This document shows positions 1-64,000 of a stretch of 64,000 nt of DNA, in pieces. The notes below the pieces were generated by a model. It saw nothing but the letters and a program-made list of their open reading frames with translations. It did no database searches and was not told the DNA's origin. The position numbers were made by a program, and so were the translations under genes. Position 1 is the first letter of the stretch; each line of letters opens with the position of its first letter. The stretch is from Longimicrobiales bacterium (GTDB taxonomy: Bacteria; Gemmatimonadota; Gemmatimonadetes; Longimicrobiales; Gaopeijiaceae), in contig CBDANQ010000054.1 in the NCBI GenBank assembly GCA_965197725.1, positions 38,823-102,822 of the forward strand, given 5' to 3'.

Positions 1-297
1 CGCAGCGAGTGTCGCCACGTCACTCCCGTCGACGATGGCGAACGAGCCCAAATCGGCACCCCCCAATACGATCGTGGAGATCGCCAGGGGGCCGCTCCCC
101 GTGTTGCTCAGGGTCACGGTCATGGGGTACGAGTCCCCGAACGCGAGATCGACGGTACCGTAGGCGAGCGTCGATACGCTGATCATGGCATCACCTGAGG
201 ATATCGGCGCGGTGGGCGAGTCGTCGTCGCAGGCCGTAAGCCCGACGACCGTGAGGAGGGCCGCGGTGTATGCGCGGCGAAGCGGTCGAATGTTCAT
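1..297 (-). CDS. Lipoprotein with choice-of-anchor D / ASPM-SPD2-Hydin-like Ig domain (3' end outside window)
   Basis: Not in the ORF track. Hand translation from ATG at 297 gives MNIRPLRRAYTAALLTVVGLTACDDDSPTAP (lipobox LTAC), then ...MTVTLSNTGSGPLAISTI..., open to the window edge. Confidence 0.7.
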   Translation of the reverse strand, partial: MNIRPLRRAYTAALLTVVGLTACDDDSPTAPISSGDAMISVSTLAYGTVDLAFGDSYPMTVTLSNTGSGPLAISTIVLGGADLGSFAIVDGSDVATLAA

Positions 298-339
298 CGG
301 TGAAGTTCTCCGTCTGTTGTAGGCAGTGCCGGTGGTCGG

Positions 340-1080
340 CTAATTGAGGGTGCTGGTGGAGGCCCAAGCGTAGAACGTGTCCGCCTGCCCGATGCCGAGG
401 GCAGACGCGATCGCGCTCTTGGGTAGCTGCACGACGATCGCGAGCACGTTCGCACCGGCGAGGTCGTCCACGCCTGGATCGGCGAATGCCAGAGTTTGCT
501 CGTCGGGGCTCCCAACCAGCTCGCCCAGCACGCCTGTGAACGCGGCGTTCAGGACGCTGGTCAGGCTCTGGTCTCCGAAGAGATCGATGAAGAACGGGTC
601 GTCCCGAGGCCCCGTGAACACGGTCATCCCATTCCCCGAGAACATGGTGTTGAAGGCACCGCGCACGGACGCGCCGCTCACGAGCGCGTTTGCACTCGTG
701 CCCACGGCCGTCGGTACGAACGGCCCGCGCACGTCCACCATCTGACTTGTACCGGTGCCGGAGAACACCACCTGGATCACGGCGTCTTCAACGCCGTCGC
801 GCTCGACGTCGAGCTTGAACTGGTAGAGCCCCTCGGGGTTGAACGCGGCACCGTCGGTAGCGGCACCGGGGGTCAGGAGCGGGCTGACGGTCATGGCGAA
901 GACCATCTCGTCGCCCTGGCTGAAGACGTACAGGTCGTTCACGTCGAGGTTGCCCTCGGTCGTGTCCGGCGAGTCCGCGTGGTCGGCGGCCCGCAGCGAG
1001 ATCACCGCGGGAACGCCGATCATCGCCAGCACGGTGATGACCACGCGGATGCGGCGTGGGAGCTTGGGAAATCCGATCAT
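340..1080 (-). CDS. DUF4331 family secreted protein
   Basis: Signal peptide followed by ADHADSP, DVNDLYVF and GPRDDPFFIDL motifs. Start moved to MIGFPK. Confidence 0.8.
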   Translation of the reverse strand: MIGFPKLPRRIRVVITVLAMIGVPAVISLRAADHADSPDTTEGNLDVNDLYVFSQGDEMVFAMTVSPLLTPGAATDGAAFNPEGLYQFKLDVERDGVEDAVIQVVFSGTGTSQMVDVRGPFVPTAVGTSANALVSGASVRGAFNTMFSGNGMTVFTGPRDDPFFIDLFGDQSLTSVLNAAFTGVLGELVGSPDEQTLAFADPGVDDLAGANVLAIVVQLPKSAIASALGIGQADTFYAWASTSTLN

Positions 1081-1186
1081 GATTCGAGCCCTTACTAGGG
1101 TGAAAGTCCGAAGGGCGTAGAGCCCTTTCAGGTCTCTACGCCCTTCGGTCCGGATCGGATTGGTGCCTCGGGAACAGGCCCGGCCG

Positions 1187-1982
1187 CTAGTCTCCTCCGC
1201 TCCAGGTGCCAACGAGGAACGGTGTGCTCGTCGGCTGCGGAGAACCACCGGCGGGCTCCTCCGTGACCGCACCCAACGCGAAATCGCTGCCCGGCGGCAC
1301 CGGCCGCGACACCCTCGCGCTACCGTCGGCCAGCGTCTGGAAGAGCCCGAGGCTCACGGGATTGGCGCCGTCCGGGATGCCCCACAGCTGATAGGTACGG
1401 CCCGCCGGAGCGGGGGGCAGGTCGAATGCGGTGATAAAGACCATGCTCGTGCCAGTGTTCCAGAACAGCCGTGCAGAGGGCGGTTGGTCGGTCGCGGAAA
1501 GCGCGGCGGTACGCACGTTCGGGCCGGCGAGGGTGGCGAGAAGCACGTCGCGCTCGGCGAGCAACTGGCTGAGGCGCTTCGTTCTGCTCCCTCAGCGCCG
1601 CGACATCAGCATCGAGTCCCAGGTTGACCTGCTGGGAGCCCCGGTACGCGACTCCGAAACCGAGCGCGCCGGCGAGACCGGCGGCCGCCGCGAGCCACGC
1701 AAGAGCCGCGAGCCCTCCCCGGCCGCCCGGTGGACGACCACGCGCCGACCGGATCGGGACTTCGGAACGTGCCTCCTCTAGGATCCGGTCGCGTAGCCCC
1801 CCCGGCGGCGCGTGCTCCGGGACAGCCTCGGCGAGACCGGCTACGACCTCCTCGTAGGCAGCGACCTCGCCGCGGAGCTCATCGTCGGCGGTGAGCACCT
1901 TCGTAAACGCCTCGCGCTCGTCGGCGTCGAGCGCGCCCAGCACATAGGCGGCGACCAGCCCACGCAGCTCTTCGCGGCTCAT
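1187..1982 (-). CDS. rskA: Anti-sigma factor, RskA family (one frameshift near 1578)
   Basis: N-terminal AAYVLGALDADER and TM helix in ORF 1320..1982. C-terminal LPPAPAGRTYQLW...VTEEPAGGSPQPT in ORF 1187..1564. Confidence 0.8.
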
Positions 1983-2579
1983 GTCGGTCCCCCCGCCGGC
2001 CCTGCCAGCGCGGTGCGTAGCTTACTCATCCCGTCGCGGATGCGAGTCTTTACGGTCCCCAGAGGAGTCGCGGTCTGCTCCGCGATCTCGCTGTGAGTGT
2101 AGCCCCTGAAGAACGCGAGTGTGATGGCGTGGCGCTGTTCCGCGGGCAGGGCGGCCAGCGCCTCTCGGGCAAGTGCACCTCTCTGTCGCCGCTCCATCTG
2201 TGAGTCGGGTGACTCCGACGATCCCACCGCCAGTGCGAATCCGATGCCCTCCGGATCCCGGCTGGCGGCATCTCCCTCCGCCCTCTGGCGCCGCCGTTCG
2301 GCGCGAATCTTGTCGAGCGCGCGGCTCCTGGTGATCACGGCGAGGTATGCGCCCGGAGCCACGGTTTCGGTCGTGCCCGCGCGACTTCCACAACTGCAAG
2401 AACGCATCTGCCACGACCTCCTCGGCATCGGCCGGCTCCTTCACGATCGAGCACGCGAGCGAGTACATGACCGCCCCGTGGCGGTCGTACAATGCCCCGA
2501 GAGCCCGGTCGTCTCCGCGAGCGACCCGATCCAGGATTTCCTGATCGGCGTCCGAGTCCATCGTGGCGCTGGGTCCCAC
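1979..2579 (-). CDS. ECF RNA polymerase sigma factor, SigK-like (one frameshift near 2354)
   Basis: Region 2 LYDRHG...AEEVVADAFLQLW in one frame and region 4 YTHSEIAEQTATPLGTVKTRIRDG in another. ATGA overlap with the anti-sigma gene. Confidence 0.85.
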
Positions 2580-2776
2580 CTGCCATCCTGTCGAAGAGCG
2601 ATCGATCCGGCCGACAATGATCCCTTGGGGGGCGTTGGGGCAAGCCCGTCGTGCCCAGCCAGCTTCGAGAGCACCCGTCGGACCCGAGTCACTTCGGAGG
2701 CATGAACGTCACCATGACTACGACGCGGAGCCGGCGACGGATTGCGCGGGCGGCGGAACCTGACCTTGATTTTCAT

Positions 2777-2856
2777 TAGGGCCGTACCCACTCCGATAGG
2801 GTCGTACCCACTCCGATAGGGTCGTACCCACTCCGATAGGGCCGTACCCACTTCGA
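2777..2856. repeat. Tandem repeat, 4 x 20 bp (TAGGGYCGTACCCACTYCGA)
   Basis: Four contiguous copies at 2777, 2797, 2817 and 2837, with no spacers. Confidence 0.95.
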
Positions 2857-3045
2857 GCAGCGCGGACGCCATGGCGTGAGGGCGGCGCCCTCCCGGAGTG
2901 GCGCCGCGACGGCCTGCCTGTGAGCGCAGAAGAGCCTGAGCGCGACCGTGGATGGCGGCCGTACTTCTCCGCTACCGTACTCAACACGTCGTATGTGCGG
3001 CGTAAACGCAACGCTCATTGACCCCGCCGACAACAAAACCCTACA

Positions 3046-3363
3046 TTGGCGAGTGACCCCCCAGTGAATGCTCGCTCTTGCACCCGGGGGCACTTCCGTG
3101 GCTACGATCTCCTTGAAGGACCGGACCGATTTCCTGGTACGTGCGGCCCGGCAGGAACCGCGGTGGTCACGAGTGCCGACGCGAAGACGTTCTGTGGCAA
3201 CACCGTCTCCGGCAACGGAGTCATGGTCGGCGCGGCGCTCTCCTTGCGACCCATCGGTGATGAACTGGGCTTGAATCTCGACTACTCGTGGAACCGTTTC
3301 GGCCCGGACGAGGCGCGTCAGTTCCACGCGCTGACACTCGGTTTCCGGTGGACGCCCGGGTAG
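3046..3363 (+). pseudogene. Probable C-terminal remnant of an outer-membrane beta-barrel protein
   Basis: Alternating beta-strand pattern LGLNLDYSWNRF...FHALTLGFRWTPG. No signal peptide or credible start. Confidence 0.4.
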
Positions 3364-3456
3364 CCGCCGCGCTAGACGGGTTCTTTCCAGGTGCCAGTGT
3401 TTTGGCGATCATCGGGAGAAGTGAACGAGTGATGTGACTCTTGATGGGGCAACGCC

Positions 3457-4365
3457 GTGATCGATGCGCTGATTGGGCGCACGCCGGTGGTTAGGCTGGA
3501 GCGGGTCGTCGAGCCCGACTCCGCCGAGGTTTGGGTCAAGCTGGAGGGCATGAACCCCGGCAGCTCCATCAAGGATCGGCCGGCGCTCGCGATGGTCCTC
3601 GACGCGGAAGAGAAGGGACTCCTCTCCCCCGGTGCCACGATCGTGGAGCCCACGTCCGGCAACACGGGCATTGGCTTGGCACAGGTCGCCGCCGCGCGAG
3701 GATATAAGCTCGTCCTGTGCCTTCCGTCCTCGATGAGCACGGAGCGCAAGCGCACGCTTGGTGCCTACGGTGCCGAGCTCGTGCTCACCGATCCGGAGCT
3801 GCGCATGATCGCCGCGATCGAGGAGGCGGAGCGGATCCATGACGAGACGGGAGCGTTCCTACCGAACCAGTTTTCCAACCCAGCCAATCCGAGAAGCCAC
3901 TACGAGACCACCGCCCCTGAGCTCTGGGAAGGGCTGGACGGACGGATCGATGCCTTCGTCTACGGAAGCGGTACCGGAGGCACGATCTCAGGCGTCGGAA
4001 AGTTCCTGAAGGAGCGCCTCGATGACGTGCTGATCGTCGTTGTCGAGCCTGCGAGGAGCGCGGTCATTTCCGGAGAGCCCCGCGGCCAGCACAAGTTCCA
4101 AGGAATGGGGCCCGGATTCATCCCGCTGAACCTCGACGAGACCGTCACCGATCGGGTCGAGAAGGCCCTCGAGGAGGACGCCTTCCCCCTGGCTCGTCGA
4201 CTGGCGCTCGAGGAAGGGCTCTTCGTGGGAATGAGCAGCGGCGCTATCATCTGGACAGCGCTGAAGATCGCGCGCGAGTTGGGACCGGGGCACCGCGTCG
4301 CATGCATCGCGCCGGACTCGGGGAGCCGGTATTTGACGACGGAGTTGTTTGACGACGATCAATAG
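3457..4365 (+). CDS. cysK: Cysteine synthase A
   Basis: KLEGMNPGSSIKDR PLP lysine, EPTSGNTGIGLA, GSGTGGT, HKFQGMG. Confidence 0.95.
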   Translation: MIDALIGRTPVVRLERVVEPDSAEVWVKLEGMNPGSSIKDRPALAMVLDAEEKGLLSPGATIVEPTSGNTGIGLAQVAAARGYKLVLCLPSSMSTERKRTLGAYGAELVLTDPELRMIAAIEEAERIHDETGAFLPNQFSNPANPRSHYETTAPELWEGLDGRIDAFVYGSGTGGTISGVGKFLKERLDDVLIVVVEPARSAVISGEPRGQHKFQGMGPGFIPLNLDETVTDRVEKALEEDAFPLARRLALEEGLFVGMSSGAIIWTALKIARELGPGHRVACIAPDSGSRYLTTELFDDDQ

Positions 4366-4367
4366 GG

Positions 4368-4397
4368 TTGCAGAATAGAAATGCATTTCTAATATGC
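4368..4397 (+). promoter_or_regulatory. Candidate sigma70 promoter with palindromic operator
   Basis: TTGCAG-16 nt-TAATAT overlapping the perfect 16-bp palindrome TAGAAATGCATTTCTA (4376-4391). AT-rich island in GC-rich DNA. Confidence 0.55.
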
Positions 4398-4539
4398 GGA
4401 ACGTGTCGGAAAGCGGATCGTAGCGGAGTCTGCGCCTAGCGTTGGCGCACGCGACGCTCACGATCCATGTTGCTAGGATCGCAGGCTGCGGCGGCGCCGT
4501 GGCCACGTCGAAAGAACGGCTGTTTGCCAGGGAGATACC

Positions 4540-5691
4540 ATGTCATCGCCACGAGTCCTGATGTTCACGCTTTTCGCATGCGGTGCCACGCTAGTGACGG
4601 GGTGCGCCACCGAGTCCGGGGCACCGGCGGCCATGGCCGCGGGCAACACGATCACCGGTGAGGGGCTGCCGAACCCGAATCCGACCGTGATAGAGAACTG
4701 GGGCGAGCTGCCCGAAGGAAGGGAGTGGGGCTCGACCGCCGGGATCGACATCGACCCGTTCGACGGCCACATCTGGGCCTACGAGCGGTGCGGCGCCAGC
4801 AGCTTCGGCTCAGGCACGCCGGTCAACTGCGACAACAACCCCGTGGACCCGGTCTTCAAGTTTGATCGGAACACCGGGGAGGTGCTCGCAAACTTCGGCG
4901 CGGGACTCTTCGTGACACCGCACGGAATCCATGTGGACAGCGACGGCAACGTGTGGGTGACCGACTTCGCGGTGAACCAGGCCGGGACCAAGGGCCATCA
5001 GGTCTTCAAGTTCAGTCCCACAGGCGAGGTTCTACTGACGCTCGGCACCGCGGGCCAGGGCGGAAGCGGGCCGAACCAGCTGAACCAGCCGAACGACGTG
5101 ATCACCGCGCCGGACGGAAGTATCTTCGTCGGCGATGGGCACAGCGGTCAGGGCATGACCACCAGACAGGCTATGGAAGCCGGACGTGAATCGGGCCGGA
5201 CCGGTCGCATCCTCAAGTACTCAGCCGACGGCACGTTCATCAAAGAGTGGGGCCAAATCGGCACGCTGCACGGAGAGTTTCGCACGCCGCACGCGTTGGC
5301 GTTCGACTCGCAAGGCCGCCTCTTGGTCGCGGATCGTGGCAACCACCGCATCGAGATCTTCGACCAGGAAGGCAACTACCTCGACTCGCGGTATGCGTAC
5401 GGGCGCATCAGCGGGCTCTTCATCACCGAGGACGACATTCTGTACGCGATCGACTCCGAGTCGAGCATGACCAGCCATCAGAATTGGGTGAATGGAGTCC
5501 GCATCGGACACATCGATGAGGATCGGATCACGGCGTTCATCCCGCCGTTCCCCGCGGACAACCGGCCCTATCAGGGAGCGGCCGGCGAGGGCGTGGCAGT
5601 CGACGCGGACGGGAATGTGTTCGCCGCGGAGGGCCCGAATTCGCTGCGGTTTGCGGGAGGGGCACTGACGAAGTACGTGGCAGGAAGGTGA
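4540..5691 (+). CDS. Secreted NHL-repeat beta-propeller lipoprotein (peptidylglycine lyase-like)
   Basis: Lipobox VTGC. Repeats FVTPHGIHVD, LNQPNDV, FRTPHALAFD...ADRGNHRI. Confidence 0.8.
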   Translation: MSSPRVLMFTLFACGATLVTGCATESGAPAAMAAGNTITGEGLPNPNPTVIENWGELPEGREWGSTAGIDIDPFDGHIWAYERCGASSFGSGTPVNCDNNPVDPVFKFDRNTGEVLANFGAGLFVTPHGIHVDSDGNVWVTDFAVNQAGTKGHQVFKFSPTGEVLLTLGTAGQGGSGPNQLNQPNDVITAPDGSIFVGDGHSGQGMTTRQAMEAGRESGRTGRILKYSADGTFIKEWGQIGTLHGEFRTPHALAFDSQGRLLVADRGNHRIEIFDQEGNYLDSRYAYGRISGLFITEDDILYAIDSESSMTSHQNWVNGVRIGHIDEDRITAFIPPFPADNRPYQGAAGEGVAVDADGNVFAAEGPNSLRFAGGALTKYVAGR

Positions 5692-5867
5692 GCCTGGGGG
5701 CGGTGGTTTAGCCCGCGATTCGCCAGGGCCGACAGCGTACAACGGAGCCCATCCCCCGACCCTGGCACACACGAGACAGACCGTCTACTTTGCTCGTGCG
5801 CGATGTCGCGTACCTCGAAGCTATGTCCCACCGCAGCGTCGCGGATGTCGTCAAGGAGCACGACTCG

Positions 5868-6479
5868 ATGCCAGACGAACGCATCGTCCGACTGATCACG
5901 ACGCTCGCTGGACTGTTCGCCCTTCTGACGCTCGCGGCGGCGGATGTGACCGCCCAGCGGACTGACCGCTCCTTCCGAGCTGTCCTTTCCGTCGTACCGC
6001 TGACCGGCCCCCCGGGCACGCAGATCTCGGTCAGCTCACAGAACCTCCCATACACCGCACAAGTGCAGATTGCGGTCGGGAGGCTCCGCGCGGGATTCGA
6101 GACGGTCGGACAAGCAGCCCGGGGAGAGTTGGGAGAAATCAGCACGTCTGTCCAGATCCCGGCGGACGCGATCTGGGACCGGCCACTGTACGTGGTCGCG
6201 CTTAACGACATGTTCATGCCGATCGGCACCTCCGATCCGTTCCACGTCACGGACGCCAACGGCATGATTAGGCGCAGGGGGCGAGTCACGGACGAGGGAG
6301 GATCGTGTCTCACCCTGCGAGACCAGGATGATCTGCTTTATTCTCTCACCGGCGAGCTCGGGACCCTCCGACCCGGCGACGAGGTGGTGGTGGACGGTAC
6401 GTACGCGGGAGCGAGCAGCTGTCGGGACGGCAGCACCATCGGGGTAACGCGCACCGTGGCGAGGGAATCCGCCAGGTAG
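5868..6479 (+). CDS. Secreted hypothetical protein
   Basis: AAGGAG RBS before ATG 5868, hydrophobic signal peptide, C-terminal domain with two Cys. Confidence 0.6.
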   Translation: MPDERIVRLITTLAGLFALLTLAAADVTAQRTDRSFRAVLSVVPLTGPPGTQISVSSQNLPYTAQVQIAVGRLRAGFETVGQAARGELGEISTSVQIPADAIWDRPLYVVALNDMFMPIGTSDPFHVTDANGMIRRRGRVTDEGGSCLTLRDQDDLLYSLTGELGTLRPGDEVVVDGTYAGASSCRDGSTIGVTRTVARESAR

Positions 6480-6582
6480 TTGGCGAGCGCACCGCGATCG
6501 CCCTGCCTCCGGCCACGATGTCGGCGCACTATCGGGGGAGTTCGAGGGTGGATGGACTCGGGACTCAACTCGCGGACCGCTG

Positions 6583-7083
6583 ATGGCCAAGAAAGCCTCG
6601 TTCGACATCACCACCGGCGTCGATCTGCAGGAGGTCGACAACGCCGTGAACATGGTGAGCAAGGAGATCGCGACGCGATACGACTTCAAGGGCGCGAGCT
6701 GCACCCTCGAGTTCGATCGAGCCGCCGCGGCGGTCCGGCTCGATGCCGACGACGCACACCGGATGCAGGCTCTGCTGGGAGTGCTCCGCGAGAAGCTCGC
6801 GAGCCGCAAGGTGCCGTTGAAGAACATAGACGAGGGCAAGATCGACATGGGGTCGCTCGGCCGCGCGCGCGTGACCGTGGGGCTCAAGCAGGGGATCGAT
6901 CACGAGACCGCGAAGAAGATCTCAAGGGACATCCGAGACCACGGATTCAAAAAGGTCCAGGTCTCGATTCAGGGTGACGAGCTCCGCGTGACCTCGGGCT
7001 CCCGCGATACGCTGCAGGAGGTGATGGCGTTCGTTCGCGGTATGGACTACCGCATGGAGCTGTCGTTCGGGAACTATCGCTAG
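6583..7083 (+). CDS. yajQ: YajQ family cyclic di-GMP/nucleotide-binding protein
   Basis: SFDI...DLQEVDNAV...TRYDFKG, IQGDELRVT...RDTLQ, FGNYR terminus. Confidence 0.95.
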   Translation: MAKKASFDITTGVDLQEVDNAVNMVSKEIATRYDFKGASCTLEFDRAAAAVRLDADDAHRMQALLGVLREKLASRKVPLKNIDEGKIDMGSLGRARVTVGLKQGIDHETAKKISRDIRDHGFKKVQVSIQGDELRVTSGSRDTLQEVMAFVRGMDYRMELSFGNYR

Positions 7084-7107
7084 CGCCCCGAACCCGGTAG
7101 CGCCCGG

Positions 7108-8628
7108 CTATTGGCCGTCTACTGGTGACACGGCCTCCATCAGCATCTCAAAGGCTGCGTTGAGTGCGCGTCCGCCGGCACGACTCCCGCTGTACTTGCC
7201 CAGACGCACAACCACCAGGGCGTGCGTCGGAATGATGGTCGTGCTCTGGCCACCCGCGCCACGCATGCCGAAGGCACTCGTCGGGAGCGGCCAGCCTCCA
7301 TCGCCGTTCACCCACATGAACGCGCCTCCGTACCGAGGCCTTCCGTCTGCGACCCAGCTAGGCGCGAGCGTGCGAGCATACTCCACGTATCCGTCAGGCA
7401 AAATGCGCTGTCCGTTCCACATGCCATCCTGTAGATACAGGTTCGCTAGCCGCGCCCAATCGCGAGCCGGCAAGTACTCGTAGCCATGGGCCAGGAAGTT
7501 GCCGTAGGGATCGGTCTCCAGGATCGCGTCGCGGATTCCGATCTTGTCGAAGAGGTTGCGCTGCGGGAACGAGTGGTAGTCCTCCCGCCGACCTTCGACG
7601 GCCAAACGGATCAGGTAGTTGGTCAACACCGGATCACTGTTTCGGTACCGCCCCACCGTATTCGGCTCCCACTCCTGTGGTCGCGTCGCGGCCCACGCGA
7701 AGGAGTTCACCGTCCCGGTGTAGAAGTACACGTGGTCGGGATACCCGAGCGCTGCGTCGAAGTCTGGGTCCTGCGGCGCCCGGATGCGCAGGCCGGACGA
7801 CATGCGCATGATGTCGCCGATCCGGATCGTCCGGCGCGGATCGCCTTCGGACTGCCACTCGGGGACCGGTGCGGACTGCCACAGTTCGTAGACGCCCTGC
7901 TGAATGAGCACACCCATCAGCGAGCCGGTCAGACTCTTGCCCATCGACCAGCTCTCGAGCGGGGTGTGGATGTCGACCCCCTCGCCGTAGCGCTCCCCGA
8001 GGATGCGGCCTTTGTAGGTTACGACGAGACCGAGCGTCATCGCCTCCACAGGTCCGAACGCGGTGTCCAGCGCTTGGTCGATCTTCGCCATGTCGACTTC
8101 GTCCGGCCACGGCTCGTCGGAGATCATGTCGCCCATGGGCCACGACGTGGTCGCGGCTGGTGGAAGCTTCCGCGCTACGTCGGTCGGAGTGAAGTGGACC
8201 GAGTCCTCACCGATCGGCGACGTCACGCAGCCCTGGTTCTTGTACTTCTTCGCGGTGCGGGTGACGCCGTCGGGAAGAGTGAGCGAGACGCGCTGCGACG
8301 AGAAGTCGACGACCGTGTCGACCACGTGCGCCCGCTCACTGAACGGGCTCGTAAAACCACCCACGTTGGCCGCCACGTCTGCCGGATAGAGCCCCGTGAT
8401 GAAGACGCCGGAGCAGAGAATCTTCGCGAAGCCGGACGTGTGGTGGTGCAGGGCCTCTCCGGGCGGAGGACTGTACTCGGTGTCGAGCTCGAGTGCCGTG
8501 GCGCGGGCGATCAGTCCCGCAGCGGACCCATCCGAAACCGGAATCTCTGGCGCGTCCGCCGAGTCGCAAGCCGCCGAGAAACAAACGGTAAATGCGGCCA
8601 GCGTCGCGGCCACATGTGAGTGGTGCAA
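7108..8628 (-). CDS. Serine hydrolase, beta-lactamase class C-like lipoprotein
   Basis: SWSMGKS (SxxK), YRN, GAGGQ motifs. AAAGGAGG RBS before TTG 8628. Lipobox SAAC. Confidence 0.85.
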   Translation of the reverse strand: MHHSHVAATLAAFTVCFSAACDSADAPEIPVSDGSAAGLIARATALELDTEYSPPPGEALHHHTSGFAKILCSGVFITGLYPADVAANVGGFTSPFSERAHVVDTVVDFSSQRVSLTLPDGVTRTAKKYKNQGCVTSPIGEDSVHFTPTDVARKLPPAATTSWPMGDMISDEPWPDEVDMAKIDQALDTAFGPVEAMTLGLVVTYKGRILGERYGEGVDIHTPLESWSMGKSLTGSLMGVLIQQGVYELWQSAPVPEWQSEGDPRRTIRIGDIMRMSSGLRIRAPQDPDFDAALGYPDHVYFYTGTVNSFAWAATRPQEWEPNTVGRYRNSDPVLTNYLIRLAVEGRREDYHSFPQRNLFDKIGIRDAILETDPYGNFLAHGYEYLPARDWARLANLYLQDGMWNGQRILPDGYVEYARTLAPSWVADGRPRYGGAFMWVNGDGGWPLPTSAFGMRGAGGQSTTIIPTHALVVVRLGKYSGSRAGGRALNAAFEMLMEAVSPVDGQ

Positions 8629-9322
8629 CTGGATCCTCCTTTCGTGACGGCTCGACCCGGCAACCTGGGTCGCTCCGCTGAGCCGGGCAAGCCCGGAGCC
8701 ATTGAGCCTCTCGGACGACGCCCGCGCCCCGGGTGACGTCGGCCACGGCGCCTCGAAACGTGTCGAGTGCGGAGGCCGGGACACCACACGAGTACCGTAC
8801 CTCCGCTCCGTACTCCTCGGCTTCAACCGTGACGTCCGACTCTTCCATCAGCCGCCGTAGCCCATCGACGTCCGCGTAGGTGACGGTTACCTCCACGAAG
8901 ACTCGCTCCATCTTGTGCTCGACGGGCATAGAATCCAACAACAGCTTCACCCCGCCTGAGTAGGCCCTGGAGAGCCCCCCGGTGCCGAGCTTCACGCCTC
9001 CGAAATGGCGCGTGCCCACCGCGACGATCTCGCCAATGCCTCCGTGAAGGAGCGCCGTGAGCATGGGACGCCCGCCCGTGCCGTGTGGCTCACCGTCGTC
9101 GCTCATGGCGACGTGGGCCGTGCTGCCGGGAGGACCGGCGACCAAGGCCCAACAGTTGTGGGTAGCGTCTGGAAAGTCGTCGCGGACACGCTGGATGAAG
9201 GCGTGCGCAGCGTCCGCGTCGGGAGCATGCGCGCCGGACGTGATGAAGCGGCTCCTCTGGATCGTGTGCTCGACGCGGTGGACCCGCGCCGGGATCGCAT
9301 GTCGAGAGGAGTCGGGCGCCAA
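8336..9322 (-). CDS. yigZ: YigZ/IMPACT family protein (homology ends near 8700; frame stays open to 8336)
   Basis: SRFI, ATHNCWA, SDDGEPHGTGGRPML, RHFGGVKLGTGGL motifs. Confidence 0.85.
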   Translation of the reverse strand: MAPDSSRHAIPARVHRVEHTIQRSRFITSGAHAPDADAAHAFIQRVRDDFPDATHNCWALVAGPPGSTAHVAMSDDGEPHGTGGRPMLTALLHGGIGEIVAVGTRHFGGVKLGTGGLSRAYSGGVKLLLDSMPVEHKMERVFVEVTVTYADVDGLRRLMEESDVTVEAEEYGAEVRYSCGVPASALDTFRGAVADVTRGAGVVREAQWLRACPAQRSDPGCRVEPSRKEDPVAPLTCGRDAGRIYRLFLGGLRLGGRARDSGFGWVRCGTDRPRHGTRARHRVQSSARRGPAPPHVRLREDSLLRRLHHGALSGRRGGQRGWFYEPVQ

Positions 9323-9350
9323 CGCTATCCACCAGGTCGCGCGGGGCGGC

Positions 9351-10136
9351 TCACCCCGCCGACATGCGGTCGAGGAATTGGCGTTCCGAGGCGGTGAGGC
9401 TCGCCGCTCCATCGCCGTCGACCTTGCTCAGCAGGCGCACGACCTCTTCACGGTTCAGCTCGTGCAGCGCGTCGACTGAGATGCCTCTCCATCGGGTCGC
9501 CGCGAGCCGGTCACCCACCATGCCCGTGGCCGTGGCGTTCGGGTTGAGCTTCGTCTGGAAGGCGCGCTGCGCCGCCCCCTTGTTCCACTCCCACCACTTC
9601 AGGAACGCGAATGCGAAGACGAGGCCACCGAGGTGGGCGAAGTGCGCCGTGTTCGACCCCGCCGCCGGGTTGATGCCCGAGTAGAGCGATGCGATTACGA
9701 GGATGGTGGCGAACAACCACGCCTCCACGGGCAGTATCATCCACAGGTAGATCTTCTCCCGCGGCCAGTACATGGCGAAGCCGAGCAGGACTCCGTACAC
9801 GGCGCCCGACGCGCCCAGCACCGCAGCCAGGGGCGAAAAGATCATGCTGAGCAGCGCCCCCCCGATCCCGGAGAGGAAATAGAGCCAAAGAAACGGTTTG
9901 GCTCCGAGCCGGTTCTCGAGACGCGGCCCGAAGAAGTACAGACCGATCATGTTGAAGATCAGATGGCCCATGCCGGCGTGCAGGAACATGTACGTCATCA
10001 ACGACCACGGCCGGATCAGCAGCTCCGGCGCGTACAGGATCATGAGCCGGTTCAACACAGACCCTGACGGCGCCAGGAAGCCCAACGCGATGTTCGCGAT
10101 GAGAAGGCGCTTCACCCACGTCGTCATTGGCATCAT
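9351..10136 (-). CDS. Rhomboid family intramembrane serine protease
   Basis: YMFLHAGMGHLIFNM, GASGAVYG (Ser), AHFAHLGG (His). Confidence 0.92.
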   Translation of the reverse strand: MMPMTTWVKRLLIANIALGFLAPSGSVLNRLMILYAPELLIRPWSLMTYMFLHAGMGHLIFNMIGLYFFGPRLENRLGAKPFLWLYFLSGIGGALLSMIFSPLAAVLGASGAVYGVLLGFAMYWPREKIYLWMILPVEAWLFATILVIASLYSGINPAAGSNTAHFAHLGGLVFAFAFLKWWEWNKGAAQRAFQTKLNPNATATGMVGDRLAATRWRGISVDALHELNREEVVRLLSKVDGDGAASLTASERQFLDRMSAG

Positions 10137-10163
10137 GCGACCCTCTACCCCACCCGACCCTCA

Positions 10164-10270
10164 AAGAGTTTCATTCGCCGAGTTCCCGTCACCGTCACCC
10201 TCACACTGAGCCCTAAGCAAGAGTTTCATTCGCCGAGTTCCCGTCACCGTCACCCTCACACTGAGCCCTA
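10164..10270. repeat. Perfect 52-bp direct repeat, two copies, 55-bp period
   Basis: AAGAGTTTCATTCGCCGAGTTCCCGTCACCGTCACCCTCACACTGAGCCCTA at 10164-10215 and 10219-10270. Confidence 0.95.
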
Positions 10271-10468
10271 GCAGCGGATAGTGGCTGCTTCTCGTCCTTC
10301 TGAGCGTCCAGTTCGTCTTCGTCGTCATCATCCCATTCGTCATCATCCCAATCGTCATCGTCCCCAGTCTTCGTCGTCCTCCCAATCTTCGCCGTCGTCG
10401 GTCCGGTCCTCGTCGTCATCGTCATCCGCATCGGGCTTCCCCGGCACGATATGCTCTTTGTAGATCAC
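10213..10468 (-). CDS. Small Asp/Trp-rich acidic protein (frameshift in a G4 run near 10362)
   Basis: GTG overlaps the CDF stop (GTGA), with GGAGG upstream. Reads MIYKEHIVPGKPDADDDDDEDRTDDGEDWEDDEDW, then DDDDWDDDEWDDDDEDELDAQ in the shifted frame. Confidence 0.55.
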
Positions 10469-11409
10469 CTCGCGCCCTCCACGGTCGGTATCTGGTACAG
10501 CCTGCGCATTTCGATCTGGAAAGTCACGTGATCGATCCCGTGGCTCGCCACGAGCTCTCGAACCTCGTTCAGCACGCGACCGTGATCGGTGGGATCATCG
10601 ATCACGCCGTGCGCTGAGATGGCGACGAAGCCGCTAGTCAGGGTCCACACGTGCACATCGTGTACTTCGTCGAGCCCGTCGATGCTAGCGAGCGCATCGA
10701 GCATGCGGTCCATGTCGATGTGGGCCGGCACCGACTCGAGAAGAACGTCCGTGGCCTCGCGCACGAGCTTCCAAGCGCTCAACAGGATGAGTAGCGCGAT
10801 CACCACGGAGATAATCGCGTCCGCGGGCGTCCATCCGGTGGTGAGCACGATGACGCCTGCGGCGATCGCCCCTAGCGATCCGAGCAGGTCACCGAGAACG
10901 TGCAGGTATGCGCCGCGAACGTTGAGGTTGTCGTGCGCGTGACTGTGCAGGAGCGACGCCCCGATGATGTTCACGCCGAGCCCGAGCGTCGCGACGCCTA
11001 GCATGATGGTCCCGTCGATGGCCACCGGGTCCCGGAGCCGCTGCCACGCCTCGAGCACGATCAGCCCGGCGATCAAGAGTAGCGTCGCCCCGTTCACGAG
11101 AGCGGCGAGGATCTCGAGGCGTACGTATCCGAAGGTGCGCTTGGTGTTCGGTGGACGCTGGGCGATCCGCATTGCGAAGAGCGACAGAGCCAGCGCCGCC
11201 ACGTCGGTGAACATGTGGCCCGAATCGGCGAGCAGCGCGAGCGAGCCGGAGATCAGGCCTCCGACGACCTCGGCGATCATGAAGAGTGCCGTGATGATCA
11301 GGACCCACTTCAGGCGGGCCCTTTCCGTGCCTCGGGAGACCAGGCCGTGATGGTGATCACCGTGTGGGCCGTGGTCGCCGTGCTCGTGATCGTGGTGTGC
11401 GTCACTCAT
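10465..11409 (-). CDS. czcD: Cation diffusion facilitator (Zn/Co/Cd exporter, CzcD/ZitB type)
   Basis: His-rich N-terminus, SLALLADSGHMFTD, HVLGDLLGS, VHDVHVW. Confidence 0.92.
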   Translation of the reverse strand: MSDAHHDHEHGDHGPHGDHHHGLVSRGTERARLKWVLIITALFMIAEVVGGLISGSLALLADSGHMFTDVAALALSLFAMRIAQRPPNTKRTFGYVRLEILAALVNGATLLLIAGLIVLEAWQRLRDPVAIDGTIMLGVATLGLGVNIIGASLLHSHAHDNLNVRGAYLHVLGDLLGSLGAIAAGVIVLTTGWTPADAIISVVIALLILLSAWKLVREATDVLLESVPAHIDMDRMLDALASIDGLDEVHDVHVWTLTSGFVAISAHGVIDDPTDHGRVLNEVRELVASHGIDHVTFQIEMRRLYQIPTVEGAR

Positions 11410-11430
11410 TCCGGTGCCTGTGATGCCTCT

Positions 11431-12852
11431 CTAGCAGTCCGTGGAAGAAATAGGTTCCCAGCGGATGATGGGTGGGAGAGAAGGCAGACACGCGGGGGCT
11501 GTGTTGTTGTGCAAGAAGCGGGTTTTGGGGTCTGACGAGGCGATATTCGGCCCAAGGAAGGCGAAATAGCGCCGAATACGGCGGAAAAAGCGCGAGACGC
11601 GGGTTGTAACCTGAGTTGCGAGCGCAGCTTGTACGGTAGCGAGGCCCTGTAACGCACGGGGGGTTCCAACCCCGAACCGCTTGCGCATGAGAAGGCCGAG
11701 GTTGAAGGCCGCCGCGTGGATCAACATCCGTTTTCGAATCTCCTCCTGGCCCCGTATGTGGACGCGACGCAGCCCTCCGGTCACAAGCAAGTGCGCAAAC
11801 CCCCGCTCCACCTTCTCGCCGCGCTGGCGCAGCAGCCGCATCCCCCGGTTGCCGCGGATCCGGCGGCGGTTGTCGTAGGTCGGCGTCTGCGCGTCCCGGT
11901 TGTTCTTCCATTTCCGGCGCCCGCGGTTGGGCTCGCTCACATAGCTGCGCAGCTCCCGCTCCTTCACGCCCGTCATGGTCTTGTTCGAGTGGTAGCCTTT
12001 GTCGGCCACCACTTCCTCGGGCTCTACCTGCACTACTTCCAGCTGCCGCTCTGCCTCGTCCAGCGTGTTGGGCAGCGACGCCACATCTCCCCCGTCCATC
12101 GTCTGCACCGTCACCGCCACAAGCGCACCGGTCTCCATGTCGACCGCCTGCTCCAACTTGTGCGCCAGGCGCGTCCTGCCGTCCTTCATCTTCGTGATCC
12201 GCGCCTCCGGGTCGTGCGGATGCACCCAGTCCTTGTTCGAGCCCTTCTTCGGACGCTTCCGGTCCAGCGTCGTCAGATCCTTGCGCGTCGGCGTCTCGAT
12301 CCCCGACGCCCGGGCCACCTGCTGCAGCCATTCATCGTAGCCCAACCCGTCGTCGCGCCGCACGATCGTGCGCATCGCCGCATTCGCCTCCAGCGTCGTC
12401 GAGTCGACGCCCAGCGTCTTGCCGCTCAGCAACCCCGACCCCTTCAGCAGCTCCAGCACCCGCCCGAACACCGCCGCGTGCGCTTCCACGCTCAGGCGCT
12501 TGCGCGTCTTCGACAGGGTCGAATGCTCCGGCGGGTTCTTCGCCCACCCGTATCCCAGAAACTCACGCAACGACAACGAGTCCCCACACCGCCAGGCAAT
12601 GCCCCGCTCCGAGCCGATCCCTTCCAGGTAGCCCACCATCATCCTTCGGAAATACACCCCGGGAGCAATCCCCGGCCGACCCCGATTGTCCGCGTAGAAC
12701 TCACGGCATGCCTCTTCCGCGAACTCGTCAAACCCGCTTTTCGCCAGAAGCTCGTTCAAGGCCCGGTAGAACGGGTTGTCCAAGGCCCGAATCTCGCTCG
12801 CCACCACGAACATCTCGCCCTGCCGAGCCTCGGGCCGCTTGCCTACCGCCAT
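11431..12852 (-). CDS. DDE transposase with DUF772-like N-terminus
   Basis: GRPGIAP...SERGIAWRC, GVDSTTLEANA (D), VADKGY (D), RGEKVERGF (E). Confidence 0.9.
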   Translation of the reverse strand: MAVGKRPEARQGEMFVVASEIRALDNPFYRALNELLAKSGFDEFAEEACREFYADNRGRPGIAPGVYFRRMMVGYLEGIGSERGIAWRCGDSLSLREFLGYGWAKNPPEHSTLSKTRKRLSVEAHAAVFGRVLELLKGSGLLSGKTLGVDSTTLEANAAMRTIVRRDDGLGYDEWLQQVARASGIETPTRKDLTTLDRKRPKKGSNKDWVHPHDPEARITKMKDGRTRLAHKLEQAVDMETGALVAVTVQTMDGGDVASLPNTLDEAERQLEVVQVEPEEVVADKGYHSNKTMTGVKERELRSYVSEPNRGRRKWKNNRDAQTPTYDNRRRIRGNRGMRLLRQRGEKVERGFAHLLVTGGLRRVHIRGQEEIRKRMLIHAAAFNLGLLMRKRFGVGTPRALQGLATVQAALATQVTTRVSRFFRRIRRYFAFLGPNIASSDPKTRFLHNNTAPACLPSLPPIIRWEPISSTDC

Positions 12853-12933
12853 CGCCGTCCTCGCTGCAAAAACCCTCGTGTCCTCCTGATTTAACACAAC
12901 AGCGATGACCGGACTTTATCCACGGTCTGCTAG
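11431..12933 (-). mobile_element. Insertion sequence (IS1182/IS5-like) inserted at CTAG
   Basis: Ends CTAGCAGTCCGTGGAAGAAA and TTTATCCACGGTCTGCTAG are imperfect inverted repeats. CTAG at 11431-11434 and 12930-12933. Confidence 0.88.
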
Positions 12934-13175
12934 ACGTACCGCAGACGTACCGCCAGCTGCTGCCGGAGCCTGCCCCAGCAGAATGGGGCCGCCGATAATG
13001 TTGCCGAGAATAACGGCCATCGCCAAGGTGAGGACGCCCGCTACCGGCGCCATGGGCTCATCGACAGGGAGTGCAGACAAGGAACACAGAACGAAGAACG
13101 AAGGAGGCCTAGTGGAACAATAGCCCAGCATGCATACCTTTCCTGTACCCCGAGGCTCTCGACCTCCCCACACCC

Positions 13176-15257
13176 ATGACGCACTCGCCGAACCCACTGC
13201 TCTCCGCTCAGTTCAGGATTCCCTTTCACCTGATCGAGGCGGAACACGTAGAGTCCGGAATTCGCGAGGCCCTCAGGGTGGCGCAGACCGAGATCGATGA
13301 TCTCGCTGCGCAGACCGGCACCGCGACCTGGCAGAACACGATGGAGCGCCTCGACGAGATCACGGACCGGCTGAGTCGATGCATCGTGCCCGCCAGCCAT
13401 CTCGTCTCCGTGGCCGAGACGCGCGAATTGCGTGAAGCGTACAACGCGGTGTTGCCCGAGATGTCGGCCTTCTGGTCCAGCCTGCCTCTGAACGCCGCAC
13501 TGTGGAAGCGAGTCAAGAAGTTCGCTGGCACGCGCGGAGCCTCGGAGTTGACCGGCACACGAAAGCGACACCTGATGAAGACGGTTCGCGATTTCCGCCG
13601 AGCGGGAGCCGATCTCGGCGCGGAGGACAAGGAACGCCTGCAAGAGCTGACGGTCGAGCTCGCCAAGCTGCAACAGAAATTCAGCGAAAACGTGCTCGAC
13701 GCGACGGCGGCGTACGAACTCAACATCACGGATGAGGGCCGTCTGGCGGAGGTTCCGGACGCGGCTGTGAGGCGGGCACGGGCGAAGGCCGAGGAGAAAG
13801 GGCTCAGCGGGTGGCTTCTGACACTCGACTACCCTTCGGTAGAGCCGATCCTCAAGCATTGCCAGGACCGGGAGCTTCGCCTCGAGATCCACAACGCGTT
13901 CGTCATGCGTTGCCGCGAAGGCGAGTTCGACAATCGACCGCTCCTGGCTCGCATCCTTCGGCTGCGCGATGAGTTCGCTGACATCCTCGGCTACCCGAGC
14001 TTTCCCGACTACGTACTCGAGGACCGCATGGCCAGGAAGGGTGAGCGCGCCATCGAGTTCGAGCGTGAGCTCGTGGTGCGTACGCGGCCGTATTGGAAGC
14101 GCGATGTCGATCAGTTGCGCAGCTTCGCCGCCGAGCTGGGCATCGACGACGTGGAGCCCTGGGACGCCAGCTTCGTCATGGAGAGGCTGCGCAAGTCGCG
14201 CTTCGACATCGACGACGAGGCGCTGCGCCCATACTTCCCGCTCGACCAGGTACTCGACGGCCTGTTCGCCGTGGTCCGCCGCACCTTCGGATTCCGGGTC
14301 GAGAAGCGTGAGATCGAGGAGCTGTGGCACCCGGACGCTGACTACTACGAGATCTTCGACGAGTCCGGCGAGCAGCTGGGGGCATTCTACACGGACTGGT
14401 TCCCACGAAAGGAGAAGCGTTCGGGCGCCTGGATGCACGACTTCATCACGGGCGGGCCTCGAGAGGGCGGCTTTTCCCCACATCTGGGAGTGATCTGTGG
14501 AAACTTCACGCCGTCTGATGGCAACGGACCCGCGCTGCTGTCGCACCGTGAGGTGGAGACCATCTTCCACGAATTCGGACACCTCCTGCACCACTGCACG
14601 TCTCGGGTAGAGGTTGCGGGCCGCGCGGGCATCCACGTCGCTTGGGACTGGGTGGAGTTACCGAGCCAGCTCATGGAGAACTGGACCTGGGAGCGCGAGG
14701 CTCTCGAGCTCTTCGCTCGCCACCACAAGAACGGTGATCTCCTGCCTGAAGAGTTGTTCGATCGCATGGTTGCGGCACGCCGCTACATGGGCGGCTGGGC
14801 GCAGATGCGTCAATTGTCGCTGGGCACGGTCGACCTGGCGCTGCACAACGAGCTGGCGCCGAAGCTGCGCGCGGACGCGCCCGGTGCCCCGAGCGAAGCG
14901 GTCGATGAGAACCAGGGTCACGAGGTGATGGCATTCGGGGAGTCCCGTTTCGCGGACTTCGCGGTGCAGCCGCGTTTCGCGGAGCTGCACGGCCTCACCA
15001 CGTTCACACACCTATTCGCCGGGGGATATGCGGCCGGCTACTACAGCTACCTATGGTCCGAGGTTCTGGATGCGGATGCGTTCACACGCTTCAAGCAGGA
15101 AGGGGTCTTCAACCGCGAGACCGGACGCAGCTACGTCGACTCCATCCTGAGCCGGGGAGATTCAGCCGATCCGGAGGACCTGTTCCGCGAGTTCATGGGA
15201 CGCGACCCGGACTCCGGAGCTCTGCTCGAGCGGAACCTCGGTCCGCTGGGCGCTTAG
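13176..15257 (+). CDS. prlC: Oligopeptidase A, peptidase M3
   Basis: FHEFGHLLH zinc motif, KRSGAWM, VELPSQLMENW, GGYAAGYYSYLWSEVL. Confidence 0.93.
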   Translation: MTHSPNPLLSAQFRIPFHLIEAEHVESGIREALRVAQTEIDDLAAQTGTATWQNTMERLDEITDRLSRCIVPASHLVSVAETRELREAYNAVLPEMSAFWSSLPLNAALWKRVKKFAGTRGASELTGTRKRHLMKTVRDFRRAGADLGAEDKERLQELTVELAKLQQKFSENVLDATAAYELNITDEGRLAEVPDAAVRRARAKAEEKGLSGWLLTLDYPSVEPILKHCQDRELRLEIHNAFVMRCREGEFDNRPLLARILRLRDEFADILGYPSFPDYVLEDRMARKGERAIEFERELVVRTRPYWKRDVDQLRSFAAELGIDDVEPWDASFVMERLRKSRFDIDDEALRPYFPLDQVLDGLFAVVRRTFGFRVEKREIEELWHPDADYYEIFDESGEQLGAFYTDWFPRKEKRSGAWMHDFITGGPREGGFSPHLGVICGNFTPSDGNGPALLSHREVETIFHEFGHLLHHCTSRVEVAGRAGIHVAWDWVELPSQLMENWTWEREALELFARHHKNGDLLPEELFDRMVAARRYMGGWAQMRQLSLGTVDLALHNELAPKLRADAPGAPSEAVDENQGHEVMAFGESRFADFAVQPRFAELHGLTTFTHLFAGGYAAGYYSYLWSEVLDADAFTRFKQEGVFNRETGRSYVDSILSRGDSADPEDLFREFMGRDPDSGALLERNLGPLGA

Positions 15258-15265
15258 AATCAAGC

Positions 15266-16273
15266 ATGAATAGACTGACGACGGCCGGGGTCCTCGCGCT
15301 CCTCTCGATCCCAGCCGCGGGGTGTGACACCAGCGGCATCGCGTACGGCGACGTGAACAGCATCATCGCGGTGATGAGTCCGGAGCTGTGGGCCGAGGTG
15401 CAGAACGATGTGTACGGGGCTCTGGAGCCCACCATCCGCACGGTACGCGACGAGAAGACGTTCACAGTCACCTACCAGGAGCCCTTCGCGGAGTTCTGGA
15501 GCGACCTCCGGCGCTTTCGCCAGATCCTGCTCGTCGGGAGCGCTACCGACGCCGTAGTGGTCGAGGCGCTGGATCGCGCGCACGTGCAAATCAGCCAACC
15601 GGGCATGCATCAGATCGGCAACGCCTGGGCCCGCGGCCAGGCGATCACGCTCGTGCTGCTGCCCGAGGGCGGAGGAGCGGACGATCTGCGTCCATATCTC
15701 GCGGACGTGAACGAGCTGCTCGATGACCAGTACCGCCAGTGGGTGAACAACCGCATGTATATGTCCGGCGTGGACTCGGCGCTCGCGGATACGCTGCATG
15801 CTGAGGCCGGCTTCGCGCTAATGCTGCCCAAGGTGTACAGATGGACGAGTGCCGATTCGGTCTATGTCTTCCGCAACGACAACCCCGATCCCGCCGAGCT
15901 CATCCGGGAGGTCGTCGTGACGTGGCGGACACCGATCCCGTCGGACCTGCAAGCCGAGGACATCCTCGAGTGGCGAGAGCAGGTGGTCGCTGGCTACTAC
16001 TCGGAGCCACAGGTGAACGCGCTAGACAATGCACATGCGGAACCCTTTGAGTACCGCGGACGCTACGCGTATCAGATCCATGCCGAGTGGAGGAATCCAC
16101 CCGAACGCGGCTGGCCCGCGGGAGGCCCGTTCATCACGCGCGCGGTGTTGTGTGAGAACCAGAACCGCATGTACCTGATCGATGCTTGGCTTTACGCGCC
16201 GGGCAAGAAGAAGTACGAGTACATGATCCAAATCGAGACGATTCTGGACTCGTTCCGATGCGGAGCCGCCTGA
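15266..16273 (+). CDS. DUF4837-like lipoprotein
   Basis: MNRLTT...AAGC lipobox. C-terminal GGPF...YAPGKKKYEYMIQIE pattern. Confidence 0.7.
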   Translation: MNRLTTAGVLALLSIPAAGCDTSGIAYGDVNSIIAVMSPELWAEVQNDVYGALEPTIRTVRDEKTFTVTYQEPFAEFWSDLRRFRQILLVGSATDAVVVEALDRAHVQISQPGMHQIGNAWARGQAITLVLLPEGGGADDLRPYLADVNELLDDQYRQWVNNRMYMSGVDSALADTLHAEAGFALMLPKVYRWTSADSVYVFRNDNPDPAELIREVVVTWRTPIPSDLQAEDILEWREQVVAGYYSEPQVNALDNAHAEPFEYRGRYAYQIHAEWRNPPERGWPAGGPFITRAVLCENQNRMYLIDAWLYAPGKKKYEYMIQIETILDSFRCGAA

Positions 16274-16353
16274 CGGGTCGACGAGGGAACAGACGCCGGG
16301 GCCCGGGGGTTTATCCTGCGCCCATATCTCGATCACGCAGACAGGATGACTAC

Positions 16354-16881
16354 ATGCGCAGCCCCGCGACGCTCGCCGCGCTTGTGGCCGTGTTCGCTTT
16401 CGCCACTGCGGCCTGCGCGCAGCAGCCGCCGGCGAGCCAACACGGAACAGTCTCCCAGTCCGTCAACACCACGACGATCACGCTGGAATACGACCGACCG
16501 GTCCTGAGGGGGCGTTCCATCTTCGGAGAACTCCTCGACTACGATGTCATATGGACGCCCGGCGCGAACCGCGCGACGTGGATCGACTTCTCGGCACCGG
16601 TGAAGATCCAGGGTCAGGAGCTACCGGCCGGCCGCTACGGACTCTGGACCATCCCTCAGGAGAGCGACCCCTGGCAGATCATCTTCGTGAGCGCGTGGGA
16701 CGCGCACCACTCGTACTTCTCGCGCGAGACCGAGGTGCTGCGCGTCGAGGCCCACGCGGCGCGGGGCGCGCACATGGAGGTGCTGGCCTTCTACTTTCCG
16801 GTGGTCGGGCCCTACGAGACGACGTTGCGCTTCCATTGGGGCGAAGTCGTCGTGCCGCTCCAGATCGAGGTCGGGCGCTAG
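16354..16881 (+). CDS. DUF2911 domain protein
   Basis: Signal peptide, YDRPVLRGRSIFG, WTPGANRAT, LPAGRYGLWTIP. Confidence 0.8.
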   Translation: MRSPATLAALVAVFAFATAACAQQPPASQHGTVSQSVNTTTITLEYDRPVLRGRSIFGELLDYDVIWTPGANRATWIDFSAPVKIQGQELPAGRYGLWTIPQESDPWQIIFVSAWDAHHSYFSRETEVLRVEAHAARGAHMEVLAFYFPVVGPYETTLRFHWGEVVVPLQIEVGR

Positions 16882-17825
16882 CAGTCCGACGCATCGGCAC
16901 CCGCCCAACGCTCGTCCAAGCGTAGCCCCAGGGACCGCGCATGCCGCCGGGCCTCGGCGAACTCCTCGGTCGTGACACGACGACTGATCTCCTCGAAGCG
17001 TCCCTCGCCCACCTTCCCGGCCGGACGGTATTGGTCCATCACGTTGACATACGTGCCGGGTCCCAGCCGCTCGGCCAGCCATTCGAGGCACGCCCTGGTC
17101 TCGTCCAGCAAGCCGGGCATGACGAGGTGTCGCACAAGAACGCCCCGCCTGGCCAGCCCGCGCTCGTCGAAGACGAGCGGCCCCACCTGTCCGTGCATCT
17201 CGATCAGCGCGACACGCGCGGCCTCGGGGTACTCCTCCACCATCAGGTATCGTTTGGCGGCTGAGGCCGTCCACAGCTTGAAGTCCGGCATGTAGATGTC
17301 GACGATGCCGTCCATCCAACGCAGGCTCTCAAGGCTGTCGTAGGCGGACGTGTTGTATACGATCGGAAGGCGGAGCCCCATCTCGATCGCCGGCACCAGG
17401 GCCTCGAGCACCTGCGGCACCACGTGCTCGGGTGTCACGAAGTTGATGTTGTGACAGCCCTGCGCCTGAAGCTCGAGCATGAGAGCGGCGATCCGATCGG
17501 CCTTCACGCCCGGCGCCGATGGTCCCGGTCGTATGGCCTGGCTGATGTCGAAGTTCTGACAGAAGACGCAGCGCAGGTTGCAGTGGCCGAAAAAGATCGT
17601 GCCAGAACCGTTCCATCCTCGCAGGCAGTCCTCCTCTCCGAAATGCGCGAACGCCGAGCTCACCACTGCGTGACGGCCTGTCTTGCAGGCGGACCACTTC
17701 CCGACCAGCCGGTCCACCGCGCAGTCGCGCGGACACAGCCGGCATTCCGCTAGGGAGGCCACGGCCTCTTCCGCCCGGCGCGCGATCTCACCGGCGGGGA
17801 GGTCTAGGTAGGCAGGTCGGACCAT
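16878..17825 (-). CDS. Radical SAM protein, PflX family
   Basis: CRLCPRDC, HFGEEDCL, GSGTIFF, CNLRCVFCQN, NINFVTP. Confidence 0.9.
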   Translation of the reverse strand: MVRPAYLDLPAGEIARRAEEAVASLAECRLCPRDCAVDRLVGKWSACKTGRHAVVSSAFAHFGEEDCLRGWNGSGTIFFGHCNLRCVFCQNFDISQAIRPGPSAPGVKADRIAALMLELQAQGCHNINFVTPEHVVPQVLEALVPAIEMGLRLPIVYNTSAYDSLESLRWMDGIVDIYMPDFKLWTASAAKRYLMVEEYPEAARVALIEMHGQVGPLVFDERGLARRGVLVRHLVMPGLLDETRACLEWLAERLGPGTYVNVMDQYRPAGKVGEGRFEEISRRVTTEEFAEARRHARSLGLRLDERWAGADASDC

Positions 17826-17890
17826 GAAGGGAAGTTAGGGCGGAACGGGCGCTCTCGCCTGTCGACGGGCTAGGGTAGGGGGCGACTCCC

Positions 17891-18271
17891 TCACCTCGAG
17901 TTCCTCATGTACTCGACGTCCTCCATCTTCCAGAGTTCGAGCATCGCCCGATTTATTTCGGTCGACAGGTCGCCAAGATCTCCGCGCAACTCAACCGCCT
18001 GCTGGGCCGCGATCTGTGCTCTCACTTCATCCACGCTCGTTCGGTTGCGGACGCCTACAAACACCCCGGTCGCTCCAGAGATGGCGACCGAGACCAGTAC
18101 CCCGTAAAGAACCCGTCTTCGCCGTCTATCCTGCTTTCGCCGGACGTGCCGGGTGGCAGCTCGTTCCGCTATCTCCTCGACTCGGCTCAGACGCGGCGCC
18201 GAGGTGCGCTCCGCGGCGGCGACCTGTTTTCGTGGCCCCCCCGGAAAACTGCCAGCGATTCTGTCTTCCAT
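17891..18271 (-). CDS. Hypothetical single-pass membrane protein
   Basis: AGGAG RBS, Arg-rich stretch then one TM helix. Fills the gap between genes. Confidence 0.6.
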   Translation of the reverse strand: MEDRIAGSFPGGPRKQVAAAERTSAPRLSRVEEIAERAATRHVRRKQDRRRRRVLYGVLVSVAISGATGVFVGVRNRTSVDEVRAQIAAQQAVELRGDLGDLSTEINRAMLELWKMEDVEYMRNSR

Positions 18272-18469
18272 CGATGGTTTCTCCTACTTGCTAGCCCGAC
18301 GACACCTGGTATGAATTCAAGCTAAGGTCACGTCTCGCGAGTGCCCTCCTGGGGAGATTCCCGCGCGCGTCTCGACGTCAGGCGGCCGCCCTTGTTCCGT
18401 CCAGGACTGATCGGACGGCACCTAAGGGCACAGTAGGACGGGCCTGTCCGCCACCCTATTCTGGTCGGG

Positions 18470-19184
18470 ATGATGCTGCCCGACCCTCGACGCCCGTCAC
18501 CGAAGACCGGAACTCATGGATGCTCCGAGTCTCGCACCCGCGCAACGAGCCGGCGCCCTACGGGCGCTCGCTCGCGTGAACGCGCTGTCGGGCGTGGCTC
18601 ACAGAATCTGGGCCGAGATCCATGGATTGCACAGCGCCGGAGCTCCTCGGACGATCCGCGTTCTGGACATCGCCTGCGGCGGTGGGGACGTCGTGGTCTC
18701 GCTCGCCCGCCGGGCGGCTCGCGCCGGTCTCGACCTCGAGGTGCACGGCTGCGACGTGAGCCCGGCGGCCCTGGAAGTCGCACGGGAGAACTCTGAGCGT
18801 GCCGGTGTCCGAGCGTACTTCTTCGAGCTGGATGCGCTGCAAGGAGGGATCCCCGACCCCTACGATGTCGTGTGCTCGTCGCTCTTTCTCCACCATCTGG
18901 ACGAGCACGAGGCTGTCTCCCTGCTCGTGACGATGGCCGAGGGCACACCTCGCACCCTCTTGGTTCAGGACCTACGGCGAACCGTAGCGGGATATCTTCT
19001 CGCCTTCGGCGTGCTCAGGCTGATAACACGGTCGGAGGTGGCCCACACGGACGGACCCCGCTCGGTGGAGGGGGCCTTCACGATGGAGGAGGCGCGCGAT
19101 CTCGCGCGCAGTGCAGGACTCGACGGCGCGCGTGTCGAGGCGTGCTGGCCCCAGCGCTTCCAGCTGACGTGGCGACGCGCGTGA
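18470..19184 (+). CDS. SAM-dependent methyltransferase of type III PKS cluster (frameshift near 18485)
   Basis: ELMD, VLDIACGGGD, SLFLHHL, DGPRSVEGAFT. Intact ORF from 18516; upstream ATG 18470 joins with one C removed. Confidence 0.88.
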
Positions 19185-20348
19185 GCACGATCGAGGCTTC
19201 GACCGACGTCATGTATGGCGCCGTGTACGACGCCGTCGTGGTAGGCGCCGGTCCCGCGGGCACGATGACAGCCCTCGAGCTCGCCCGGTGTGATCTCTCG
19301 GTGCTGGTCGTCGAACGTCAGCCGATGCCGCGCTGGAAAGTTTGCGGTGCCTGTTTGAGCCCGGGCACCCTGGAGCTACTCGGTGCGGCGGGCCTCCCCC
19401 ACCCATTGGACGGCGTACCGCTCTGCCGCCTTCGCCTCGCCGCGTGGTCCACGGAGGCGTGTGTGCCGTTGAGCGGCTCGATGGCCGTATCGAGGCGCTC
19501 CTTCGACCAGATGCTGTTGAGCGCCGCCCGGAACGCGGGTGTCGTGGCGATGACACCGGCCCGGGCCCGCCTCGGGCCGATCGACGGCGGCACGCGCGTC
19601 GTCCGTATAGAGCGGGCGGAGGGCGATCTAGAAGTCGCAGCGCGGGTGGTCATCGATGCAGGTGGACTCGGTGGCGGGTTAGCTGCTGTCACTTGGGGCG
19701 GCGCCGACAGGCTCAGGCACGGCTCACGCATCGGTGTTGGTGCGGTGTTCGCACCGGGCACCGCGGCGTACGCACGCGGCGAGATTCACATGGTCGTGGG
19801 TGAAGGCGGATACGTAGGCCTGGTCCGGGTCGCGGACGGCAGCCTGACCGTCGCAGCCGCCCTGGATCCCTCATGGCTGAGGGGGCATGCCTCACCCGGT
19901 GATGCGGTCGGGGCGCTGCTGCGCACCGCCGGGCTCTGCCGCGTTGCCGGAGCGTCCGTCGGTGGGATGGAAAGGCACACGTGCGCTCACGAGATCTCCC
20001 CCCACGCGGGGCGCGGAGCGCGTCTTCGCGGTAGGCGACGCCGCCGGCTACGTGGAGCCGTTCACCGGAGAGGGTATCTCCTGGGCACTCGCGGGAGCCC
20101 GCGCGCTTGCGCCACTGGTCGCGCGAGCCGCCCGGGGGTGGGATCCCGCTCTGCTCGAGGCGTGGGATCGAGCCCACTCGCGGTCGATGACGCGGGCGCA
20201 GAGGCTCTGCCGCGCGGTTGCGTGGACGTCCCGTCGGCCGCGGCTCGTGATGTTCACGCTGCGCCTCCTGGCACGTCTGCCGGGAGTGGCGGGTCCGTTT
20301 GTACACCGCGCCGGCGCGGCGCCCAACGTCCGCCTGTCGGTGTCATGA
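19181..20348 (+). CDS. FAD-dependent oxidoreductase, geranylgeranyl reductase-like (frameshift near 19965)
   Basis: VVGAGPAG, PRWKVCGACL in the first frame. VGDAAGYVEPFTGEGISWAL in the second frame. GTGA and ATGA overlaps with neighbours. Confidence 0.85.
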
Positions 20349-21439
20349 GCCTGCTGCTTACCGGGTTCGGCACTTCGGTGCCCGAGCACGCGATCGCGCA
20401 GGCGGACGCTGCCGAGCTCGGCGCCCGCTTCGCCGCGCTGGACCCGAAGCGCGCGGCGACGGTCCGAGCGCTCTACCGGAAGGCCGGCGTGCGCAAGCGT
20501 CACAGCGTGCTGCTCGAGAGAGCCGAAGGCGCGCTGATGGACCGACAGTCGTTCTACGAGGAGGCTGTCAGCAGGGACGACCCCGGCCCGTCCACCGAGC
20601 TCCGGATGAGGCGCTACGAGGCCGACGCGCCCGCGCTCGCGGAGGTCGCCGCACGCGCGGCGCTTCGGGATGCCGCACTCGACGCGGGGGAGCTCACCCA
20701 CGTCGTGACGGTCTCGTGCACGGGCTTCTTCTCTCCGGGGCTCGACGCGGTGCTCGTCGACCGGCTGGGGCTCTCCCCTGGCGTCGAACGCACGCACATC
20801 GGCTTCATGGGGTGCCACGGCGCTCTCAACGGGCTGCGTGTGGCGTCGTCGTTCGCGGGCGCGAACCCGGACGCCCGGGTGCTCGTAGCAGCGGTGGAGC
20901 TGTGCACGCTGCACTTCGCCTACGGTCGGGACCCCCAACTCGTGGTGGCCAACGCGCTCTTCTCCGACGGTGCCGCCGCGGTGGTGGGCGTCTCCGACAG
21001 CGGCGACGACACGGGCGCGTGGCGGGTGCTCGCAAGCGGCACGCTACTCATACCCGATTCCACGGACGCGATGTCGTGGCGCATCGGCGACCACGGATTC
21101 CGCATGACGCTTTCGGCCACTGTACCCGACCTCATCGGAGCATACCTGTCGGGGTGGCTCGAGCAGTGGCTCGGTCAGCGTGGACTCGGCTTCGACGACG
21201 TGGCATCTTGGGCCGTGCACCCAGGGGGGCCGCGCATTCTGAGCGCGGTGGGCGACGCCCTCGGGCTGACGAACGGCGCGTTGGAGGTCTCACGCGACGT
21301 GCTCGCCGAATACGGCAACATGTCCTCGGCCACCGTGCTCTTCATCCTCGACGAGTTGCGTCGGCGCGATGCCCCGCGTCCGTGCGTGGCGCTGGCCTTC
21401 GGGCCGGGCCTCGTGGTCGAAGCGGTTCTGTTCGGCTGA
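20345..21439 (+). CDS. Type III polyketide synthase
   Basis: Intact triad GFMGCHG (Cys), AVHPGGP (His), YGNMSSA (Asn). Also VELCTLHF, LAFGPG. Confidence 0.95.
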   Translation: MSLLLTGFGTSVPEHAIAQADAAELGARFAALDPKRAATVRALYRKAGVRKRHSVLLERAEGALMDRQSFYEEAVSRDDPGPSTELRMRRYEADAPALAEVAARAALRDAALDAGELTHVVTVSCTGFFSPGLDAVLVDRLGLSPGVERTHIGFMGCHGALNGLRVASSFAGANPDARVLVAAVELCTLHFAYGRDPQLVVANALFSDGAAAVVGVSDSGDDTGAWRVLASGTLLIPDSTDAMSWRIGDHGFRMTLSATVPDLIGAYLSGWLEQWLGQRGLGFDDVASWAVHPGGPRILSAVGDALGLTNGALEVSRDVLAEYGNMSSATVLFILDELRRRDAPRPCVALAFGPGLVVEAVLFG

Positions 21440-21533
21440 GGCTGGTGGGCACGGTCGGCGTGGCGTGCGGAGCCGGCTGAGACTGCCGGACCGGCCTTGC
21501 GCCTCGGCAAAGCCGACCCGTAAGCTCGGCCCC

Positions 21534-22791
<1,258 letters not shown>

Positions 22792-22919
22792 CCGAACCTC
22801 CGCCTCGTCAAGCCGACAGCGAGAACGACGATCAACGGGATCGATTCCTGGTTAGACTCCAAGCCGCTCGGGCGCGGATGCGCATGTGCCCGAAACACCG
22901 CACTCCGTGAGCACACCGC

Positions 22920-23960
22920 ATGAAGATCGGACTCGTGGGCTTCGCCGGTTCGGGGAAGACCACCGTTTTCAACACGATGACCGGGCTCGACGTGCCGGTC
23001 GGATACGGCGGCGAAGTGCGCCTCGGGATCGTTCGGGTTCCGGACGAGCGCATCGACCGGCTCTCGCAGATCTTCTCGCCCAAGAAGACCACGTTCGCCG
23101 ACATCAGCTTTTGCGACGTGCCGGGGGAGCACGGAGCGGACAACAAGGGACTCTCGCGGCGAGGCCTCCAGCAGATCCGTGATCGGGATGCGCTGTGCCT
23201 CGTGTTACGCGACTTCGACAACCCCGCGCTCGAGGGAGGTCCCGACCCGCTCGGCGACCTCGATGCCTTTCACACCGAGTGTGTCTTCGCTGACCACCAG
23301 ATCGTCGAAAACCGTCTGGATCGTGCTCGGAAGGAGCGACTCGATCAGCGCGAGATCGCGGCCTTCGAGATCATGCTGTCTGCGCTCGAGAGTGAGCGGG
23401 CGCTGCGGTCGATCCCCGAAAGTGAGCTCGACCGGAAGTATCTCAAGGGCTTCGGGCTGCTGTCCGACCGCCCTCTGCTGGTGGCGCTGAACCACGCCGA
23501 AGGGCGGGCCGCCGAGCCGATGCCCGACGACCTAGCCGAACGCGTCGAGGAGCTACAGGCGGCCGGGCTGACTCTTTCCGCGAGTGTCGAAGCGGATATC
23601 GCAAGCATGGAGGCCGAGGATCAGGCCGAGTTTCTCTCTGATCTGGGACTCCCCGATGCTGCGATTGGGCGCTTCATCCGTGCGGCCTACGGCTTGCTCG
23701 ACCTCGTCTCCTTCTTCACGGTCTCAGAAGAAGAGGTCCGCGCCTGGACGATCCGACGTGGCACGAAAGCACTCCGCGCCGCCGGGAAGATCCACTCCGA
23801 CCTGGAGCGTGGGTTCATCTGCGCCGAGGTCACGCCATACGACGTGTTTATGGAGTACGGCACGGAGGGAGCGGTCAAGGACGCTGGGAAACTGCAGGTG
23901 GAGGGTAAGGATTACGTCGTGTCGGACGGAGATATCATGCGCGTCCGCTTCAACGTATAG
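22920..23960 (+). CDS. ychF: YchF-like OBG-family NTPase (divergent)
   Basis: P-loop GFAGSGKT, VPDERID, EVRAWTI, AGKIHSDLERGFI, EGKDYVVSDGD, FNV terminus. Confidence 0.85.
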   Translation: MKIGLVGFAGSGKTTVFNTMTGLDVPVGYGGEVRLGIVRVPDERIDRLSQIFSPKKTTFADISFCDVPGEHGADNKGLSRRGLQQIRDRDALCLVLRDFDNPALEGGPDPLGDLDAFHTECVFADHQIVENRLDRARKERLDQREIAAFEIMLSALESERALRSIPESELDRKYLKGFGLLSDRPLLVALNHAEGRAAEPMPDDLAERVEELQAAGLTLSASVEADIASMEAEDQAEFLSDLGLPDAAIGRFIRAAYGLLDLVSFFTVSEEEVRAWTIRRGTKALRAAGKIHSDLERGFICAEVTPYDVFMEYGTEGAVKDAGKLQVEGKDYVVSDGDIMRVRFNV

Positions 23961-24006
23961 GAGGCATGGTGACTCATCACGCGCAGCGAGGGCCAAACGG
24001 CCGATC

Positions 24007-25422
24007 CTAGGAGCTCGTCCGCATGAGAGCCTCCACCTCGTCGATCTGTCGAGGCGCCCCGGCCGACAGGATCACCGGATCCCCATCTGTGACGAGCACA
24101 TCATCTTCGATGCGAACACCGATGTTCCACCACTTCGGGTCGATGTCCTCGGCGGCAGGGATGTAGATGCCCGGTTCGATCGTAACGACCTCGCCAGGGC
24201 GGAGCGGTCCGTAGCTACCCACGTCGTGCACGTCGAGCCCGAGGTAATGGCTGGTCCCGTGCATGAAGAAGCGACGCAGCCCGCCCTGGTCGGCGGCGCT
24301 CGAGATCAGCCCGAGGTCCGCCAGCCCTTTTGCAAGCACACGCGATGCCTCGCGGTTCGAGGCAAAGAACGGGTTGCCGGCCCGTGTTGCTTGGATGCCG
24401 GCTTCCTGAGCGCGGTAGACGAGCTCGTAGATCGCGCGCTGCTCGGGTGAATAGGTGCCGCTCACTGGAATCGTGCGTGTCACGTCGGCCGAGTAGCCGT
24501 GGACTTCAGCTCCGATATCGATGACGACCACATCACCCGCCTCGGTGACCCGCCGGTTCGTGATGTAGTGCAAGATGGTCGAGTTCTCGCCGCTGCCGAC
24601 GATGCTGTTGAAGCCAGGCTGCTCGGAGCCGTTGCGTTTGAACGTGTATTCGACGAGCGCCTCGATCTCGTACTCGGCCCACCCTGCCTTCACCTGCCGC
24701 ATGACCTCGCGGTGCGCCTCGGCGGTGATGTCGATCGCGCGCCGCAACGCGGTCATCTCCTCATCGGACTTGATCGCACGCAGTTCGTCCAGGAGTCCTC
24801 GGAGCGGTGTGGCACCACTGGTACCGCCCCCAGCTAGCGCCTCCGGATCCACGTTGTCGATCAACGCGGTGAGCTGGTCACGCAGCGCTGATCGTTCAGG
24901 GACTCCGTCGGGAAAACCGAGGTGGTAAACACGGTGCTGCCCAGTCCGCAGCAAAGGCACCAAGACCTCGCTGAAGCGCGTCGCCTCGAAGGCGAGCTGC
25001 ACTCCGAGCCGCCGCATAGCGCGCTCTGCACCGAATCGGCGCCCGTCCCATACCTCGCGCGCGGGATCGCGCGGTGGCACGAACAGGATTTCGTGCACGC
25101 GCTCGCCGTCCACTTTCAGCCCCCCCGATGCCATGATCAACGCAGAGCCAGGCTCCTCGCTTCCGGTGAGGTAGAGGAAATCGCTCGCCTGACGGTACTC
25201 GTAGTCCACGTCGCCGTTGCGATTCCGCACTGGCGCCCCGAAGAGCACGACGAGCGAGTTGCCTGGGAGTTGCGCCAACACCGCAGCACGGCGACTGCGA
25301 TGAAAGTCGGCACTCAGGTAGTCCTCGTCGTAGCGAACGGGGGCCTCGACCTCTTGTGCCGGCAGCGCGGCCGGCAGAGAGATGGCCCAGAGCAAAAGCG
25401 TAGTGGTGGCGAGCCGCCGCAT
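24007..25422 (-). CDS. Xaa-Pro aminopeptidase (M24) with signal peptide
   Basis: YRQASDFLYLTG, DIGAE..GYSADVTRT, HGTSHYLGLDVHD, EPGIY, GVRIEDD. Confidence 0.92.
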   Translation of the reverse strand: MRRLATTTLLLWAISLPAALPAQEVEAPVRYDEDYLSADFHRSRRAAVLAQLPGNSLVVLFGAPVRNRNGDVDYEYRQASDFLYLTGSEEPGSALIMASGGLKVDGERVHEILFVPPRDPAREVWDGRRFGAERAMRRLGVQLAFEATRFSEVLVPLLRTGQHRVYHLGFPDGVPERSALRDQLTALIDNVDPEALAGGGTSGATPLRGLLDELRAIKSDEEMTALRRAIDITAEAHREVMRQVKAGWAEYEIEALVEYTFKRNGSEQPGFNSIVGSGENSTILHYITNRRVTEAGDVVVIDIGAEVHGYSADVTRTIPVSGTYSPEQRAIYELVYRAQEAGIQATRAGNPFFASNREASRVLAKGLADLGLISSAADQGGLRRFFMHGTSHYLGLDVHDVGSYGPLRPGEVVTIEPGIYIPAAEDIDPKWWNIGVRIEDDVLVTDGDPVILSAGAPRQIDEVEALMRTSS

Positions 25423-25527
25423 ATCGATCCGTCGGTAGTGTCCTGGTTGGGTTGAAGCACATCCTACCGGGGACGAACCCTTTCCGTCCACCCCCCTCCT
25501 CTCGCAAATTGCCAAAGCGCAACCGTC

Positions 25528-25707
25528 ATGCACCGGATCAAGGGGGACCTCGACATGTACATCAGCCGGCTGGCCGACGCCGGGGTTCGTGTGGGTCGCC
25601 CGTTCCCGCCCATGCTCGAGTCGCGTCGCATCTCGTTCGGACTGCCGGAGGAGCAAGACCCTCGGGCGACGACGCTGAAGGGCTTCCGGGCGAAGGGCTG
25701 GGTCTAG
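25528..25707 (+). pseudogene. C-terminal remnant of a class I/II (HisC-like) aminotransferase
   Basis: Hand translation gives MHRIKGDLDMYISRLADAGVRVGRPFPPMLESRRISFGLPEE...FRAKGWV, matching the RISxGxPEE C-terminal pattern. Confidence 0.55.
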
Positions 25708-25720
25708 CAAACCTCACCCT

Positions 25721-26173
25721 GTGGCAGAACCGCGAATCGAGGACTGGCCCGACCCGCCTGCCATGGACGTGGGCTCACCAGAGCCTGCGGTGTACGAAAA
25801 CCGTGGGACCGCTTGGGTCGCGTATCGATGCCACAACGCGGACTTCCCTGGAGTGGGATCGGGCGCCAGCCCCAATCATCCTGGCTTCGACGAGTACTGC
25901 GCGGTCCTGAGGTTCACGGGAGTCGAGTCGCTGACGCTCGGGCCCCCAGGAGACGAGCGACTCCACGAGCATCCGCTCCACGATGCCGGCCTGCAGCCGC
26001 ACTCGTTCCACGTCGTCGAAGACTCGGACGAGGCGACCGCGGGCGAGACGGCGCACTGGCTCGTGACGTTCCACGACGAAACGCTCGAGGTCATCTCCGA
26101 GGACGCGGACGTACTCGAGCCGAGAGTCGACGTGAACTCGCCTGAGCAGGCGCTCTCCCAGGTAGGTAGGTAG
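25721..26173 (+). CDS. Hypothetical protein
   Basis: 150-aa ORF with protein-like composition and motifs GPPGDERLHEHPL and VTFHDETLE. Confidence 0.65.
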   Translation: MAEPRIEDWPDPPAMDVGSPEPAVYENRGTAWVAYRCHNADFPGVGSGASPNHPGFDEYCAVLRFTGVESLTLGPPGDERLHEHPLHDAGLQPHSFHVVEDSDEATAGETAHWLVTFHDETLEVISEDADVLEPRVDVNSPEQALSQVGR

Positions 26174-26245
26174 CGCGAACTGACGGCCCTGGCGAAAACC
26201 AGGGGGGATCGGTCTCTTCCGGCGACCATGTAGCGGGAGCTTGGC

Positions 26246-27037
26246 ATGACTGGCAGCGTCGAAGCGCAAGCGGGACTCGAAGGGGTGCTCAAGGACGAAA
26301 TCATCCGCATGTACCAGGACGTCGCGGACAATCCAGAGGGCGAGTTCCACTTCTTCCACGGGCGCCAGGCCGCGGAGATGTTCGCGTACGACGCGCGCTG
26401 GCTCGACGAAGCGCCCGAGGGTGCCGTCGCATCCTTTGCTGGCGTCGGCAATCCCCACTTACGTAGCGACGTGCAGCCCGGGGAGACCGTGCTCGACCTG
26501 GGTAGCGGCGCGGGACTCGACGCGATCATCGCCGCGCGTAGCACGGGCCCCACCGGCAAGGTCATCGGCGTCGATCTCAATCCGTCGATGTGCTTGAAGG
26601 CACAGGCCCACGCTGCCGCAACCGGCTCGGAGATGGAGTGCCATGAAGGCCGGATGGAGAGCATCCCGCTGACGGAGGAGTCTGTCGACGTGGTTATCTC
26701 CAACGGCGTCATCAATCTGTCCTTCCAGAAGCGGAAAGTGGTCGAAGAGATGTTTCGCGTCCTCAGGCCGGGCGGGCGGATCTCGATCGCCGACATCGTG
26801 AGCGCGAAGCAGCTGTCCCAGTCGATCGTGAACGACCCCAAGTTGTGGGCGGCCTGAATCGGAGGTGCTCTCCTGGAAGGGGAGATGTTCAGGCTGCTCG
26901 AAGAGTGCGGGTTCCAGCGCGTTCGTGCGGCGGTGGTACCGAACTTTCGGTTCCGCAAGATCGCGACGCAGAACTCGGCGGAGGCGTACGGGGTCAAGGC
27001 AGTGATGATGACCGCGGAGAAGCCCCGCGGCGACTGA
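26246..27037 (+). CDS. ArsM-like SAM methyltransferase, predicted selenoprotein (UGA at 26855-26857), 263 aa
   Basis: VLDLGSGAGLD, VISNGVINL, VLRPGGR. Reads WAA-TGA-IGGAL where ArsM has WxxCxxGAL, then 59 more sense codons to TGA at 27035-27037. Confidence 0.88.
26852..26894 (+). promoter_or_regulatory. Bacterial SECIS-like stem-loop
   Basis: Upper stem CTCTCCT/AGGGGAG with GGA loop 17 nt after the UGA. Lower stem GCCTGAA/TTCAGGC includes the UGA. Confidence 0.72.
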
Positions 27038-27068
27038 GGTGGAGTCACGCCACATTGGAAGGAACCGA

Positions 27069-27431
27069 ATGAGAGTAATCGCTCAAACCACTCGGCCCCC
27101 AAACCCCGCGGATCCCTCGAACTTCGTGCTGCCGGCCCGGATGCAGCCCATAGTGGGCCCGGACGACGATCTTCCGGTACGGCTCTACCGGGTCACGTTC
27201 GACGAAGGCGCGCGAACCCACTGGCACACGCACGACGACGTTCAGCTACTCTTCGGCCTGAGCGGTCGGTGCGTGGTCGTCAACCGTGACGGGGAGGAGC
27301 TGTTCCTCGACCCCGGAGACGTCGTCGCAATCGATCCCGGCGACGAGCACTGGCACGGCGCCGCCCCGGGCACCAGTGGTGAGCACCTCGCCATCAACGT
27401 GGGTCAGGTAACGACCTGGCTGGGCCTCTAG
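27069..27431 (+). CDS. Cupin domain protein
   Basis: VTFDEGARTHWHTH and GDEHWHGA motifs. Confidence 0.88.
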   Translation: MRVIAQTTRPPNPADPSNFVLPARMQPIVGPDDDLPVRLYRVTFDEGARTHWHTHDDVQLLFGLSGRCVVVNRDGEELFLDPGDVVAIDPGDEHWHGAAPGTSGEHLAINVGQVTTWLGL

Positions 27432-27461
27432 CGGATCACCGCCGCCAAGGATGGATACAGC

Positions 27462-28019
27462 TCAAGCCGGATGGCTCATTTGTGACCACAGCTCCGACAG
27501 ATTGGCCGACACATCCTGCATCGCCTGGATCGCGATCGCATCGAGCCTCTGAGCCACTCCGGGTCCGATGAGCCCCGTGAGGAAACGAGCCGGATAGTCC
27601 AGGTCCCAGTCGAGGAACGCCTCTGGCCCCTTGTCGAGGTTCTCCAGAATCCGGATGACCAGGTACGAGTCGTCGAGCAAGCCTGCGAGACCCAACGTCA
27701 TCTCCGGAAGCAGATCCACCGGTTGCAGATAGTAGTTCTCGGCGAGATCGAGCAGCGGGTTCACGACCGACCCGAGCTTCCGAGCCTGCGCCTCCTGACG
27801 CGCGCGGGCCAGGAAGATCGGGATCGATTCGATGATCTCGAGCGCGACGTCGGCAGCCTCCGCGACCTCGGACTCTTCGGACTCGGGTAGCTTCTCGGTG
27901 ATGAACTTCCTGAGTGCCTCGATTCCACCCCGAGCCTTGGCGCTCTCGATGACGGCCAGGATGTCCGGCAACGCGCCGGTGACTACCTGACCGTCTTTCC
28001 GTGCCTCATCGGGCTGCAT
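27462..28019 (-). CDS. Hypothetical protein with DUF1232/YkvA-like motif
   Basis: YYLQPVDLLPE..LGLAGLLDD. Confidence 0.6.
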   Translation of the reverse strand: MQPDEARKDGQVVTGALPDILAVIESAKARGGIEALRKFITEKLPESEESEVAEAADVALEIIESIPIFLARARQEAQARKLGSVVNPLLDLAENYYLQPVDLLPEMTLGLAGLLDDSYLVIRILENLDKGPEAFLDWDLDYPARFLTGLIGPGVAQRLDAIAIQAMQDVSANLSELWSQMSHPA

Positions 28020-28076
28020 GAAATGCCTATCCTTTGCGTGACGAAAGAGTACGTCGATCCGGGGATGGAAGGTGGC

Positions 28077-28154
28077 CTACTCTCCCCCTCCTCGATAGAC
28101 CACCTCTCCTACGATGGCATACACTATTTCGGTGTTCGGGATCGCGTCCTCATC
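28077..28154 (-). pseudogene. C-terminal remnant of an amidohydrolase (YtcJ-like)
   Basis: DEDAIPNTEIVYAIVGEVVYRGGGE-stop resembles the terminal TIVGGxVVY strand. Confidence 0.45.
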
Positions 28155-28248
28155 CAGCCTCCCGCATGCGCTGGCTTCCACGCTTGCCGCAGCGGCCTCG
28201 GACACAGACCTTGCGACGTCGATCAGCCACGTTTCGGCCCCACAAACC

Positions 28249-29013
28249 ATGTCCCCCAACGCACTTGGCCGGCTCCTGATCGTATTGGGCGTGTTTTTCG
28301 GAGCCGCCGCGTCGCCTGGCCACCCCCAGGACGCCCCCAACCTCTGGCGCTCCCAACTCGAGTTAGGCTTCAACGGTTCGTCCGGTAATAGCTCCTTCGG
28401 GATTCTCCGTACAGGAGGATCACTAAGTCGAATCCAGACAGAGGTTTACGAGTTCGAGATTTCGGCGCTCGTGCGCTACGGCAAGAGTGAGGACCGCGTG
28501 ATCGCGGACGACGTTCGCAGTACCATCAAACTCGATTGGAAACCAAATGCGGACTTCTCGCCCTTCACGTACGTATCGGCGAGCCGAGACCGGATTCGGA
28601 AGCTCGACGCAAAGGTCGACGGGGGCCTCGGGGCGAAGTGGACGTTCTTCCACGGCGCCCAAGCCAGAAGCAAGGCGTCGTTGAGCCTTGGTGGCCTCCT
28701 CGAGTACGAGGACTTCCGACTCGAGGCCGGCTCGACGGAAGAGGAGACGCAAAGGACGGTTCGCTGGAGCGCCCGGTTCGAGTTCGATCACGCGTTCGCG
28801 TCCGGAACAAGCTTCCAGCACGTTACGTTCTGGCAACCGCAGATCGACGGGTTCTCAGATTACGTCGTCGAGATGTCCAACTCCGTCTCCACACGTCTCA
28901 CGTCGAAATTGTCCCTAGCGATCCAGCACGAGTACCTCCACGACGAGATTCCCCCGCCCGGAGCCGAGCCCAACGACCAGAAATTCTCCGTTGTGCTGCG
29001 AGTGAGCCTTTGA
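28249..29013 (+). CDS. DUF481 outer-membrane beta-barrel protein
   Basis: Signal peptide, ELGFNGSSGNS, alternating beta strands. Confidence 0.75.
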   Translation: MSPNALGRLLIVLGVFFGAAASPGHPQDAPNLWRSQLELGFNGSSGNSSFGILRTGGSLSRIQTEVYEFEISALVRYGKSEDRVIADDVRSTIKLDWKPNADFSPFTYVSASRDRIRKLDAKVDGGLGAKWTFFHGAQARSKASLSLGGLLEYEDFRLEAGSTEEETQRTVRWSARFEFDHAFASGTSFQHVTFWQPQIDGFSDYVVEMSNSVSTRLTSKLSLAIQHEYLHDEIPPPGAEPNDQKFSVVLRVSL

Positions 29014-29032
29014 CTTCCCGAAGACTCCGTCC

Positions 29033-32000
29033 TTGAGCAAACTCACACGGGTCCTCAACCTGCGAGACGGCGAGGGCCGCACTCTCGCTGTGATGGCGGC
29101 GTTCTTTATTTGTCAACACCGCCAACACCACCGTCATCTCGGCGGCGAAGAACGGACTCTTCCTCTCCGAGTATCCAAGCGACCTGATTCCGTACGCGAT
29201 CATCGCGGCCGCTCTGCTCACGGCGGTGGTCGCGATCGTGTTCGCCGGCGTAAGCTCCGGCACAGGGCACCGCAAGCTCGCCCTCGGCCTCACCATCGTG
29301 CTCGGCGCGTCGCTCATCGGCTCCCGGATCTCCTTCATGGTCGATCCGAGAAGCGCGTTCGTCCTGTATCTCTGGCTCTCCGCCGTCCAGGTTCTGATCG
29401 TCACCCACTCATGGAGCTACGTCGGCGCCCTGCTCAGCGGCAGACAAGCTAAGCGGCTGCTCCCGCTCATCGGGATGGGTGCCTCGGTGGGCGCCATCAT
29501 CGGTGGCGCGAGTGTGGCACCGGCCGCGTATCGTTTCGGGACGTCGCACCTTCTCGTCATCTCCGCGGTGCTTCTCGCGATCGCGCTGCCGCTCCTCTGG
29601 CTCGTACCAGAGCCCGGTCGGGACGACGACGAGGCACAGGAAGACGAGGGCGCGGTCCGCACCTTTGTGGCCGGAGTGAGCCGAGGGTTCCGATCGCTCA
29701 GCGAGGAGAGGCTGTTGCGGCTACTCGCCTTCGGCCTGATCACTCTGACGCTCGCCGGAACGCTGATCGACCTCCAACTCAAGCTCACGCTCAACGCGAC
29801 GTACGAGGGTGACGCTATCGCGGCAGTCTACGGGTACATATCCGTGGCGGTCGGCGTCGGCACTCTGCTGCTACAGCTGTGGGCGTCCCGGGTTCTGTTC
29901 CCGAAGCTCGGCGTCTCGTTCGCCGCCATGATGCAGGGCGGGACACTCGCCGTCGCCTCGGGCGGCGTGGCCGTGGCCGGCGGGGTGTGGGCGGCCGGCG
30001 GGGTGTGGGCACTCGCGGGACTACAGTCGCTCGATGACATCCTCCAACACAGCTTGCAAAAGCCGGTCGAGCAGGTTTCACTCCTTCCCTTCCCGAGAAA
30101 AGTGAAGAGCGCCGCACTCGCCACTCTGGGTGGCGTCCTGCGTCCACTCTCGAAGGCCGCGGCCGGTATCATTGCCGTCGTGTTCGCATCGCGGGCCGAT
30201 CTCCTGCCGGTCGTAACCGTGATCTCAGCGGCGAGCGCGTTCTTCATCTACACGCGGCACCGTACGGCGTATATGAGCGCACTCGAGGGGGCGCTCACGA
30301 GGCACGCGGTCGATTTCAGAAGCACGGGAAACACACCGCTCATCATCGAGCGCGAGGCGCTCGCTGTCATTGACCGGGGACTCGAAGATCCGGACCCGAC
30401 AGTGGTCGTTTTTGCAACTTCGCTGCTGGAGCAACTTCCCATTGAGGACGCAGCTCCACGCGCTACGGGCCTCCTTTCGCACGATGTGCCGGAGGTACGG
30501 GCGGAGGCGGCGCTGGTACTCGGCCGCATGGATCATGGGGAAGACGATTTCGCGGGCGTGGCGATCGGCGAGCGCCTGGTGCGTGAGGAGGAACCACTCG
30601 CGCTCGCGGCGCTGCTCACCGCGGCAGGCACCATCCCGGGTTTGGAGCCGCACCTCGTGGAGGCCTTTCTAGGCCATCCAGATCCCGCCGTTCGGCGCGC
30701 GTGCCTCGTCGCCCTGGGTCAGCTTGGGCCAGAGATCAACGCACAGCTGTCGGTGTTGCTGACATCGGATGTGTCCGAAGACCGAGCAGTGGCGGCAGGT
30801 GTAGTAGGAGATCTTGGGATCGAGGAGCTGATGGCCGATGTCGCGGACGTCGTCGAGGACCTGCACGCACGGCCCGCGGCGCTGCAGGCGCTCGCCCAAT
30901 TGGGTCGGCCCGCTGTCATGGCGATGTCGGCTCTGCTCGATCGTCGCGAGCTTCCCCTGCCGACGCGGCGAACCGTCATTACTGCCCTCTCGACCATCGA
31001 TGGCCCGGAGGCGCGGGATGCGCTGCTCGCCCTCGTGGAGGAACCCGCGCTCGGGCCGGCCGCCCTGACCTCCCTGCGCCGCATGCGCCTCGCGGGCCAG
31101 ATCGGCGCGATCAAACCCGCGCGGTTGCGAACCATTCTGGAGATCGAGATTGGACGGGGACTCCGTTACTCGCTCGCCGCCGGCCGGCTCCGGAGGAACG
31201 GGAGTGAAGGCAGACATCCGTTCGTGGCGCAGGAGTTCGAGGAGCTGAGTGTTCGATCGGTACATCGAGTACTCCGCATCCTGTCGCTTTCCTACGACCA
31301 CTCTCGAGTCGCGACAGTCTTGTCCGCGATCTTCAGCAAGGACGCCGCCGGGCGCAACAACGCACTCGAGCTTCTCGAGGGCACCATTTCGAGCGAGAGC
31401 GGCAGCGAGGTGATGCCGTTCATGGAGGCAACCGCCGACGGTTTCGCGGTCGGCCGCGTGGCCGAACTCCTGCCTGAAGCGGCATCTCTGCTCGCAAATC
31501 CCGGCGAAGCGCTGCTGAGGGAAACCGATTGGTGGCCCCGCGCACTCGGCCTGCATTTACTCGGCCGCGATGGTGAGATTCATGCGCCGGGTCGATCCAA
31601 GACTTCCAAAACAGAGGATGCAACGATGATCCCCTTGATCGAGAAAGTGATGATCCTCAAGGGATCCCAACTCTTCCGCAACTTCCCCGGACCGGACCTG
31701 GCCGGCATCGCTTCGCTGGCGGATGTGGTTCACCTGCAATCCGATGACGTGGTGTTCGAACAGGGCGACGAGGGAGACGCGTTCTACATGGTGGTTCGCG
31801 GAGGTATCCGGATTACACGCGGCGCAGTCGAGCTGGCGGTGCTCGGCTCGCGCGAGGGCTTCGGGGAGATGGCGATCCTGGATCAGGAAACACGCTCCGC
31901 GACAGCCACGGCAGCGGAAGCGACCACACTGCTGCGCATCGACCAGGAGTCGTTCGATCGGCTGATCGAACAGAATCCCGCCGTCGCGCGGGGCGTCTAC

Positions 32001-32054
32001 CGCGTCCTCACGCAGCGCTTGAGGAACACGCTGGCGCAGGTGGCGGCGGGTTAG
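29033..32054 (+). CDS. Npt/TLC-like MFS transporter fused to HEAT repeats and a cyclic nucleotide-binding domain (frameshift near 29108)
   Basis: About 12 TMs with RQAKRLLPLIGMG, HEAT repeats (HDVPEVRAEAA, HPDPAVRRAC), cNMP cassette FEQGDEGD...FGEMAIL..TRSATA. Confidence 0.8.
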
Positions 32055-32072
32055 CATTAGCAGCCCGGGCTG

Positions 32073-32135
32073 TTAGATCTTCCCGATAATCCAGCTGAGT
32101 ACAAGCCGGACGAGTCGTTTGAGGATCGTGATCAT
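32073..32135 (-). CDS. Candidate 20-aa amphipathic small protein MITILKRLVRLVLSWIIGKI
   Basis: AGGAG RBS 5 nt before ATG, TAA stop, starts 41 nt downstream of copA. Confidence 0.5.
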   Translation of the reverse strand: MITILKRLVRLVLSWIIGKI

Positions 32136-32176
32136 GCCGACTCCTACGGCACGCGGCGGTCCGGGGGTTCCCTCTC

Positions 32177-34432
32177 CTAAAGTCGTGCCCGGCGCAGCCG
32201 CAAACTGTTCCCGACGACGCTGACCGAACTGAACGCCATCGCGAATGCCGCCAGAATCGGGTGGAGGGCTCGTAGCATCATCGGCAGGAACGCCAGCGAG
32301 TAGAGTGCCCCCGCCGCTACCGGGATCAGGATCACGTTGTAGAAGAACGCCCAAAACAGATTCTGTTCGATCGTACGCATCGTAGCCCGGCTCAGCGCGA
32401 AAGCGACCGGCACGGCGCTCAGGTCTCCTCGCATGAGGGTGACGTCCGCAGTTTCCATCGCGACGTCCGTGCCCGTCCCGATCGCGATTCCCACGTCGGC
32501 CTGCGCGAGCGCCGGCGCGTCATTGATTCCGTCACCGACCATCGCCACCACGGCGTCTTCCTGCAGCTCCCTGATCGCCCCGACTTTGTGCTCCGGAAGG
32601 AGCTCGGCGCGCACGTCGATGATTCCGACCTCTTCGGCGATGGCTCGGGCCGTCGCCTCCCGGTCTCCGGTCAGCATCACCACACGGAGGCCGGCGTCCT
32701 GGAGCTCGCGCACCGCGTCCCTCGAGCCCTCTTTGAGGGAGTCGGCGACCGCGATCAGGCCGAGCACGCTCTCCTCCGTGGCGACCCAGAGTGGCGTCTG
32801 CGCGTGGGACTCGATGCGCGCCGCCGCGTCGGCCAAGGAGGCCGTCTCGACTCCGTTCTCCTCCAGGAAGGATCGGGTCCCCACCAGAATACCAGCGCCA
32901 TCGACCGACGCCGTCACCCCTCGGCCCGCCAGCGCCTCGAACCGCTCAGGCTCCGAGGGCGTCAGATCCCGACGCCTCGCCTCGACGAGGACGGCCTCCG
33001 CCAGGGGGTGTTCGCTTCTCAGCTCCGCGGAGGCGGCAAGGCGCAATAGCCTCGCATGGTCGCCGTCGAGGGCACGGACCTCGCGCACGACCGGCTCGCC
33101 ACGGGTGATGGTGCCGGTCTTGTCGAGCACGACGACACTCACCTGCTTCGCGCGCTCGAGCGCCTCCGAACTCCGAAACAGGATGCCCAGTCGGGCGCCG
33201 CGCCCCGTCCCGACCATCACCGCTGTCGGGGTGGCGAGCCCGAGCGCACAGGGGCACGCGATCACGAGCACCGCCACGAGGCGGATCAAGGCATCCGTAA
33301 CGCCGGCTCCCACTAGCAACCACCACACCAAGAAGGTGGTTGACGCTAGCGCGATGACCACGGGCACGAAGATGCCCGCAACCTGATCCGCGAGTCTCTG
33401 GATTGGCGCCTTGCTACCCTGAGCCTCGCGCACCAGGCGGATCACTTGGGCGAGCGCGGTCTCGGCCCCGACCTTCGTCGCGCGGAAGCGAAACGACCCC
33501 GAACGGTTCATGGTCGCCCCGATCACCTCGTCCCCCTGCTCCTTGTCGACGGGCATGCTCTCTCCGGTGAGCATGCTCTCATCCACCGACGACCGCCCGT
33601 CGAGCAGCACGCCGTCCACTGGTACCCGCTCTCCGGGCCGGACCACCACGATGTCGCCTACGTCGACCTGGTCCAGCGGGATCTCCCGCTCTTCGTCGCC
33701 CCGGACGACGCGTGCCGTGTCGGGCCGAAGACTCATTAGCTCTCGTATCGCCTCGCTCGTCTCTCCCTTCGCGCGAACCTCGAGCAGCTTGCCGAGCTTG
33801 ATGAGCGTAATGATCAGTGCGGCGGTCTCGAAGTAGACGTGCTCGCCGAAGCCAACGCTTCCGACGCTGAGCGCGAATGCCACAAGAACGGAGTAGGCGA
33901 ACGCGACGGACGAGCCCAGGGCGACCAGCACGTCCATGTTCGCCGATCCGTTGCGCAGCGATTTCCAGCTTCCGACGTAATAGTCCCAGCCCACGTAGAA
34001 CTGCACCGGCGCCGCGAGGGCGAACATGAGCCAATTCACCCACGTCGCATGCGCCCAGGCACCGAGCCACGAGAAGTCTCGGGCCATGCTGAGTGCGAAG
34101 AGGGGGCCAGCAAACAGAACTCCGGTCCAAAACATGCGTGTCTGCTTGCCCAGTTCGGCGCGCCGGACCTCGGCCTCCGCGTCGTCGAGATCCGGCTCAT
34201 CAGCCTGAACCACGCCGTAGCCGGCGCGCTCGACGGCTGCCGCCAGCTCGTCCACACCGAGCGTGGACGAGTCGACGTGCACGGTTGCCCGCTCGGTCGC
34301 GTAGTTGACCGCTACCTCCGTCACCCCTTCGGCCTTTCGCAGCGCACGCTCTACGGTCGCCGCACAGTTCGCGCAGGTCATGCCCGTGATGGGCAGGACA
34401 AACTCACGCTCCTTCAGGGCTTCAGGCGTCAT
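32177..34432 (-). CDS. copA: Copper-exporting P1B-type ATPase
   Basis: [31 protein letters not shown] and MAFSS. Confidence 0.96.
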
Positions 34433-34444
34433 CGTGCGGCCGAC

Positions 34445-34654
34445 TCAGGCGACTGGACGGTAGTTGATCTCTGTCATCAGAGCCTCGATCACGACCCAGT
34501 CCGTCGTCTCCGGGTCCCACGTGATCGTCACGTTTCGCGAGGTCTGCTCCGCCTTCACCGCGGAGACGCCATCCATCTCCGAGACCTCGCGCTCGATGGT
34601 CGCCACGCAGTGCCCACAGCTGATGTTGGGCACGTTCACGGTCTTGCTGGTCAT
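34445..34654 (-). CDS. copZ: Copper chaperone (HMA domain)
   Basis: ISCGHC motif, located between csoR and copA. Confidence 0.9.
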   Translation of the reverse strand: MTSKTVNVPNISCGHCVATIEREVSEMDGVSAVKAEQTSRNVTITWDPETTDWVVIEALMTEINYRPVA

Positions 34655-34677
34655 TCTTCTCTCCTCAGCGGGTCGGT

Positions 34678-34956
34678 TCACGCCTTCCCGGTCGCCTCGA
34701 ACACCTGAATCAACTCACCGAGTACCTGCTCCTTTTCCGCGTCGTCGGTACCCTGGATCGCCCTCGTCACGCAGTGATGGAGATGCTGGTCGAGCAGGAT
34801 GCCGCTGACCTTCTTCAGGGCCCGCTGGATGGCGAGTACCTGATTCACGACATCAATGCAGTACACGCCCTCCTCGACCATGCGCTCGACGCCTCTCACG
34901 TGGCCCTCGACGCTCTTGAGCCGCCGTAGGATGTCGACCTGTCTCTCATCGCTCAT
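34678..34956 (-). CDS. csoR: Copper-sensing repressor
   Basis: RLKSVEGHVRG...YCIDV...HLHHC. Confidence 0.92.
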   Translation of the reverse strand: MSDERQVDILRRLKSVEGHVRGVERMVEEGVYCIDVVNQVLAIQRALKKVSGILLDQHLHHCVTRAIQGTDDAEKEQVLGELIQVFEATGKA

Positions 34957-34984
34957 GCGTAGACTCCCCGCTGCACTCGAAGGT

Positions 34985-35011
34985 TACCCAACCCACCTGG
35001 GGGGGGGATAT
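34985..35011 (-). promoter_or_regulatory. Probable CsoR operator
   Basis: C-tract/G-tract pseudo-palindrome ACCCACCTGGGGGGGGGATA just upstream of csoR. Confidence 0.6.
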
Positions 35012-35085
35012 CATTAAGGTAGCAATGACTCGAGGCATGTCAATCGGTGCTTGTGGCGTGCTACCCGACCGGGCACCTTCCCGGC

Positions 35086-35739
35086 ATGTCACTCAAATCG
35101 TCGATCAAGACCCTTCTTACGCTCGGGAAAGGCGTCGCGAGCGGCCTCCCGGAGGCCGCTTCGCACATGGATCCGATCGAGCTGTTCGGTCATTGGTTTC
35201 ATGCCGCTGAGGAGTCCGGCATCCTGCTACCGGAATCGGTCACGCTCGCCACGGCGACCACGGACGGCAGGCCCTCTGTGCGTATGGTCCTGCTCAAGGG
35301 CGTGGACGAGCGCGGGTTCGTATTCTACACCAACTACGGCAGCCGGAAGGCCACCGAGTTGGACGCCAATCCGCACGCCGCGCTGTGCTTCTACTGGGCC
35401 GTCCTGCACCGCCAGGTGCGAGTGGCGGGGACCGTGCAACGTATCTCTGAAAAAGAGAGCGCCGACTACTTCGCTTCCCGTCCGAAAGGTGCTCGCCTCG
35501 GTGCGTGGGTGTCGAAGCAGAGCCAGCCCCTGAGTGGGCGCGAGGAGCTGGAGACACGCCTCCGCGAGGTCCAGGAGAGGTTCCCTGGAGACGACGTCCC
35601 GCTGCCGTCGTTCTGGGGAGGATACCGGTTGAGCCCGGACCAGATCGAATTCTGGCAGGGGCGCGCCGACCGGTTGCACGACCGTCTCGTGTTCACGCGG
35701 TCGGAGGACGGTTGGGACACGGCACGGCTCTATCCATGA
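35086..35739 (+). CDS. pdxH: Pyridoxamine 5'-phosphate oxidase
   Basis: RMVLLK, FYTNYGSRK, EFWQGRADRLHDR, RLYP terminus. Confidence 0.96.
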   Translation: MSLKSSIKTLLTLGKGVASGLPEAASHMDPIELFGHWFHAAEESGILLPESVTLATATTDGRPSVRMVLLKGVDERGFVFYTNYGSRKATELDANPHAALCFYWAVLHRQVRVAGTVQRISEKESADYFASRPKGARLGAWVSKQSQPLSGREELETRLREVQERFPGDDVPLPSFWGGYRLSPDQIEFWQGRADRLHDRLVFTRSEDGWDTARLYP

Positions 35740-35743
35740 ACGG

Positions 35744-36193
35744 TCAGCCGCCAGGGCGCACGTCGCACAGGCTACTGCCGCCACCGCCCCTGCGCCGGCT
35801 CGTCGAGTCGATGACGAGAAGCAAGGTCTGTCCCGGCTCGACGAACACAGTTCTGGTCACACACCTCCGGCTCGCGATAAGATCGACCTCGAAGCGGAGC
35901 TGATCCCCGCTGTTCCACGGCATCCTGAAGTCGCCGTCGCTCGCGCCCTCAACCCGACCCAGACGCCTCCGATTCCCTGGACCGACAGCGTAGATGGTAC
36001 CCGCGTTGAAGTTGGAGTTTCGGACCCGAACGCGGATCTCGCTCGCGCGACTGCTCGCTCGTGAGTCCGCCGAGCCCTCGAAGGGGTCGCCGCCGATCGC
36101 GCGCCCACCCGCGGCGCACGCAGCCGAGGCGATCATCACCGAGCAAACCACTACGGCCAAACCCAGCCGGTTGCGACGAGCGAAGCAGGTCAT
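35744..36193 (-). CDS. Hypothetical lipoprotein
   Basis: GGAG RBS, signal peptide with SAAC lipobox, small beta-rich domain. Confidence 0.6.
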   Translation of the reverse strand: MTCFARRNRLGLAVVVCSVMIASAACAAGGRAIGGDPFEGSADSRASSRASEIRVRVRNSNFNAGTIYAVGPGNRRRLGRVEGASDGDFRMPWNSGDQLRFEVDLIASRRCVTRTVFVEPGQTLLLVIDSTSRRRGGGGSSLCDVRPGG

Positions 36194-36313
36194 GTAAATC
36201 TCCAGGTATAGGTCCTAAGCAACCCGCGAGTGGTGGAAATTGGGCCCGGCATCGGCGCAGCGCGAGCCGGGTCCGAGACGCCGGCGAGAATCCCGACCGG
36301 AAGGAGGATCACG

Positions 36314-36991
36314 GTGACCGGCAGCAAGTACTTCACGCGAAACACTTTCGGGTTCATGTCGGAGTTGGCGGACAACAACGACCGCGAGTGGTTCGCCGAG
36401 AACAAACACCGCTACGAAGCCGACATCAAAGACGCCTCGCTCGGCTTCATCGAGGACTTCGCCGCTCACCTGGAGAAGCTCAGTCCGCACTTCATGGCGA
36501 CACCCCGCTCGCTCTTCCGCATTTACCGGGACGTACGGTTTTCGAAAGATAACAGCCCCTACAAGACGCACGCCGGTATCCACTTCCGTCACGAGCAGAG
36601 CAAGAACGCGCACGCCCCCGGGTACTACCTCCACCTCGAGCCCGGCGCCGTGTTCGCGGGCATGGGGATCTGGCACCCTGAGTCGAAGGCGCTGCGCGCG
36701 ATCCGCGAGCACATCGTCGCGGAGCCCGCCGCGTGGAAGAGGGCCTCGCGCGGGAAGAAGTTCAGGGATAGCATGCAACTCGAAGGGGATCGACTGACGC
36801 GCCCTCCCAAGGGTTTCGACCCCGAGCATACGCTTATCGAGGATCTGAAATGGAAGGACTGCATCGGTGTGAAGCACGTGTCGCAGTCGTTCGCAACGAG
36901 CGCCGATCTGCCGGAGGAGCTCGCCAAGATCTTCAAGGCCGGCACGCCCTTCATGACTTTCCTGTGCGACGCACTCGGAGTGCCCTTCTAG
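36314..36991 (+). CDS. DUF2461 family protein
   Basis: [33 protein letters not shown] before GTG. Confidence 0.9.
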
Positions 36992-37001
36992 GCGGGCGCA
37001 C

Positions 37002-38702
37002 GTGAGCTCCGGCCTTCAGGCGGCACTCGCGCTCTTCCCGATCGCCCTGGGTGGGGTCCTGCTCGTCGGATTCCGCGTGCCCGCCAAGAAGGCCATGCCC
37101 GCCGCGTATGCCGCGGCGGTGGCCGTGGCGCTTTGGGCGTGGCAGATGGGGCCGTCGCGGGTTCTCGCGGCGTCGATCCAAGGTCTCTTTCTGAGCTTCG
37201 ACCTGCTCTTCATCATCTTCGGCGCCATCCTGTTGCTGCACACCCTCGAGCGATCCGGGGGCGTCGGCGCGATCCGCCGAAGCTTCCACGGCATAAGCGA
37301 CGACCGGCGCGTCCAGGTCGTGATCGTTGCGTGGCTCTTCGGCTCCTTCATCGAGGGCGCGGCCGGCTTCGGCGCCCCGGCAGCGGTGGCGTCTCCCCTG
37401 CTGGTCGCACTCGGCTTCCCAGCGGCCTCAGCCGTGATGCTCGGCATGATGGTGCAGAGCACGGCGGTCACCTTCGGCGCCGTCGGCACTCCGATCCTGG
37501 TAGGCGTGCAAGGCGGCCTGGGCGGGGAGGCGTTCTCCGCCGACCTAGCCGCGGCCGGCATGACCATTACCGACTTTCTCAGGGCCGTCACCGCAAAATC
37601 GGTGTTGTTGCACGCCACGGCGGGGGTGCTCATGCCCACCTGGATGGTCGTCATGATGACGCGCTTCTTCGGCAAGAACGGATCGTGGTCCGAAGGCCTG
37701 TCGATTCTGCCTTTCACACTGCTGGGAGGCCTCGCGTTCACGGTGCCCTACGTGCTCTTCGGCACCTTCCTGGGACCCGAGTTTCCCTCTCTGCTCGGGG
37801 CGCCGGTCGGCCTGGCGATCGTGGTCATCATCGCCCGCAAGGGTTGGTTGTTGCCGCAGGACACGTGGGACTTCCCGGACCGTGCGTCCTGGAAAGACGA
37901 GTGGGTCAGCGGCCTCGAAGAAGAGCTCGCCGACGTGCCTGAGGGCGAGAACATCCCAGCGGTCATGGCGTGGGCGCCCTATGCGATGCTCGGCGGCCTG
38001 CTCGTGCTGACCCGACTGCCGTCGTTGCCCATAGGTGCATGGCTACGCGCGGTCGACGTCGAGTGGGCGAACATCCTCGGGTCGGGCATCACCGCGACGA
38101 CGACTCCGCTGTATCTGCCTGGCTTCGTTCTGCTCGTCGTAGTGGCGATCACCGCGCTGCTGCACAGGATGGAGGGCAGCGACGTCGTCGACGCGGTGCG
38201 CTCGTCGAGCAAGGTGCTTGTGGGCGCGGGCATCGTGCTCGTGTTCACGGTTCCGATGGTCCGGGTCTATATCAATTCCGACGTGAACAGTGCCGACATG
38301 CTGTCGATGCCGCTCGCCATGGCGGACTGGGTCGCGGGCAACGTGGGTCAAATCTGGCCATTCTTCGCCGGATTCACCGGCGGGCTCGGCGCCTTCATCG
38401 CCGGCTCGAATACCGTCAGCAACCTGATGTTCTCCGCCTTCCAGTTCGGCGTGGCGGAGCGACTGGCGATGTCGACCGTGATGATCGTTTCGTTGCAGGC
38501 CGTTGGCGCCGCCGCAGGCAACATGATCGCGATCCACAACGTCGTGGCGGCCTCGGCGACCGTTGGCCTACTCGGAAAGGAAGGAGCGACGCTCCGGAAG
38601 ACCGTGCTGCCCACCATCTACTATTTGCTGGTAATCGGCGTCCTGGGTCTCATCGCCGTACACTGGCTCGGCGTGAGCGACCCCTTGATGGGGTCCGGCT
38701 GA
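37002..38702 (+). CDS. lldP: L-lactate permease
   Basis: [25 protein letters not shown]. Confidence 0.9.
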
Positions 38703-38913
38703 CGGCGGGATGCTCCATTCGCGGTATCGTCCGGCTAGGAGGCCGCTTTACGGCTTGGAGGCCACGTCCCAGATCCGTGCACGGCGTTCGGGATCGAGGC
38801 GCATTTGCCGTGGAGAATGACCGGCTGCGGCGGAACACTCATCGGGTGACTGTCGCGAGCTCTGGCTGATCGCTGGGTCGTTTACGATGGGTCTCGGGAT
38901 CTGGGGTCGTACG

Positions 38914-40370
38914 GAAGCTGACCCAGCCGTAGTTGAAGGTCCCTGAAGAGGGAAAAGAAAAGTGGTGGCTCCGAGGGTGCCCGATCCGATAGGATCGGGT
39001 GCGCTAAAAACCCAAAAACGGAGCCACCACGATGAAGAGAACGTACGAAGTAGCGAGTGACACGGACAGGCGTGCGATGGCTGAGTTCGTGAAGCGAGAA
39101 GGCCAGTTCCTGCTGCCGATGGTCGAGCTCGTAGAGCACACGGAGCTCGCGATCGACGAAGTCGTCCAGGTGATGGGCCGAGCGACGATCGAGGCGGTAC
39201 TCGAGATGAGCGCCGAAGGTGTGGCGGGCCCGAAGCAATCGGGCAAGGCACGCGAGGAGGGGGCGACGGTCTGGTACGGCCGCCAGGGCGGTCAGGTCTA
39301 CCTGTCGGACCGAAAGGTCCGTATCCAGCGGCCTCGGCTGCGTGAGCGGACTGGCGGCCAGGGCGGCGAGGTCGAGGTGCCAGCGTACGAGGCGATGCGC
39401 AGGCCGGGCGCCATGGCGGACCGAATGTTGGAGATCCTGATGGCAGGTGTGAGCACCCGGAAATACGGCCAGGTGATCGGCGAGATGGCCGACACGGTGG
39501 GGGTGAGCAAGTCGTCGGTGAGCCGCGAGACGATCGAAGCGTCGGAGCGCGTGCTGAAGGAGCTGATGGAGCGGCGGCTGGACGCATGGGATCTGTTGGT
39601 GATCTACCTGGACGGTATCCAACTCGGTGCGCACCACGTACTTGCGGCTGTGGGCGTGGACACGGACGGCAAGAAGCACGTGCTGGGGATGCGGCAGGGA
39701 GCGAGTGAGAACACCGAAGTGACGACGGCCCTGCTGCAGGATCTGGTCGAGCGGGGTCTGGACCCCGAGCGTCGACGCCTGTTCGTGATCGATGGCTCGA
39801 AGGCGTTACGGAAGGCGATTGTTCAGGTGTTCGGCGCGGGCCACTCGGTCCAGAGATGCCGACATCACAAGCTCAGAAACGTGCTCGCTCACCTACCGAA
39901 GGATCAGCACCCGCAGGTGAAGGCCGCGATCCGCGCAGCATGGAAGCTCGATGCGAGGGACGGCGTGCAGAAACTCGAGCAGCTCGCGCGGTGGCTTGAA
40001 CGAGATCAGCCGTCGGCCGCAGCGAGCCTGAGGGAGGGGCTGGGTGAGATGTTCACAATCAACCGGCTTGGGCTACCGCCTCGGCTGAGGAAGTGCCTCG
40101 GCACCACGAACCTGATCGACAGCACCCACGCAGGCGTGAGGCAGAAGACCTATAGGGTGACGAACTGGAAGAACGGAGCGATGGCACTGAGATGGGCCGC
40201 TGCCTCCTTCGTCGAGACCGAGAAGAACTACCGACGCATCGTCGGCTTCGACCAACTCTGGATGCTCAAAGCTCACCTCGATGACCGCGAGCCGGTTGCC
40301 GAAATGAAGATGGCAGGTTAATCACGAAAGCCTCGGAGTCACCACCTTCAACTGAGCCGGGGACACCTTC
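38914..40370 (+). mobile_element. IS256-family insertion sequence, 1457 bp
   Basis: 27-bp terminal inverted repeats (21/27 match). 8-bp target duplication GTCGTACG at 38906-38913 and 40371-40378. Confidence 0.95.
39032..40321 (+). CDS. IS256-family transposase
   Basis: GVSTR, IYLDG, VIDGSKAL, QRCRHHK, TTNLID. Confidence 0.95.
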   Translation: MKRTYEVASDTDRRAMAEFVKREGQFLLPMVELVEHTELAIDEVVQVMGRATIEAVLEMSAEGVAGPKQSGKAREEGATVWYGRQGGQVYLSDRKVRIQRPRLRERTGGQGGEVEVPAYEAMRRPGAMADRMLEILMAGVSTRKYGQVIGEMADTVGVSKSSVSRETIEASERVLKELMERRLDAWDLLVIYLDGIQLGAHHVLAAVGVDTDGKKHVLGMRQGASENTEVTTALLQDLVERGLDPERRRLFVIDGSKALRKAIVQVFGAGHSVQRCRHHKLRNVLAHLPKDQHPQVKAAIRAAWKLDARDGVQKLEQLARWLERDQPSAAASLREGLGEMFTINRLGLPPRLRKCLGTTNLIDSTHAGVRQKTYRVTNWKNGAMALRWAAASFVETEKNYRRIVGFDQLWMLKAHLDDREPVAEMKMAG

Positions 40371-40619
40371 GTCGTACGACCCTGCGCTGGTCGCTCTCTC
40401 CTGCCGCGAGGGCGCTCCGCATTGCGGCACCGTTGACGGATCCCCAGCTTCTCCCCAAGCTAGCCGCGATCGCGGAGCATGCTTCTATCGTCACTGAAGC
40501 CGTGAATGCTTCCTGCATGTCGCTGATCATCGAGGAATCGGCTTCGTTCTCAAGCCTGCGTAGAGGGTGCTCGCACCGCCGATGCGTTTCTGAAACACCC
40601 TGTCACGGAGGGCCAGCTT

Positions 40620-41720
40620 ATGAAGCACGGGCATGCGGCACCGCTGAAGCACGTCGAAAGCGGAATGGTCGATCGGCGCCGGTTCCTCCAGGCGCTGGGG
40701 CTGACTGCGACTGTGGGGTTCACCGTCAATGCGTGCGACGGTGCGGGCCCAGACGGCCAGGTCCTGCCGGCCGACACACCATTGGGCTCGCTCGGGCCGC
40801 TCATTGGCGTGCGAACCTTCCCCGCCACCACGGTCAACCACCTCTCGTACGCTGCGACCGACTATGCCAGGATTCGCGATTTCTACGTGGATCTCTTCGG
40901 GATGACGGTGACGTGGGACGATGGCCAGGGATGCGCGCTCGAGTTCGGAGATCCCCAGCGTCCGAACGGCATGTACATCCGCAGAGTACCGGAAGGTCAG
41001 CAACCGAACGTGAACCATTTGGGCATCGGAGTTGCGAACTTCATGCTCTACAAAGAGGCGATGTACGCCGAGATCATGCGCCGGGAGCTCGAAAACGTGG
41101 TGCCGGATGGAGAACATGGCTGGATCCTCCGAGACCCCGATGGCTACTCACTCGATATCATCGTGGAGAAGAGTCCGGCCATGTTCCCCGGTGCGGCTTC
41201 CCCCTGTGCGGTCGCGGACTCAGAGGAATGCCGGGCAGCGTACGCGGTCGGGCTCAGGAACCTCGCGAGCGCCCCGAAGCCGAGCGGGACAGGCTTCAGG
41301 GCGTATGCGTTCAGCCACATCGTGCTGAACACGACGGACGTTCCGCAGGCTCGCGAGTTCTACGAGAACATGCTGGGCATGCACGTGATCTACGACCAGC
41401 CGGCGGCTGCGGGGCGGGAGCCGCAGGTGTTCCTCCGGTTCGGCGAGAACACGCTCATCCTGCGGCAGGCCGCGGTGGACGCGGCCCCGTTCTGCGATCA
41501 CTTCGGACTGGCGATCCACGACTACGACTCTGTCGCGGTGGAGGCCGAGCTCAGGCGGCGCGGGCTGGACCCAAAGCCCGATTCGAAGATGGCACGGACC
41601 ATCATGGATCCGGACGGCCTGCGCATCGAGGTCGCGGCCTATGGATATCCGGAGCACATCGCGAGGGACTGTGGTGGGTCGAGCGCGACCTGCCCGGCTG
41701 CACCGGGAACTAACGCGTAG
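40620..41720 (+). CDS. Tat-exported tandem VOC/glyoxalase-family protein
   Basis: DRRRFLQ Tat motif with NAC lipobox-like Cys. Two VOC modules (NHLSY...RDFYVDLFG...RDPDG and SHIVL...EFYENMLG...MDPDG). Confidence 0.8.
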   Translation: MKHGHAAPLKHVESGMVDRRRFLQALGLTATVGFTVNACDGAGPDGQVLPADTPLGSLGPLIGVRTFPATTVNHLSYAATDYARIRDFYVDLFGMTVTWDDGQGCALEFGDPQRPNGMYIRRVPEGQQPNVNHLGIGVANFMLYKEAMYAEIMRRELENVVPDGEHGWILRDPDGYSLDIIVEKSPAMFPGAASPCAVADSEECRAAYAVGLRNLASAPKPSGTGFRAYAFSHIVLNTTDVPQAREFYENMLGMHVIYDQPAAAGREPQVFLRFGENTLILRQAAVDAAPFCDHFGLAIHDYDSVAVEAELRRRGLDPKPDSKMARTIMDPDGLRIEVAAYGYPEHIARDCGGSSATCPAAPGTNA

Positions 41721-41830
41721 CGCAGGGCGGCTGGGCTCGGCGGGTACATCCACTCCGGCCACCCAACGCAGGGACGACGAAGAAGTCGTTCCGTCGGTCA
41801 CCCTCGTGCAGAACTTCTGCGAGGAGCTGA

Positions 41831-41938
41831 AGCTCCGGCAGTGGAAATCACTTCGTCGAGTTCGGCACTTTCGCTGTCGACAACGACGATTTGGGCGTTG
41901 CGCCGGGCCGGTATCTCGCCCTGCTGAGCCACAGCGGG
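41831..41938 (+). pseudogene. rtcB: Internal fragment of RNA ligase RtcB
   Basis: Hand translation gives SSGSGNHFVEFGTFAVDNDDLGVAPGRYLALLSHSG, containing the GNHF and HSG(SRG) active-site motifs. Confidence 0.75.
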
Positions 41939-42136
41939 AGGCAGATAAGCCGCGGCGAATCATGCCTGCATCCACCGGCACATCGCCGAACATCTCGGCG
42001 CTCAGGCGAATTTCTGTGCAGGCCCACCTCGTACTCGGGCCAGTTCCGCACCCGATATCAAGACTTCGCGTACCCGCCGGGTTTCATGGACCAGATCCGG
42101 ACGAGAGAATCTACCGCTTCGTGTGGACCGCGCCCC

Positions 42137-43252
42137 CTACCCTCCCGCCCCGACACTCCCCGCGCGGGCGCCCTCACTGACCAGGAGGGCCGACACGACC
42201 TCCGCCACTTGACCGGCTCCACCAGCCCCTCGCGGTCGACGCGGCAGGCTGAGCAGCTCCGGCACCCGGTCGATCCAACCACCCTCCGCGAAGTCCTCAG
42301 GAGATATCTCAAAGCCGAGCAGCTCACGTCGGACGAAGGCCTCGAGCGGGGGCATTTCCCGAGAATCGCTCCGGCTCACGTAGGCGTATGGGAGCCCTTC
42401 GCGCCAGGACTCCGCGGTGATGCCGTACCCGAGCTTGGAGACCAGCGCGTCGGCGGCGCGCAACAGGTTGGGCATGAAGATAGCGGATCGACTGCTGAAC
42501 ACTATCAGGTTGCCGTCACGGGTCGTCTCACTCGCCCCGGTCACCACAAAGACCACGTCGGACATCGCGCGAAGCCGCTTCAGAAAGGGCATGCCTTCGG
42601 CATAGCCGCCCATAGTGATCACGACGACCTGCGCATCGAGAGGGATATCAAGCTGAGTCCGGATCTCCCCGCGCTCGAGCCGGGGTGCCCGGCTGATCGG
42701 GTCGACCAGCGTCTCCACGGCAGCGTCGCGCCAACAGAGCGGCTCCGTCTGGATGTGCACCGTAGCCTTTCTCCACCACTGATCGAGTTCAGCGCCGAAG
42801 CGCTCGAGGTCCGGAGCGCGTTCGTGTAGCGGCTCGTACAGCCATTGCCACGAAAAGCTTTCGATGAGCACCGAGGGCAGACCGGCGCGCTCCGCGACCG
42901 CGATGCCGAGCGGAGCGATGTCACACAGGACCGCGGTGCACCCCGCCTGGAGCACGCGGGCGGCGAGGTCGACTAGTACGAGCGGATCGAAGGGGAGCAG
43001 GTCGCCGAGTGCCTCGACGGTCCCGTCCAAGTCGTAGCGAAGAGCTGATGCCTGCACGAAGCCCACGTCGCAGACGACGTCGTGGTACCGGAAGAGACCC
43101 TCGATCGACCCGTCGAAGAACCACCGTGGCACGGTCGTGTAGAGTTCGAACTCCGCGCTGGTCCTCTCGTGGAGCGCGGCCATCACGGCCGACGAACGCG
43201 CGGCGTGGCCGTAGCCGTGGGGGGAGACAAAGAACGCGAGGCGCTCTTCCAC
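42137..43252 (-). CDS. GT-B glycosyltransferase-like protein
   Basis: SPHGYGHAAR, CDIAPL, ITMGG, SKLGYG motifs. Confidence 0.75.
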   Translation of the reverse strand: MEERLAFFVSPHGYGHAARSSAVMAALHERTSAEFELYTTVPRWFFDGSIEGLFRYHDVVCDVGFVQASALRYDLDGTVEALGDLLPFDPLVLVDLAARVLQAGCTAVLCDIAPLGIAVAERAGLPSVLIESFSWQWLYEPLHERAPDLERFGAELDQWWRKATVHIQTEPLCWRDAAVETLVDPISRAPRLERGEIRTQLDIPLDAQVVVITMGGYAEGMPFLKRLRAMSDVVFVVTGASETTRDGNLIVFSSRSAIFMPNLLRAADALVSKLGYGITAESWREGLPYAYVSRSDSREMPPLEAFVRRELLGFEISPEDFAEGGWIDRVPELLSLPRRPRGAGGAGQVAEVVSALLVSEGARAGSVGAGG

Positions 43253-44017
43253 TCAGTCGCTCACACGCAGAACGTCGGCGATTCCGTCCGCCGCGTTCGC
43301 GATGCACCGCTCACCGATGTCGGCGCTCATCCCTCGCGCGTCGCCCAAGATCCCGTTGGGGGTCACGGTCCGGAAGCCATCGCGGAAGATTCTCTCGGCG
43401 AGTTCCTCATCGAAGCCCTGGATGTAGCCGCGTTCCGCCCGGCTCTCGCGGACCAGTTCAGGGCGGATGCACAGCATCTCAGAGGACTCCGAGATATCTG
43501 CGTGGCCCCCGACCCTATCCTCCAACCCGGGAGCCTCGCTCTCGACGGCATTCTTCCAGAACGTCATGAAGCCCATCAGGTTGGAATAGGCATCTACGGC
43601 GCAGTCTGGCGCGACCGCGCTGCGGAGATCGTGTAGCATTTCGGCGAGCGGCGCGAAGTTTCCTCCGTGCGATGGCACGAAGCACACCCGCCGGAATCCG
43701 TGGCGCGCCAGGCTCACCGTATAGTCCATGCACAGGGCTTCGAGCGTTTGTCGCCGCAGTGACAGCGTGCCCGGAAAACCCATGTGGTGCTCGGAACAAC
43801 CCACGCGAATCGTCGGTGCGACCAGCGCATGACCGAGCCGTCGAGCGACCTCGAGTCCAAGCCGGTCCCCACGCGCGGCATCAACGAGTAGAGGTAAGTG
43901 CGGCCCGTGTTGTTCCGTGGCGCCGACGGCGACCACGACGGTGGTGAAGCCCGCCTCCAGCGCCTGGCCCACCTCGGGCCAAGTCATCTCTTCCAGTAGT
44001 AGGTTCGGTTCTGTCAT
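43253..44017 (-). CDS. Creatininase/creatinine amidohydrolase family protein
   Basis: GATEQHGPHLP..D, SEHHMGFPGT, HGGN, HADISE. Confidence 0.9.
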   Translation of the reverse strand: MTEPNLLLEEMTWPEVGQALEAGFTTVVVAVGATEQHGPHLPLLVDAARGDRLGLEVARRLGHALVAPTIRVGCSEHHMGFPGTLSLRRQTLEALCMDYTVSLARHGFRRVCFVPSHGGNFAPLAEMLHDLRSAVAPDCAVDAYSNLMGFMTFWKNAVESEAPGLEDRVGGHADISESSEMLCIRPELVRESRAERGYIQGFDEELAERIFRDGFRTVTPNGILGDARGMSADIGERCIANAADGIADVLRVSD

Positions 44018-44074
44018 GGTGGGAACGTAAACGATCTCCCCGAAACGGTCGAAAATTCTGAAACGGCCCGCATA

Positions 44075-44413
44075 TTGATCGCTGACGACGACGACGCCAG
44101 CCGAACACTGATGAGCCGGTCCGGTCGAGGGGCCGATTCATCGATATACGTGGCTGGACGCCCGAAACCGATCACGCCGACTCGCCCATGCACTCGAGGC
44201 GCACGGCATCTCCGCCGGGAGGAGCGCCCTATCCTGATCGCCGTGCCTGCGCCCGACTCGAGTCCGAGCAAGGAGAGCGTTCTCGAGTACCTCTCCGGCA
44301 CGCTGGCCAAGTGGCAGTTACCCGACGAGGTCATCTTCGTGGATGAGCTGCCGATGGGAGCGACGGGCAAAGTGCAAAAGTCGAAGCTGCGCGAGCGGTA
44401 CGCTGGGAACTGA
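44075..44413 (+). pseudogene. C-terminal remnant of a long-chain acyl-CoA synthetase
   Basis: ERPILIAV...AKWQLPDEVIFVDELPMGATGKVQK from about 44220. No AMP-binding core upstream. Confidence 0.75.
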
Positions 44414-44441
44414 CGCCCCGAGCTGGGGCCGCCGACTCCGC

Positions 44442-45719
44442 TCAGCTTCGGATTTGACCCGTGCCCTTTACGACGAACTTTCGGGTTGTCAGTTCACGGG
44501 CACCCATCGGGCCGAACGCGTGCAGCTTCGACGTGGAGATCCCGATCTCGGCGCCGAGCCCCAACTGACCTCCATCGGCAAAGCGTGTGCTCGCATTGAC
44601 GAGTACCGTGCTCGCCTGAACCGCCGACACGAACGCTTGCGCCGCGGCATCGTCCGACGTCACGATCGCTTCGGTGTGGGACGAGCCGTGATTGTCGATG
44701 TGCTCGATCGCCGCGGCCAGGTCGTCCACGATGCGCACCGCGAGGATCAGGTCCAGGTACTCTTCGTCCCAGTCGGCCTCACTCGCCGGCACCACGACCT
44801 CACCGAGCAGCTCTCGAGTCCGCGCGCACCCGCGTAGCTCCACTCCAGAGTCCGTCAGCGCCTCGGCGATGGCGGGTAGGAGGTCCGGCGCAGCTGTCTG
44901 ATGCACCAACAGGGTCTCGAGAGCGTTGCACACGCCCGGACGTTGCACCTTGGCATTGCTCACGATACTGGTCGCCATCCGTGCGTCGGCCGAAGCGTCG
45001 ACGTACACGTGGCATACTCCCTTGTAGTGCTGAAGCACCGGAATTCGGCTCTTCTCCGTCACGGCACGGATCAGCCCCTCGCCGCCGCGCGGAATCACCA
45101 GATCGATGTACTGATCCTGCTCGAGTAGAACGTCGACCGCCGAGCGGTCCGCTACGGGGATGAGCTGGATCACGTCGGCCGGCACGTCCGTCGTGTCGAG
45201 CCCGGCGCGAAGGGCTTCGGCGATCGCGTGATTCGAGTGAAGAGCTTCCTTGCCGCCTCTGAGAATGGACGCGTTACCGGCCTTCAGACACAGCGCCGCG
45301 GCGTCCGCCGTAACGTTGGGCCGGCTCTCGTAGATCATGGCCACGACCCCCAGCGGGATGCGCACGCGACTCACGGTGAGTCCGTTGGGTCGCACGAGCT
45401 CGTCGGAGACCTCGCCGAGCGGGTCCGGCTGATCCGCGATTTCCCGTACCGCCTCTGTCAGCCCAGCGACACCGTCGTGGTTCATGACCAGGCGGTCACG
45501 CATCGCGGGGCTGACCCCCGCCGCATCGGCAGCCGCGAGGTCTAACGCGTTGGCCGCTACGATCTGATCGGCGGCGGCAGCCACGGCGTCCGCCATGACC
45601 TCGAGCGCCACGCGACGCTGCTCGCCCGTGGTCGTCGCCAGCTTCCGGCTGGCCGCTCGGGCCCTGCGCGCGAGATCCGGGATCAGCAGCTCTACCGAGG
45701 TGGCCGCCGAGACTGCCAC
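44442..45719 (-). CDS. proA: Gamma-glutamyl phosphate reductase
   Basis: IYESRPNVT, PRGGEGL, CNALETL, NASTRFADG, EIGISTSKLHA.GP. Confidence 0.96.
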   Translation of the reverse strand: MAVSAATSVELLIPDLARRARAASRKLATTTGEQRRVALEVMADAVAAAADQIVAANALDLAAADAAGVSPAMRDRLVMNHDGVAGLTEAVREIADQPDPLGEVSDELVRPNGLTVSRVRIPLGVVAMIYESRPNVTADAAALCLKAGNASILRGGKEALHSNHAIAEALRAGLDTTDVPADVIQLIPVADRSAVDVLLEQDQYIDLVIPRGGEGLIRAVTEKSRIPVLQHYKGVCHVYVDASADARMATSIVSNAKVQRPGVCNALETLLVHQTAAPDLLPAIAEALTDSGVELRGCARTRELLGEVVVPASEADWDEEYLDLILAVRIVDDLAAAIEHIDNHGSSHTEAIVTSDDAAAQAFVSAVQASTVLVNASTRFADGGQLGLGAEIGISTSKLHAFGPMGARELTTRKFVVKGTGQIRS

Positions 45720-46909
45720 TAACCCTTCTCTTCGTCGATGATGAACATGCGATCGCTTCGCATGACTACGGCGCCGACCTCCCTTCCAAGCACTTGCTCG
45801 AGGTCCCTGCTGTGCAGGCCGCGGATGCGCTCGACGTCTCGGTCGTCGAAGCGGACGATACCGCGCGCGTGCTCCACCCCCCCACGATCGACCACCGAGA
45901 CCAGATCTCCCTTCCGGAAGCGGCCCACGACCTCGACGATGCCACGGGGCAGGAGGCTCGCACGCCCACGGATGGCAGACGCGGCGCCGTCATCGACCAC
46001 CAAGCCGCCTGCGAGTCGACGTTGCACGGCCATCCAGTGCTGACGTGCCCGGAGCGGATCGGCTGCGGGGGCGATGTAGGTTCCGACCTCGTCGCCGCGA
46101 AGCACCGCTGCGATCGTGTCCGCGTCGGTACCGGAGGCGATAACGGTCGGGATCCCGTACCTGCCCGCCATCTCCGCGGCCTCGAGCTTGGTGACCATGC
46201 CCCCGATCGACTCGCGCGAAGCCTTCTTGAAGCAGAGCTCCTTCAACTCCCGCGCACTGCGCGCGAAAGGAATCGGCTGCAGTTCGGGGTCGTGCTTCGG
46301 GTCGTGGGGGAATACGCCCGCGACGTCCGTCAGGAGCAAGAGAAGATCCGCGTCCACCAGAGCTGCCGTAATGGCCGCGAGGTTGTCGTTGTCACCGACC
46401 ATGATTTCGTCAACGCTCACCGTGTCGTTCTCGTTCACGATCGGGACCATTCCGCGATCGAGCAGCGCCGTGAAGGCGTCCCGAACGGTGACGTAGCGGC
46501 GACGATCCGAGAGACAATCGTTGGTGAGCAGAACCTGCGCGACGTGGCGCCCTCGGTCCTTGAAGACTGCTTCCCACATGCTCATGAGTCGAGTCTGCCC
46601 CACCGCCGCCGCGGCCTGACGGTCCCGTACCGCCTCGGGCGCTGCGTCGAATCCGAGCACGCGAAAGCCGGCCGCAACCGCACCGCTCGAAACGATGACG
46701 ACTTCGGTGTCCGTCGCGCTGGTGACCGAGGCCGCCACCCGAGCAAGCGTGTCGGCACACAGCTCGGCGCCGCCCGCCGTGAGCGTGCGACTCCCCAGTT
46801 TCAGGACGACGCGCTTCGGCTCGAGTCTAGGGATCCCGTTGCGCGGGTCCGTCGGCCGGTGCCCAGCTTCGGACCCCGTGCTCCGGGTCGCAATATCATG
46901 CATAACCAA
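45719..46909 (-). CDS. proB: Glutamate 5-kinase
   Basis: VLKLGS, SSGAVAAG, NENDTV, GDNDNL, GGMVTKL, C-terminal PUA domain. Confidence 0.95.
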   Translation of the reverse strand: MVMHDIATRSTGSEAGHRPTDPRNGIPRLEPKRVVLKLGSRTLTAGGAELCADTLARVAASVTSATDTEVVIVSSGAVAAGFRVLGFDAAPEAVRDRQAAAAVGQTRLMSMWEAVFKDRGRHVAQVLLTNDCLSDRRRYVTVRDAFTALLDRGMVPIVNENDTVSVDEIMVGDNDNLAAITAALVDADLLLLLTDVAGVFPHDPKHDPELQPIPFARSARELKELCFKKASRESIGGMVTKLEAAEMAGRYGIPTVIASGTDADTIAAVLRGDEVGTYIAPAADPLRARQHWMAVQRRLAGGLVVDDGAASAIRGRASLLPRGIVEVVGRFRKGDLVSVVDRGGVEHARGIVRFDDRDVERIRGLHSRDLEQVLGREVGAVVMRSDRMFIIDEEKG

Positions 46910-47364
46910 AGAATATATATGCGTCTCGCGTGGGCGGAAGGGCTCCAGGGCTTCGTGGCGTAACAGAAGCGCGGGGGGCGGGGCAGCTGCCCGAGAAGCC
47001 CACGCAACGGAAGAGGCCCGGAGCAGCAGTCTCAGCCACTCCAGGCCGCGCTACTGCCCGGTGGCATAAGCCCTCCCGTGAGGAACGACCGCCGACCGCT
47101 GTGCGCGACGTCGTCACGGGGTCGACGCACCGTGTTCCAAGTCCGCCCAACGACGGAAGAACGACGTCTTGCTGCCCGTCTCATGCCACACCCCGACATG
47201 CGTTCCCTCATCCGAGGGCCGAGGTTCCACATCACCCCCGATTGGCAGCGGTTCAGTGCGGCGCACGGGGCGAGCAGCCACCTATATGATGTGCTCCCCG
47301 AGCGCCCGTCCGCAAGGCCCTGCGAAGCCGTCCTACGGAGAGGACGCCGACCCAGATTTGGAGA

Positions 47365-47820
47365 ATGCGCATTATAGATGCAACGCAGTACACAACAATA
47401 ACTTACAGAATAGCTCCAAGAACGGCACGCCAGGTGCGCTCTCGCCATCTCAACCAAGAACGTCCATGCAATGGCGCCACGACACCGCAACCGCCCCCGG
47501 TCGTGTACGAGCGATGGCACAACCACTGGCTCGGAGGGCTGATCAGCCCGGACCAGGAGATCGCACTTCGGGAGATGTGCCCCTCTGGCAACGCGACCAT
47601 CCATGAAGAGGTGTCGTTCCTCAGCGGACTCGTAGGAGCGCTGATAGGAGCGCTGACCGGAGAGATGTACGCGCCGACCACGGTCGAGGTCCGCTCTGAC
47701 GATCGCAGCACTGATCTGGCGTTCAACACCGCGGACGTGAAACGCATAGTTACTTCGCCCGAGTTCGTGCGGTGGGTCAGGGCGACGGTGCCGGGAGCGA
47801 CCTCGGTACGCCACAAGTGA
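47365..47820 (+). CDS. Bor/Iss-like protein, N-terminus apparently degenerate
   Basis: WHNHWLGGLI...MCPSG...SFLSGLV...YAPTTVEV pattern. No lipoprotein signal visible. Confidence 0.5.
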   Translation: MRIIDATQYTTITYRIAPRTARQVRSRHLNQERPCNGATTPQPPPVVYERWHNHWLGGLISPDQEIALREMCPSGNATIHEEVSFLSGLVGALIGALTGEMYAPTTVEVRSDDRSTDLAFNTADVKRIVTSPEFVRWVRATVPGATSVRHK

Positions 47821-47842
47821 TCACGCCACTGCGCACGCGACC

Positions 47843-47919
47843 TCACTCCGCCCGCGTAAGCGCGACTCGCAGGTCGGTGACGAGGTCGGTGGCGTCCTCG
47901 ATGCCGACGTACGGATCAT
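47843..47919 (-). pseudogene. metB: C-terminal stub of cystathionine gamma-synthase/Cys-Met metabolism PLP enzyme
   Basis: VGIEDATDLVTDLRVALTRAE-stop directly after the metX stop, with an overlapping ATGA. Confidence 0.7.
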
Positions 47920-48962
47920 CGGCGCACCTCATGGACCTCGATCGCCGCGCGCAGTGCAGACGAAACGCGTTCGGGTTCCTTGAGGAACGCATCGTGACCG
48001 AAAGGCGAGGACAGCGTTACGTGCTCGCAGACGCCCGGAGCCCCCTGGGCGAGCTCTTCGACCAGCCACGGGGGGACGAGCGCGTCGGTGTCGAAGGAAA
48101 ACAAGGAAGTCCGGCTCTTCACGAGCGCGGGGTCGACGTAGTGGATGTCGATCGACGTCGACAGGCTCAAGTAGCTCGCCGCATCGAAGACGCTCGCAAA
48201 CGCTTCGCCGCGCGCCTCGAGGTAGTCTTGAACCGGGAAGCGCACCGCTCCCCGGTTGATGTCGAGGCTGGCGAGGTCGGGGCTATAGTCGAAGCGTCGT
48301 TCGAATTCATCGGCGCTTCGGTAGGTGGCCATCGCCAACGCGCGGGCGAGCGCGAGCCCCTCTGCCGGAGCTCCACGTTCTTCACCGAGTCGCACGACCG
48401 AGCGCTGGATCGACCGCCAGGCCGTTGCCATCGGATGCGTGCGGTGCGCCGCACACAGCAATACCAGCCCGGATACCCTACTGGCGAAGAGTTCCGCAAA
48501 CGCGAGAGCGACCATGCCGCCGTACGACGAGCCCACGAAAGTGACGGAAGGAGCACCGAGAACGTCGAGAACGGCGGCGATCGCGCGAGCCTGGTCGTGC
48601 GTGGTCACTGGCCCTGTCGCGCGAAGGGTGGAGTCGGGACCGGCAAGGTAGTCGATGCCGATGAGCCGTTGGCGGGTCGGATCGAGCGCTCCCCCGAGCC
48701 CAACTACGCCGGGCCACCAGCCGGGCGAAGGGTCGGCAACTGTCGGCGCGAGATGCCGACCTGCCGAGATGCCTCCGAGCACGACGAGCGCCGGCGTGTT
48801 CGCCGGGCCATACACCTCGTACGAGACTTCGACGGCCTGGGTCGCGTGATGGTCCAGCTCGATGCGATGGCGTGTGCGACCGGAGAAGCCCGGCGATGTG
48901 CCGGTTGAACGGCATGCTTCAACGTGGCCGGTGGAGCCGCGGGCGGTGGCTGCGTACGTCAT
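47916..48962 (-). CDS. metX: Homoserine O-acyltransferase, MetX family
   Basis: LGGISA, GWWPGVVG, GSSYGG nucleophile, GHDAFLKE. GGAGG RBS. Preceded by a SAM riboswitch. Confidence 0.9.
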   Translation of the reverse strand: MTYAATARGSTGHVEACRSTGTSPGFSGRTRHRIELDHHATQAVEVSYEVYGPANTPALVVLGGISAGRHLAPTVADPSPGWWPGVVGLGGALDPTRQRLIGIDYLAGPDSTLRATGPVTTHDQARAIAAVLDVLGAPSVTFVGSSYGGMVALAFAELFASRVSGLVLLCAAHRTHPMATAWRSIQRSVVRLGEERGAPAEGLALARALAMATYRSADEFERRFDYSPDLASLDINRGAVRFPVQDYLEARGEAFASVFDAASYLSLSTSIDIHYVDPALVKSRTSLFSFDTDALVPPWLVEELAQGAPGVCEHVTLSSPFGHDAFLKEPERVSSALRAAIEVHEVRR

Positions 48963-49050
48963 GTCGATCCTCCAGACCGAGATATTCCATCGGACTCCCG
49001 GAGATCGACGCCCTCGAAGCTCGGCGGCTACGCGTTCGCGAAGCGGGCGA

Positions 49051-49163
49051 CTCATCTTCCAATGGACTCGCGTCCACCGTAGGAGTTGGCACCTTGCGGA
49101 AATGCCACATTCCGCAGGTTGCCCCGGTGTCTACGGGCCTGTCCCTCGACCGGTCTCGATGAG
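49051..49163 (-). ncRNA. SAM-I (S-box) riboswitch
   Basis: Minus strand CTCATCGAGA..GAGGGACAGGCCC..GGCAACC..AAGGTGCCAACTCC..GGAAGATGAG. P1 helix CTCATC/GATGAG. Confidence 0.93.
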
Positions 49164-49247
49164 CTGTTGTGGTGTCAACAGTAGTCGGTCCGGCCGGGGT
49201 AGGTCAACCGGTCACCGGAGACTGCGCCTCGCGGGCTCGGTCCCCCG

Positions 49248-50520
49248 TCACCTTCCTCGGATCGACTTCGAGAAGATCGTGCGGAACCCCCTATCGGTCT
49301 CGCAGATCGGCGGTGGGTCGAAGGCCGCGTCCGGCCGGCCGCTGACTCCTGCCCGCGCGCCGTTGGGTCCGGTGTCTGGGCAGCCCGCCACTACGCTCAG
49401 CTGAATACGGCCGCGGGAGCGGAAGTCGAGCCTCATGTACCCGGGGAGAGAGGCTGCGAAGAGAGTCTCCACGGTTTCGCGCTCGACCCCCCGAACCGCG
49501 GTTCGCTTGCTTGCACTTCCCGAGACGAGGTGATGCCAGCTGGCGCCGGGGGACCTCCCGTCACGGTTCTCGCTCAATTCATGCACCTGGAGCGAGTGAT
49601 CGTGGCCGGCGGCAAAGATGATCGGGACGCGACTCGAGACCACGAGAGGCTCGATCACCCTGAGGTAGTCCCGATAAGCCGCGGCGGCCACATCCTGGTT
49701 CAAAAGGCGTGCGCCGTAAGCAATGCCCTCCAAAATCTCGCTGTTGCCGCCGTGGGGACCCCCTGTGAGGAGCGGGTGGTGGGCGGCCAGGACCACCTGC
49801 GTGTCCCCGGCGGCGGCCGAGCTCGGACCGAAGCCGTCGCACGACGTCTTCCTTCGACTGGGAGGCACAGTCGGTATTCGCCGCCACGCCCGAAATCCAC
49901 CACTGAGAGTCAACCGCCAGCACGCGCGCCAGCAGAGCACCCGCCCGGTTCCGGATATCGACCCTCCTCGGACCGGGACACCCGGCCTCGGGGACCATCG
50001 GGAATGTGTCGCTTCCCATGGCCCCGAGAGCGACGCCATCAGTCCTAAGAGCCCTCTCCTGCGCCCGGAGACGCCGTCTTCCTACCGGGGCGGTCGTGTT
50101 CGCCCAGTCGTGGTTCCCCGGCATGAAGCGCGCCCGAGCCGACGCGCCTCGCACAACCTCGACCTGCGCGTCGAGGAGCTCGAGATCTTCCGGGTGATCT
50201 GCGCGTACGCCGGCTTCGTAAACGTTGTCCCCTAGGTACAGGACCATCACGGGAACACCTTGATCGCTCAGTGCACGGACGCGCCCCCGCAGGTCGCGCA
50301 GCACCGGGTTCTCCACGAACGGCACGTACCCGGCGTCCCCGACGAGGAAGAGGACCGCTTCCTGATCCGAAGCGCCCGGGTCGCGGCATTCGAGCGGCGC
50401 ACGCATGCCTTGGGAGGGTGGCCGGCACGTCGTGACAAACTCGTTGAGGCCGCAGCCCGCTGCTACGAACACGAGGATTGGCACGGCCGCGGTGGCCCAT
50501 GTGCCCCTCCGGCACCCCAT
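49248..50520 (-). CDS. Metallophosphoesterase lipoprotein (frameshift near 49820)
   Basis: VGDAG, LGDNVY, PGNHDW in the first frame. AHHP and AGHDHSLQ in the second. Confidence 0.82.
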
Positions 50521-50525
50521 AACTA

Positions 50526-51182
50526 TCAGAACCTGACCGACCAGTAGAAGAGGGGGATCGCAGCTATTCCGCCGCCCCATGCACCTAGCCCCCAGCCGTT
50601 GTGGTCCTCACCGGGTCTTGCCAAGACCACGATGGCGCCGACCAGCGCCCCCGCACCGAGTCCGATGAGTGCACCGGACCACGCGCCACCGGGCAGCTCA
50701 TCACCGAGCTCTTCCGGTCCCAGGCTCGCGAGCACCGCGGTGAGGGCCCCGACGGCAGCCCCGGTCGCAACACCGGCCACCGCGCCTTGAACCGTCGGTC
50801 CGACCGCGTGCCCAAGGGTGGCGCCCTCGCCGGTAGAGATGGAGATCGCTCCGACGGCAGCTCCCCCGATCACCCACGGCAGCAACTCGCCGAGGGCCTC
50901 GCTCACCGATCCCTCGACATAGCTGTCGAAGACGTTCGCCTTGAGCGTCACTAGCGAGACGCCCGCCAGTGCGCCGGTCAGTGCACCGAGCACGGCCCCG
51001 CCTACGGCCGACCCTACTCCCGCCTCGACGGGCGGAGACGACTGGCCGGAGCCCTGCGAAGGCCCAACGATTGCGGTGACGACAAGCGCCGCGGTGAGCG
51101 CGAACCAAAGGCGAGCACACCGCGGCGCCTTCGCACTGACCCGTCCTGCGGACCGCGAAAACGCCAGTCCATTATACGTCAT
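50526..51182 (-). CDS. Gly/Ala-rich membrane protein
   Basis: Signal peptide and several glycine-zipper helices. Confidence 0.6.
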   Translation of the reverse strand: MTYNGLAFSRSAGRVSAKAPRCARLWFALTAALVVTAIVGPSQGSGQSSPPVEAGVGSAVGGAVLGALTGALAGVSLVTLKANVFDSYVEGSVSEALGELLPWVIGGAAVGAISISTGEGATLGHAVGPTVQGAVAGVATGAAVGALTAVLASLGPEELGDELPGGAWSGALIGLGAGALVGAIVVLARPGEDHNGWGLGAWGGGIAAIPLFYWSVRF

Positions 51183-51187
51183 CGTAT

Positions 51188-52387
51188 TTATGTGTCACCT
51201 GCACTAGTCATGATGAAAAGAGGCTTCTCCCCAAACGTCGTATACTTGGGTCGCAGCCGGTCCGTCTCATAGAAATGCTCGACATCCACCTTTTTCGTAC
51301 CCATCACCGCATCGATGGGCACGTGTCGATACACGCCGTCTCGGACCGCCACGAGCACGCCGCTCTGCCTCTGCCCGACCACGTCGAGCGCCAGGTTGCC
51401 GAAGGCCATCGGGACGATGGAGTCCAGCGCGTCGGGAGCTCCCGAACGGACCAGATACCCGAGCCGCTGGTTCACGGTGTTGATGAGCTTTCCGTTGTTG
51501 AAGCCTGGGGACAGCTCCTGGATGCGCTCGGAAAGTCGACCGCCGATGCCACCCAGCCTCTTATGGCCATACTGGTCCCTCTCTTGATCGGAGAAGACCA
51601 TGTCGGCGTCGCCGATCATCGTCGCGCCCTCGGAAACGAGCACGACCGAGTAGTGACTCGGATTCCGGCGCCGGTCTTCGACGAGCAGCTCAGTGAGGCG
51701 CTCGGCATCGAACGGGTACTCCGGAATCACGCATCGGTCCGCCGCCCCGGCCATCGCGGGCACCAGCGCCGTGTAGCCCGTGTAGCGCCCGAAGACCTCG
51801 ATGACCAGAATCCGCTCGTGGGATCCGGCCGACGTGCGCAGCCGGTGCGCGAGCTCGATCGTCCGGGTCACGCAGGTGCTGAACCCGATGCAGTAGTCGG
51901 TTCCCGGAACGTCGTTGTCCATCGTCTTCGGGATCGCGATGACGTTCACGCCCTCCTCATGCAGTCGATGCGCGTATGAGAGCGTGTCATCGCCGCCGAT
52001 CGGGATCAGCGTATCGATCCCCAGGAAGTCGAGGTTGTTCAACACCTCGGGTGTGATGTCGTTGATCTCGTCTCGATACCGATCCCGGAGATGTTGCGGC
52101 ACGAACGCCTTGGGCAAATGGCTGGGCAGGGTGCGCGACGAGTGAAGGATGGTGCCGCCCGTGCGACCGGCCGTGCGCACGACTTCGGGCGTCAGTTCCA
52201 CGATCGCCGCAGAGTTGTCCGTGTTCGGATCGGGCACGAGGTCCACCAGGCCGCGCCACCCGCGCCGGACCCCGAGTACCCGGTGCCCTTCCCGGACCGC
52301 ACGAAGGGTGACCGCGCGCACCGCCGGATTCAACCCCGGCACGTCTCCACCACCCGTCAGGATGGCGATGGTGCCCTTGGCGCTCAC
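51188..52387 (-). CDS. pfkA: 6-phosphofructokinase, PfkA family
   Basis: TGGGDVPGLN, GGTILHSSR, IGGDDT, PKTMDND. The GGDD and PKT(M) pattern suggests a PPi-using enzyme. Confidence 0.9.
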   Translation of the reverse strand: MSAKGTIAILTGGGDVPGLNPAVRAVTLRAVREGHRVLGVRRGWRGLVDLVPDPNTDNSAAIVELTPEVVRTAGRTGGTILHSSRTLPSHLPKAFVPQHLRDRYRDEINDITPEVLNNLDFLGIDTLIPIGGDDTLSYAHRLHEEGVNVIAIPKTMDNDVPGTDYCIGFSTCVTRTIELAHRLRTSAGSHERILVIEVFGRYTGYTALVPAMAGAADRCVIPEYPFDAERLTELLVEDRRRNPSHYSVVLVSEGATMIGDADMVFSDQERDQYGHKRLGGIGGRLSERIQELSPGFNNGKLINTVNQRLGYLVRSGAPDALDSIVPMAFGNLALDVVGQRQSGVLVAVRDGVYRHVPIDAVMGTKKVDVEHFYETDRLRPKYTTFGEKPLFIMTSAGDT

Positions 52388-52600
52388 ACGCCGTTCAGTG
52401 CGGTCATCCAAGACCCAACCGCGCGGGCGAAGTACTGCGGGCTGAACAGCGTCCGGTCCTCCCTGCCGGCGGGCAACCTGTACGCGTCGCCAGCCTGCTC
52501 CGCGGTCAACCCCCGTTCGATCGCGCGCCTTGCGGCTGCTTCCTCGTCGTCGAAGCGCCGCGTGTAGCTTCGGTAATCCCCCAAGATGACCTCCAGCTTC
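52384..52600 (-). pseudogene. C-terminal remnant of a lost upstream gene (possibly MBL-fold hydrolase)
   Basis: EAAARRAIERGLTAEQAGDAYRLP...LFSPQYFARAVGSW, ending in a GTGA overlap with the pfkA start. No start codon context. Confidence 0.45.
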
Positions 52601-52775
52601 AGTGTGGGCCGCAACCTACGGTTCCGTTGCCGGACTTCGCGAGCCACCAACGGGAGACAACGGATACGGCGGCGCTCGCGTAGAGACGCCGGAACGCACA
52701 CTTTGACAGCGTCTCGGGCAGTGCAGGTGTCTTCTCGCTACCTTGACGTTGATCCATAGCCGATGGAGGACTCTC

Positions 52776-53819
52776 ATGCGGATGACAACACCAGTGCTCG
52801 CTGCGGCCGTCACCCTCCTGCTGCCCGCACCCCCGGCCACGGCGCAGACCGATACGGATCCCGCGCTTCAAGAGTGGGAAGTCCCTTATGCGCAGTCGCG
52901 TCCCCGGGACCCGATGGTCGCGCCGGACGGGCGGGTGTGGTTTGTCGGCCAGGTTGGCAACTACGTCTCGGTGCTCGATCCGAAGACGGGCGACTTCGAG
53001 AAGTTCGATATGGACGAGGGCGTCAATCCGCACAATCTGATTGTCGACGTCGATGGCACGGTCTACTACGCGGGCAACCGCGCGAGCCACATCGGGAGAC
53101 TCGACCCAGAGACCGGAGACGTCGAGAAGTTCATGATGCCCGACGAACGCGCACGTGATCCGCATACGCTCATTTTCGACTCCAAGGGCGACATGTGGTT
53201 CACCGCGCAGAATGGCAACTTCGTCGGCAAGTTCTGGACCCAGACGGGTGAGATCCGCCTGCTCGAGACACCTTCTGCGCCCGGCCGCGGGGGTCGCATG
53301 GGGAGCAGCCGCCCGTACGGCATCGTCATGGACTCCCGGGACCATCCGTGGATCGCGCTGTTCAACACCAACAAGATCGCGACGGTGGACCCTGAGACGT
53401 TCGAGCTCGAGACCTTCGAACTGCCGGAGAACGCACGGCCACGCCGCATCGCGATCACTTCGGACGACGTGCTCTGGTACGGCGACTGGACGCGCGGCAC
53501 GCTCGGCCGCCTCGACCCCGCAACCGGTGAGGTGAGGGAGTTCCCACTCCCGGGCGGCACGAGTTCGCGTCCCTACGCAGTGGTCGCGGACGACTCCGAC
53601 CGCATCTGGCTGGTCGAGACCGGTCCCAGACCGAACAACTTCGTGGGCTTCGATCCGATGACAGGCGAGTTCTTCAGCCAAACGCTCGTCGAGAGCGGCG
53701 GCGGCACGATCCGTCACATGTACTTCGACGCTGAGACCAATTCCATCTGGTTCGGTGCCGACACGAATACGGTGGGGCAGGCCAAGCTCCCGCCCCGGAG
53801 GCGTATCGTCTCGGAATGA
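52776..53819 (+). CDS. Secreted Vgb-like (streptogramin lyase fold) beta-propeller
   Basis: GGAGG RBS, signal peptide, repeated P-x-x-I/L...W-F/Y...GRLDP.TGEV blades. Confidence 0.82.
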   Translation: MRMTTPVLAAAVTLLLPAPPATAQTDTDPALQEWEVPYAQSRPRDPMVAPDGRVWFVGQVGNYVSVLDPKTGDFEKFDMDEGVNPHNLIVDVDGTVYYAGNRASHIGRLDPETGDVEKFMMPDERARDPHTLIFDSKGDMWFTAQNGNFVGKFWTQTGEIRLLETPSAPGRGGRMGSSRPYGIVMDSRDHPWIALFNTNKIATVDPETFELETFELPENARPRRIAITSDDVLWYGDWTRGTLGRLDPATGEVREFPLPGGTSSRPYAVVADDSDRIWLVETGPRPNNFVGFDPMTGEFFSQTLVESGGGTIRHMYFDAETNSIWFGADTNTVGQAKLPPRRRIVSE

Positions 53820-53879
53820 TGCGTCTGCGCTTCGCGGTGCCAGCCGCCCCCGTGCACAGACCGGGCAGCCCTTGCGCCA

Positions 53880-56293
53880 CTAGTCGAGCTCCGCCCGAAG
53901 CGCCGCAGCTCCGTCTTCGAGGCACCGCTCCAGTTCGGCGACCATCTCCGACGTGTCGTCCCAAACTCCGGTGGCCGCGGCCTGTTCGAGAGACGCGCTT
54001 ACCTTCTGCACCCGGTGCAACGCCAGTGAGCCAGCGACGCCCTTCAAGGAATGAGCTTCGTTCTCCAGCGCATCCGAGTCGGAGTCCGCGACGGCCTGTT
54101 TGATCACGTCGAGCCGGTCCCGGGCGTCGTCGAGGAACATCATGGCGATCTCGCGGAACAGTCCCGTGTTCCCCCCGGCCAGCTCGACGGCGCGCACCGG
54201 ATCGAGGTCGATCCGTTCTTCGAGGAAGTGTCGAACCTTGTCCTCGAGCTCAGCAGGGTCGATCGGCTTGGACAAGTAGTCGTCCATACCGGCTTCGAGG
54301 CACCGCTCACGGTCGCCCTTCAGAGCGTGCGCGGTCATCGCAATGATCGGGATGTGTCTCAGAGTCCCGGCTTCGCCCTCCCGGATGAGCCTCGTCGTCT
54401 CCAGCCCGTCGAGCTCGGGCATCTGAACGTCCATCAACACCAGGTCGAAGTCTCGGCGCTCGAGCTGATGGATGGCAGCGCGGCCGTCCTTTGCGACCGT
54501 GACCCGGTGGCCCTGCCTTTCGATCAGAGCGACAGCCAGTGTTTGGTCTATGATGTCGTCCTCCGCGAGCAGAATACGGCCGCCCGAGCGTGGCGCGTCC
54601 GGTGCACCGCTCGCTGATCGCTCCGCGGGCTGGAGCGGCTCGGCAACCGCCGCACGGAGGGCGTCGAGCAGCTGCAAGGGCATGATCGGCTTCGCCAAGA
54701 AGCCCGCCAACGGTAGAGATCGTACCCGGCCGGCATCGTCCCGACGGACGAACGACGTAACCAGGATGATCTTGGTGACTCCATACTGCGGCCCGGCCCC
54801 GAGTCGTTTGCAGAGCTCGAAGCCGTCGATGTCTCGCAGGTGCACGTCCGACAGGACGAGGTCGAACGACCGCCCCTCGGTGTGGGCCGCCTCACTCGTA
54901 TCGAGCGCGGCCTGCCCGCCGCCGACGACGACCGGCACCATCTGCCACCGGCGCACGTATTCGGTGAGGATCGTGCCGTTGGTGGCGTTGTTCGCCACGA
55001 TGAGAACGCGCAGGCCGGCGAGGCTTTCGGCAGAGACCGCCTGTTCCTCCCCCACCCCCCCTTCGGCGAGCTCCAAGTCGACGCTGAAGCGAAACCGGAT
55101 ACGGTCGTCGACCGCGTGCTCGACGGAGAGGCTGCCCCCCATCAACTCCACGAGCTGGGAAGAGATCGCCAATCCGAGGCCCACACCACCGAACCGTCGA
55201 GCCGGGGAGCCGTCTCGAGGTGCGCCAGCGCCGAACACGTTCGCCTGGACCTCCGCGGGGATGCCGGTGCCGGTGTCCCGGACCGAGAAGCCGAGCGTTA
55301 CGCGCTCCTCGGACAGCTCCTGTGCCTCGATCCGGACGTGCACCTCTCCGGCCTCGGTGAACCTGATCGCGATGCCGACCAGGTGCAGGACTATCTGACG
55401 TAGACGACCTGGATCGCCAACGATGTGCTCCGGAACCCCCTCGTCTTCTTCGTACAGGAGCTCGATCCCTTTCTCCGCAGCACGCTGGGCGAGCGCCTTG
55501 AACGTGTCCCTCAACGATTCTCTCAAGCCGAACGCGGTCGGCTCTAGCTCTAGCTTGCCGGCGTCGAGCTCGGAGAATTCGAGCACGTTGTTGATCACGC
55601 CGAGCAGGGACCGAGCCGAGCGGTCCACCAACTCCATGTACTCGCGCTGCGCGTCGCTCAGCTCCGTCTCCAGCGCCAGACGGGTCATTCCGAGGATGCC
55701 GTTCATCGAGGTTCGAAGCTCGTAGCTCATGTTCGCCACGAACTCACTCTTGGACCGATCCGCCAACTCGGCAGCTTCTTTTCCTCTCTCAGTAGCTGCT
55801 CGGCCTGCCGTCGCGCGGTCACGTCTCGCGCGACGCAATAGACCAGGTCGCCGTCCGGGAATGGCGTCGCCGTCCACGAGATCCACCGCCAATCCCCGTC
55901 AGCCGTGAGATACCGGTTCTCGAAGCGCGCGGTCCCGGAGCCCTCCGCTAGCCGGCCCAGCTCCTCCATCGTCGCGCTGCGGTCGTCGGGATGCACGAAG
56001 TCGATGAATGGCGTCTTGAGCACGACCTGCACCGAATGGCCCAAGGTCTCTTGCCACGCGGGGTTCAGCCGCTTGAAGTGACCGTCGAGGCCCACGATGG
56101 CGAGCAGGTCGCCGGAGAGCGTGAAGAAACGGTCGAATTCGGTGGTGACGGCGCCCTCGGCCGCGGCACGCCGCAACTCCTCGAGATCTTTTTGTCGCCG
56201 CCAGATCAGCCAGGCGAAGAGTCCCAGCACGAGCAGCGCCGCGGTGAGGGCCCAGAGTAGAGGCTGCGTGGCGATGGTCGTCGTTTCGGACAC
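53880..56293 (-). CDS. Hybrid sensor kinase TM-PAS-HisKA-HATPase-REC-REC-HPt with degenerate kinase core (frameshift near 55780)
   Basis: PAS (FVHPDDR) in 55727..56293. MSYELRTS H-box, LMDVQMP receiver and AHSLKG HPt in 53880..55892. Confidence 0.88.
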
Positions 56294-56427
56294 GAGTCGG
56301 GGAGATGGGGATCGTGACGGCGCTAGGGGCGACTCTTACTATTCTCGACCGCCCACGAAGCCCCGTCAAACCCGTGGAGCACCGCCTTTCTGGCGCCACG
56401 CCGTTTCGAGCCCCAAGCTGCTTGGCC

Positions 56428-57345
56428 ATGAAGAGGAATAGCGTGATGGGAAGGGGCCTTGCCGTTGCCGTCGCCGCGGCCACGACCCTCACGTCCGCAG
56501 CCGCCGCCCAGAACCTCGAATACCCTGCGTCATTGGACCGACTGCTCCAGGACCTTTCCGTGCTCGCGCACGACTCCATGGAGGGGCGAGCTCCGGGGAC
56601 GCCAGGCAGCGCGCGCGCGAGGGCCTTCCTGATCGAGTCGTTGACATCTATCGGGGCCGCGCCGATCGGCGAGAGCTACGAGCACGGCTTCGAGACCGCC
56701 AGCGCGCGCGCGGTGAACGTCATCGCGACCGTGCCGGGTCGAGACGCGACGAAACGCTACATCGTGCTCACTGCCCACTACGATCACCAAGGCGTGCGAG
56801 GCGGCATCGTTTTCAACGGAGCCGACGACAACGCCTCGGGGGTCGCCGCGACGCTCGCGATCGCACGCGACGTAGTGGCGAGTCCGCTCGGCGCTACACT
56901 CGTGATCGCGCTGGTCGATGCCGAGGAGGAAGGATTGCTCGGCGCGAAACAGTTCGTGGCACAGCCTCCGATCCCTCTCGCACAGGTCGCGCTGAACGTC
57001 AATCTCGATATGGTCTCCCGCACGGCGGGGCTGCTGTGGGCGGTGGGCGCACACCACACGCCGGCGCTCCGATCTGTCATCGAGCAGGCGACGGCGAACG
57101 CCCCCGTGACCGTGAGGCAGGGACATGACCGTCCGGGAGCACCGGAGGGCTTGAACTGGACGCACTCGTCGGACCACGCGCCCTTCCACCAAGCCGGGAT
57201 CCCTTTCGTCTACTTCGGAGTCGAGGATCACGCCGACTATCACCGACCCACGGACGACTTCGAAAACGTGGACCCCGGGGAGTACGTCGCGTCGGTCCGG
57301 ACGATTCTGACCGTGATGCGCGCGCTGGACGAGGCCCTGCGATGA
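56428..57345 (+). CDS. Peptidase M28 family
   Basis: AHYDH, NGADDNASG, DAEEEGLLG, NLDM, SDHAPF, DYHRPTD. Confidence 0.92.
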   Translation: MKRNSVMGRGLAVAVAAATTLTSAAAAQNLEYPASLDRLLQDLSVLAHDSMEGRAPGTPGSARARAFLIESLTSIGAAPIGESYEHGFETASARAVNVIATVPGRDATKRYIVLTAHYDHQGVRGGIVFNGADDNASGVAATLAIARDVVASPLGATLVIALVDAEEEGLLGAKQFVAQPPIPLAQVALNVNLDMVSRTAGLLWAVGAHHTPALRSVIEQATANAPVTVRQGHDRPGAPEGLNWTHSSDHAPFHQAGIPFVYFGVEDHADYHRPTDDFENVDPGEYVASVRTILTVMRALDEALR

Positions 57346-58697
57346 GCGAGGCGAAGCCGCGGTTCAGCGTTCCCCATCCTCTCGTTCTGCTCGCTGGCTG
57401 CGTGATCCTGGCTGCGGCGGGGAGTTACGTCTTGCCCGCGGGCCAGTTCGACCGGGTCGAAGACGAGGCGACCGGCCGATCGGTCGTGGTCGCGGGCACG
57501 TACCACGCGGTCGAGCGCACTCCGGTCAACCTCTTCGACGCGATGGTCGCGCTACCCCGTGGCATGGCTGAAGCCGCCGAGGTGATCTTCCTGGTGTTCC
57601 TCATCGGTGGGGCATTCACCGTGGTTGACGAGACCGGTGCGCTCCGGCGGGGCGTCACGTCGCTGGTGCGCACGCTGGGGGGTCGCGACCTACTGGTCAT
57701 CCCCATCGTCTCGATCTTCTTCGCCACGGGAGGTGTGGTGGAGAACATGCAGGAGGAGATCATCCCCCTGATCCCCGTTCTGCTCATTCTGACCCGCACA
57801 GTCGGCTTTACACCGCTCGTCGCGGTCGCGATGAGCGCCGGTGCGGCATTCGTGGGATCGGCGTTCAGCCCCATCAACCCCTTCCAGGTCCAAATCGCAC
57901 AGAAGCTGGCAGAGCTCCCGCTCGGCTCGGGGGGACTCTTCCGCGGGATCTTCTTGATCCTGGCGCTCGCGCTTTGGGTCGGCATGACGATGCGCTACGC
58001 ATCACGGCAACGGCGGGAGCCGGAACTCGTCGAGGATTCGGGCGACGCCGGTATCGAGGGCCAAGACTGGGTGATCTTCGGGATCGTCGCCGCGACGTTC
58101 GCGGTCCTCGTGATGGGCCTTCTGCGTTGGGACTGGGGCTTCGACCACCTGTCTGGCGCCTTCTTCATCATGGGCGTCGTGGTCGGCCTGCTCGCGGGCA
58201 TGGGCCTGACCGGCACCGCCGAAGCGTACGTGCGTGGCTTTCGAAGCATGGCATACGCCGCACTGCTCATCGGTTTCGCGCGCGCGATTTTCGTGGTGCT
58301 CGAAGACGGTCACATCGTCGACACGATCGTGCAGGCCATGTTCACGCCACTCGAGGGACTGCCGCTGATCGCCTCGAGCCTGGGAATGATCGCCGCGCAA
58401 ACCGCGATCCACGTGCCCGTGCCGAGCGTGAGCGGCCAGGCTGTCCTCACCATGCCCCTCCTGATTCCGCTCTCTGATCTACTCGGTCTCTCACGGCAGG
58501 TCGTCGTGCTCGCGTATCAGTACGGGGCGGGCCTTTGCGACATCATCACACCGACCAATGGGGCGCTGCTGGCGGTGCTCGCTGCCGCGGGAGTGCGCTA
58601 CGAGGAGTGGATCAAGTTCGCGATGCCGCTCTACCTGGCACTCGTAGCGCTGGGAGCACTCTCCATCGCGATCGCCATCGCGATCGGGCTGGCGTGA
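57342..58697 (+). CDS. YfcC / C4-dicarboxylate anaerobic carrier family transporter
   Basis: VPHP, INPFQVQIAQ, PSVSGQAVLTMP, AYQYG. Confidence 0.88.
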   Translation: MSEAKPRFSVPHPLVLLAGCVILAAAGSYVLPAGQFDRVEDEATGRSVVVAGTYHAVERTPVNLFDAMVALPRGMAEAAEVIFLVFLIGGAFTVVDETGALRRGVTSLVRTLGGRDLLVIPIVSIFFATGGVVENMQEEIIPLIPVLLILTRTVGFTPLVAVAMSAGAAFVGSAFSPINPFQVQIAQKLAELPLGSGGLFRGIFLILALALWVGMTMRYASRQRREPELVEDSGDAGIEGQDWVIFGIVAATFAVLVMGLLRWDWGFDHLSGAFFIMGVVVGLLAGMGLTGTAEAYVRGFRSMAYAALLIGFARAIFVVLEDGHIVDTIVQAMFTPLEGLPLIASSLGMIAAQTAIHVPVPSVSGQAVLTMPLLIPLSDLLGLSRQVVVLAYQYGAGLCDIITPTNGALLAVLAAAGVRYEEWIKFAMPLYLALVALGALSIAIAIAIGLA

Positions 58698-58727
58698 ACG
58701 AGGGCGCTGTGCGAGGGCAATGAGCGT

Positions 58728-59954
58728 GTGAGCGGCAAGAAAAAGGAAAAGCTCCACAAGAACGTCTGGGTCGCCACAGGGACGAGCTTCCTCACGGACG
58801 TGTCGAGCGAGATGCTTGTCAACGTGCTGCCGCTCTTCCTCGCGAACGTCCTCGGAGTTCGTATCTGGACGGTCGGCGTCATCTATGGTCTTGCCGACAC
58901 CGCCTCCAGCGTTCTCAAGTTCTACTCGGGATGGCTCTCCGATCGGCTGCGCGCCAGGAAGTGGCTGGCGGTCGCCGGGTACGCAACGTCCGCGATCTCC
59001 AGGCCCTTCCTCTACGTCGCTTCCACATGGGGCGCGGTCGCCGCGATCCGCTTCGCGGATCGCGTGGGAAAGGGGATCCGCACCGCACCCCGGGATGCCC
59101 TGCTGGCGGACTCCACCCCGCCGGAGCGTCGGGGCTTGGCGTTCGGTCTTCACCGCGCGGGTGATACCGCGGGAGCGGTCGTCGGCCTGCTGCTCACGAT
59201 CTGGGTCGTCGCGAATACCCAGGGAGCCGATCCGACGCTGTCCGAAGGCACGTTCAGGACTCTCGTGCTGTGGAGCCTGGTCCCCGCGTTCCTGGCTGTC
59301 GTCATGTTGGCCGTAGGCGCGCGCGACGTTGCCTTGCCGAGGGAGGGTGCACCTGCTGGGCCCCGGATCCGCATCCGCGGGCTCGGCAGGGGCTTTGGCG
59401 CGTTCGCCGCATGCTCGGTTCTGTTCGAGCTCGGCAATTCCGCGGACGCGTTCCTCGTGCTACGGGCGCAGGAGCGCGGGCTCTCCGTCCTGGGCGTGCT
59501 GTGGATCCTCGTGGCGTTCAACGTCGTGTATACGACCGTCTCCACTCCGGCCGGCTCACTCGCGGATCGAGTACCGCGGAAGTGGGTCCTCTTCGGCGGA
59601 TGGCTCGTCTACGCGCTGGTGTATCTGGGCTTCGCCGCCGCGCGCACGCCAACGCATATCGCCGTCCTCTACACCGTGTATGGGGCGTACCACGGGCTGG
59701 TCTCCGGAGCCGCCAAGGCGCTGATCGCGGACCTCGTGCCTCCTGAGCTACGGGGGACCGCGTACGGAAGCTACGCCGCGGTGGTCGGCCTCATCAGCCT
59801 CCCGGCCTCATTGCTGGCGGGCGTGCTGTGGCAAGGCGTCGGACCCTGGAGCGGCTTCGGCGCGGCGGCCCCCTTCGCGTTCGGCGCCGCCACCGCGGGC
59901 CTCGCCGCCATCCTACTCGTGTGGACCGTTCCCAGCGGGGCGCGATCAGTATGA
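58728..59954 (+). CDS. MFS transporter
   Basis: SFLTDVSSEM, DRVGKGIRTAPRDAL, FGLHRAGD. Confidence 0.9.
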   Translation: MSGKKKEKLHKNVWVATGTSFLTDVSSEMLVNVLPLFLANVLGVRIWTVGVIYGLADTASSVLKFYSGWLSDRLRARKWLAVAGYATSAISRPFLYVASTWGAVAAIRFADRVGKGIRTAPRDALLADSTPPERRGLAFGLHRAGDTAGAVVGLLLTIWVVANTQGADPTLSEGTFRTLVLWSLVPAFLAVVMLAVGARDVALPREGAPAGPRIRIRGLGRGFGAFAACSVLFELGNSADAFLVLRAQERGLSVLGVLWILVAFNVVYTTVSTPAGSLADRVPRKWVLFGGWLVYALVYLGFAAARTPTHIAVLYTVYGAYHGLVSGAAKALIADLVPPELRGTAYGSYAAVVGLISLPASLLAGVLWQGVGPWSGFGAAAPFAFGAATAGLAAILLVWTVPSGARSV

Positions 59955-61493
59955 GGCTTCCAGCGCCCTCAGCAGATCGGCGGACCGCGCCTTCGGGATC
60001 TCGCTCTTCAGCCCGTCGACGGTAGCGGCCCCCCGGCCTACAAGGTCTCCGTCGTAGCGCAGCGCCACAGGACCACGGAGTTCTTGCTCGAAGTCGACCG
60101 CCTCACCGAGTGCAAGCCGGAGCATCCGCTCGTGATCAATGTCGAAGGCTCGCTTCCGCACCGAGTCGCCGAGCCATCGCAGGAGATCGTTCGCCGGGCG
60201 TGGACGGTCCCTCGAGTCGAAGTCAACCGCCCGGAAGCCGACAGAGATCGGCCGCCAGGCGCGCTCTCGCCACGGCCCTTCTCGCCAGGCCTCGAGCGGC
60301 CACTCGTCCAGCGCGTGCAACCACAGGCGGCCACCACGCTGGATCCAGGTGAGGTCGGCGACTTCGCCTCGATCGACGCCGAAGCGCTGCTCGAGGTCCT
60401 CGCGTGCCGTCCGGACATGGTGCGAGGGGTCGAGGCTGTGTCCCGGGAAACTCGCCGGCACGGGAGTCCACCCGCTATCGAAAGATCCGTCGGCTGTGGT
60501 GGAGCCGTCGTCCAGCCGGCGCAGCTTGGCCAGGAAGAGTCCACCGGAATCGAAGTGGTGCGGATAGATCCGCGCTGCGCCCTCCAAGCGGGCGTCATAG
60601 CGGGCTCCGGCGAAGGACGTGAGTCCTGATGCGTGTGGTAGTGGAAGGGTGATCGGCTCGACCTCCACGGGCTGGCTCTTCAGGATTTCGTCGATGACGG
60701 CCTCATTCTCCTCGGGAGCGAACGTGCACGTCGAGTAGAGGACCGTACCACCCGGGCGGACCAGTCGGATCGCCTTCTCGACGAGGGCCCGCTGAGCCGC
60801 GGTCACGTGTCGGACAAAAGAGGCCGACCGTCGGGGCGCATCGCCGCCGCCTCGCCGGAGGGTGCCTTCCCCCGAGCACGGAGCATCGACGAGGACCCGG
60901 TCGAAGAGCGGACCTTCGGGAAAGTCCCGGCCGTCGCTCGCGACCACGAACACGTTCGGATGACCGAGTCGGTAGACGTTGCCGAGCAGACCTCGGATGC
61001 GGCTCTCGCTGATCTCCGACGCCACGAGACACCCCCTGTCCCGCATCAGGTCGGCGGCATGCGTGGTCTTGCCTCCCGGTGCCGAGCAAAGGTCGAGCAC
61101 GCGCTCAGCGGGCTGGGGGTTCAGCAGTGGCGCCGCGACGCCGGTCGAAGCTTGCTGCACGTAGAAGAGCCCGAGCCAGTGCTCCAGCGTCACAGAGACC
61201 GGTCCCGGTCCGGACTCGACCTCGAAAAAGTGTGGAAGCCCCTCTTTCGGTCGCAGCACGAAGCCGCGATCCGCCAACCGATCGAGCAACGCACGGGGGC
61301 TGATCCGGCCGGTACGGACACGCAACACGGTCGGCTCGGGGCGCTCCGCGGCGGCCGTGAAGTCGGCCCAGTCAGGTATGATCTCGCGGTACCGCTCGAG
61401 GTCTACGGTGTGCGCGCGCTCCCGACGCGCACGGCTCCGTCCGCGGCCTCGCTTAGAGCGAGAGACCGCCCTCGTCTCCCTCGTCTCCCTCAC
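59946..61493 (-). CDS. RsmB/NOP2 family RNA m5C methyltransferase (RsmF-like); true start may be near 61406
   Basis: DLCSAPGGKT, DAPCSGEG, YSTCT...ENE. Confidence 0.9.
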   Translation of the reverse strand: MRETRETRAVSRSKRGRGRSRARRERAHTVDLERYREIIPDWADFTAAAERPEPTVLRVRTGRISPRALLDRLADRGFVLRPKEGLPHFFEVESGPGPVSVTLEHWLGLFYVQQASTGVAAPLLNPQPAERVLDLCSAPGGKTTHAADLMRDRGCLVASEISESRIRGLLGNVYRLGHPNVFVVASDGRDFPEGPLFDRVLVDAPCSGEGTLRRGGGDAPRRSASFVRHVTAAQRALVEKAIRLVRPGGTVLYSTCTFAPEENEAVIDEILKSQPVEVEPITLPLPHASGLTSFAGARYDARLEGAARIYPHHFDSGGLFLAKLRRLDDGSTTADGSFDSGWTPVPASFPGHSLDPSHHVRTAREDLEQRFGVDRGEVADLTWIQRGGRLWLHALDEWPLEAWREGPWRERAWRPISVGFRAVDFDSRDRPRPANDLLRWLGDSVRKRAFDIDHERMLRLALGEAVDFEQELRGPVALRYDGDLVGRGAATVDGLKSEIPKARSADLLRALEASY

Positions 61494-61848
61494 GGACGAG
61501 CGTTAGGATCGCGGCCTGCGGCACGACCAGGTAATGATCGCCGTCGAAGGTGATCTCCACGGCCGCGCGCCGAAAGAAGATCGCGTAGTCCCCGATCCGT
61601 GCCTGCACCGGCAGGTAGCGCGGCTCCGGCGCCCCGATCTTCCAGGGCTCGTCGTCGAGCTCGGTGGGCGCGGAAAGCGCATTACCTGGACCCGTCGCCA
61701 CGACGGTGCCGCCCTGCACCGCCTGGTTGTCCACGGCCGTCGCAGGGAGATACAACCCGACTTTCGTGCGGTCCTCACCCTCTTCAGGCTGAATGAGAAC
61801 ACGATCGCCGACGACGATCAGCCTCTTCTTCCGTTCCGACATCATCAT
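61453..61848 (-). CDS. GroES/Cpn10-family co-chaperonin, orphan
   Basis: VGDRVLI...TKVGLYLP...GTVVATGPG...AILTLV. Confidence 0.85.
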   Translation of the reverse strand: MMMSERKKRLIVVGDRVLIQPEEGEDRTKVGLYLPATAVDNQAVQGGTVVATGPGNALSAPTELDDEPWKIGAPEPRYLPVQARIGDYAIFFRRAAVEITFDGDHYLVVPQAAILTLVREGDEGDEGGLSL

Positions 61849-61940
61849 CCTCAAGAGGTGCGGGGACGAAGGCCGCGACCACGAGCCGGCCCAGCGTGCG
61901 AGCTGAAAGGTCGGGATCGGAGGGTACCGCCTCAAGGGGC

Positions 61941-62862
61941 TTAGGGAGCGGGTCGGTGCTTCCTCATCTTGATGCGCGCCTCGCGCGCCCGCGAAGCGAC
62001 CCCTCCCGCCGTCACCGCGAGCTAGCGATCGATCGAGAACGACTCGACCGCCAGCGACCCCATCGCCACGGCGTGCCTGAGTGCCTCGTCCATCGCGGTG
62101 GGGGAAGGCCAGTCGCGCGCGAGCGTCGCGACCAGACCCCCCCCCGAACGCGTCGCCGGCGCCCGTCGGATCCTTTACCTCCCGAGGTCGCGGGGCCGAC
62201 ACGGCGATGGCGCGATCGTGGCCAAACGCAATCGCGCCCTGGTCGCCGCGCTTCACCACGACCCACGAACACCCTTCCTCCAGGATGGGCCGAATACCGG
62301 CTGCTTGGTCGCCGTCGCCGATCAGCAGCGCCTCTTCCTCGTTCAGTAGCAGGACATCGGCGCTACGCATCAGCAGACGGAGGTCGTCACTCCGATCCCG
62401 GATCCAATGCGTCATCGTGTCGAGCACGACGAGCGCGGGCGCGCCTGCATTAGCAAGCACCGATGCCTGGATCGACGGGTTCGTGCTACCCAGGAAAAGG
62501 GCGGCCGGCCCCTTCCGGTCCCCCGGGACCTCGGGGGTCTCGGCGAGAGCCGTTTCACGATTGGTGGACAACGTCTCCCGGTTCCCGTCCCGACCGTACC
62601 GGACGTGCCACCGGAACGTCTCACCAGCGTGGCGCGACAATCCGCTGACGTCGATGCCGGCTTCGCTCAAGCGCGTGACAAACGCTTCCGGAAAGTCCTC
62701 GCCCATGACGCCGACAATCGCCACATCAGCCGAAACACGAGCGGCCGCGGCGAAGTACGGGGCGGAGCCTCCGAGAACGTCGCGGGCCACTTCCCCGCCG
62801 GACTCGACCGTGTCGAGCGACACGGTTCCTACGCCCAGGACGGAAGGCCGCTTCTGGATCAT
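61941..62862 (-). CDS. PfkB family sugar/nucleoside kinase (frameshift in C9 run 62137-62145)
   Basis: LGGSAPY, LNEEEA, VKRGDQG, DPTGAGDAF. The corrected frame ends at TAA 61941. Confidence 0.88.
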
Positions 62863-64000
62863 ACGAGCATCCCGGCGAACGCCGCCGTGAGCAGGGCCGC
62901 CAGCAGGCCGGCGAACATCGCCTTCACGCCCAGCCTTGCGAGGTCATGCCGCCGTTCCGGCGCGATCTCTCCGACGCCCGCGACCGTCATCGCCACAGAT
63001 CCGAAGTTGGCGAACGTCGCGAGTGCGTAGATGGCGATGATGAGCGACCGCTCGTCGAGCACCGCACCCGCGCCGAGCGCCGCCTCCAGTTGCACGAAAG
63101 CAACGAATTCGTTGAGCACGAAGTCCACTCCGATCATCTGACCCACCAGTCCGGCATCCGACCACGGCACGCCGAGTATCCACGCCACCGGGGCGAGCAG
63201 CGACCCGAGCATGCCCTCGATGTTGAGGCTCTCGAAGCCTACCAGTCCCCCCGCCCAGCCCACGACCCCGTTCGCCAACGCGATCAGCGCGACAAACGCG
63301 ATCAACATTGCAGCCACGACCAGCGCGAGCCGCAGCCCCTCGGCTGCCCCGCGCGCCGCCGCGCCGATCACGTTCACATCCGGCCTTTGTGGCTCGATGT
63401 CCAGGGTACCAGAAGTCGCAGGCTCCCCGGTCTCGGGAACCAGCAGCTTGGCCATCACGAACGCGGCAGGCGCCGACATGATCGAGGCGGCGATCAAGTG
63501 TCCCGCGGCTTCGGCCTGATACGGGAGCATTATGCCCGCGTACGCGGCGAGCACCCCTCCGCTGATGGTTGCCATTCCCGCGGTCATGATCGCCATGAGC
63601 TCCGACTCGGTCATCTTCGCGATGAACGGCTTGATGACGAGCGGAGACTCCATGAGGCCCACGAATATGTTCGACGCGGTACAAAGCGTTTCGGCGCCCG
63701 AGGTACGCATGGTCCGCTGCATCACCCACGCAACACCCCGTACCACCACTTGCATGATGCCGAGGTGGTAAAGCACCGTCATGAGGCACGCGACGAAGAT
63801 GATGTTCGGGAAGATGCGGAAAGCGAAGAATGCCCCGGTTCGTGCCACCGCACCCGGCGTCGCAATGAAGTTCTGGTTCGCGTCGAGGGTCCCTATGGGG
63901 ATGTTGTCCGAGACGAGGTTCCCAAAAATGAACCGCCCCCCCTGCTCCGCGTAGCCGAGCACCGCGCGCACAAGGCCGTTCATGCCTTCGAAGAAGATGG
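62859..64000 (-). CDS. NupC/CNT family nucleoside transporter (5' end outside window)
   Basis: NIFVGLMESP, GMATISG, ASIMSAPA, LNEFVAF, FANFGS. Confidence 0.92.
   Translation of the reverse strand, partial: IFFEGMNGLVRAVLGYAEQGGRFIFGNLVSDNIPIGTLDANQNFIATPGAVARTGAFFAFRIFPNIIFVACLMTVLYHLGIMQVVVRGVAWVMQRTMRTSGAETLCTASNIFVGLMESPLVIKPFIAKMTESELMAIMTAGMATISGGVLAAYAGIMLPYQAEAAGHLIAASIMSAPAAFVMAKLLVPETGEPATSGTLDIEPQRPDVNVIGAAARGAAEGLRLALVVAAMLIAFVALIALANGVVGWAGGLVGFESLNIEGMLGSLLAPVAWILGVPWSDAGLVGQMIGVDFVLNEFVAFVQLEAALGAGAVLDERSLIIAIYALATFANFGSVAMTVAGVGEIAPERRHDLARLGVKAMFAGLLAALLTAAFAGMLV

Follow-up and report, generated by a model that had tools for sequence, protein, structure and literature searches.

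Organization of the locus

All coordinates are positions in the window, the whole stretch of 64,000 nt that was analyzed, on its plus strand unless stated otherwise. A coding sequence at 26246..27037 (+) is predicted to encode a class I SAM-dependent methyltransferase of 263 aa with the ArsM/AS3MT fold and a selenocysteine at residue 204 (Sec204). A Shine-Dalgarno-like GGGAG, presumably functional, is seen 6 nt 5' of the ATG (26235..26239, +). When translated with table 11, the ORF starting at ATG 26246 has 203 aa and ends in ...DPKLWAA at TGA 26855-26857, its codon 204; beyond this TGA the frame stays open for 59 codons (IGGALLEGEMF...AEKPRGD) until TGA 27035-27037. A further 31 nt separate the end of the coding sequence from ATG 27069 of a downstream Cupin_2 gene, for which GTG 27039 is an alternative start. 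A preliminary description of this DNA had reported the ORF stop after DPKLWAA, the 59 open codons and the 31-nt gap to the next gene, and all of them are present in the sequence.

Two long minus-strand ORFs, 25876-27102 and 26459-27055, were rejected as genes and read as shadow frames, because the variation sits on third positions of the plus-strand frame. An Rfam scan of 25400-28200 gave 0 matches at E <= 1, and a promoter and terminator scan found none. The ORFs on either side, 25721-26173 (+, 150 aa) and 27462-28019 (-, 185 aa), have no Pfam or NCBIfam match. Elsewhere in the window, 18516-21439 holds a row of ORFs that, from reading their translations, we take to be methyltransferase, FAD-dependent oxidoreductase-like and type III polyketide synthase-like; one of them, of 855 aa, appears to fuse two genes over a frameshift, with the oxidoreductase end in frame 19887-20348. 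A presumed dicarboxylate/amino-acid symporter-like gene at 21369-22791 is apparently split across two frames (21369.. and 21673..22791).

Conservation of the UGA codon and selenocysteine genes of the host

A GTDB genome scan returned 245 related stretches, the best 80 of which (75-84% identity) were used as the orthologue set. TGA occupies column 204 in 80/80 of them, with one stop in the alignment, and is followed by 56-67 open codons. The terminal stop of these genes is TGA in 41, TAG in 28 and TAA in 11, while column 204 is never TAA or TAG; since the terminal stop varies in this way, TGA is an ordinary stop in the orthologue hosts and only column 204 is fixed. The nearest named relatives are mostly Gemmatimonadota MAGs, and among 200 sampled genomes of the phylum an orthologue is present in 24 (64-82% identity; one frameshifted, some partial), with TGA in 24/24. 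The frameshifted appearance concerns L129 (G191:C3:1796670-1797433), matched in two frames, which keeps both the TGA and the SECIS.

The host genome (3.0 Mb, 88.9% complete) was searched for selA, selB, selC and selD, as the preliminary description had proposed, and all are there, each over its curated cut-off: selA with 540.6 bits, selB with 327.8, selD with 383.8 and tRNA-Sec with 68.1. The host selD (G000:C45:24135-25061, minus strand, L009) is itself a selenoprotein gene, with an in-frame TGA in GAG-U-ACK and a hairpin downstream. A selA match was obtained in 23 of the 24 orthologue-bearing genomes of the phylum, and the remaining one (G185) has selB and tRNA-Sec; these tallies include one unpublished genome, G157. 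The co-occurrence is weak evidence, because most genomes of the phylum sample have selA (159 of 201, the host's own included, a high share of selenocysteine users) and related genomes are not independent.

Cysteine in place of the TGA was another expectation, and it is borne out in more distant relatives. No close orthologue has Cys at position 204 (0/80 GTDB loci, 0/24 phylum genomes), and alternation of Cys and TGA is seen only at ~40% identity. Both sister homologues of G097 (95% complete) have TGC, and selA, selB and tRNA-Sec were not found in that genome; three other Cys loci sit in genomes having Sec genes.

At the protein level, 119 of the 120 best database matches end at WAA or WAS, that is, at the Sec codon, so the databases cut this family systematically at 203 aa. 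The single full-length entry among those 120, P0002, has Trp at the site, most plausibly because the gene was called with a different genetic code.

A bacterial SECIS element downstream of the UGA

A hairpin with a G-initiated apical loop had been described 17 nt downstream of the UGA. It lies at 26868..26884 (+) and consists of a 7-bp stem (26868-26874 with 26878-26884) closed by a GGA loop (26875-26877); its sequence is CTCTCCT-GGA-AGGGGAG, the loop G is 17 nt past the TGA and the folding energy is -12.6 kcal/mol. The available text of PMC13188914 gives a bSECIS model with a loop of 3-9 nt, a stem of 4-16 bp, a G in the first two loop positions, a spacing of 16-37 nt and an MFE <= -7.5, and the hairpin falls within every one of these limits. 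Taken alone it is modest evidence, because an equally good 7-bp G-loop hairpin follows 14-25 nt downstream of 3171 of the genome's 75303 TGA trinucleotides (4.2%) and the folding z-score of the window hairpin, computed without the upstream arm, is -0.95.

Comparison of the orthologues gives the hairpin its weight. Codon choice is frozen at codons 208-213 only: Ala208 is GCT in 80/80, against 142 of 1782 Ala codons in the rest of these genes, and Gly212 is GGA in 80/80, against 216 of 1441 Gly codons; Leu209 is CTC in 79/80 and Glu within this block is GAG in 78/79. Immediately 5' of the block, Gly206 and Gly207 vary freely at synonymous sites. Pairing of the 7-bp stem reaches 99.6% over 79 distinct rows, and the closing pair is always intact, as U-A in 57, C-G in 17 or U-G in 5. 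The C-G swap is kept in those 17 rows although Leu210 thereby becomes Pro, a case in which the structure of the RNA overrides the protein sequence. The variant of the window itself, a G at 26881, retains a U-G pair. None of 500 shuffles matched the pairing of the stem, a test inflated by the relatedness of the rows, and slid controls reached 53-76%. At 39-43% identity, 6/6 distinct TGA loci from five genomes keep the stem in the same register with the GGA loop (7/7 pairs in five, 6/7 in one, with a further C-G to G-C swap); 7/7 distinct TGC/TGT loci at ~40% identity have 1-5 of the 7 pairs and no GGA loop. The hairpin tracks TGA and not TGC in these distant relatives, which supports its role as a SECIS. 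By these alignments, its conservation and covariation are far beyond what chance would give.

The preliminary description also had a lower stem that pairs the UGA itself. Such a stem (26852..26894, +; 26852-26858 with 26888-26894) does form in the window, where the fold of 26845-26905 including it has -30.4 kcal/mol and a z-score of -3.77. It is only partly conserved, with 73.8% of cells paired across the 79 distinct rows; three of the seven pairs are broken in 30-54 of those rows, and it was rejected as a conserved regulatory element.

Alternative readings of the UGA

The earlier reading of the UGA as selenocysteine has to be weighed against its being a true stop, with either a finished protein of 203 aa or a split gene re-initiating at ATG 26885 and using the conserved GGAGAG as ribosome-binding site. 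A 50-aa ORF does start at ATG 26885 behind a purine-rich stretch, Met214 is ATG in 75/80 orthologues and the databases carry the 203-aa form. However, codon 214 is CTC, CTG, CTT or TTC in the other 5 of the 80, and the pyrimidine 5' arm of the hairpin is likewise frozen and covaries with the 3' arm. Residues 205-213 are conserved as amino acids while Gly206 and Gly207 are synonymously free, codon 204 never becomes TAA or TAG whereas the terminal stop varies, and there are Cys homologues of full length, 33 among the 70 representatives that have Gly at the position of residue 154. The true-stop reading is effectively refuted, and we would be greatly surprised if it held.

An even smaller chance is left to a sequencing error, a recent pseudogene or a genome-wide recoding of TGA as Trp or Gly. 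The Trp of P0002 and the apparent frameshifts in other genes of the window would speak for it, but TGA is found in 80 independent assemblies, Trp201 is TGG in 80/80 and TGA is the terminal stop in 41/80. Contigs of run X1, possibly the source sample itself, show 0 differences from the stretch; each spans the TGA without a difference, and neither has 31 letters on both sides. Conservation refutes this reading, and the earlier judgement that the TGA is no indel-type error agrees with it. Contigs from the RNA libraries X18 and X19 cover 26561-27044 with 33 differences, and among the rows listed there is no change at the TGA; they were not counted as evidence of transcription because they stem from a related strain, have low depth and could be DNA.

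The locus has what characterizes a bacterial selenoprotein gene: a UGA at a Cys column, conserved as such, coding sequence past it, a bSECIS, and selA, selB, selC and selD in the host. Judging by this comparative evidence, the gene almost certainly encodes a 263-aa selenoprotein, UGA204 being a conserved recoding site, neither stop nor error; incorporation of selenium is accordingly a prediction. From bacterial selenocysteine biology, SelB with GTP and Sec-tRNA would bind the GGA-loop hairpin and deliver selenocysteine at the UGA. We have hardly any doubt about recoding by SelB and tRNA-Sec at this hairpin, given the established biology and the comparative evidence. If selenium were absent, translation would stop at residue 203, and the product would lack its sole active-site nucleophile and the last two strands.

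Protein fold and active-site residues

Pfam places the protein among class I methyltransferases (Methyltransf_31, 99 bits), with LDLGSGAG at residues 83-90 (26492..26515, +), which we take to be the SAM-binding motif I. An AlphaFold model built on a 62-row alignment has a pLDDT of 95.2. According to conservation and this model, the 59 codons after the Sec codon (26858..27034, +) would supply a pair of helices and the final two strands (helices 211-220 and 239-247, strands 224-230 and 251-258). Homology was expected to continue past the TGA, and it does: the residues there are conserved in the protein, while their codons change freely at synonymous sites outside the hairpin. The top structure and sequence matches are CmArsM, CrArsM and human AS3MT (E 1e-20, TM 0.66-0.73).

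The in-frame TGA (26855..26857, +), in the motif U-I-G-G (UxxG), aligns with CmArsM Cys224, in agreement with the earlier suggestion that it occupies a conserved Cys of ArsM. The other positions of the CmArsM cysteines have changed. Cys72 is replaced by Val67 (26444..26446, +; alignment to 4kw7/5evj, Val in 80/80 orthologues) and Cys174 by Gly154 (26705..26707, +; SNGV instead of SNCV, Gly in 80/80), and there is no Cys before residue 116. The fold is that of ArsM/AS3MT, with a chalcogen only at the Cys224 position; from the alignment to solved ArsM, Sec204 would lie next to the SAM methyl.

In CmArsM, methylation of As(III) is reported to require all four cysteines, with the Cys174-Cys224 pair binding the metalloid (PMC6138428); together the two make up the arsenic site, and both steps depend on them (PMC6138428, PMC3877260). 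As given in PMC5552862, an ArsM should have at least 3 of the 4 conserved cysteines (CmArsM 44, 72, 174 and 224). The protein has the SAM-binding class I domain of the ArsM fold and keeps only 1 of these 4 positions, as Sec204. Against NF008823 it scores 208.2 bits for a cut-off of 263 (orthologue L021, 208.5), and against NF041536, NF041537 and NF047649 it scores 185.9/575, 204.5/510 and 179.8/460 bits, ending at 263 aa. By the cysteine criterion and by the HMM cut-off it is not a canonical ArsM, as far as sequence can tell. The label "ArsM-like" used in the preliminary description is right for the fold, and it does not extend to the ArsM cysteines or to NF008823.

A sister branch with Gly in place of Cys174

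A survey of the branch was made with the best 150 representatives of 50%-clusters, in which column 174 is Cys in 72, Gly in 70, Ala in 1 and not covered in 7. Among the 72 of Cys174 type, 71 have Cys at 224 and none end there; the 70 of Gly type include 33 with Cys at 224, 26 ending there at the protein level, 6 with another residue and 5 not covered, a contrast biased by the fact that a truncated canonical ArsM would rank lower in the survey. A quick tree was built with 139 rows (136 representatives covering query residues 66-198, the query and two host paralogues). All 65 Gly/Ala rows fall on one side of a branch with SH-aLRT 87 (not starred), the columns that define the groups having been part of the alignment behind the tree. 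Alignment and tree together place the protein in a large branch that is sister to canonical ArsM and has Gly at the position of Cys174 and Val or Thr at that of Cys72.

The two host paralogues, ArsM-like and of Cys174 type, are open frames of 279 and 397 aa, located at G000:C20:38474-39022 (L102) and G000:C8:15673-16365 (L103/L104); in the former, the motif normally seen behind the last Cys gives way to an unusual AACLPP.

Metagenomes were scanned for a pattern combining Cys174 with TGA, which gave 5 stretches, four of canonical ArsM and one Gly-branch-like with Cys. The four canonical ones, L144, L146, L147 (1501-1668) and L148 (1422-1589), retain the complete Cys set, with TGA in the Cys224 column. 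The hairpin of L148 is identical to the consensus of the window gene's family, and those of L144, L146 and L147 have a GTC loop and a compensated stem. Two of these canonical Sec-ArsM were scored on NF008823 and obtained 325 and 288 bits for the cut-off of 263. Since canonical ArsM with TGA and a same-register hairpin exist, selenocysteine at the Cys224 column would be found in both branches. Gly-branch members score relatively better than canonical Sec-ArsM on NF041537, NF041536 and NF047649, so that the branch may already be among the curated Sec models, which limits its novelty.

Genomic context and domain fusions

Across the 80 loci, no recurrent neighbour family occurs in more than 6, apart from the gene itself and the frames overlapping it. 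A conserved operon with the downstream cupin and the upstream ORF of no assigned family was considered and rejected, the clusters found in 10-80 loci being only the gene and overlapping frames. From the neighbouring ORFs 149 were picked and 85 scanned by Pfam; none of these 85 belongs to an Acr3, ArsB or ArsC-type family, and the context in the 80 loci is not that of an ars operon. Many true arsM genes are solitary, so this absence weighs little. The 85 are mixed enzymes, including two rhodanese genes directly after 2 orthologues, one of them with an ArsR-type HTH.

In 21 longer branch members picked by hand we found TusA-like domains in 3 (one below the Pfam cut-off), a cysteine desulfurase in 1, DsbA/thioredoxin fusions in 2, DUF2652 in 4 and a MerC-like domain in 1. 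Eight further loci were fetched. In L143 (G049:C53:44300-49200) a RACo corrinoid activator, a DUF1638 gene and a TGA-bearing sister methyltransferase are co-directional and face ArsP permease and thioredoxin genes. The Cys-type sisters L141 (G097:C37) and L140 (G146:C94) lie downstream of ECF sigma factor and anti-sigma/cupin genes, and in G097 an OsmC gene is flanked by two Cys-type sister methyltransferases.

Proposed mechanism and substrate

The mechanism that we propose is built on a single selenolate. Placed beside the SAM methyl, Sec204 would hold one soft substrate atom X by one bond (Se-X), and X would attack the SAM methyl; an external thiol or thioredoxin would then free the product and reset the enzyme, in place of the internal disulfide cascade of ArsM. 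A Sec204 selenoprotein of the ArsM fold, together with this single-selenolate proposal, is as a whole very probably the best explanation of the locus.

The substrate is probably not plain arsenite, because the other cysteines that ArsM requires are absent. The most economical guess is terminal methylation of an organoarsenical, because dimethylarsenite is reported to bind a single Cys, Cys224, in CmArsM (PMC6138428, PMC3877260). A substrate held by one bond (a monodentate organoarsenical), for example dimethylarsenite giving trimethylarsine, is a plausible proposal, albeit at somewhat less than even chances. Sulfane sulfur or selenide delivered by a carrier, giving products of the methanethiol or methaneselenol type, is a more tentative one, and the remainder, other substrates including arsenite by a non-canonical route, is about equally tentative. 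An arsenite methyltransferase with a single conserved Cys has been reported active (PMC8649762). It is conceivable, though doubtful, that the sister branch, large and widespread, dropped the Cys cascade and that its single selenolate or thiolate serves another methylation with a volatile product, either trimethylarsine from dimethylarsenite or methanethiol or methaneselenol from persulfide or selenide. If this were true, the Sec members, shortened in the databases, would be miscounted as arsM or as generic methyltransferases, and sediment and soil Gemmatimonadota would hold a hidden step of the arsenic, sulfur or selenium cycle that depends on selenium.

Two other accounts of the function compete with this proposal. 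The protein could be a real selenoprotein and yet an ordinary arsenite methyltransferase, with Sec204 and other residues (His35, His38, His71, Cys116, Cys132) or free thiols substituting for the missing cysteines. Its nearest folds and families are ArsM, its shortened form is called "arsenite methyltransferase" in some databases, and Thermus thermophilus TtArsM is reported to methylate arsenite with one Cys and two His (PMC8649762). Cys116 and Cys132 are present in 80/80 close orthologues, but they become Leu and Phe in L125-L127, orthologues at 64-65% identity that bear the TGA, and for this reason they are not required and were rejected as obligatory substitute arsenic ligands. The reported need for both Cys174 and Cys224 in both steps (PMC6138428, PMC3877260), the two Cys174-type paralogues that the host already has and the lack of ars-type neighbours among the 85 ORFs scanned also stand against this account, which we regard as unlikely. 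The other account is that of a sulfur or selenium methyltransferase, in which a carrier hands sulfane S or Se to the single Sec or Cys, where it is methylated by SAM. Persulfide chemistry requires one nucleophile only. The sulfur-carrier fusions that occur in the branch support such persulfide or selenide methylation: TusA-like, cysteine-desulfurase and DsbA/thioredoxin partners are among the 21 picked members, and OsmC lies between two Cys members in G097 and rhodanese genes right after 2 orthologues. Yet the fusions are few and belong to other sub-branches at ~40% identity, the DUF2652 (4) and MerC-like (1) partners point elsewhere, and the sub-branch of the window gene itself has neither a fusion nor a fixed neighbour; we consider this account possible, with the odds clearly against it.

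Comparison with known systems

The locus represents neither a new kind of recoding nor a new class of selenoproteins, since Sec-containing ArsM-type methyltransferases are already catalogued. Sec arsenite (S-adenosyl)methyltransferase (NF008823/PRK11873, UxxG, one Sec) is a listed family in Table 1 of PMC13188914 and in PMC9312934; the former gives Fomenko et al. 2007 as its reference, WP_011987699.1 is its published representative, and 8 sequences of it are reported from the GOS survey (PMC2398784). In the searched literature, from which supplements and most subscription papers fell outside, we found no description of a Gly-for-Cys174 branch of ArsM-like selenoproteins or of the Gemmatimonadota gene. 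The practical consequences are that annotations of a selenoprotein carried by 24 of the 200 sampled phylum genomes miss 60 residues, the catalytic one among them, and that arsM surveys based on homology only may count the branch as arsenite methylators despite the missing arsenic-binding Cys pair. The enzyme is small, with one domain and one Sec, and has natural Cys orthologues, which also makes it a clean test of the benefit of selenocysteine in a methyltransferase.

The top sequence and structure matches, CmArsM, CrArsM and human AS3MT (PDB 4fr0, 5evj, 6cx6 and 8xt7), have a four-Cys disulfide cascade and a large C-terminal domain, both absent from the window protein. TtArsM, compared by description only, is reported to be an arsenite methyltransferase in which one Cys is conserved; it is described as evolutionarily distant from other ArsM and as using C77, H40 and H179 (PMC8649762). 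The catalogued Sec-ArsM is alike in fold, in the Sec at the Cys224-equivalent column and in UxxG. The canonical Sec-ArsM found here (L144, L146-L148) keep the N-terminal Cys pair, Cys72 and Cys174, whereas the window protein has none of them, and the two that were scored pass NF008823, on which the window protein reaches 208 bits.

The remaining relatives are NF041537 (ArsM_AhpD_UU), NF041536 (ArsM_DUF2284_UU) and NF047649 (MTase_UXPK_star), attributed in PMC13188914 to Haft and Tolstoy 2025. They match residues 15-257 of the window protein, N-terminal helix included, with 180-205 bits, far below their cut-offs of 460-575 bits, and share its UxxG; from the relatively better scores of Gly-branch members on their models, the three families may belong to the same Gly branch. 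Their proteins extend into C-terminal AhpD, DUF2284 or UXPK domains that hold further Sec, whereas the window protein stands alone with one.

Follow-up and report, generated by a model that had tools for sequence, protein, structure and literature searches.

A predicted selenocysteine methyltransferase of the ArsM fold, with an altered active site and recurrent sulfur-type neighbours in its clade

In the arsenite methyltransferase CmArsM, according to the text of PMC6138428, four cysteines are needed for As(III), and Cys174 and Cys224 for methylarsenite; the number of cysteines bound is three for As(III), two for MMA(III) and one for DMA(III), as described in PMC3877260. The presence of at least three of the four CmArsM-equivalent cysteines is the ArsM criterion given in PMC5552862. 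Selenocysteine (Sec) versions are also described: a Sec "arsenite (S-adenosyl)methyltransferase" with the motif UxxG is already catalogued (PMC13188914, citing Fomenko et al. 2007; PMC9312934; PMC2398784), a Sec "arsenite methyltransferase" is counted as 41 proteins in 39 organisms (PMC5029168), and for the NCBIfam models ArsM_AhpD_UU, ArsM_DUF2284_UU and MTase_UXPK_star, PMC13188914 cites Haft and Tolstoy 2025. TtArsM of Thermus thermophilus (TTC0109) is reported as a methyltransferase with one cysteine, for which His residues are proposed as ligands, and its description presents it as distant from ArsM and arsenic-regulated (bioRxiv 2021.07.12.452139); it has no Sec. In a different family, TPMT methylates hydrosulfide, polysulfides and GSS-, according to PMC13089183. 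Furthermore, SQR, rhodanese and persulfide dioxygenase are given as the standard sulfide catabolic set (PMC9774590).

The window analysed here is a stretch of 64,000 nucleotides from a Longimicrobiales bacterium (GCA_965197725.1 CBDANQ010000054.1:38823-102822), and the features of the methyltransferase locus are collected in Table 1. Under genetic code table 11 the methyltransferase ORF stops at a TGA after 203 codons, and the annotated database version has the same 203 residues, cut at the UGA; with TGA read as Sec, the product has 263 residues. Relatives were sorted into four clades defined in this analysis: A (Sec), which contains the window protein, B (Sec), and C and D (Cys). The earlier note on this DNA had described a His-rich hypothetical protein upstream on the same strand and a cupin 31 nt downstream, and both are as it said: the upstream ORF encodes 150 residues, nine of them His, and has no Pfam or NCBIfam match, and the cupin ATG at 27069 lies 31 nt past the methyltransferase stop at 27037. 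Its statement that no ars genes are nearby also holds, no ars marker query having matched the contig. Elsewhere in the window, judged by eye, consecutive ORFs at 18516-21439 resemble a methyltransferase, an FAD-dependent oxidoreductase, with an apparent frame shift near 19900, and a type III polyketide synthase; and a copper-type P-type ATPase, a small metal chaperone and a CsoR-like repressor occupy 32177-34956, about 5 kb from the methyltransferase.

Table 1. Features of the methyltransferase locus, in window coordinates
Feature	Position	Strand	Basis or remark
Predicted Sec-containing ArsM-fold class I SAM methyltransferase	26246..27037	+	263 aa with UGA204 read as Sec
FHFFHGR loop, residues 34-40	26345..26365	+	His35 at CmArsM Cys44 location
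GVGNP motif, residues 66-70, Val for Cys72-equivalent	26441..26455	+	alignment
Co-varying C116 (26591-93) and C132 (26639-41), clade-specific	26591..26641	+	Leu/Ile and Phe in ArsM
SNGV motif, Gly for Cys174-equivalent	26699..26710	+	alignment
In-frame UGA, very likely Sec204, at CmArsM Cys224 position	26855..26857	+	alignment
SECIS-like hairpin, 6-bp stem, GGA-containing 5-nt loop	26868..26884	+	starts 11 nt 3' of UGA
Cupin_2 protein, adjoining, not a conserved partner	27069..27431	+	domain match, synteny counts
Hypothetical ORF, 150 aa, 9 His, adjoining, not a conserved partner	25721..26173	+	synteny counts

Codon 204 is TGA in all 80 of the closest genome loci and in 168 of 168 covered clade A loci; the clade A set comprises 175 de-duplicated loci (seven uncovered at this codon), drawn from 250 loci with a match. 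In the 80 genome loci, conservation is 0.88 before the UGA and 0.88 past it. Four codons in the SECIS-like hairpin show 99% fixation; the background reaches at most 84% at 4/6-fold and 95% at 2-fold sites. Each of the six stem pairs is retained in 160-165 of 165 clade A loci and, for clade B, in 23-24 of 24. One pair has undergone a compensatory change between the two clades, from C-G to G-C, and the same positions are mostly unpaired in the Cys clades (2-6 of 18 loci pair). The folding energy of the hairpin is not significant (z -1.5 to +0.25), and the SECIS evidence is therefore taken from conservation. SelA, SelB and SelD all score above their cut-offs in the genome, which also has a tRNA-Sec; its selD (L261, G000:C45:24135-25061) itself contains an in-frame TGA. 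That the UGA is a genuine stop with a truncated 203-residue product would agree with the database entries of that length and with a hairpin that is not unusually stable, but it is scarcely credible beside equal conservation on both sides of the codon, a stop that is invariably TGA, fixed and compensating hairpin codons, Cys at this site in the sister clades, the complete Sec machinery, and a C-terminal part that the structural model predicts to be required for the fold. Considering the UGA, the hairpin, the post-UGA conservation and the Sec machinery together, insertion of Sec204 is very likely and strongly inferred.

The AlphaFold2 model of the 263-residue protein has a mean pLDDT of 93.7 and, as the earlier note had proposed to examine, a predicted ArsM fold: its best structural match is CmArsM (Z 26.4, rmsd 2.4, 227 residues aligned), the closest solved folds are all ArsM, and the first non-ArsM structure follows at Z 22.3. 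The protein is thus assigned to the class I SAM methyltransferases with ArsM fold, and shows 41% identity to H. salinarum ArsM over 188 residues. GVGNP and SNGVINL (152-158) align with GCGNP and SNCV of H. salinarum ArsM and CrArsM, SNGV is also aligned to SNCV of CmArsM, and Sec204 to the last ArsM cysteine, so that Val67, Gly154 and Sec204 are the equivalents of Cys72, Cys174 and Cys224. In the model, the structural alignments begin at residue 33/36 against CmArsM 39/44, which places the FHF loop in the Cys44 region. According to alignment and model, then, three of the four ArsM cysteine sites are replaced (by the FHF loop, GVGNP and SNGV) and one canonical ligand is kept, as predicted Sec.

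Both substitutions that the earlier note had read from the single sequence are borne out across the clade, AGVGNP being found in 171 of 175 loci (three uncovered) and SNGV in 169 (six incompletely covered). His35 is invariant in a 16-sequence family alignment and His38 is kept in 170 of the 175 clade A loci. The note's further statement, that only the ligand at the Sec position remains, stands for the canonical sites, of which one in four is left, but not for thiols in general: 165 of 175 loci have C116 together with C132, four read LF, one IF and one RF, and the two cysteines are usually absent together. C221 is variable. By homology, C116 and C132 take the place of Leu and Phe close to the SAM-binding strands, perhaps with a structural role; they are absent from the sister clades.

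In a homologue search, 7786 of 8000 scored candidates matched at E<=1e-30, canonical ArsM included. The best matches are nearly all of 202-204 residues, ending at the UGA, and look-alike clusters of 195-204 residues come from Chloroflexota, Actinomycetota, Acidobacteriota and Thermodesulfobacteriota, with few members carrying taxa. Sampled by phylum, in three sets, the genomes with a match to the family profile numbered 32 of 201, 16 of 201 and 3 of 301; close relatives are mostly titled Gemmatimonadota, and clade D includes haloarchaeal plasmid genes. The motifs Y..A..P...FHF..GR, FAG[VT]G and [ST]NG are common to clades A-D. In the phylogeny against ArsM that the earlier note had called for, built with the three diagnostic columns masked, clade A is separate. 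FastTree (172 sequences) gives 0.99 for clade A and 0.968 for a group of all 38 SNC sequences plus three NG exceptions; IQ-TREE (48-sequence subset) gives UFBoot 100 for clade A and 89 for the 16 SNC sequences of that subset. The window protein falls outside the split that holds H. salinarum ArsM with all 16 SNC sequences in this unrooted tree. Rooting with distant methyltransferases gave weak support, so we make no claim on evolutionary direction.

The best profile match of the window protein is the canonical ArsM model NF008823/PRK11873, at 208.1 bits and below its cut-off of 263, which two canonical controls pass (L082 with 308 bits and L111 with 370 bits). Of the cysteines equivalent to C44, C72, C174 and C224, it has one, as Sec. 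By both the cysteine criterion and the PRK11873 cut-off it is therefore not to be filed as canonical ArsM. JGI calls some homologues arsenite methyltransferase. Compared with canonical ArsM/AS3MT (CmArsM, PDB 6cx6/4fr0, and H. salinarum ArsM), it has a like fold, the SAM motifs and the last metalloid-ligand position, and differs in three replaced cysteine sites, the FHF loop, the profile score, its separate clade and the lack of ars operon context. On these sequence grounds, the window protein is a member of a large family separate from canonical ArsM.

The earlier note had also raised the possibility of a new selenium-dependent methylation system; as to the Sec form itself it had been anticipated. 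The catalogued Sec "arsenite methyltransferase", compared by motif and description (reference WP_011987699.1), shares with the window protein the UxxG motif, here UIGG, with Sec at the last ArsM cysteine, and is named in the accessible text of those sources without discussion of the substrate or of the missing cysteines. The NCBIfam Sec-fusion models match from position 13-14, covering the N-terminal helix of the window protein's family, but they describe multi-Sec fusions, whereas the window protein has a single domain that ends at residue 263 and scores far under their cut-offs (204 against 510 for ArsM_AhpD_UU, 186 against 575 for ArsM_DUF2284_UU, 180 against 460 for MTase_UXPK_star). In sister clade B, ArsM_AhpD_UU (230 bits) exceeds PRK11873 (212 bits). 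No characterisation of clade A or of its substrate was found in the literature searched, including the accessible text of PMC7539508 and PMC12608789; the primary selenoprotein papers (Fomenko 2007, Haft and Gwadz 2023, Haft and Tolstoy 2025) and a further review may discuss the missing cysteines, and the supplementary tables of PMC5029168 and PMC13188914 may list members. What is new here is the change at the active site, together with the sulfur-type surroundings.

The main proposal of the earlier note, a selenium-dependent system formed with the cupin and the His-rich ORF, does not survive the neighbourhood comparison, in which the GVGNP/SNGV clade shows no conserved cupin linkage. The window cupin, a Cupin_2 protein (best NCBIfam family 89 against a cut-off of 140), is beside none of the 80 closest genome loci, 75 of them with at least 600 nt downstream; among the 175 clade A loci it adjoins three, the window and two genomes of the same genus, and the His-rich ORF adjoins two. 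The same strand, the 31-nt gap and a promoter and terminator scan that found no site would fit one unit of the three genes, but such a unit is very improbable: the cupin occurs in 16 of 61 related genomes, nine of 12 cupin loci fetched lack the methyltransferase, and two congeners (G003, 99% complete, and G004, 84%) have the cupin and DUF1232 without it. The pairing with the cupin is genus-level synteny, not partnership. The spacer before the cupin varies among congeners (31, 57 and 132 nt), and similarity to the congeners that lack the enzyme starts at 27039-27058; the arrangement would fit a methyltransferase gene inserted in front of a cupin-DUF1232 block that was there before it.

Another cupin does recur. 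It is ChrR-like, with what looks by eye like a signal peptide (L136:950-1453, L149:977-1450, L152:3211-3696 and related loci); it adjoins the methyltransferase itself in 17 of 175 clade A loci, seven of 18 Cys-clade loci have it close by, and it could be taken in favour of a cupin unit. It belongs, however, to another family than the window cupin, and its ten copies in the 61 related genomes include none in this genome. The His-rich ORF, aminopeptidase P, DUF1232, DUF481 and YchF were considered as partners and recur in none of the 80 loci. A single conserved clade A operon was likewise looked for and rejected, the commonest neighbour family being a kinase (15 of 80 loci).

Arsenic markers were compared between the 175 clade A loci (991 kb of flank) and 15 canonical arsM control loci (flanks of about 1.5 kb), with queries that came from the control loci, which favours the controls: a small ArsR was found at two of 175 clade A against nine of 15 canonical loci, Acr3 at none against three, and the ars-associated phosphoesterase at none against five. 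This genome has two canonical ArsM paralogues, one with 308 bits on PRK11873 and the other with all motif cysteines. At L082 (G000:C20:36974-40522), the canonical arsM follows a MarR-type regulator in place of ArsR; this regulator carries one CC inside the chain and another at the C-terminus, and is possibly an arsenic-sensing MarR; at L083 (G000:C8:14578-17859), a 385-residue canonical-type ArsM has arsinothricin-type ArsM as its best NCBIfam match (356 bits against a cut-off of 500).

Most clade A genes stand alone, and 150 of the 175 loci, the window's own included, have no sulfur gene within 1.5 kb. In the other 25, sulfur-handling genes (ArsR-rhodanese, SQR-like, DsrE, rhodanese-MBL) lie within that distance, and among the 91 loci with full flanks they do so in 16; the 25 loci form ten clusters at 90% identity and seven at 85%. 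Many of these neighbours are on the same strand, 6-55 nt away. Three arrangements recur: ArsR-rhodanese, DsrE and SQR-like; ArsR-rhodanese, an MBL-fold protein and MFS; and a divergent LysR, an optional cupin, the methyltransferase, a rhodanese-MBL fusion and MFS. The LysR of the third has a selenium-metabolism-associated family as its best match (207 against a cut-off of 250). These labels are at domain level, with no named sulfur-enzyme cut-off passed: SQR_III scores 214-229 against 525, and the MBL-fold neighbours match GloB best, below its cut-off. Beside the 15 canonical arsM loci, ArsR-rhodanese, SQR-like, DsrE and MBL genes were found at none, the rhodanese-MBL query having been confined to clade A. 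Ten ArsR-rhodanese and eight SQR-like genes occur in about 239 Mb of sequence from 61 related genomes, from which about 0.02 of each would be expected within 1.5 kb of 175 loci (hand arithmetic), and eight and six, respectively, were observed; this enrichment is overstated, because the loci are related, the thresholds differ (stricter for the background), the background is the window's order, and detoxification genes cluster in islands. In this genome, SQR-like and MBL genes are on other contigs, and in G040 a canonical arsM has an ArsR-rhodanese gene about 10 kb away.

The sister clades show related neighbours. In clade B, a divergent ArsR-rhodanese adjoins the methyltransferase in three wider loci (L273-L275), and in the Cys clades the neighbours are an ECF sigma factor with a zinc anti-sigma (14 of 18 loci), OsmC-like and DsrE genes. 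Among 22 representatives scanned, of 150 representatives listed, the fusion partners include TusA (2), cysteine desulfurase-like (1), DsbA-like (2), DUF2652 (4) and MerC (1). Of the representatives P0124 and P0204, one joins CMD, a canonical ArsM and a single-ligand-type domain, and the other a cysteine desulfurase-like domain and the methyltransferase. In four wide loci (L279, L285, L267, L272), tandem single-ligand paralogues, Sec plus Cys or of two Cys clades, surround the ECF sigma and zinc anti-sigma genes, and in two of them OsmC-like or DsrE genes lie between the paralogues. Furthermore, a second, unnamed class I methyltransferase family (L044:2354-2971 and related loci) is within 1.5 kb of 15 of the 175 clade A genes, several times 14-24 nt downstream; a check of this neighbour for thiol/TPMT-type identity established none.

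The predicted ArsM fold, the one retained ligand and the conserved His/aromatic loop that replaces the other sites are evident from alignment and model. As to function, we tentatively favour, at a little less than even confidence, a stand-alone SAM-dependent selenoenzyme that would methylate a divalent chalcogen (sulfane sulfur/persulfide, sulfide, selenide or a small thiol) held on one selenol. As(III) needs three ligands and methylarsenite two, therefore a single ligand fits DMA(III) or a divalent chalcogen, and the chalcogen is preferred because the neighbours are sulfur-type. A persulfide donor, for example a rhodanese, TusA, DsrE or glutathione persulfide, would hand an S (or Se/Te) atom to the Sec204 selenolate; the resulting enzyme-Se-S(-) would sit beside SAM, comparable to ArsM holding arsenic on its cysteines, the terminal chalcogen atom would attack the methyl group of SAM, and a cellular thiol would free methanethiol or methylselenol. 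One soft-nucleophile ligand would suffice, Sec in clade A and Cys in the sister clades, and the enzyme would detoxify reactive sulfur or selenium in parallel to the SQR-rhodanese-dioxygenase route, with the window cupin uninvolved.

What speaks for chalcogen methylation is the absence of Acr3 beside clade A in a genome that already has two canonical ArsM, the sulfur genes of the 25 loci in seven to ten lineages with the TusA and cysteine desulfurase-like fusions, and three relatives (G026, G035 and G042; 77, 91 and 96% complete) in which clade A gives the only ArsM-like match at E<=1e-25. TPMT gives a precedent, its substrates as described in PMC13089183 (hydrosulfide, persulfides, selenium anions) being like those proposed here; as a different enzyme, with no TPMT among the Pfam or PDB matches of the window protein, it indicates that such chemistry can occur, but not that it employs Sec. 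Against this stand the many loci without a sulfur gene, the window among them, and signs of metals and arsenic: an ArsP-like permease, a probable ArsC (by eye, with no Pfam match at threshold) and Acr3 are immediate neighbours at clade B locus L287, Cys-clade members are fused to MerC or HMA domains, and MerT is near one clade A locus. L287 and the MerC or HMA fusions would also suit a one-ligand organometalloid methyltransferase, in which Sec alone binds dimethylarsenite (or an Sb, Bi or Te analogue) and adds the last methyl, so completing the work of canonical ArsM or protecting against environmental methylarsenicals. The closest solved folds, the single cysteine that binds DMA(III) (PMC3877260) and the arsenite methyltransferase name of the similar NCBIfam Sec-fusion families also point that way. 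Eight of the 11 clade A genomes among the 61 have a further ArsM-like match, which also counts in its favour, but these matches, not each confirmed as canonical, are common also in genomes without clade A, and the three genomes with clade A alone, the absence of Acr3 and the ars phosphoesterase from clade A loci and the sulfur-type recurrent neighbours make this main rival rather unlikely.

An ordinary arsenite methyltransferase with a rebuilt site, where Sec204 and His35/His38 (or C116/C132) bind As(III), would follow what is proposed for TtArsM, which works with one cysteine and two His according to its description (bioRxiv 2021.07.12.452139), and would account for the near-constant His35 and His38 and for the JGI name. 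We judge it quite unlikely, since AS3MT without its Cys174-equivalent loses both steps, as described in PMC3877260, ars operon context is lacking, two canonical paralogues are present in the same genome, and C116/C132 are absent from the sister clades and, judged by homology, close to where SAM binds in the fold. The single-cysteine TtArsM does mean that loss of cysteines by itself does not exclude arsenic; the earlier note's proposal of another substrate or mechanism is thus upheld as far as the protein is not a canonical ArsM by score, cysteines, clade or neighbours and its substrate probably differs; the proposal goes too far if arsenic is taken to be excluded. Sec is a strong nucleophile, and by homology it is positioned next to the SAM site, so that Sec itself might be the methyl acceptor, as a methyl-Sec relay or sink, or the enzyme, with no chalcogen intermediate bound, might methylate thiols on proteins or small molecules during thiol stress, a setting that the ECF sigma, zinc anti-sigma and OsmC-like neighbours of the Cys clades would match. 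No conserved downstream methyl acceptor was found among the neighbours, however, and methyl-Sec would for that reason be a dead end; we regard this alternative too as unlikely.

If chalcogen methylation extends to the whole family, its single-selenol and single-thiol methyltransferases would form a bacterial route that methylates reactive sulfur and selenium via an enzyme-bound seleno-persulfide fed by rhodanese, TusA or DsrE, and sediment and soil bacteria would release methanethiol, DMS or methylselenide from a source so far unrecognised; the family may also be the stock from which multi-cysteine ArsM arose, and many metagenome arsM genes would not act on arsenite. We hold this wider view to be doubtful. 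Clade A lacks the ligands that arsenite and methylarsenite methylation require in the characterised enzymes, which bears on the Sec ArsM-like proteins named by homology, and enzymes that do not act on arsenic may be among the arsM genes counted by automatic name. Both Sec and Cys forms occur in nature, with culturable haloarchaeal and Chelatococcus members, which makes the question directly testable. If sulfur or selenium is what is methylated, Sec would serve as a substrate carrier in a methyltransferase, and the family would be a candidate pathway for volatile sulfur and selenium cycling.
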